Positions 1-22,182 of a DNA stretch of 22,182 nucleotides are shown here, one piece after another. Both the position numbers and the translations under genes were made by a program. Below the pieces are notes generated by a model. The model did not search any database and was not told the DNA's origin. It saw nothing but the letters and a program-made list of their open reading frames with translations. The stretch spans positions 113,158 to 135,339 of IMG/VR virus record IMGVR_UViG_3300048910_000190; one strand, 5' to 3'. This DNA is from a virus. Each line of letters opens with the position of its first letter. The stretch's first letter is position 1.

Positions 1-77
1 TCCATGCGGCGGGCGGCTTCGAGCTCGAACGGCTCGGAGTTCATGCGGTCGGGGCGGAGGCGGTCGAGGAGGCTCAC
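1..77 (-). CDS. Hypothetical protein, 5' part only (MSLLDRLRPDRMNSEPFELEAARRM...)
   Basis: GTG at 77 overlaps the TGA of the upstream gene (GTGA); frame open to window edge. Confidence 0.6.
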   Translation of the reverse strand, partial: MSLLDRLRPDRMNSEPFELEAARRM

Positions 78-238
78 CTGCGCCACCACGGCACGTCCTG
101 GATGGCTTCGTTGACGGCCTGGTTCAGCCGCAGGTACTCGTCGGTTTCGTGGGTGATACCGGCGGCCTTTTCGGCGGCCTGGTTGGCGTGGAGTGCGGCC
201 TTGGCGGCCTTGTACTTCTCGATGGCGTCGGCGGGCAT
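74..238 (-). CDS. Hypothetical 54-aa helical protein (MPADAIEKYKAAK...VPWWRR)
   Basis: AAGGAG RBS before ATG 238; GTGA coupling to next gene; below ORF-track cutoff. Confidence 0.8.
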   Translation of the reverse strand: MPADAIEKYKAAKAALHANQAAEKAAGITHETDEYLRLNQAVNEAIQDVPWWRR

Positions 239-250
239 GTGGTGCTCCTT

Positions 251-451
251 TCAGGTGGTGGCGGGTAGGGGTCGGAGTTCACTGCTGGTGCAGAGGACGG
301 GGCCGATGAGGAGCGCGTCGGGGTGGACGGTCCAGCGGTGTTGGGTGAGGGGGCCGGGCGGGGCCTGGTCGATGACGGTGCCGTGGTGGTCGGCGGCGCG
401 GGGGTCGTCGGCGCAGGCGGCGATGTAGACGCGGGCCTTGGCGAGGGACAT
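251..451 (-). CDS. Hypothetical protein, 66 aa
   Basis: Fits operon tiling, AGGA RBS, C-rich third positions. Confidence 0.7.
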   Translation of the reverse strand: MSLAKARVYIAACADDPRAADHHGTVIDQAPPGPLTQHRWTVHPDALLIGPVLCTSSELRPLPATT

Positions 452-463
452 GGGCGTTCCTGG

Positions 464-1012
464 TCAGGGGTGTTGGGCGGCTTGCCGGAGCAGGTGGTGG
501 ATGTCGTAGATCCGGGTGGTCGGCAGGTCGTTGTAGGTGTCGATGGGCATGGGGTGGCCGAGGCGCCCGAGGGCGTTGCCGAGGCGGATGCGGGCCCGCC
601 ACACAACGCTGGGGGTGCCGTATCCGGCGGCGAGGACCCGCAGTTGCGCCCCGAGGACGCACACCTCCCCGGCGTGGTTCCAGAGTTGGCCTTGGTGCCA
701 GCCGTGCTGGGTGATGTACCGGGCGGTCAGGTCGAGGTGCTGCTGCGGGGTGACCTCGGTGACGGGCTGCAGGCCGCGGAGGCGCTGCAGCCGAGTCGGG
801 GTGGTGCGGGGGATGGTGGCGTCCCAGGGCTGGAGGACGCTGCCGTACTGGGCCGGGTGAGGCGCCAGCGCGAGGAGCGCCTTGATGTCCAGCCCGGGCT
901 TCACCGCCGGAGCGTGGGCCCGGAGGTACGTCTCGATCTCGGCTACGAGGAGCGCGCCGGCCGCGTCCAGGTCGAGCAGCTCGGGCAGCGGGGCGATCGT
1001 GAGGACAGGCAC
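464..1012 (-). CDS. DUF6197-like actinobacterial protein
   Basis: GWHQG...GEVCVLGA and later YND motif recalled for this family; GAAGGGAG RBS. Confidence 0.6.
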   Translation of the reverse strand: MPVLTIAPLPELLDLDAAGALLVAEIETYLRAHAPAVKPGLDIKALLALAPHPAQYGSVLQPWDATIPRTTPTRLQRLRGLQPVTEVTPQQHLDLTARYITQHGWHQGQLWNHAGEVCVLGAQLRVLAAGYGTPSVVWRARIRLGNALGRLGHPMPIDTYNDLPTTRIYDIHHLLRQAAQHP

Positions 1013-1033
1013 GGCGGGACTCCCTTCGAAGGG

Positions 1034-1471
1034 TCAGGCGTTGGTGAGGACCTTGGCGCTGACCGGGTACAGGTCCCAGACCTCGTCGATGGCGGTTTGG
1101 ACGGCCTTGGCGGCGCGGGTCAGCTCGGCGTGGTGGCGGCCGAGGTGGAGGGCCTCGTACGAGTCGCGGGTCTGCTGCGGCACGCTGGTGAGCGGCCCGT
1201 GGTGCCACCAGGCCTGCCACGAGTCGGCGGCGTGGGGTCCGACGAGACGGCCCGGCTTGAGCTTCGACCAGCGGGTGAAGACGTATTCGTTGTGGATGTC
1301 GAAGGCCCCGATGCAGGCGTTGCCCTTGGCGGGGATGGCGGGGGCGACGGTCCACCAGGTGGTGCCGAACTGCTGGGCGGCCCTTTTGGCCCAGGCGAGG
1401 TGTTCGGCTTGGAGTTCCCGCTCGTGCTTCCGGATGTAGTACTGGTTCGAGCCCCAGTTGAGGAGTCCCAT
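1034..1471 (-). CDS. Hypothetical protein, 145 aa, Trp-rich
   Basis: GAAAGGA RBS, operon tiling, protein-like composition. Confidence 0.8.
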   Translation of the reverse strand: MGLLNWGSNQYYIRKHERELQAEHLAWAKRAAQQFGTTWWTVAPAIPAKGNACIGAFDIHNEYVFTRWSKLKPGRLVGPHAADSWQAWWHHGPLTSVPQQTRDSYEALHLGRHHAELTRAAKAVQTAIDEVWDLYPVSAKVLTNA

Positions 1472-1504
1472 TGGTGTCCTTTCGGTGTTGGGGGAGGCGG
1501 GTGG

Positions 1505-1705
1505 TCAGATGGTGCCATTGGCGAGCAGGTCGTTGAGGGTGGTGATCTCGGCGGTGGTGTAGCCGAAGCCGTTGCGCTTGCAGTACTTGGCGAGTTCGGT
1601 GGCGGGGTTGAGGTTGAGGCGGATCGCGGCGGCCCGGATCACGTGCATTTCGGGGGCGAGGAGGGCGATGGCGTCCTGCTGCTCCGGGGTGAAGTCGGCG
1701 CTCAT
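1505..1705 (-). CDS. Hypothetical protein, 66 aa
   Basis: AGGA RBS, operon tiling. Confidence 0.8.
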   Translation of the reverse strand: MSADFTPEQQDAIALLAPEMHVIRAAAIRLNLNPATELAKYCKRNGFGYTTAEITTLNDLLANGTI

Positions 1706-1718
1706 GCGGGGTTCCTGT

Positions 1719-2009
1719 TCAGGCGAGGGTGAGGTTGTTGACGAGCTGGAGGCGCTGGTCGGCGTGGGCGATGAGCCCGCCGGCGGCGACGGGGTCGAGT
1801 TCGGCGTCGACGAGGTAGTTGGCGACGGCGGTGAGGTGCTCGGCAGCGACCTTGAGGTTCTCGGTCGCCCCGGTGGCGTACGTGCGGCCGAGGCTGGCGA
1901 TGGTGTCGGTGAACTGGGCGGTGGTGAAGCCGCTGACGTCGTGTCCGTAGAGGCGAGCGATCATCGGGCCGTGGGTGGTGATGAGCTGCTCGATCGTGGT
2001 GGCGGTCAT
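1719..2009 (-). CDS. Hypothetical protein, 96 aa
   Basis: GAAGGAG RBS, operon tiling. Confidence 0.8.
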   Translation of the reverse strand: MTATTIEQLITTHGPMIARLYGHDVSGFTTAQFTDTIASLGRTYATGATENLKVAAEHLTAVANYLVDAELDPVAAGGLIAHADQRLQLVNNLTLA

Positions 2010-2014
2010 CGTTG

Positions 2015-2197
2015 CTACTCCTTCGGCTGGGCGAGCGGGGTGTCGAGGTTGGCGCGGTAGAGGGCGGCGATCTCGCTGCCGTCGGTGGTGCGGGTTGCGA
2101 ACCGGGCGTTGACCTCGGCGACGATCTCCTGGCAGCGGGTGTCGTCTCCGGCGCGGCGGGCCTTGCGGTACTCGTCGGCCGTCTCGTGCGGCTCCAT
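2015..2197 (-). CDS. Hypothetical 60-aa helical protein, paralogue of 2987-3232
   Basis: GAGGAG RBS; shares Y..A..AGD......IV.....R motif with 2987-3232. Confidence 0.8.
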   Translation of the reverse strand: MEPHETADEYRKARRAGDDTRCQEIVAEVNARFATRTTDGSEIAALYRANLDTPLAQPKE

Positions 2198-2207
2198 GCG
2201 GGGCTCC

Positions 2208-2477
2208 TCAGCTGGTCGGGTCGGTGGTGGCGCAGTCGGGGCATCCGGTCCCGTGGCCGGACTGGTCGTGTGTTAGGCACCACCAGTCCGGTTCGTACGG
2301 CCCGTCCTCGGTGTCGGGCTTGTCCTCGCCCCAGTTCCAGGCGTGGTTGGTGCCGATGTGCGGGGCGCCGTGGCCGAGGGCCGGCCGGGACGGTTGGGGT
2401 TCGCGGTCGGCGTGGAGGGCGTCGCGGATCGCGGCGAAGGTGTGCGGGGGGACGCCGTTGCGCTGCTTGCGGGTCAT
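2208..2477 (-). CDS. Hypothetical protein with C-terminal CxxH...CxxC motif
   Basis: ATGA overlap with upstream gene; WWCLTH...GCPDC. Confidence 0.75.
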   Translation of the reverse strand: MTRKQRNGVPPHTFAAIRDALHADREPQPSRPALGHGAPHIGTNHAWNWGEDKPDTEDGPYEPDWWCLTHDQSGHGTGCPDCATTDPTS

Positions 2478-2668
2478 GCGGCGGCCTGCTGCCGGTAGTC
2501 GGGGTGGCCGAGGCGGGCGAGGAGCTCGTCCGTCCAGGCGTCGATCTCGGCGTCGGTGAGGGCCTGGATGGCGGCCTGGCGCTCGGCGGGGGTTGCGTTG
2601 GGGTCGAGCTGGCCGAGGGCGATGAGGAGGGTGGCGGTGTTCTGCTGGCGCTCGATCATCGTGGGCAT
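2474..2668 (-). CDS. Hypothetical protein, 64 aa
   Basis: GAGGT RBS before ATG 2668 (alternative start 2680). Confidence 0.75.
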   Translation of the reverse strand: MPTMIERQQNTATLLIALGQLDPNATPAERQAAIQALTDAEIDAWTDELLARLGHPDYRQQAAA

Positions 2669-2676
2669 GACATACC

Positions 2677-2916
2677 TCATTCGGTGAATGTGGCGTACGG
2701 AGTTCGGACGTCGGGGTGGGAGACGGACGTGATGCGGTCCGCGACGATCGCGGCAGTTGCTGCTGCGGCGGCTATCGCGCCGACGATCGGCTGGTGCGGG
2801 TCGCCGGTCGCGATGATCTGCGTGGCGATCGTGGTGTTCGTTCGCAGGCCCAAGCCGGAGCTGACGGTGTCGTACATCCCGTAGGCGGCCTGCTGGGCGC
2901 GGTCGCGCCAGGTCAC
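2677..2916 (-). CDS. Small protein with hydrophobic Ala/Ile segment, possibly membrane associated
   Basis: GTG 2916 overlaps TGA of the 25-aa ORF; IVGAIAAAAATAAIVA stretch. Confidence 0.7.
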   Translation of the reverse strand: MTWRDRAQQAAYGMYDTVSSGLGLRTNTTIATQIIATGDPHQPIVGAIAAAAATAAIVADRITSVSHPDVRTPYATFTE

Positions 2917-2990
2917 TTCTGACTGGGCTGCTGCTCGGGCTGGGGCTGCGGGGCCGGCGCGGGGGTGGGGTTGCCGCCGAGGTAGCTCAT
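2913..2990 (-). CDS. 25-aa Pro/Gln-rich peptide MSYLGGNPTPAPAPQPQPEQQPSQK
   Basis: ATGA overlap at its start and GTGA overlap at its end fill the gap exactly. Confidence 0.6.
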   Translation of the reverse strand: MSYLGGNPTPAPAPQPQPEQQPSQK

Positions 2991-3232
2991 CGCGCACCAG
3001 CGCTCATGGTGGCCTCGATGAGGGCGTTGTACTCGTCGGCGCTGATGGTGCCGTCGGTGAGGCGGTTGATCGCGTCACGGACGATCCGGCTCGCGGCGGC
3101 GCTGTCGCCGGCCTGCTTCGCGGCGGTGTAGTCGGCGACGGACTGGTAGGGCTGGAAGGGGACCGGGGTGCGGTTCCTGTCGATGTCACCGAGGGGCGTC
3201 TCAGCCCCGTAGCTGCCACCTGCGTAGCTCAT
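2987..3232 (-). CDS. Hypothetical 81-aa protein (MSYAGGSYGAETP...), paralogue of 2015-2197
   Basis: AGGAAGGAG RBS before ATG 3232; 3' part of track ORF 2987-3709. Confidence 0.82.
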   Translation of the reverse strand: MSYAGGSYGAETPLGDIDRNRTPVPFQPYQSVADYTAAKQAGDSAAASRIVRDAINRLTDGTISADEYNALIEATMSAGAR

Positions 3233-3251
3233 GGGGTGCTCCTTCCTGGGG

Positions 3252-3479
3252 TTAGGCGACGGCCGGAGCGAAGGCCGAGTTGGCGATGTGCTGCTCGACC
3301 GAGGTCCGGGGCACGCGGAAGCCGGTGCGGCGAACCTTGCCATTTCCGATAGCGGTGGCCCCAGGGAGCTGGCCGCTGTCAGCGAGCCGGTAGACGGTCT
3401 TGGGACTGCAGCAGAGCAGAGCAGCCGACTCCCCGGCGGTGAGCCACTCGGCAGCCGCAGAGGGTGCCGTGGTCGACAT
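3252..3479 (-). CDS. Excisionase-type (HTH_17/MerR-like) DNA-binding protein
   Basis: WLTAGESAALLCCSPKTVYRLADSGQLPG...FRVPRTSVE; AAGGAGG RBS before ATG 3479. Confidence 0.85.
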   Translation of the reverse strand: MSTTAPSAAAEWLTAGESAALLCCSPKTVYRLADSGQLPGATAIGNGKVRRTGFRVPRTSVEQHIANSAFAPAVA

Positions 3480-3520
3480 GAGTCCTCCTTGGTAGTTGGT
3501 GGCCGCTTCCGGCCTTGCCA

Positions 3521-3570
3521 TGTGTAGATAGTCGCAGCAGTGTCTAGACAGTGCAAGTGGTCTCTAGGGA
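3521..3570 (-). promoter_or_regulatory. Promoter of the xis operon with three GntR/HutC-type operators at 20-bp spacing
   Basis: Minus strand TTGCAC-17nt-GACTAT; perfect palindrome TGTCTAGACA at 3541-3550 in the spacer; variants at 3521-3530 and 3561-3570. Confidence 0.65.
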
Positions 3571-3603
3571 CAGGATTCAGATTTGGCCACCCGTAGAGCA
3601 CGC

Positions 3604-3637
3604 AAAAAGCCCCCGCCTCGACCAGCGAGACGGGGGC
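3604..3637 (-). terminator. Intrinsic terminator after the GntR gene
   Basis: Minus strand GCCCCCGTCTCG-ctggt-CGAGGCGGGGGC followed by TTTTT. Confidence 0.85.
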
Positions 3638-3656
3638 AGGGCAGAGAAAAGCGCAG

Positions 3657-4406
3657 CTAGAAGTCGTAACCCAGGACGAAGCGCGACCCGTCGAGCAGCA
3701 TCTCCACATGCTCGACAGCCCGGCCCGAGGCGTCCCAGGACACCCGGACGATGTCCAGAATCGGCGTGTCGTGCGTGAGCTTCAACAGCTCACGGTCCCG
3801 AGCCGTCGCCGTCCGCAAGCGCAGCTCCTCCCGATGCCGGACCGGTTCGTGGCCCAGCTCGCGCAGCCGTGCGTGAATGCCGCCCGGGCCCGTGTCGACC
3901 TGGGTGATACGCGATCCCTCGACCAGGCCAGCAGGCAGGTGCGAGGTCGCGTACTGAACCGTCCGTCCGTCGACCAGGTAGGCCCTCGCCCGGCGCCAGA
4001 CCAGCGCCCCCGACTCGATGCCAAGCGCCCGCGCGACATCGTCGGAGGCCGGCAGCTGTTCGATGATGACCCCGTCGACCTTGAGGTCTCGGTCGTCGAG
4101 CCCCAGGTCCCAGATCGCGCGGCCCTCGCCCCACTGCTCGGCCGACAGGCGCTGCGGACTGTTGCGGGGGATCGGGCGCCATGGCGTTGCGAAGATGCCC
4201 CGCTCTTTCCCTTTGCGGGTCTCGATCAGCCCATCGCTGCGTAGCAGGGCGAGCGCGGCCCGGACGGTGAGACGGTTGACCCCGTAAGCCTCGGCGAGCT
4301 CCGCCTCGCTCTTGGCCAGGAGTCCACCGTCACCGTAGTCGCCGTCTTCGATGCGAGCGCGCAGGTGCTCGGCGATCGCGTCGCGACCCATCGAGGGTGT
4401 AGGCAC
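3657..4406 (-). CDS. GntR family (HutC subfamily, UTRA domain) repressor, KorSA/TraR-like
   Basis: SEAELAEAYGVNRLTVRAALALLRSDGLI wHTH; UTRA-type C-terminus (VARALGI...RRAR...EELRLR...GRAVE). Confidence 0.92.
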   Translation of the reverse strand: MPTPSMGRDAIAEHLRARIEDGDYGDGGLLAKSEAELAEAYGVNRLTVRAALALLRSDGLIETRKGKERGIFATPWRPIPRNSPQRLSAEQWGEGRAIWDLGLDDRDLKVDGVIIEQLPASDDVARALGIESGALVWRRARAYLVDGRTVQYATSHLPAGLVEGSRITQVDTGPGGIHARLRELGHEPVRHREELRLRTATARDRELLKLTHDTPILDIVRVSWDASGRAVEHVEMLLDGSRFVLGYDF

Positions 4407-4488
4407 GGGTCGATCCTCCTGGTGGCGTTGTGGTCCGGCGCTAACGCTACCGACTGGATCTTGACCGGATCTCAGGGGGATGGCGCTT

Positions 4489-4518
4489 GTTCTATACAGG
4501 ATGGGTTATGTCTGGACA
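4489..4518. promoter_or_regulatory. Second pair of GntR-type operators between the GntR gene and the 4676 gene
   Basis: TGTCTGGACA at 4509-4518 (9/10 match to the 3541 site) and GTTCTATACA 20 bp upstream. Confidence 0.55.
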
Positions 4519-4675
4519 TTGCGCGAGTATCTGTGCCAGCCTCCAGAGGGACCGGCGCACCTCCTGGTGACACCGATCCCATCTGCCGCCGACCCGTGCA
4601 GTCCCCGGGTACGGTGGTTCCTTGCCCGCCGCCACCGGGCCACCGCCCTCGCCGCCACCGAAGGAAAACCCACTC

Positions 4676-5167
4676 ATGCGCCCCGACCGACTCCAGACTG
4701 TGCTCGCCGACGCAGCCCGCCACATTCCTGCCGTCGACGGCGTCAAGACTCTCGCTGACGCGGGCCACAGCGAGCATCCTTACGGCATCGTCACCCACCT
4801 GCAGAGCGGCGCCCAGGCATGGTGGTCCTTCACCGTCCAGTCCCGCCCAGGCGACGACTACGCGCAGACCGAGCAGGAGCCTGTGACCGGTGACAGGCCC
4901 GAGCCGATCGACATGCCCGTTCTCGCGGACGGGCCAGTAGCCTTGTCGTACCTGGAGCAGGCCCTCGCTTCTCAGCTCCTGCAGCTGGACAAGGCGGGAG
5001 AGATCAAGGCTGTCAGTCTGCTGTCGACTGGAGGCGGGGCGATTCCCTTCGGTCTGCGCATCGACTTCCACGACACGGCGAAGGCGTTCGTCAACAGTTT
5101 GGCCACGGTGGGCGTCGGACAGAACTCTCCGCGCGGGCGCTGGTACGAGGTGCCTGCCACGGTGTAG
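4676..5167 (+). CDS. Hypothetical protein, 163 aa
   Basis: GAAGGA RBS before ATG 4676; globular composition. Confidence 0.8.
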   Translation: MRPDRLQTVLADAARHIPAVDGVKTLADAGHSEHPYGIVTHLQSGAQAWWSFTVQSRPGDDYAQTEQEPVTGDRPEPIDMPVLADGPVALSYLEQALASQLLQLDKAGEIKAVSLLSTGGGAIPFGLRIDFHDTAKAFVNSLATVGVGQNSPRGRWYEVPATV

Positions 5168-5184
5168 CGAGAGAGGAGTCGGCG

Positions 5185-5319
5185 ATGGTCCCACAGGGAA
5201 AGTGCCCGGATTGCGGGCAGGCGGTCGGGACGCAGCCGGGTAAGGAGACTGTGATACACAGCGCTCGCGGCAAGCAAGGCCCTTGTAGCGGGGTCGGGAA
5301 GCCCGCCCGGCCGCTGTAG
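5185..5319 (+). CDS. 44-aa putative zinc-binding microprotein (CPDC...H...C)
   Basis: GAGGAG RBS; MVPQGKCPDCGQAVGTQPGKETVIHSARGKQGPCSGVGKPARPL; ends right at the terminator. Confidence 0.7.
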   Translation: MVPQGKCPDCGQAVGTQPGKETVIHSARGKQGPCSGVGKPARPL

Positions 5320-5321
5320 AC

Positions 5322-5360
5322 GCAGAAAGCGCCCCGTCCGACTGGACGGGGCGCTTCTGT
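5322..5360. terminator. Bidirectional terminator between convergent genes
   Basis: AAGCGCCCCGTCC-gact-GGACGGGGCGCTT. Confidence 0.85.
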
Positions 5361-5366
5361 GTGGGG

Positions 5367-5888
5367 TCAGAACGAGGCGTAGCGGTTGACCTGCGACACC
5401 TTGCACGTGATCTTCGCGTCCTTGACCTGGGCCAGGTCACCGGCCTCGGTCTTGGCGACAGCTGCCGGGTCAAGGTCGTTCGTCGCGGCGAAGCCCTGAC
5501 CGGTGCGGGCGCCGCTGCTGTCGATGAAGTCGACCTGCACCGTGTAGTTGCTCTTCTTCGAGCTGTGGTTCGTGATCGTCAGCGCGGCGTGGGCGAGACC
5601 GAACTCATCCACGGTGCAGCTGGTGATCTGGATGTCGGCCACCGCGCCCGGGGCGGCGCTGGCGGTCGCGGACGGCATGGAGTGGCCAGCGACAGGCGCC
5701 GCAGTCGAGGTGGCCGCCGTCTTCACGGCCTTGCCAACGGCGAGGCCGAGAACCACGACGATGACGATCCCGAGCACGGCCACGCCGAGGCAGCTGAACC
5801 CGACGATCTTCCCAACGTTGCTCTTCTTCGGCTGCTGCGGCGGCGGGGGAGCCCAACCGGGTGCGGGCTGCTGCTGACCCATGCTCAT
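5367..5888 (-). CDS. Membrane-anchored extracellular protein with FxLYD-like beta domain; possible superinfection-exclusion role
   Basis: P/Q-rich N-terminus, one TM helix, A/T/S linker, ITNHSSKKSNYTVQVDFIDSSG motif; directly downstream of the repressor. Confidence 0.75.
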   Translation of the reverse strand: MSMGQQQPAPGWAPPPPQQPKKSNVGKIVGFSCLGVAVLGIVIVVVLGLAVGKAVKTAATSTAAPVAGHSMPSATASAAPGAVADIQITSCTVDEFGLAHAALTITNHSSKKSNYTVQVDFIDSSGARTGQGFAATNDLDPAAVAKTEAGDLAQVKDAKITCKVSQVNRYASF

Positions 5889-5975
5889 GACTGTCCCTGG
5901 TGATCGACCGGTTTGATGGGGGACAGCGTCGCAGGGCGAACTGACTGCCCGTCGGGTCGTTGCCGAAGCGTGACG

Positions 5976-6368
5976 CTACTCCCTGGTTCGCCTGGCCCGC
6001 TTCTGCAACTGCTGGACGAAGTTGGAGAACAGCTCCTGGTCGTCCGGGCTGATGCCGAGAGCCACGGCGGCCTCCTCGGGTGAGTAGACCTGCCGGGGCT
6101 GCTTCAGCTGTCCCAGGCTGTCGGCGGGGATGATCCCGGCGCCGATGAGGAGCTCCGCGACTGATACGCCAACCGCATCGGCGATGGGCTGGAAGTACTC
6201 AGGGCTGGGGATTGCCTTGCCATCCAGCCATCGGCTGACCGTGCTGCGGGAGACATCGCATGCTGCTGCCAGCGCGGCGCGGCCGCCGCCCTGGGGCTTG
6301 TCGATGTCGAGGTCGGCGCGGCGCATCGCCGCAGCCAGCCATGCCGCGAACTGCTCCGCCGCTGTCAT
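5976..6368 (-). CDS. XRE-family HTH repressor (CI-like)
   Basis: RAALAAACDVSRSTVSRWLDGKAIP...IADAVGVSVAELL; GAGGGA RBS before ATG 6368; divergent from Cro-like gene. Confidence 0.88.
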   Translation of the reverse strand: MTAAEQFAAWLAAAMRRADLDIDKPQGGGRAALAAACDVSRSTVSRWLDGKAIPSPEYFQPIADAVGVSVAELLIGAGIIPADSLGQLKQPRQVYSPEEAAVALGISPDDQELFSNFVQQLQKRARRTRE

Positions 6369-6426
6369 CTGGTCCCTCAATCCCCGTCGGTCGCACGCTT
6401 GCTCGCGCAGTGCCGTCAGTGGAAAT

Positions 6427-6550
6427 GGTTGCACATGCGCAACCCGGCTGGTCAAGGGCACTCCACGATTCTATGTGTGGAATGTGTTGCGCAGATGGAA
6501 CGCCCTGCGTAGTCTGTTCCGTGAAGGGAATTCGTCCCTTCCATGCAACA
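6427..6550. promoter_or_regulatory. CI/Cro switch region with five operator-like repeats TTSC-N6-GSAA
   Basis: Sites starting at 6429, 6469, 6487, 6517, 6535; first is GGTTGC-acatgc-GCAACC. Confidence 0.7.
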
Positions 6551-6560
6551 AGGGGGTGTC

Positions 6561-6788
6561 ATGTCCCATCGACTTCATGCCACGAACCTGCGCGAAGCCG
6601 CCGAGCGTTACGGCGACTTCAGCGACTACAGGATCTCCAAGCGGGCCGGCATCCCGCGCGCCACGCTCTCTCGACTCGTCAACGGCCAGGGCGAGCCCAC
6701 CATCACCACACTGATGCGCCTCGCCGCCTGCTACCGGATGACCGTCGAGTCGCTGGTCCGCGAGACGGAGACATCCGTGGCGGCCTGA
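6561..6788 (+). CDS. Cro-like XRE HTH protein
   Basis: YRISKRAGIPRATLSRLVNGQGEPTITTLMRLA; AAGGGGG RBS before ATG 6561. Confidence 0.88.
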   Translation: MSHRLHATNLREAAERYGDFSDYRISKRAGIPRATLSRLVNGQGEPTITTLMRLAACYRMTVESLVRETETSVAA

Positions 6789-6802
6789 CCCGGAAACGAC
6801 CA

Positions 6803-6827
6803 CGGCCCCAGCTGAAAGCCGGGGCCG
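6803..6827 (+). terminator. Hairpin after the cro-like gene (possible attenuator/terminator)
   Basis: CGGCCCCAGC-tgaaa-GCCGGGGCCG, no U-tract. Confidence 0.4.
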
Positions 6828-6874
6828 CCATCAAACCGCGCCTGCCCGTGGCCTAGGAACCCAGCGGGCGCAGA

Positions 6875-7108
6875 TTGGATGAGCCCATCATGGCAGCTGT
6901 TCTTGAGAAGTGCGACACCCCGCCGACCGTCGGTGTCGTCGCGGTGACGCTCCCCGCGGACGGCTTCAAGCTCCGCCACGTCTGGATCGACGAGAACACG
7001 CTCCTCGTCGGCTACGACCCCGCGTGGCTCCCCATCGAGATCGTCGAGTACCTCATCCGCGACGCCTACGGCAACGCCGTAGTCATCACCGACGGGGTGC
7101 CCGCATGA
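6875..7108 (+). CDS. Hypothetical protein (start may be ATG 6890)
   Basis: Codon pattern; ATGA overlap with next gene. Confidence 0.75.
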   Translation: MDEPIMAAVLEKCDTPPTVGVVAVTLPADGFKLRHVWIDENTLLVGYDPAWLPIEIVEYLIRDAYGNAVVITDGVPA

Positions 7109-7296
7109 GCGCCTCGACGATCCCCAGGCCCACCGAGAACGCCGCGATCGGCCGCTGCCCCAACCCGCCGCGCCTGCACCCCGACCAGATCCGCTTCGAC
7201 CTCGCCATCGCAAAGGACCGCCTCGACCGTCTCGGCGAACACCTCCTCGGCGGACTCCTCAGCCGCGCCCTCGACCCGCGGGGAGCCCAGCGGTGA
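7105..7296 (+). CDS. Hypothetical protein, 63 aa
   Basis: ATGA and GTGA overlaps on both ends. Confidence 0.75.
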   Translation: MSASTIPRPTENAAIGRCPNPPRLHPDQIRFDLAIAKDRLDRLGEHLLGGLLSRALDPRGAQR

Positions 7297-7421
7297 CCGC
7301 CGACGACCGAGCCGCGATCTACGTCACCCGGGGTCTCGCGAAGCTTGCCGCACTCGCCGCGAAGGCCGCGGCTGAGGCTGCCAGGCAGGCCCGCGAGAAC
7401 GCCGCCAAGGCCAGCAAGTAG
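7293..7421 (+). CDS. 42-aa Ala-rich helical protein (MTADDRAAIYVTRGLAK...)
   Basis: GGGAG RBS, GTGA overlap; below ORF-track cutoff. Confidence 0.6.
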   Translation: MTADDRAAIYVTRGLAKLAALAAKAAAEAARQARENAAKASK

Positions 7422-7508
7422 GCCACCCGCTGCGCCCGGCAACGTCGGGCGCAGCCCACCTTCCACCACCTGCACCGCTGGAAAGCGGGCCAACGCTGGA
7501 GACCCCTG

Positions 7509-8459
7509 TTGAGCATCATCCCGGCCTCGGAGCCCCCAGAGGGCGCCCGCGCGGCTGGAGGCGGCTACTGGTTCACGCCTCTGCCCGTGTACCTGGTCGA
7601 CGCGGCGTTCGACCCGTCGAGTCCGGTCAACGCACCCGCAGCCATGCTGTGGGCACACATCCACCGTCACTATGCCTGGCGGCGCCGGGTCTTCCCGTCG
7701 TACGCCACGCTGGCGCAAGAGACCTCCCAGAGCGAGAGTGCCGTGAAACGGCAGCTGACGGCCCTGAAGGCGGCCGGGGCGCTCACCTGGGGGGCCACCT
7801 ACGGGGCCAAGGGGCGCAGCAGCAACGAGTACGCGCTGGCCCCGATGAAGCCGTTCGACTTCGACCGCTCGGTGGAGGTCAAAAGTGAGCTGCACCCTCC
7901 GGTGGAGGTCAGAAATGACCTGGGGGTGGAGGTCAAAAATGACCCGAACCCCCAGGTCAGAAATGACCTAGGAGTAAAGAGCACAGAAGAAGTAAGAGCA
8001 TCTCTCTCTCCTCGCCTGCCCAAGCGGCCCAAGGAGCCTTCCGCCGCCACAGGCGAGAGAGAGACCACGGCTGCGCCGCACAACGACCAGACCGCCCCGA
8101 TCGTCGACGCCTGGCAGCAAGCCCGCGGCGGACGCCGCAACCCCGCAGCCGAGAAGCAGATCGCCGCAACCGCAGCCGAACTCCTCCTCGCCGGCTGGAC
8201 TATCGACGACCTCACCGCCCTCGCCGTCGACATGGCCGCCAAGTACCCCACCGGCCGGGACCTCACCCGCCACGCCGACCACTGGCAGCCACCCAAGACC
8301 GCCACACCAAAGCCCGGACCCGCCGCGGGCCTGCCTACGCCCTGCCAGACCTGCGAAGCCGCCCACCCAGCCGCGCGCTTCAACCCCCGCCTGCGCACCA
8401 CCACCAACGGCGAACCGTGCCCCAACTGCCACCCTGACGCCGCGCCCCTCGCGGCCTGA
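7509..8459 (+). CDS. Phage replication initiator (N-terminal winged HTH, lambda O/replisome-organizer-like layout)
   Basis: FPSYATLAQETSQSESAVKRQLTALKAAGAL...SNEY; internal iterons; C-terminal CxxC...CxxC; directly upstream of DnaB. Confidence 0.82.
   Translation: MSIIPASEPPEGARAAGGGYWFTPLPVYLVDAAFDPSSPVNAPAAMLWAHIHRHYAWRRRVFPSYATLAQETSQSESAVKRQLTALKAAGALTWGATYGAKGRSSNEYALAPMKPFDFDRSVEVKSELHPPVEVRNDLGVEVKNDPNPQVRNDLGVKSTEEVRASLSPRLPKRPKEPSAATGERETTAAPHNDQTAPIVDAWQQARGGRRNPAAEKQIAATAAELLLAGWTIDDLTALAVDMAAKYPTGRDLTRHADHWQPPKTATPKPGPAAGLPTPCQTCEAAHPAARFNPRLRTTTNGEPCPNCHPDAAPLAA
7871..8064. repeat. Putative replication origin: four iterons, purine-rich tract and inverted repeat inside the initiator gene
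   Basis: GGTCA-N4-TGA(C/G)C at 7877, 7907, 7931, 7955; A/G-rich 7971-8000; inverted repeat 8001-8018/8050-8064. Confidence 0.8.
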
Positions 8460-8476
8460 CCCACCAGGACCAGAAC

Positions 8477-9850
8477 GTGACCCTGTTCGACGACGAACCC
8501 GACCCGCACGCCAAGCCCACCGGCGCCCCCGCCGACCGCACCCCGCCGCAGAACATCCCAGCCGAGCAGGCCGTCATCGGCGCGATGCTCCTCTCGAAGG
8601 ACGCCATCACCGAAGTCGCAGACATCCTCACCGCCGAGCACTACTACCGCGGCGCCCACCAACTGCTCCACCGGGTCATCCTCGACCTGTACCAGCGCGG
8701 AGAGCCCGCCGACCCCTTCACCGTCGCAAGCGCCCTCGACCCTGCTGAGCTTGCTCGCATCGGCGGCCGGAGCTACCTGCACGACTGCGTCAACGCGACG
8801 CCGACCGCGGCGAACGCCGGATACCACGCCAACATCGTCAAGGCCACCGCCACGCTCCGCGAGGTCATCGAGGCTGGCACGAAACTCGTCCAGTCCGGGT
8901 ACGCCGCCGCCAGCGACGACGCCGACGAGGTACTCGACCACGCCGCTTCCCTACTGCACAAGCTCACCACCGCCACGTCCAGCACCACTGCCGTCAGCCG
9001 CGAGAAGCCCCTCGACGAAGTCCTCGACAACACCATGGCCGCGTACTTCAACCCTGGCGACGGGTCGCTGCCGATCCCGTACGCCGACCTTGCGGAACTT
9101 GCGCCGGTCGAGAAGACCGACCTGGTCGTTGTGGCGGCCTCCCCGGGCATGGGCAAGACCACGGTCATGACGGACTGGGCGCGGTGTGTGTCGATCGCCA
9201 ACGACGGGCGGACGCTCATCGGAAGCATGGAGATGCCGCACACCCAGATCGGCCAGCGGATCATCTGCGCCGAGGCCGGCGTCAACCTGAAGCGGTTCCG
9301 CGCCCGCGTCCTGAACCGGGATGAGATGCAGCAGGTCGACGACGCGATCCAGCGGATTCACCTGAAGCGGTTGCGGGTTGACGACTCGCCGCGGGTGCCG
9401 GTGTCCCGGATGAAGACCCGGCTGCGTCAGCTGGAGGCCATCGGGGAGCTGCCGGACCTGTATGTCGTCGACTACTTGCAGATCGCGAAGGCGGAGGCCG
9501 AGGCGGGAGCGAGCCGTGTCACCCAGGTCGACAGCATCGCGGTCGGATTGAAGGAACTGGCGCAGGAGTTCCAGATCGTCGTGGTGGCCGCCGCCCAGTT
9601 GAACCGGCAGGTGGCGCAGCGGCCGGACAAGGTCCCGATGATGTCTGACCTGCGGGAGTCGGGCGGCATCGAGCAGAACGCCAATGTCGTGATCTTGCTC
9701 CATCGGGAGGACTACTACGAGAAGGAGTCCCCGCGCGCTGGTGAACTCGACCTGATTGTGGCGAAGAACCGCATGGGAACAACCGGCACCGCCACAGTGG
9801 CCTTCAAGGGGCACCTTGCCCATGCCTGCGACATGAACACCACCAACTAG
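8477..9850 (+). CDS. dnaB: Replicative DNA helicase (element-encoded DnaB)
   Basis: PPQN..AEQAVIGAML N-domain; ASPGMGKT, SMEM, VVDYLQ, AQLNR, SDLRESGGIEQ, AKNR motifs. Confidence 0.96.
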   Translation: MTLFDDEPDPHAKPTGAPADRTPPQNIPAEQAVIGAMLLSKDAITEVADILTAEHYYRGAHQLLHRVILDLYQRGEPADPFTVASALDPAELARIGGRSYLHDCVNATPTAANAGYHANIVKATATLREVIEAGTKLVQSGYAAASDDADEVLDHAASLLHKLTTATSSTTAVSREKPLDEVLDNTMAAYFNPGDGSLPIPYADLAELAPVEKTDLVVVAASPGMGKTTVMTDWARCVSIANDGRTLIGSMEMPHTQIGQRIICAEAGVNLKRFRARVLNRDEMQQVDDAIQRIHLKRLRVDDSPRVPVSRMKTRLRQLEAIGELPDLYVVDYLQIAKAEAEAGASRVTQVDSIAVGLKELAQEFQIVVVAAAQLNRQVAQRPDKVPMMSDLRESGGIEQNANVVILLHREDYYEKESPRAGELDLIVAKNRMGTTGTATVAFKGHLAHACDMNTTN

Positions 9851-9867
9851 CCCACAGGAGAACCCTC

Positions 9868-10623
9868 GTGAACGAGTCCCTTTCCACCCCCTGGCCCGAC
9901 CTCAACGCCCACATTGACCTCCACCCCGGCGCGCTGATCCTCCTCGCCGGGCCGGTCAGCTCCGGCACGTCGATGGCCGCACTCAACATCGCCACCCACA
10001 TCGGCTTCGACCTCGGCCACCGAGTACTCCTGTACTCCACCGAGATCAACCACCACGGCACGATGAGCCGCATCATCTCCGAGCGCCTCGGTATCGACAG
10101 CGCCAAGATGCACAACGGCGGCGCCACCGAGCAGGAGATGGCCCGCATCAAGGCGTACGGGCCGAAGATCGCCGACACTCTCGTCGAGATCTGGGAGGAC
10201 TCTCCGGTCAACATCCCGGCGATCCGGAAGAACCTGCAGAACCGCGCGTCCAGCGACAGGCCGACGCGCCTGGTGATGGTAGACGGCCTGGAGCTCGTGG
10301 CCATGGCCTCCCGCTGGAACTCCGAGGACGGAACGGGTCGCGGGCAGCAGCAGATCGTCGCGCTGCGAGACCTGGCGCGGGAGTTCGGTGTCACGATCGT
10401 CGCTACAGCTCACCTGTCGCGCCGGATCTCGTGGGAGCCGCAGGCTACCGATCTGGTGAGTGGCCTGGGTGAGGCGGCAGACACGGTGCTGCTGCTGCAC
10501 TCGCCGGCGGCTGACGAGGTCGTGGTGACGGTCGCGAAGAACCGTCAGGGCGAGTCCGGGGGACGTGTTCGCCTGTCGTGGCAGCCGGAGTTCACGCGCC
10601 TGCGGTCGTACGGCCAGGTCTGA
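9868..10623 (+). CDS. DnaB-like C-terminal-domain-only protein with degenerate Walker A
   Basis: STPWPDLN, AGPVSSGTS, STE, VDGLEL, LRDLAREFGV, ADTVLLLH, AKNRQG; AGGAG RBS. Confidence 0.85.
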   Translation: MNESLSTPWPDLNAHIDLHPGALILLAGPVSSGTSMAALNIATHIGFDLGHRVLLYSTEINHHGTMSRIISERLGIDSAKMHNGGATEQEMARIKAYGPKIADTLVEIWEDSPVNIPAIRKNLQNRASSDRPTRLVMVDGLELVAMASRWNSEDGTGRGQQQIVALRDLAREFGVTIVATAHLSRRISWEPQATDLVSGLGEAADTVLLLHSPAADEVVVTVAKNRQGESGGRVRLSWQPEFTRLRSYGQV

Positions 10624-10690
10624 CGCCCGCCGGGGGCGTTGCACTTCCGCGACGCCCCCTCGCCTGCCCGATGACGGCCCCCCGGCAGCA

Positions 10691-10727
10691 CCGTGCCCCC
10701 GTCGTTCACAGCTCGGCGGGGGCACGG
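10691..10727 (+). terminator. GC-rich hairpin after the replication module
   Basis: CCGTGCCCCCGTCG-9nt-CGGCGGGGGCACGG. Confidence 0.6.
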
Positions 10728-10888
10728 CAGGGGTGAGCCCCCTCAGCCGGTGACGCTACCCCCGACGCGCACCGGGGTCTACATCTTCTGCTCCTCACCT
10801 GCGAGTTGAGCGCATTCCGACACGTCACGGGGGTACCCGCATACCCCCATATACGAGACAATTGACCGTAAATCCGGAGGTATCACCC

Positions 10889-11251
10889 ATGACCCTCACG
10901 CCCTCCCGCATCCAGCGCCGCCGCACGGCCGGCTGGCGCAAGCCCGACAACACCGTGATCGTCACCAGGCCCAGCAGGTTCGGGAACCCGTTCACCCTCA
11001 CCCTCGCCTACGACCTCGGCTTCGCCCGGCACGGCGACACCGAGACCGCCCGCGCCGCGTGCGTTGGCGCGTTCGAAGAGTGGATCCGCGGCAACCGCGA
11101 CATGTGGCGCTCCGAGAAGGGCGACCAGGCCCGTCAGCGGATCCTCGACGGACTGCCGGAGCTGCGCGGCAAGAACCTCGCCTGCTGGTGCCCGACCGAC
11201 GGGCCGTGCCACGCAGATGTCTTGATGCGTCTCGCGAGCCGGGAGGCCTGA
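10889..11251 (+). CDS. DUF4326 domain protein
   Basis: RIQRRR..GWRKP...RPSRFGNPF...LRGKNLACWC....CHADVL; GGAGG RBS. Confidence 0.85.
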   Translation: MTLTPSRIQRRRTAGWRKPDNTVIVTRPSRFGNPFTLTLAYDLGFARHGDTETARAACVGAFEEWIRGNRDMWRSEKGDQARQRILDGLPELRGKNLACWCPTDGPCHADVLMRLASREA

Positions 11252-11254
11252 CCG

Positions 11255-11488
11255 ATGGCCACCTCTACCGTGTGGGTGCGTCAGGAGGGCGAGATGCCCG
11301 GCGGCCCGATCTACGCCGACGACACCATCGCCCGACGGCTCACCGCCCGCGACTACGCCGACGCCCACGACACCGACGAGGACGACCTGACGTGGCAGCA
11401 GGCTGGCGGCCGGTTCGAGCTCTTCGACTGCGGTGACGACACCGACTGGTTCATCCAGCCCGTCCCTGTGATCACCGGGGAGGTGTAA
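11255..11488 (+). CDS. Acidic hypothetical protein, 77 aa
   Basis: GGAGG RBS, operon tiling. Confidence 0.8.
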   Translation: MATSTVWVRQEGEMPGGPIYADDTIARRLTARDYADAHDTDEDDLTWQQAGGRFELFDCGDDTDWFIQPVPVITGEV

Positions 11489-11491
11489 GCG

Positions 11492-11830
11492 ATGGCCACC
11501 ACGCCCGACCAGGCCTCCGGCCCGTGCCCGGTCTCCCCGTGCGACTGGGACCTCGAAGGCACCCTCGAAGAGCACCTGTACTGCGACCACGACGAGGAGC
11601 AGCTGTCGAAGGCCCTCGTACGGGTCGCGCTGGAGAACGACGGGCTGCGCGCCGAGCTGGACAAGGTTGACCACGCTCTCACCGCCGCGAAGGTGGGCGG
11701 CTACCAGGCCGCCGCTCGTGACGCCACGGACCTCCTGACGGGCCACGGGCCCGACGCGGAGATGATCGTGCGCTTCCTCCAGCAGCGCGGTGCCGAGCTG
11801 CACGAGTCCGCAGCGGCTACGGAGGCATGA
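11492..11830 (+). CDS. Hypothetical protein with C2H2-like N-terminus and coiled coil
   Basis: CPVSPC...HLYCDH; GGAGG RBS. Confidence 0.8.
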   Translation: MATTPDQASGPCPVSPCDWDLEGTLEEHLYCDHDEEQLSKALVRVALENDGLRAELDKVDHALTAAKVGGYQAAARDATDLLTGHGPDAEMIVRFLQQRGAELHESAAATEA

Positions 11831-11833
11831 CCG

Positions 11834-12103
11834 ATGCCCAACTTCGACCGTGACCCCGAGGCCCTCGCCTGGGCCCGCACCAAGCTCCAGCACCACATCG
11901 ACAAGCTCGCCAGCTGGGAGCAGCAAGCCGCCGAGCAGGACAAGACCGAGCAGGCCGACCACTGGCGGCGCGTGAAGCACTACCTGCAGCGGAAGTTCAT
12001 CGGCGGCCACGGCTGCGTGATCGCCGCGTTCGACGAGCGACTGCCCGCACACCTGGACATGCTCGACCGGGCCCGCCAGAAGGAGACCACCACCCATGAC
12101 TGA
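11834..12103 (+). CDS. Hypothetical protein, 89 aa
   Basis: GGAGG RBS, operon tiling. Confidence 0.8.
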   Translation: MPNFDRDPEALAWARTKLQHHIDKLASWEQQAAEQDKTEQADHWRRVKHYLQRKFIGGHGCVIAAFDERLPAHLDMLDRARQKETTTHD

Positions 12104-12210
12104 CCGCCAGTCGCCCGGCCAGACCGCCTACACGGCATACGGGCACACCAGGCTGCACGTGCGTCGCCGACATGTACGACCAGGCCAGGGACGACGAAGG
12201 AGCAGCATGA
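12096..12210 (+). pseudogene. Probable deletion remnant joining the start of one gene to the end of another
   Basis: AAGGAG RBS then MTDRQSPGQTAYTAYG; another frame reads GCTCVADMYDQARDDEGAA-stop coupled to 12207. Confidence 0.4.
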
Positions 12211-12521
12211 CCGTGCCGATCGAGATCCGCCACCGCACAGCGGCAGGGCGCCTCAACTACATCACCGAGCAGCTCGGCAAGGTCCACGCCCAGGACTCCG
12301 CCGGGCAGGCCACCCTCATCGCCGCTGAGCAACTGCTCACAGGCGTGGCCGAAGAACTCGCTGCGGCGGAGACATTCCGGCCCGGAATGGTCCTCGGCTG
12401 GAACGACTGCGATCCCGTCGCCGTCTGCCACTGCGGCGCCCGCCTCGCCGGCGACTCCGTCAACGACGCCGTACTCGCCTGGACCCAGCACCTCACCAGC
12501 ATCCACAAGGGGCAGTGGTGA
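12207..12521 (+). CDS. Hypothetical protein, 104 aa, C-terminal CxCG...W..H motif
   Basis: GAAGGAG RBS before ATG 12207. Confidence 0.75.
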   Translation: MTVPIEIRHRTAAGRLNYITEQLGKVHAQDSAGQATLIAAEQLLTGVAEELAAAETFRPGMVLGWNDCDPVAVCHCGARLAGDSVNDAVLAWTQHLTSIHKGQW

Positions 12522-12608
12522 CCGTCCCGACCTTCACCGGACTTTCCCTCGACGTGCGACCGGACCGGTGGGACACTCCGTGATCCGGCTGCACGATCCG
12601 AAGGAGAC

Positions 12609-12788
12609 ATGATGGCCGACGCGGACTGGCTGACTAGCGAGATGATCGACACTGCCGGGTCATTCACGAGCGGGTTCATGGCGAAGCGGATTGCCGAGGG
12701 CACGGCGGCACCGGCCGGGCCGCAGCGGGACTCGGAGATGGTTGAGGTGTTCACGCAAGTGGTTACGCTGTTGAGGTCCCGCCCCTGA
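12609..12788 (+). CDS. Hypothetical protein, 59 aa (MMADADWLTSEM...)
   Basis: GAAGGAG RBS; below ORF-track cutoff. Confidence 0.55.
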   Translation: MMADADWLTSEMIDTAGSFTSGFMAKRIAEGTAAPAGPQRDSEMVEVFTQVVTLLRSRP

Positions 12789-12923
12789 CGCCCCAGCAGC
12801 ACGAGGCGCAGCCCGCAAGGCACAGAACGGCCCCCAGTAACCCCGCAGGGCCCGCCTGGCTGTCCGGTGCCAGCGAGGGGCCGGGAGGCCGCTGGCGGGC
12901 GACGGGTGCAGTCAGGCGGGCCG

Positions 12924-13466
12924 TCACCGCCCCAGTGCCGCCCGCTCCTCTCGGTTCAGCACACCATCCCGCGCGGCAGCCCACCACAACGCCCAGACAC
13001 GCCGCCAATCAGTCCACGCCTCGTAGTCCACGAACACCGGCGGTGGCGGGCTCCCCTCCGGCAGCTCCCACAGCTGCTCCCCGTCCAGGCCCATGCCCTG
13101 CCTGTTGTGCCAGGGGAACTCCGCCCGGATCGCCGCCAGCTCGATCCTCTCCGCCTCGTGGCCGCCGCAGTCCAGCCACTCGATCACAGTTCGGGCGGTG
13201 TCAACCTCCGGCCACCACTCGGCCCTGTGGTGCTCCTTGAAACGGCGCTTCGGGTCCACGCTGATCCCGACGTACAGCAGGTAGCCGTCCGAGGTGAACA
13301 GCCGGTACAAGGCCGTCGGGCCGGCTTCGACGCGGGTGTTCCGTTCGGCGACTGCCGCCTGCCAGCACGGGTAGCAGCGGTCACCGGGCCACCGGCCGGG
13401 GGAGTGGCTGCCGCAGTCGGCGCACCGGCCGGCGCCGTGGGTGCCGAGCGTCACATCGTGGGTCAC
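12924..13466 (-). CDS. GIY-YIG nuclease family protein with N-terminal CxxC...CxxC
   Basis: TALYRLF....YLLYVGIS....RRFKEH...WW, conserved E and N (FPWHN). Confidence 0.85.
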   Translation of the reverse strand: MTHDVTLGTHGAGRCADCGSHSPGRWPGDRCYPCWQAAVAERNTRVEAGPTALYRLFTSDGYLLYVGISVDPKRRFKEHHRAEWWPEVDTARTVIEWLDCGGHEAERIELAAIRAEFPWHNRQGMGLDGEQLWELPEGSPPPPVFVDYEAWTDWRRVWALWWAAARDGVLNREERAALGR

Positions 13467-13472
13467 AACGCC

Positions 13473-13494
13473 AGCGTGGCAGCCACCACCGACA
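13473..13494 (-). promoter_or_regulatory. PafBC/RecA-NDp-type promoter for a leaderless GIY-YIG transcript
   Basis: TGTCGG-N10-CACGCT, 6 nt before the GTG start. Confidence 0.65.
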
Positions 13495-13560
13495 AGCAGC
13501 CCTATGGTGGTGCTGTCAGCCGTCCGGGACGGTTGCGGGCGGCCCGAACAGCCCCCGGCC

Positions 13561-13582
13561 TGTCACCCCGGCCCGGTACCGT
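13561..13582 (+). promoter_or_regulatory. PafBC/RecA-NDp-type promoter for a leaderless resolvase-like transcript
   Basis: TGTCAC-N10-TACCGT, 6 nt before the ATG start. Confidence 0.62.
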
Positions 13583-13588
13583 GACCGC

Positions 13589-14113
13589 ATGGACGCCCTC
13601 ACCCCCGCCATCGGCTTCACCCGAGCCAAGACATCCACAAGCCACGGTCGGCAGCGGTCCCTCATCGGCACCCTCGCCGCCAACACCGACCACGAGATCG
13701 TCACCTGGTCGGAGGACCTCGACGAGACGCTCGACCTGGTGAAGGCCGACCCGGCCCGGACCGTAATCGCCATGGACGTGCCCCGGTTCAGCCGCAACGC
13801 TAGCGAGGCCGTTGACTGGGTGCGGAAGGTGCACGAGGCGGGCGGCCGGGTGCTGACGCTCGACGGGCCACTCGATCCGGGCAGTCTGGGCGCAGATGTC
13901 CTTCTGCGGCTTGCCGCCGGCCGTGATGAGGTTGACAAGGTGGCCCGGAAGGCAGCTGAGGCCGTGTACGTGCACCGCAGTACCACCAAGGACGAGTCAT
14001 CGGTGAACGCCCAGCAGCAGGCCGCCGAGGCGTGGGCCGCAGCCGAGAAGCTCGGCTACGAGGTGGTCGCGGTCGACGGCACCCTGCTCGGCGGTGAGCC
14101 GCCCCGCCCCTGA
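13589..14113 (+). CDS. Serine recombinase (resolvase) catalytic-domain-like protein, atypical, no DNA-binding domain
   Basis: IGFTR, DVPRFSRN, AGGRVLTLDGPLD, then a second YVHRST...Q...GYEVV segment. Confidence 0.65.
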   Translation: MDALTPAIGFTRAKTSTSHGRQRSLIGTLAANTDHEIVTWSEDLDETLDLVKADPARTVIAMDVPRFSRNASEAVDWVRKVHEAGGRVLTLDGPLDPGSLGADVLLRLAAGRDEVDKVARKAAEAVYVHRSTTKDESSVNAQQQAAEAWAAAEKLGYEVVAVDGTLLGGEPPRP

Positions 14114-14128
14114 CCCCTGGCACAGCTG

Positions 14129-14158
14129 CGCCCCACCGTGAAGCTCACCGGTGGGGCG
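14129..14158. terminator. Hairpin between convergent genes
   Basis: CGCCCCACCG-10nt-CGGTGGGGCG. Confidence 0.7.
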
Positions 14159-14172
14159 TTGTCGTACCTGGG

Positions 14173-14451
14173 TCACGGGCCGTCGGGGGAGGAGGGGGAG
14201 GTCTTGGGTTTCGGCGGTCGACCGCCCTGGTTGGTGCGATCCCATGTCTCGCCCCACTTCTCGACGTCGGCGCGTTCCCAGACGCGGCCGGAGCTGAGCG
14301 TGGCGATCGGTGCGGGGAAGTCACGCTTCTTGCTGATCGCGTAGGCGCGCTGCCTCGTGATGTCGAACATCTTCCCGATCTCGGTGAGGCCGACGGGGTT
14401 GCTGGCTGTCATGGTCTCGATCATCTCGGTTCTCGTTTCCCTGGTCAACAT
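14173..14451 (-). CDS. AlpA/MerR-like small HTH DNA-binding protein (start uncertain)
   Basis: VGLTEIGKMFDITRQRA......DFPAPIATLSSGRVW...DVEKW; GGRP tail. Confidence 0.8.
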   Translation of the reverse strand: MLTRETRTEMIETMTASNPVGLTEIGKMFDITRQRAYAISKKRDFPAPIATLSSGRVWERADVEKWGETWDRTNQGGRPPKPKTSPSSPDGP

Positions 14452-14500
14452 GATGTCCTATGTAAACGTGTTGACAGAGTACCTGGGTTGGCCCCATGAT
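14443..14500 (+). promoter_or_regulatory. Sigma70-type promoter for the rightward operon with overlapping palindromic operator
   Basis: TTGACA 14471-14476, 18 nt, CATGAT 14495-14500; TGTAAAC-gt-GTTGACA at 14461-14476. Confidence 0.65.
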
Positions 14501-14540
14501 AGAAGCGCAACGAAGGACCGAGCAACCCACGGAGGCCCCG

Positions 14541-14813
14541 ATGTCGAAGACCCTCACCGCCGCCCAGCAGAGCGCCGCGAAGGCCAAGGCCGGCATCCTC
14601 AACCAGATCGCCGCCCGCTCCACCGAGCAGCTCTGCTACGACTTCGCGCTGACCGAGGGCATGCCCGTCACCGACGGAGCGATCTCCAAGGTCCGAGGCT
14701 GGCTCATGGACGAGCTGGAGCAGCGCGACGAGGACGCGTTCGACGCCTGGGTGTTCTCCGACGAGAACCTGCCGCACCACTTCTTCGGCGTCGCCCCCGC
14801 GCAACTCATCTGA
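14541..14813 (+). CDS. Hypothetical protein, 90 aa
   Basis: GGAGG RBS before ATG 14541. Confidence 0.82.
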   Translation: MSKTLTAAQQSAAKAKAGILNQIAARSTEQLCYDFALTEGMPVTDGAISKVRGWLMDELEQRDEDAFDAWVFSDENLPHHFFGVAPAQLI

Positions 14814-14863
14814 CCCTCCGCCCCGTGGCCCTTCGGGGCCAACCTGCCCCAGGAGATGGACCC

Positions 14864-15007
14864 ATGACCGACACCTTCGATGACCAGGACGACCGTGAGC
14901 CGTGCGGCGAGTCCGGCTGCCTCTGCTACCACTACGGCGGCAAGCACGGCCCGTGCGGCTGCGACTGCCCGCGTGACGACTACGGCCAGCTGATCGAAGA
15001 GGGCTGA
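14864..15007 (+). CDS. 47-aa acidic Cys/His-rich microprotein
   Basis: MTDTFDDQDDREPCGESGCLCYHYGGKHGPCGCDCPRDDYGQLIEEG; AGGAG upstream. Confidence 0.7.
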   Translation: MTDTFDDQDDREPCGESGCLCYHYGGKHGPCGCDCPRDDYGQLIEEG

Positions 15008-15059
15008 CCGCCCCCCGCCCGGCTGCTTCGGCGGCCGGGCCAACCCGAAGGAGCCCCGC

Positions 15060-15656
15060 ATGGCCACCGCTCCGCTCTCCGAAGAGCAACTCGCCGCCAT
15101 CCGCGAGCGCACCAACGCCGCCAGTCCCGGGCCTTGGATCGTCGAAGACACCCCCGACCTCAACCGGTGGGTCACCAGCGAGAACAGCACCCTCGAAGCG
15201 AACTTCGGCTACCGCGGCAACGGCAACCAGAGCGACGCCCAGTTCGTCGCCCACGCCCGCGAGGACATCCCGCTGCTCCTTGCCGAGATCGACCGACTCA
15301 CCACCACCCTGGACGTAACCATTCAGCGGTGCGCGACCGCCCTCGCCAAGCGAGACAAGCACAAGCAGGGCGCCCGCATCGCCAACGCCGAACTGGATGC
15401 CCTACGCGAAGGCCTGCGCGAGATCGGCGGCGACCCCACACAAGTACAGAACCTGTACGCGCAGCTGAGCTCGCGCACCAGTCAGTGGAAGGCCGCCCAG
15501 GCACAGGCCGACGCCGCCCGCGCATTCGCGGACGAGATGGGTGACTACTGCTCGTACGGCAACATCGCCGCCGAGTACGCCCGGCGGCTCCGCGAGCGTC
15601 TCGACCAGGCCCAGCCCAACCGCGCCACCGACCGCGCCCGACACGGCGCCGCCTGA
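15060..15656 (+). CDS. Ead/Ea22-like phage protein with coiled-coil C-terminus
   Basis: LAAIRER..AASPGPW...DAQFVAHAREDIPLLLAEIDRL; GAAGGAG RBS. Confidence 0.7.
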   Translation: MATAPLSEEQLAAIRERTNAASPGPWIVEDTPDLNRWVTSENSTLEANFGYRGNGNQSDAQFVAHAREDIPLLLAEIDRLTTTLDVTIQRCATALAKRDKHKQGARIANAELDALREGLREIGGDPTQVQNLYAQLSSRTSQWKAAQAQADAARAFADEMGDYCSYGNIAAEYARRLRERLDQAQPNRATDRARHGAA

Positions 15657-15665
15657 GGAGCAGCC

Positions 15666-15887
15666 GTGAACAGCGAACAGGGCACCCACTTCTTCCTGAT
15701 CACCATTCAGTACACCCGGACGAACGGAAGCTTCGGCATCACCAGCGCCAACGGCGCATGGACGCCGGACCGCAAGGCGACCCGGCTCGACGTCTTCAAT
15801 GCGATCCGTGCGGAGCTGGAGAGCCAGCATCCGGAATGCCGGGGAGGCGCCGTCCTCGCCTTCAACCTCCAGCCGAACAAACTCTGA
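15666..15887 (+). CDS. Hypothetical protein, 73 aa
   Basis: GAGGAG RBS, operon tiling. Confidence 0.8.
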   Translation: MNSEQGTHFFLITIQYTRTNGSFGITSANGAWTPDRKATRLDVFNAIRAELESQHPECRGGAVLAFNLQPNKL

Positions 15888-15897
15888 GGAGCCCCGC

Positions 15898-16118
15898 GTG
15901 AGCCCCGACAACATCCCGGCCTCGGTCACGGGCCTGTACGAGAGCGGCCCGTGGATCGTCCCGGACAGCCCGAAGCGAGTCGCGCGATCCTCGCCCACTT
16001 CTGGCCCGCGATCGCGGAGCACTTCGCGCAGCTGCTCCTCGACCAAAACCCCGACCGTGGCGCCGACTTCAGCGCAGGCGTCGACTGGGCCGCCGACACC
16101 ATCCGAAGCGCCAACTGA
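15898..16118 (+). pseudogene. Small gene with a 1-nt frameshift near 15980 (or sequencing error)
   Basis: GAGGAG RBS; span is 221 nt; N-half MSPDNIP...KRV continues as AILAHFWPAIAEHF...RSAN in another frame. Confidence 0.6.
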
Positions 16119-16135
16119 AGGAACGGAACAGCCTC

Positions 16136-16435
16136 ATGCTTGAGCTCCTCGCGGGCGCGGGAATCGCCGCCATCACCTACGCCGCCGGACTCGCAACCGG
16201 CCGCCGACAGCGCAACACCACGACGCCCGCCGAAATCTGCCAATGCCGGCACGGCTCCGCGTTCCACGACGCGACCGGCTGCCACCGGACCATCAACGGG
16301 CAGATCCTCGCTTACGACGACTACGACGAGCCGATCAAGTGGGAGCAGGTCCCATGCCCGTGCGTCCGCTACGTTGGCCCGCACACGTCGTACATCCCCG
16401 AACTCGACGCGCCAGCCAGGGAGATCAACCCGTGA
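16136..16435 (+). CDS. Protein with N-terminal hydrophobic anchor and Cys/His cluster
   Basis: MLELLAGAGIAAITYAAGLA; CQCRH...H...C...CPC. Confidence 0.78.
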   Translation: MLELLAGAGIAAITYAAGLATGRRQRNTTTPAEICQCRHGSAFHDATGCHRTINGQILAYDDYDEPIKWEQVPCPCVRYVGPHTSYIPELDAPAREINP

Positions 16436-16653
16436 CCGCCAGACGCCCCCGCTACCGGATCCGGCAGCGCGCCCTGTTCTGGTACCTGATCCTCACGATC
16501 CCGACCGCCGAGGTGGCCGCGGCGCTCATCACCCACGCGGTCACCACCTCCCGCGGCGCCTTCGGCCTCGCAGTCTTCATCCCTGCGTTCGCCGTGCTCG
16601 GCGCCATCACCTTCTGGGCCGGCGAACGCTGGCTACCCAAGGAGCAGCAGTGA
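16432..16653 (+). CDS. Small two-TM membrane protein, 73 aa
   Basis: GTGA overlap, GGGAG RBS, basic N-terminus and two hydrophobic segments. Confidence 0.75.
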   Translation: MTARRPRYRIRQRALFWYLILTIPTAEVAAALITHAVTTSRGAFGLAVFIPAFAVLGAITFWAGERWLPKEQQ

Positions 16654-17084
16654 TCCTCCACAAGTCCACCAGCTACTGGGCCATCGGCATCGTCCTCACC
16701 TGGCACCCCGACATCCCCGCCGACTACCAGGGCACCCGCACCACCGGCTGGTCCGGAAAGCTCGACTACTTCGACGATGGCTGGCGGGGCGACGACAACC
16801 CCGACGAGGGCCGTGTGTCCACGGAAGGCACCTTGCACACTCGCTATGCCGTCGCCAACGGTCAGCAGCAGACCGCGCTTGCCGCGGTCATCGACACGCT
16901 CATCGCCGACGCCGCGCGGCTCGGCATCCAGCTCGGCACCGACGCCGACGGGCCCCGCCTGTACGTGCCCGGCGACGGCGAATGGGACGAACCCCCGCTC
17001 CCGGACGGCTGGCGCAACCTGCTCGCCGTCGAGGCGCAGCGAATCGGCTGGAAGACCTACGAGGCAGTGGGGCGGCAGCTGTGA
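16650..17084 (+). CDS. Hypothetical protein, 144 aa
   Basis: AAGGAG RBS, GTGA overlap; 3' part of track ORF 16140-17084. Confidence 0.8.
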   Translation: MILHKSTSYWAIGIVLTWHPDIPADYQGTRTTGWSGKLDYFDDGWRGDDNPDEGRVSTEGTLHTRYAVANGQQQTALAAVIDTLIADAARLGIQLGTDADGPRLYVPGDGEWDEPPLPDGWRNLLAVEAQRIGWKTYEAVGRQL

Positions 17085-17200
17085 CGGACGACCAGGACCC
17101 GTACGACGAGGACGACGACGAGCCGTTCGATCACGGCGGCTGCTACATGCCGCACGTCCGCAACGGCGAGTACTACGACTGCGACGGCCGACCCCTCTGA
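17081..17200 (+). CDS. 39-aa acidic microprotein
   Basis: GTGA overlap; MTDDQDPYDEDDDEPFDHGGCYMPHVRNGEYYDCDGRPL. Confidence 0.68.
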   Translation: MTDDQDPYDEDDDEPFDHGGCYMPHVRNGEYYDCDGRPL

Positions 17201-17210
17201 GGAGCAGCAC

Positions 17211-17411
17211 GTGACCAACGACCAGGATGACCGTGACCTCTGGCTCGACAGCTTCGGTGACACGTGGGAGCGCCTCGAAACGCTCTTCGTCCACGTGGCC
17301 CGCGCCGACGAAGGCGACAACCCCAACCTGACCATCGGGCGCCACAGCGGACCCATCGACACCATCACCCGCAACTACGGGCCCATGACCCCGATCGGGG
17401 AGCAGCCGTGA
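17211..17411 (+). CDS. Hypothetical protein, 66 aa
   Basis: GAGGAG RBS; ends in YGPM motif; GTGA overlap. Confidence 0.75.
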   Translation: MTNDQDDRDLWLDSFGDTWERLETLFVHVARADEGDNPNLTIGRHSGPIDTITRNYGPMTPIGEQP

Positions 17412-17689
17412 CCGACAGCCCCGTCTGGAGGCGCCTGAAGGAGCTTGCCGCGCTCAAGCCCGGCTGGCTCGACGGCGAAGGCGTCCCGCCCGGCCCCGGC
17501 GTCATCGCCCTCGCCGCCACCATCGCCATGTCCAGCACCGTGTGGGCCAAAGGGATGCGGATCTACCCGACCCCGGAAGGCGGCATCGAGCTGGAATGGG
17601 ATGACGCCGGGCGCCACCACACCATCACCGTCGGCCTGGACCTGCGCCTCAACCTGCTGACCATCGACCGGAACGAGGAACCCTGGTGA
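17408..17689 (+). CDS. Hypothetical protein, 93 aa
   Basis: RLKELAALKPGWLDGEG...IYPTPEGGIELEW; GTGA overlaps. Confidence 0.78.
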   Translation: MTDSPVWRRLKELAALKPGWLDGEGVPPGPGVIALAATIAMSSTVWAKGMRIYPTPEGGIELEWDDAGRHHTITVGLDLRLNLLTIDRNEEPW

Positions 17690-18195
17690 CCGAGCCACAC
17701 CGTCGTACCTGCGCCGCCGACTGCGGTCAGCCCCTCACCCAATGGAACGTCGACGCTGAGGGCCGACGCTGGCACCCCGACTGCCTCCCACCCGGCACCG
17801 TCATGGCCCCGTCACTGCAGGAGCAGGTGCGGCAGCTCAACGCCCAGCTGGACCTCGCCGCCGAGTTCCGCATCCCCTGCCCCGAACCTGCCGACCCCGG
17901 CCGACCCGACGACGGCCCGATCCTCCAGCCCGAACCGCTGCTCGTCCAGAAGGTCCAGCCCCGCTGGGCCGACCGGTTCCCCGACGGCTGGCGGATCTTC
18001 AACCCGAACCTCGAACCGGGCGACCACGTCTGGACCGGAGACGAGTGGGCATACCGCGGGCGGCTGCACATCGGCGTGATCTACAAGTGGACCCGCGGTC
18101 AGGCGATCGCCGAGGCGCAGCGCCTGGCCGTCGAGGAGACCCGGCGGTACGAGACGTGGCTGGCGGACATGCGAACGAACAGGGGACACCAGTGA
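17686..18195 (+). CDS. Hypothetical protein, 169 aa, N-terminal C...C...HxxC motif
   Basis: GAGGA RBS, GTGA overlaps. Confidence 0.78.
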   Translation: MTEPHRRTCAADCGQPLTQWNVDAEGRRWHPDCLPPGTVMAPSLQEQVRQLNAQLDLAAEFRIPCPEPADPGRPDDGPILQPEPLLVQKVQPRWADRFPDGWRIFNPNLEPGDHVWTGDEWAYRGRLHIGVIYKWTRGQAIAEAQRLAVEETRRYETWLADMRTNRGHQ

Positions 18196-18818
18196 CTGAC
18201 GACCAGGAGCTGACCCGCGACGAAGCCATCGCACTCGCCGACGACCTCGGCCGCCAGCTGTACCGCGCCGAGGACCGGGTTGCGTTCGTCCGCGAGATGC
18301 TCGCCAGCCGCACCGAACCCGTCGACCCCGCCACCGTGCTTGCCTGGCTCAACCACCAGCACTGCCCGCGCGTCGAGTCCGAGCAGCAACAGATCAAGCG
18401 GCTCACCGCGCTGGCCGAGGCCCGGCAGCGGGTGATCGAACGGATGGCCCGGGAATCCCTCCAGGCCGAGTCGACCGTCCAGCGAGTCCGGGACGAATGC
18501 CATCTGATCGTCGCCGAGGTGTACGGACAGCACGACGAGGACGACGACGGCATGCGCGAAGCCGTCCGCCGGATCCTCAACGTCGTGGACGGCCCGAACT
18601 CCCAGCCAGCTAGTCGACAACGGCATGCTGGTAGAAGCGACCCGGTTGCCGCCGTCGAGCAGCGCATCGCAGCCCTCAGGAGCAGCAAGAGCCAGCCGAC
18701 CGTCACCAACCACGCCTACGAAGGCATGCCCGGCCACGGGCAGCCCTGCCAAGCCGAGGCGTTCGGCGAGACCTGTGGCGCCCCTTGGGAGCAGCACGAG
18801 ATGCGTGACGAGAAATAG
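18192..18818 (+). CDS. Hypothetical coiled-coil protein, 208 aa
   Basis: GTGA overlap; C-terminal H...C...CG...H motif. Confidence 0.78.
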   Translation: MTDDQELTRDEAIALADDLGRQLYRAEDRVAFVREMLASRTEPVDPATVLAWLNHQHCPRVESEQQQIKRLTALAEARQRVIERMARESLQAESTVQRVRDECHLIVAEVYGQHDEDDDGMREAVRRILNVVDGPNSQPASRQRHAGRSDPVAAVEQRIAALRSSKSQPTVTNHAYEGMPGHGQPCQAEAFGETCGAPWEQHEMRDEK

Positions 18819-18822
18819 CGCC

Positions 18823-19020
18823 GTGACCACCAACTCTGACCCGCTGCCCCTGCCCGATCCGGTGCAGGGGCTTCTGGCTGCCCGGGTGACCTGCCGTCGC
18901 TGCCGCCGGCCCCTCCACGATCCTGACTCGGGGTTGCTGCGGGTGGGGCCAGAATGCAGACAGGCTGGCGACCGGACGGGCCGTTACGAGGCCAAGCAGG
19001 ACGTACTGCCCGGGCTGTGA
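18823..19020 (+). CDS. DUF6011-like small zinc-finger protein
   Basis: CRRCRRPLHDPDS....VGPEC. Confidence 0.65.
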   Translation: MTTNSDPLPLPDPVQGLLAARVTCRRCRRPLHDPDSGLLRVGPECRQAGDRTGRYEAKQDVLPGL

Positions 19021-19021
19021 C

Positions 19022-19414
19022 CTACACCCCCTGGAGCTCCACCTCGACGCCGCCGAGCAGTGTCACCACCTGCTCGGCCCCGTCGTTGCCGCGGCGGACC
19101 ACGACGAGAACCTGCGGCACCTGCTGGCGGAGCTTCTCCTCCACCGCCCACAGTCGACGTTCCGCGTCAGCCTCGACCAGCATGGGGTGGGCGCGCACGG
19201 CGTCCGCGGCCCGCCGGTACGCGGCCTGCAGTACGGCGTGCTGCTCCTCGTCGGTGGCTGGCCACGTGCGGCGCTCCAGCAGCTGCTCCTCGGTCGGGAA
19301 CTCAGCACGTTGCCTGACCTCGACGGCGCACACGAACTCGTCCAGTACTCGGCGGGCATCCACGCGGGCGCGCTCCAGGTCGAGGAGGTCGTCGGGCAGG
19401 TCGGTGTCGGTCAC
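19022..19414 (-). CDS. Hypothetical helical protein, 130 aa, probably LexA-regulated
   Basis: Clean ORF convergent with the operon; SOS box upstream. Confidence 0.72.
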   Translation of the reverse strand: MTDTDLPDDLLDLERARVDARRVLDEFVCAVEVRQRAEFPTEEQLLERRTWPATDEEQHAVLQAAYRRAADAVRAHPMLVEADAERRLWAVEEKLRQQVPQVLVVVRRGNDGAEQVVTLLGGVEVELQGV

Positions 19415-19479
19415 GGGTCATCCCTACAGGCAGGTGGCATCTGTGGCCCGGCGGCGCTCCGGCCGGTCGCTCGGACGGC

Positions 19480-19502
19480 ACTCTACTCGAACGCGTGTAC
19501 GA
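19480..19502 (-). promoter_or_regulatory. Actinobacterial LexA (SOS) box next to a -10 element
   Basis: TCGAAC-gcgt-GTACGA at 19487-19502; TAGAGT on the minus strand at 19485-19480. Confidence 0.72.
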
Positions 19503-19562
19503 CATCCCGGGAGGGTCGGCCGCCGACCTGCGACCCACACGCCCCGCACCTACCGTGACCCC

Positions 19563-19820
19563 ATGAGCAGCCCCGACCTCACCCCCGCCGCCCAACAACT
19601 CGCCGATGCTTGGGCCCGCACCCTCGACTACGTCGGCCGCTGCCAACGCGCGATCGAGGAAGGGAACTGGGTGTTCTTGAACGATGAGGCCGGCCGACTT
19701 TCGCTGCTCGCCGACGAAGTCTCCGCCGCAGCATCCGCCCTGACCCGCGACGAGACACCCACCAGCCCGACCGACCTGCTCGCCGCCGTACAGGCAATCG
19801 GGGAACGGCCATCCGAGTGA
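19563..19820 (+). CDS. Hypothetical protein, 85 aa, probably leaderless
   Basis: TACCGT 6 nt before ATG 19563, no RBS. Confidence 0.7.
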   Translation: MSSPDLTPAAQQLADAWARTLDYVGRCQRAIEEGNWVFLNDEAGRLSLLADEVSAAASALTRDETPTSPTDLLAAVQAIGERPSE

Positions 19821-19827
19821 ACCGCGG

Positions 19828-20133
19828 TCAGTTCAGCGAAGCCCGCTGGTGCGGTATCTGCGCCCAGCCCCGGGCGAACATCGCCGCCCGCATCCACGCC
19901 GCAGCCGCCTCGGCCATCTCCGCCACCGAAGCCCCGCCAGTCTGATTCTCCAGAACCCACAACAGTCGGCCCGCCACCGGATCCTCCCGGTCGCACACCC
20001 CGCACAGCTCCAGATCAACGCCGTTGCCCCCGCCGACCGGCATGCGAGCGGTGAACAGCACGGGCGCCCCGCAGCGCTCACAGGGCGGCAGATCTTCGTC
20101 CCGCTGGACACGGATCTCAGGCACCTCAGGCAA
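19828..20133 (-). CDS. DUF6300-like zinc-binding protein
   Basis: PPCERCG...LELCGVCD...AGRLL; GAGGAG RBS before TTG 20133; TTGACT-18nt-GATGCT upstream. Confidence 0.6.
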   Translation of the reverse strand: MPEVPEIRVQRDEDLPPCERCGAPVLFTARMPVGGGNGVDLELCGVCDREDPVAGRLLWVLENQTGGASVAEMAEAAAAWMRAAMFARGWAQIPHQRASLN

Positions 20134-20203
20134 GTTGATCTCCTCTCGGCGGGGGCCACAGCATCCACCCCGCTGACCTGCAGAGTCAACAGATCTGACG
20201 GGC

Positions 20204-20236
20204 AAAAAGGGCCGCCACCCTTGGGTGACGGCCCTT
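20204..20236 (-). terminator. Intrinsic terminator of the right-hand leftward operon
   Basis: Minus strand AAGGGCCGTCACCC-aa-GGGTGGCGGCCCTTTTT. Confidence 0.88.
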
Positions 20237-20260
20237 CCAGTCCGGCGCTGCTCCGTGGCG

Positions 20261-20452
20261 TCATGCTGCAGGCCGCCACAAGCTGATGTCCGGCAGCACG
20301 TCGGCGTGCACCGTCTCCTTGTAGATCGGCCACTTGCGGCGCCACCACGTGGGGAACAGGTACTCGCCGCAGAAACCGTCGTCCGGCTCCGGCTCGTCGT
20401 CGAACGGCAACTCGACCTGCTGCGCATCCCACCAGTCATCAACGCAACTCAC
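20261..20452 (-). CDS. Hypothetical protein, 63 aa
   Basis: GTGA overlap at 20449-20452; ends before the terminator. Confidence 0.65.
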   Translation of the reverse strand: MSCVDDWWDAQQVELPFDDEPEPDDGFCGEYLFPTWWRRKWPIYKETVHADVLPDISLWRPAA

Positions 20453-20778
20453 GGCCGACCCCCGGTGAACAGGCCCGGGAACACCTCGACGCCGCACGCA
20501 CACACCAGAGCGAGATCGCCCGGCCGGGCACCCAGCCGCTTCGGATCGCGGTGCTCGCAGCCGGACTGGCCATCGCCACGGAGCAGCACGACCTCGGCCT
20601 CCAGGGCCGCCACCTTCGCCTCCGCCAACTCGGCCCGCGCGATCTCCCCCGCCAACTGCTGGCGCAGCGGCCCGACCTCGTCCTCCAGCCGGGCCCGGTC
20701 CGCCCGCAGCGACACCGCCTCCTGCCGGGCCTCGTACAACTGCCTGCGCAACTGAGCCTCATACGCGCTGTCCGTCAT
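20449..20778 (-). CDS. Coiled-coil protein with C-terminal CxH...CxC motif
   Basis: GAGGA RBS, ATGA overlap, heptad pattern. Confidence 0.78.
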   Translation of the reverse strand: MTDSAYEAQLRRQLYEARQEAVSLRADRARLEDEVGPLRQQLAGEIARAELAEAKVAALEAEVVLLRGDGQSGCEHRDPKRLGARPGDLALVCACGVEVFPGLFTGGRP

Positions 20779-21089
20779 CTCTTCCTCCTCGCTGCGCGGG
20801 CTTCCGCCCGGCGGGCGGACCGGTTCATCGGGACAGGCTGCACCGGGGCCACCGTGACCTCGACGCTGCTACCGCTCGGCGCCGGCTGCCCGTTCACCTG
20901 CCGCCACTGGTCGAACGTCATCGGCTGCCAGCCGTGAAGGCCAACACGGTGGTGGTAGCGGCTGCCGTGCTCGGCAGCGTGTACTCCGCAGTACCGGCAG
21001 CTGAGCACGCTGTCCGGGACGACGGTCTCGACCTGCTGCACGGTGACCTCCCAGTTGGCGCCCGGCCGCGGCGCGTGCTCCCGCGTCAC
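20775..21089 (-). CDS. Hypothetical protein, 104 aa, CxxC...H...H motif
   Basis: GAGGAG RBS, GTGA overlap; basic MNRSARRA tail. Confidence 0.72.
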   Translation of the reverse strand: MTREHAPRPGANWEVTVQQVETVVPDSVLSCRYCGVHAAEHGSRYHHRVGLHGWQPMTFDQWRQVNGQPAPSGSSVEVTVAPVQPVPMNRSARRAEARAARRKR

Positions 21090-21265
21090 GGCCGGGACTC
21101 CTCGTCTTCGTCGCGGCAGGCGCAGTCGGGTGACGTGCAGTCGCCCCAGTACTCGCACACCCCGCCGCAGTCCGGATGCTCGCACGGCCCGTAGTAGCAG
21201 CCCGCGATGCACCGGTAGTTCTCGCTCAACGGGTGACCGCACGGGCAGTCATCAGGTCCGCTCAC
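21086..21265 (-). CDS. 59-aa microprotein with 10 Cys
   Basis: GAGGAG RBS, GTGA overlaps at both ends; below ORF-track cutoff. Confidence 0.75.
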   Translation of the reverse strand: MSGPDDCPCGHPLSENYRCIAGCYYGPCEHPDCGGVCEYWGDCTSPDCACRDEDEESRP

Positions 21266-21405
21266 TGGTCGGTCTCCTCATCGCGGTTGGGGTGGTGTTC
21301 GCGCCACAGGGCGCGGGCGAGGTAGTAGCCGAGGACGAGCAGTGGCCCGCCCACCACCTCGCCTAGGGCCCGCAGGTCGGGCCAGAAGTCAGGCGTCACC
21401 GTCAT
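21262..21405 (-). CDS. 47-aa single-TM protein
   Basis: Hydrophobic VVGGPLLVLGYYLARALW; operon tiling. Confidence 0.62.
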   Translation of the reverse strand: MTVTPDFWPDLRALGEVVGGPLLVLGYYLARALWREHHPNRDEETDQ

Positions 21406-21529
21406 CACCCCGCCCTGCCGCCCGGTCCTCGCGGGCGCCGGCACGGAGAGCACCGAACAGCACCCACAGCACCAGCAGCGCGGCCACGATCAGCACCGCC
21501 AGCACAACCGCACCCAACAGGCCGCTCAC
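21389..21529 (-). CDS. 46-aa single-TM protein
   Basis: GTGA overlap; LLGAVVLAVLIVAALLVLWVLFGAL. Confidence 0.68.
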   Translation of the reverse strand: MSGLLGAVVLAVLIVAALLVLWVLFGALRAGAREDRAAGRGDDGDA

Positions 21530-21897
21530 GACGCACGCCCGGGAGGAGTCTTCGCGGCATTCGGGCAATCGCCGTAGGAGGCGCCGGGGAAGCACAGGTT
21601 GCCGTGCTCCGGGCATTTCGTGCAGCGCGGGCACCACTCCAGGCCGTCGTCTACCGGCAGGTGGCAGTTCCCGCAGACGGAACGCGTGTCCACGGGAGGA
21701 ACCCCGCGGTGCTTGCGCTCGGACCGCCACGCGGCGAACCGCGAGACCCGCTCCCACCGGCCAGCCCACCCGCGAGGCTTGTACAGCTGCCAAGCCTTCC
21801 CGCAGTGGTCGCAGCGGACCATGTCGCCGCTGTCGTGGAGCCGTTCGGTGGGAAGGTCGCACTGGTGGTCGCCCTTCCGGATCAAGGTGACGCTCAC
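21526..21897 (-). CDS. Multi-zinc-finger-like protein, 123 aa
   Basis: HQC, CDHC, CGNC, CPRC, CPEH motifs; GTGA overlaps. Confidence 0.75.
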   Translation of the reverse strand: MSVTLIRKGDHQCDLPTERLHDSGDMVRCDHCGKAWQLYKPRGWAGRWERVSRFAAWRSERKHRGVPPVDTRSVCGNCHLPVDDGLEWCPRCTKCPEHGNLCFPGASYGDCPNAAKTPPGRAS

Positions 21898-22182
21898 GAC
21901 TCGCCGCCGAGGAGCTGCCGGGCCAGCTGGTAGGCGCGCACCACGTGGGTCGCATGGAGTGCCCCGGGGCGGCAGTACGCGGCGGTCGCCTCCAGCCAGT
22001 CGGCGAGAGCGAGCCCGACACCCGGATGCACCAGCGCGATCCAGGCAGCGTCGTCCTCGCCGCGCTCCTGCACCGAACGCTCAACGGCGAAGACCTCCGG
22101 ACGGTCAACGTCCGCGCTGCCGACCATCGCGTGCGGGCTCCCCACGAGCAGGAGGAAGCAGGCGGGGTCGTTGCAGTCGGCG
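21894..22182 (-). CDS. Phage-type hypothetical protein, 3' part only
   Basis: Frame open to window edge; DAAWIALVHPGVGLALADWL motif. Confidence 0.7.
   Translation of the reverse strand, partial: ADCNDPACFLLLVGSPHAMVGSADVDRPEVFAVERSVQERGEDDAAWIALVHPGVGLALADWLEATAAYCRPGALHATHVVRAYQLARQLLGGES

Follow-up and report, generated by a model that had tools for sequence, protein, structure and literature searches.

A Walker-A-lysine-less DnaB motor-domain protein encoded behind dnaB points to a putative undescribed helper of helicase recruitment in mobile elements of Streptomycetaceae

A temperate, Streptomyces-type phage encodes, directly behind an intact replicative helicase gene, a 251-residue protein that keeps the fold of the DnaB motor domain and has lost the Walker A lysine. 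We call this protein the follower. Related lysine-less proteins recur behind dnaB in another phage and on Streptomyces plasmids, and the follower points to an undescribed, putative helper of helicase recruitment. In the reading that we prefer, to which we give a probability of about 45%, it would be a non-catalytic subunit mimic which binds the DnaB ring and helps to recruit, open or control DnaB at the origin of the element. The window analysed here is a stretch of 22,182 nucleotides (positions 113,158 to 135,339 of IMG/VR record IMGVR_UViG_3300048910_000190), and the features of its replication region are the following (window coordinates).

5976..6461, minus strand: CI-like HTH repressor gene, divergent from the replication operon (HTH_3 4.7e-10, Phage_CI_repr 1.8e-3)
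6543..6788, plus strand: Cro-like HTH gene, which opens the rightward early operon (HTH_3 2.9e-8, HTH_26 8e-6)
7509..8459, plus strand: replication initiator, lambda O-like / DnaD-N-like winged helix (HTH_36 4.3e-7, DnaD_N 3e-3)
7876..7968, plus strand: four iterons AGGTCA(G/A)AAATGACC inside the initiator gene (repeat family D1)
8477..9850, plus strand: intact DnaB replicative helicase, 457 aa, with collar domain, linker and RecA-like domain
9856..9860, plus strand: ribosome-binding site AGGAG of the short gene, 7 nt ahead of its GTG start (read from the sequence)
9868..10623, plus strand: follower (type A), 251 aa, collar-less, Walker-A-lysine-less DnaB C-terminal-domain (CTD) protein
9949..9972, plus strand: degenerate P-loop G28-P-V-S-S-G33-T34-S35 of the follower (Lys replaced by Thr)
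10537..10545, plus strand: K224-N-R226 of the follower, equivalent of the trans-acting Lys/Arg fingers of DnaB
10862..11251, plus strand: DUF4326 gene, the next gene of the operon after the follower (PF14216 1.3e-24)

The operon runs from the cro-like gene through the initiator gene with its internal iterons to dnaB and, after 17 nt, to the follower gene with its own ribosome-binding site. No terminator-like site was found between dnaB and the follower. The initiator matches PHROGs 270/391 (replication initiation, O-like). The iteron motif has four matches, all within 7876..7968 and against 0.01 expected, with the last three copies 24 nt apart, and this cluster is the probable origin. In the DnaB protein, GMGKT, SMEM, VVDYLQ, QLNR, DLRESG and KNR are all intact, and both PF00772 (104 bits) and PF03796 (230 bits) are matched. 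The coordinates agree with the initial annotation, which had described a 251-aa ORF reduced to the RecA-like domain 17 nt after an intact DnaB; its reading of the short ORF as intact and preceded by an AGGAG of its own also stands. It had further remarked that the module contains no DnaC/IstB-type loader or primase, and this holds even for the whole 135-kb record, in which IstB/DnaC (PF01695), DciA (PF05258), Toprim_2, the DnaG zinc ribbon and Prim-Pol gave no match. PADLOC returned no match either, so that the locus is not linked to known defence systems.

The full sequence is carried by four sequencing runs, all of them root metagenomes that may represent the source sample, with no RNA run among the listed holders. 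In the reads compared with the window, variants within the short gene are few. Separately, one soil-metagenome contig joins 9744 to 10802 and would thereby leave out the short gene; the shorter side of this joint has only 39 letters and the insert is not known, which makes it a hint only.

The only Pfam family matched by the follower is PF03796 (profile positions 4-254 of 255, E 2.8e-27); PHROG 243 is matched over profile positions 16-266 of 273 (1.9e-26). Its Pfam match begins at residue 7, the protein itself begins at the first CTD motif, TPWPDLN, and PF00772 is not matched. The AF2 model (pLDDT 86) matches DnaB C-terminal domains with TMq values of 0.82-0.85 and E about 1e-18. On TIGR00665 the follower scores 87.3 bits, against an NCBIfam equivalog cut-off of 385, and it is 26% identical to the adjacent DnaB over 246 residues. 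Searches of the follower itself for IstB-like AAA+ (PF01695) and DciA (PF05258 / DUF721) gave no match. The motor site is altered exactly as first noticed: Walker A reads GPVSSGTS (G-x4-G-T-S), with Thr in place of Lys, HLSR replaces the QLNR of DnaB, the ssDNA-binding loop DLRESG is removed by a 6-residue gap, and AKNRQG is retained. The loop deletion is the same in every family member. The catalytic Glu (E59, in 'STE') and the Walker B Asp (D139), which the earlier description had not mentioned, are retained as well, together with K224 and R226. Judging from these residues, the follower is a copy of the DnaB motor domain predicted to be unable to hydrolyse ATP.

In order to evaluate how the altered site has been kept, we compared the follower with its relatives. 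Only four clusters among 5.8 billion, each a singleton, make up the close, type A family. Every one of the four close homologues has a length of 251 aa and shows no indels at 65-86% identity, and the follower gene has a GC3 of 0.89, like its neighbours, and a normal codon bias. The P-loop residues G28, S32, G33, S35, M36, L39 and N40 are invariant down to 33% identity, as are E59, D139, H182 and K224. The Walker A lysine is missing in 8 of 8 relatives, and among the 153 proteins of the first two protein searches GK[ST] is absent only from this family, P0005 and three fused relatives. It had been envisaged that close homologues might carry an intact GK[ST]; the motif is missing in all of them. 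The loss of the Walker A lysine is thus conserved down to 33% identity, whereas KNR, whose retention was to be tested too, is not: the Arg of K-x-R is a Cys in P0002 (86% identical), the fused relatives and type C do not have this Arg either, and Lys alone is invariant. Since the degenerate P-loop and the other site residues are conserved, they would represent a retained surface rather than drift, and the gene appears to be real and constrained.

These data bear on the alternative of a functionless DnaB-like remnant, decaying or hitch-hiking. The arguments in its favour are that related modules lack the gene and that the family is extremely rare, since beyond its four singleton clusters no type A relative besides this record was found in IMG/VR, GTDB representative genomes or JGI metagenomes, which means rarity in those collections and not absence. 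With the follower as query, tblastn against GenBank phages and PLSDB plasmids likewise gave no match besides ordinary DnaBs, none of them above 31% identity, and the genomic context of type A is seen for one member only, the one in the window. Intact frames of equal length, the normal codon bias, the invariant residues of the substituted P-loop and the recurrence of lysine-less relatives in the same gene position on independent replicons all argue against a remnant, which we regard as extremely unlikely.

The follower had also been presented as one half of a tandem, and in this respect the initial annotation has to be corrected. The family profile gives 80 bits for the adjacent DnaB and 100-119 bits for other DnaBs, and in the tree the lysine-less proteins lie on one side of one branch (SH-aLRT 99), apart from all 77 full-length DnaBs sampled. 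Because of this lower score and this separation, the follower is not a recent copy of the neighbouring dnaB; phylogenetically, it is placed in an old collar-less, lysine-less lineage.

Two other types of DnaB-CTD-like proteins, likewise Walker-A-less, are connected to type A by profile, by fold and through a bridging sequence. Type C (the family of L003 ORF2) aligns with the family of the window with an hhalign probability of 93% (E 3.4e-7), and its AF2 model matches DnaB CTDs (E 3e-9). Both family HMMs recognise type B (K. fiedleri), with 60 and 66 bits. We propose that types A, B and C form a group, the Walker-A-less DnaB-CTD 'followers' of Streptomycetaceae mobile elements, whose marks (collar-less DnaB-CTD fold, loss of the Walker A Lys and an N-terminal TPWP[DE]L motif) are all found in the protein of the window. 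Type B and type C queries gave no match in GenBank phages. The pSAM1-type DnaB_C-only proteins are not followers: their Walker A contains GRS, they stand alone without dnaB and they fall outside the lysine-less clade. The retron-associated DnaB_C described from Bacteroidota defence loci (PMC13712802) is unrelated.

A same-strand follower directly downstream of an intact dnaB was found in one other phage (L003, with a 4-nt gap) and on seven Streptomyces plasmids, from S. virginiae, S. yangpuensis, S. caniferus, S. tubercidicus (two records according to the match list, CP107743.1 being the one inspected), S. canus and NBC_01520. The dnaB-dnaB_C pairing, for which a search across actinomycete elements had been suggested, does recur. 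Adjacency to dnaB is not universal, as five follower-bearing plasmids have no adjacent dnaB. In three plasmids a follower is present and the DnaB N-domain is absent; in two of these nothing matches DnaB_C, and in the third the only matches are its own two follower copies. One dnaB-less plasmid carries a DciA gene directly upstream of the follower. Upstream of the dnaB-follower pair, too, a DciA loader gene is often present; it is a separate gene adjoining dnaB in four follower-bearing plasmids, and the follower is thus unlikely to be the sole loader. The type of follower tracks the DnaB lineage loosely: between S. virginiae and S. canus the DnaBs are 66% identical and the followers 31%, and a mirror comparison of DnaB and follower identities gave r = 0.61 over nine non-independent pairs.

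Co-folding of DnaB(165-457) with the follower gave a weak hint of binding, with a median ipSAE of 0.45 (runs 0.45, 0.19 and 0.61; best of three controls 0.00), which may reflect likeness only, in view of the solved DnaB hexamers. In the calibration of the method, 58 of 80 solved complexes passed the mark, as did 2 of 110 mismatched pairs; with values of 0.60 or below, those passing were only 7 of the 80 solved complexes and both of these mismatches. The runs share at least 66% of contacts, with a partner pLDDT of at least 84. DnaB relatives at 51-57% identity are encoded in an initiator-dnaB layout like that of the window, yet neither a follower nor a known loader accompanies them, indicating that the follower is dispensable for a DnaB of this kind.

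If the two proteins bind each other, the follower could in principle stay permanently in the ring as a non-catalytic subunit, and the translocating, working helicase would then be a mixed DnaB/follower ring. K-x-R is kept in the type A subfamily and in type B, where it could complete the ATP site of a neighbouring subunit, and the tight spacing in one operon permits joint expression. We nevertheless consider a permanent subunit very unlikely: the follower has neither the linker helix and collar, by which the subunits of DnaB interlock, nor the RESG ssDNA-binding loop, it would break the DNA staircase of the DnaB ring (as deduced from DnaB-ssDNA structures such as 4ESV, which the model of the follower matches), its Arg is lost in P0002 and type C, and close DnaB relatives manage without it. 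As type C lacks the Walker B Asp in addition to K-x-R, the finger cannot be the basis of a mechanism common to all followers. The pseudo-helicase originally suggested is consequently retained as an intact, conserved, presumably ATPase-dead and collar-less DnaB-CTD protein, tied to dnaB by comparative genomics, and abandoned as far as retention of the K-x-R finger was meant to be general.

A host-takeover inhibitor has to be weighed as well. The dead CTD would mix with or cap the host DnaB and stall chromosomal forks, and the phage would replicate with its own DnaB. The follower gene is situated downstream of cro in the early lytic operon, a phage with its own DnaB could afford to poison that of the host, and the family profile favours other DnaBs over the adjacent one. 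Phage proteins that bind and inhibit DnaB exist, such as Ped1 of Pseudomonas phage PaoP5, a 9.5-kDa nuclease which binds the DnaB hexamer and inhibits the host DnaB (PMC13728149). However, related followers are found on stably maintained plasmids, three of which encode no DnaB and depend on that of the host, so that a poison would block their own replication; this argument is drawn from types B and C and extends to type A only by homology. In addition, nothing indicates that the phage DnaB would be immune. Inhibition of host DnaB, one of the options of the initial annotation, is thus opposed in its pure form by these three plasmids, and we judge it unlikely. A pure host-DnaB poison, like a permanent ring subunit, is less likely than a helper, and the dnaB-less plasmids fit a helper able to use the host DnaB.

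The fused relatives suggest yet another role. In P0006 and P0011, type A and type C domains are joined in one chain with a Holliday-junction-resolvase-like nuclease domain (PHROG 9019, T7 endonuclease I-like), so that the dead domains can serve as adaptor modules. The stand-alone follower might accordingly be an adaptor for some other fork or branch transaction (recombination-dependent replication, branch migration or resolution), through which a partner enzyme would be anchored on DnaB or on branched DNA, and elsewhere ATPase-inactive RecA-fold paralogues, the Rad51 paralogues, do mediate recombination. The stand-alone form carries no nuclease, though, and no recombinase or resolvase was recognised among the scanned genes just downstream. 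Among the recurring neighbours it is dnaB that stands out, frequently accompanied by DciA or an initiator, and not recombination genes, which makes an adaptor of this kind improbable.

The reading that we favour remains that of a subunit mimic assisting DnaB at the origin. The target would be the ring of the phage's own DnaB, encoded in the same operon, and possibly the host DnaB too. With the CTD fold and, in type A, the K-x-R finger face, and without the collar, the linker helix, the P-loop Lys and the DNA-gripping loop, the follower would be expected to dock on the exposed CTD face of DnaB rather than to be locked into the translocating ring. We infer that it acts transiently at the iteron origin within the initiator gene, where it could keep DnaB in an open state or tag it for handover to the complex of initiator and origin, like lambda P in gene position and role; alternatively, it might restrain DnaB until loading. 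Where DciA is present, the follower would work beside this type of ring opener and not in its place. A more specific version is less probable: phages and plasmids of Streptomycetaceae would use a class of helicase accessory factor not recognised before and derived from the motor domain of the helicase itself. As a dead 'seventh subunit', this factor would dock with its finger side on the exposed DnaB CTD face, keep the ring from closing or connect it with initiator and origin, and dissociate after DnaB has been placed on DNA.

Recruitment and opening of the replicative helicase outside the E. coli and Bacillus models are still being worked out, and in Actinomycetota DciA is, to our knowledge, the only known factor for these steps. 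Encoded just after dnaB in several Streptomyces phages and plasmids that are independent of one another, a conserved, presumably ATPase-dead DnaB motor-domain protein is a candidate additional component, in settings that vary, sometimes beside DciA and sometimes with no element-encoded dnaB. Should the 'seventh subunit' version be true, helicases would be loaded or recruited by a third route, additional to AAA+ loaders and DciA and different from that of lambda P; should the follower be an inhibitor instead, it would represent subunit mimicry turned against the host replisome.

Non-catalytic paralogues that assemble with active ATPases are represented by the Rad51 paralogues and by the clamp-loader subunits delta and delta'. 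The proposed logic is the same, that of a degenerate NTPase-fold paralogue used as a structural or regulatory partner, in other protein families. For SF4/DnaB helicases we know of no such non-catalytic paralogue partner, and our literature search found no paper describing the follower or a pseudo-enzyme partner of these helicases; if binding is true, the follower would, as far as this search goes, be the first one reported. With the DnaB CTD (PF03796; PDB 9dls, 4nmn, 4esv) the follower shares the fold, a full-length profile match, the catalytic Glu, the Walker B Asp and the Lys/Arg finger motif. It differs by the missing collar, linker helix and RESG loop, by the change of the Walker A Lys to Thr, by a His at the sensor position where DnaB has Gln, and by its separate, old lineage. 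RecA-core-only DnaB-like proteins of actinophages (PHROG 243; a mycobacteriophage clade, PMC4523182) are likewise single-domain and collar-less. The RecA core of one of them, Wildcat gp80, is reported to have helicase and ATPase activity (Bhowmik & Das Gupta 2015, PMC4523182), whereas the follower lacks the P-loop Lys and the DNA loop and accompanies a complete DnaB instead of replacing one. Ped1 is also a phage protein that binds and alters DnaB, but it is unrelated to DnaB and not a helicase-derived mimic. Lambda P, the AAA+ proteins DnaC/DnaI and DciA have no sequence or fold relation to the follower, and DciA coexists with it in four plasmids, where the follower would be at most a co-factor. 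What the follower shares with these proteins is its gene position after initiator and helicase, as in a lambdoid-style module, and, in our proposal, their role, since they bind the CTD tier of DnaB and control the state of the ring or its delivery.

The window forms the last 22 kb of the IMG/VR virus record, which spans 135,339 bp and has a G+C content of ~69%. The closest homologue of its DnaB (84% identity) comes from Kitasatospora sp. NBC_01287 and most others come from Streptomyces. After the Cro-like gene, the gene order is initiator, dnaB, short gene (hereafter also the follower) and DUF4326 gene.

Features of the replication module, with positions in the window.
5976–6461, minus strand: divergent CI-like repressor gene, facing the Cro-like gene
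6543–6788, plus strand: Cro-like gene
7509–8459, plus strand: O-like/DnaD-N-like initiator gene
7876–7968, within the initiator gene: four iterons AGGTCA(G/A)AAATGACC (4 seen versus 0.01 expected by chance)
8477–9850, plus strand: dnaB, 457 aa (PF00772 collar domain, 104 bits; PF03796 RecA-like domain, 230 bits)
9856–9860: AGGAG, within the 17 nt between the dnaB TAG stop and the short ORF
9868–10623, plus strand: short ORF, 251 aa, GTG start
10862–11251: DUF4326 gene (PHROG 464), directly behind the dnaB-follower pair

The DnaB has every catalytic motif, and no terminator-like site was found between dnaB and the short gene. The iterons, the last three of which are spaced 24 nt apart, are partly palindromic and A+T-rich against the 69% G+C background, and are the probable phage origin. 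Their position inside the initiator gene resembles the layout of lambda, where ori lies inside gene O, indicating that the short gene belongs to an early, theta-type replication operon. DnaB_C matches in the record are confined to dnaB and the short gene. No IstB/DnaC, DciA, Toprim, DnaG zinc-ribbon or Prim-Pol domain was found across the whole 135,339 bp, in agreement with the initial annotation, which saw neither a DnaC/IstB-type loader nor a primase in the module. A GIY-YIG-like nuclease gene lies further along (12924–13466), on the opposite strand from the pair.

The short protein matched PF03796 alone, over nearly the whole profile (E = 2.8e-27), and also PHROG 243/19 ("DnaB-like replicative helicase"). 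Its AF2 model (pLDDT 86, pTM 0.88) superposed on the C-terminal domains (CTDs) of DnaB from V. cholerae, A. aeolicus, E. coli and G. stearothermophilus (TMq 0.80–0.85, E ~1e-18). Motif states were read from alignments to the adjacent DnaB and to DnaBs of solved structure. In the P-loop, G-P-V-S-S-G-T-S, Thr stands in place of Lys; HLSR replaces QLNR; the DLRESG DNA-binding loop is deleted; and the linker helix is absent, the protein starting at the first CTD motif. The catalytic Glu of "S-x-E" (E59), the Walker B Asp (D139) and A-K-N-R-Q-G are retained. By its sequence, the short protein is a DnaB_C-superfamily member but not, by the tests that define one, a DnaB helicase. The anatomy first proposed (a 17-nt gap, AGGAG, a PF03796-only ORF of 251 aa) and its motif calls (Walker A Lys lost, HLSR, RESG loop gone, AKNRQG kept) were borne out.

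The family is rare. Among 5.8 billion protein clusters, only P0002, P0003 and P0004 (86, 79 and 65% identical) shared words with the short protein; each is exactly 251 aa long and aligned with zero indels. When 1.84 billion representatives were searched exhaustively with an HMM, 26,425 DnaB-like proteins were recovered, just four of them above 1e-30: P0003 (the family's own representative), P0005 (247 aa, 38% identity) and two longer proteins, P0006 and P0007. Another long one, P0011, scored 5.5e-26. We refer to the window protein and P0002–P0005, which are stand-alone proteins, as type A. GK[ST] was missing from only eight of the 153 proteins gathered in the first two protein searches, namely the type A family and its long relatives. 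Down to 33% identity, the substituted loop keeps G28, S32, G33, S35, M36, L39 and N40 unchanged, and E59, D139, H182 and K224 are likewise invariant. Of the K-x-R finger, whose conservation the initial annotation proposed to check, the Lys (K224) is thus constant in these proteins; the Arg is less secure, being Cys in P0002 and missing from the long relatives. That the short gene is a functionless remnant is highly improbable: invariant residues, intact frames and normal codon bias (GC3 0.89) argue for maintained function rather than decay. Gene context for type A comes from one member, that of the window. In a single soil-metagenome contig (run X5), 9744 is joined to 10802, as would be expected of a relative without the short gene; the hint is weak, given 39 letters on the shorter side and an unknown insert.

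The initial annotation described the two genes as a tandem; an origin by tandem duplication did not hold up. The family profile gave the adjacent DnaB 80 bits versus 100–119 bits for other phage DnaBs. A maximum-likelihood tree of 87 CTDs placed the eight proteins without the lysine to one side of a branch with SH-aLRT 99, next to two more collar-less proteins, that of pSAM1 (Walker A GRS) and P0053 (GKS); all 77 full-length DnaBs, including that of the window, lay on the other. The lower score and the tree split indicate that the short gene is not a tandem duplicate of the adjacent dnaB but a member of an old lineage without a collar, now adjoining this dnaB. Stand-alone DnaB_C-only proteins of Streptomyces plasmids (pSAM1, L022:3992–4753; L038; L039) are a sister lineage to the lysine-less clade. 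That of pSAM1, the sole one translated, has Lys replaced by Arg (GRS) and adjoins an initiator-like gene. None of the three has an adjacent dnaB, and pSAM1 lacks any DnaB N-domain.

Two further forms of Walker-A-less follower were recognized. A search with P0006 recovered a 76-kb phage contig (L003, also present in IMG/VR) in which an intact DnaB is followed after 4 nt by a 247-aa ORF without Pfam match, corresponding to the second domain of P0006. This ORF aligned to the window family with DnaB motifs in register (hhalign probability 93%, E = 3.4e-7), and the best matches of its AF2 model (pLDDT 72) were DnaB CTDs (E = 3e-9). This form, type C (12 clusters; also on Streptomyces plasmids), carries AQRG[ST]REA at Walker A and VIERYERL at Walker B, without K-x-R. 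Type B, from K. fiedleri, S. canus, NBC_01520 and NBC_00984 plasmids, has SRSREA or KGRREA at Walker A, with the Walker B Asp and VAKDRSGP retained. Matches to both family HMMs make the K. fiedleri protein a bridge between types A and C. In PGAP annotation, type B is a "DnaB-like helicase C-terminal domain-containing protein" and type C a "hypothetical protein". Three type B followers (L035:4159–5109, L036:4132–5112, L037:4156–5112; 316–326 aa) have a ~110-aa N-terminal extension, absent from the K. fiedleri form, that opens with Y-D-C-x-V-C and is possibly a zinc ribbon. P0006 and P0011 (699–703 aa) and P0007 (484 aa) combine type A and type C dead domains in one polypeptide, to which P0006 and P0011 add a T7 endonuclease I/Holliday-junction-resolvase-like C-terminal domain and a Cys-rich tail (PHROG 9019, 21138). 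This fusion indicates that dead domains are used as adaptor modules; that the follower itself is an adaptor for recombination or fork processing is unlikely.

The plasmid survey covered inspected records and was not exhaustive. In S. virginiae, S. yangpuensis, S. caniferus, S. tubercidicus (two records by match list, one inspected), S. canus and NBC_01520 plasmids, the next gene after dnaB, on the same strand, is a follower; in K. fiedleri one opposite-strand gene intervenes. The upstream DnaBs have intact GK[ST] and, in all except S. tubercidicus, the R[DE]SG loop motif. Four of these plasmids carry a DciA/DUF721 gene immediately upstream of dnaB; given this coexistence with DciA, the follower does not simply serve as loader there. 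On five plasmids with a follower, no dnaB lies next to it. Three of the five, those of S. anulatus, S. scopuliridis and NBC_00984, contain no DnaB N-domain anywhere, and their DnaB_C matches amount to none in the first two and just the two follower copies in NBC_00984. That followers occur on plasmids dependent on host DnaB speaks against a pure host-DnaB inhibitor, one of the functions initially proposed and one we consider improbable, and suggests a helper able to work with whichever DnaB is available.

The S. scopuliridis plasmid (NZ_CP109092.1, L033:2729–4229) has DciA directly upstream of a type C follower, which looks like a loader-plus-follower pair obliged to act on host DnaB. On Streptomyces linear plasmids L027, L030 and L035 the order DUF6083, DciA/DUF721, dnaB, follower recurs, often near a CoiA-family gene; S. 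virginiae and S. yangpuensis have two DciA-family genes, one on each side of DUF6083.

No second DnaB-like ORF was found in six IMG/VR phages with the same initiator-dnaB layout and a DnaB 51–57% identical to that of the window. The follower is thus an accessory rather than a core part, and that it serves as a permanent ring subunit is very unlikely. In high-G+C phage contig L004 (8793–10753), an IstB/DnaC-like ATPase gene overlaps the dnaB start, the classical arrangement, so that related phages solve helicase loading in at least three ways.

The recurring place behind dnaB ties followers functionally to DnaB, and, having no lysine, DNA loop, collar or linker, they can act only through binding. 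Co-folding of the DnaB linker and CTD with the follower gave a median ipSAE of 0.45 versus 0.00 for the best control, a value that may reflect likeness to solved DnaB rings and that falls in a range (≤0.60) more often wrong than right in a calibration where the mark was reached by 58 of 80 solved complexes and 2 of 110 mismatched pairs. Our tentative reading, to which we give a probability of roughly 45%, is that the follower binds DnaB and assists in recruiting, opening or restraining it at the origin. The follower would dock on an exposed DnaB subunit face as an extra, dead CTD, which for types A and B could place the K-x-R side in an ATP site of DnaB. Without a lysine in its own site and without a linker, the follower would keep the ring from closing across it. 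It could in this way hold DnaB open or competent for loading, or link it to the iteron-bound initiator, and could be displaced once DnaB encircles ssDNA.

In full-text literature searches, no paper turned up that describes a DnaB-domain partner of DnaB without ATPase activity. The dnaB-follower pair is of interest because it recurs, appears not to have been described and can be tested directly. The follower differs from the mycobacteriophage DnaB-like proteins that consist of the RecA core alone, a core shown to have helicase activity (PMC4523182). DnaC/DnaI, DciA and lambda P are unrelated to the follower, which may work like an accessory of that kind.
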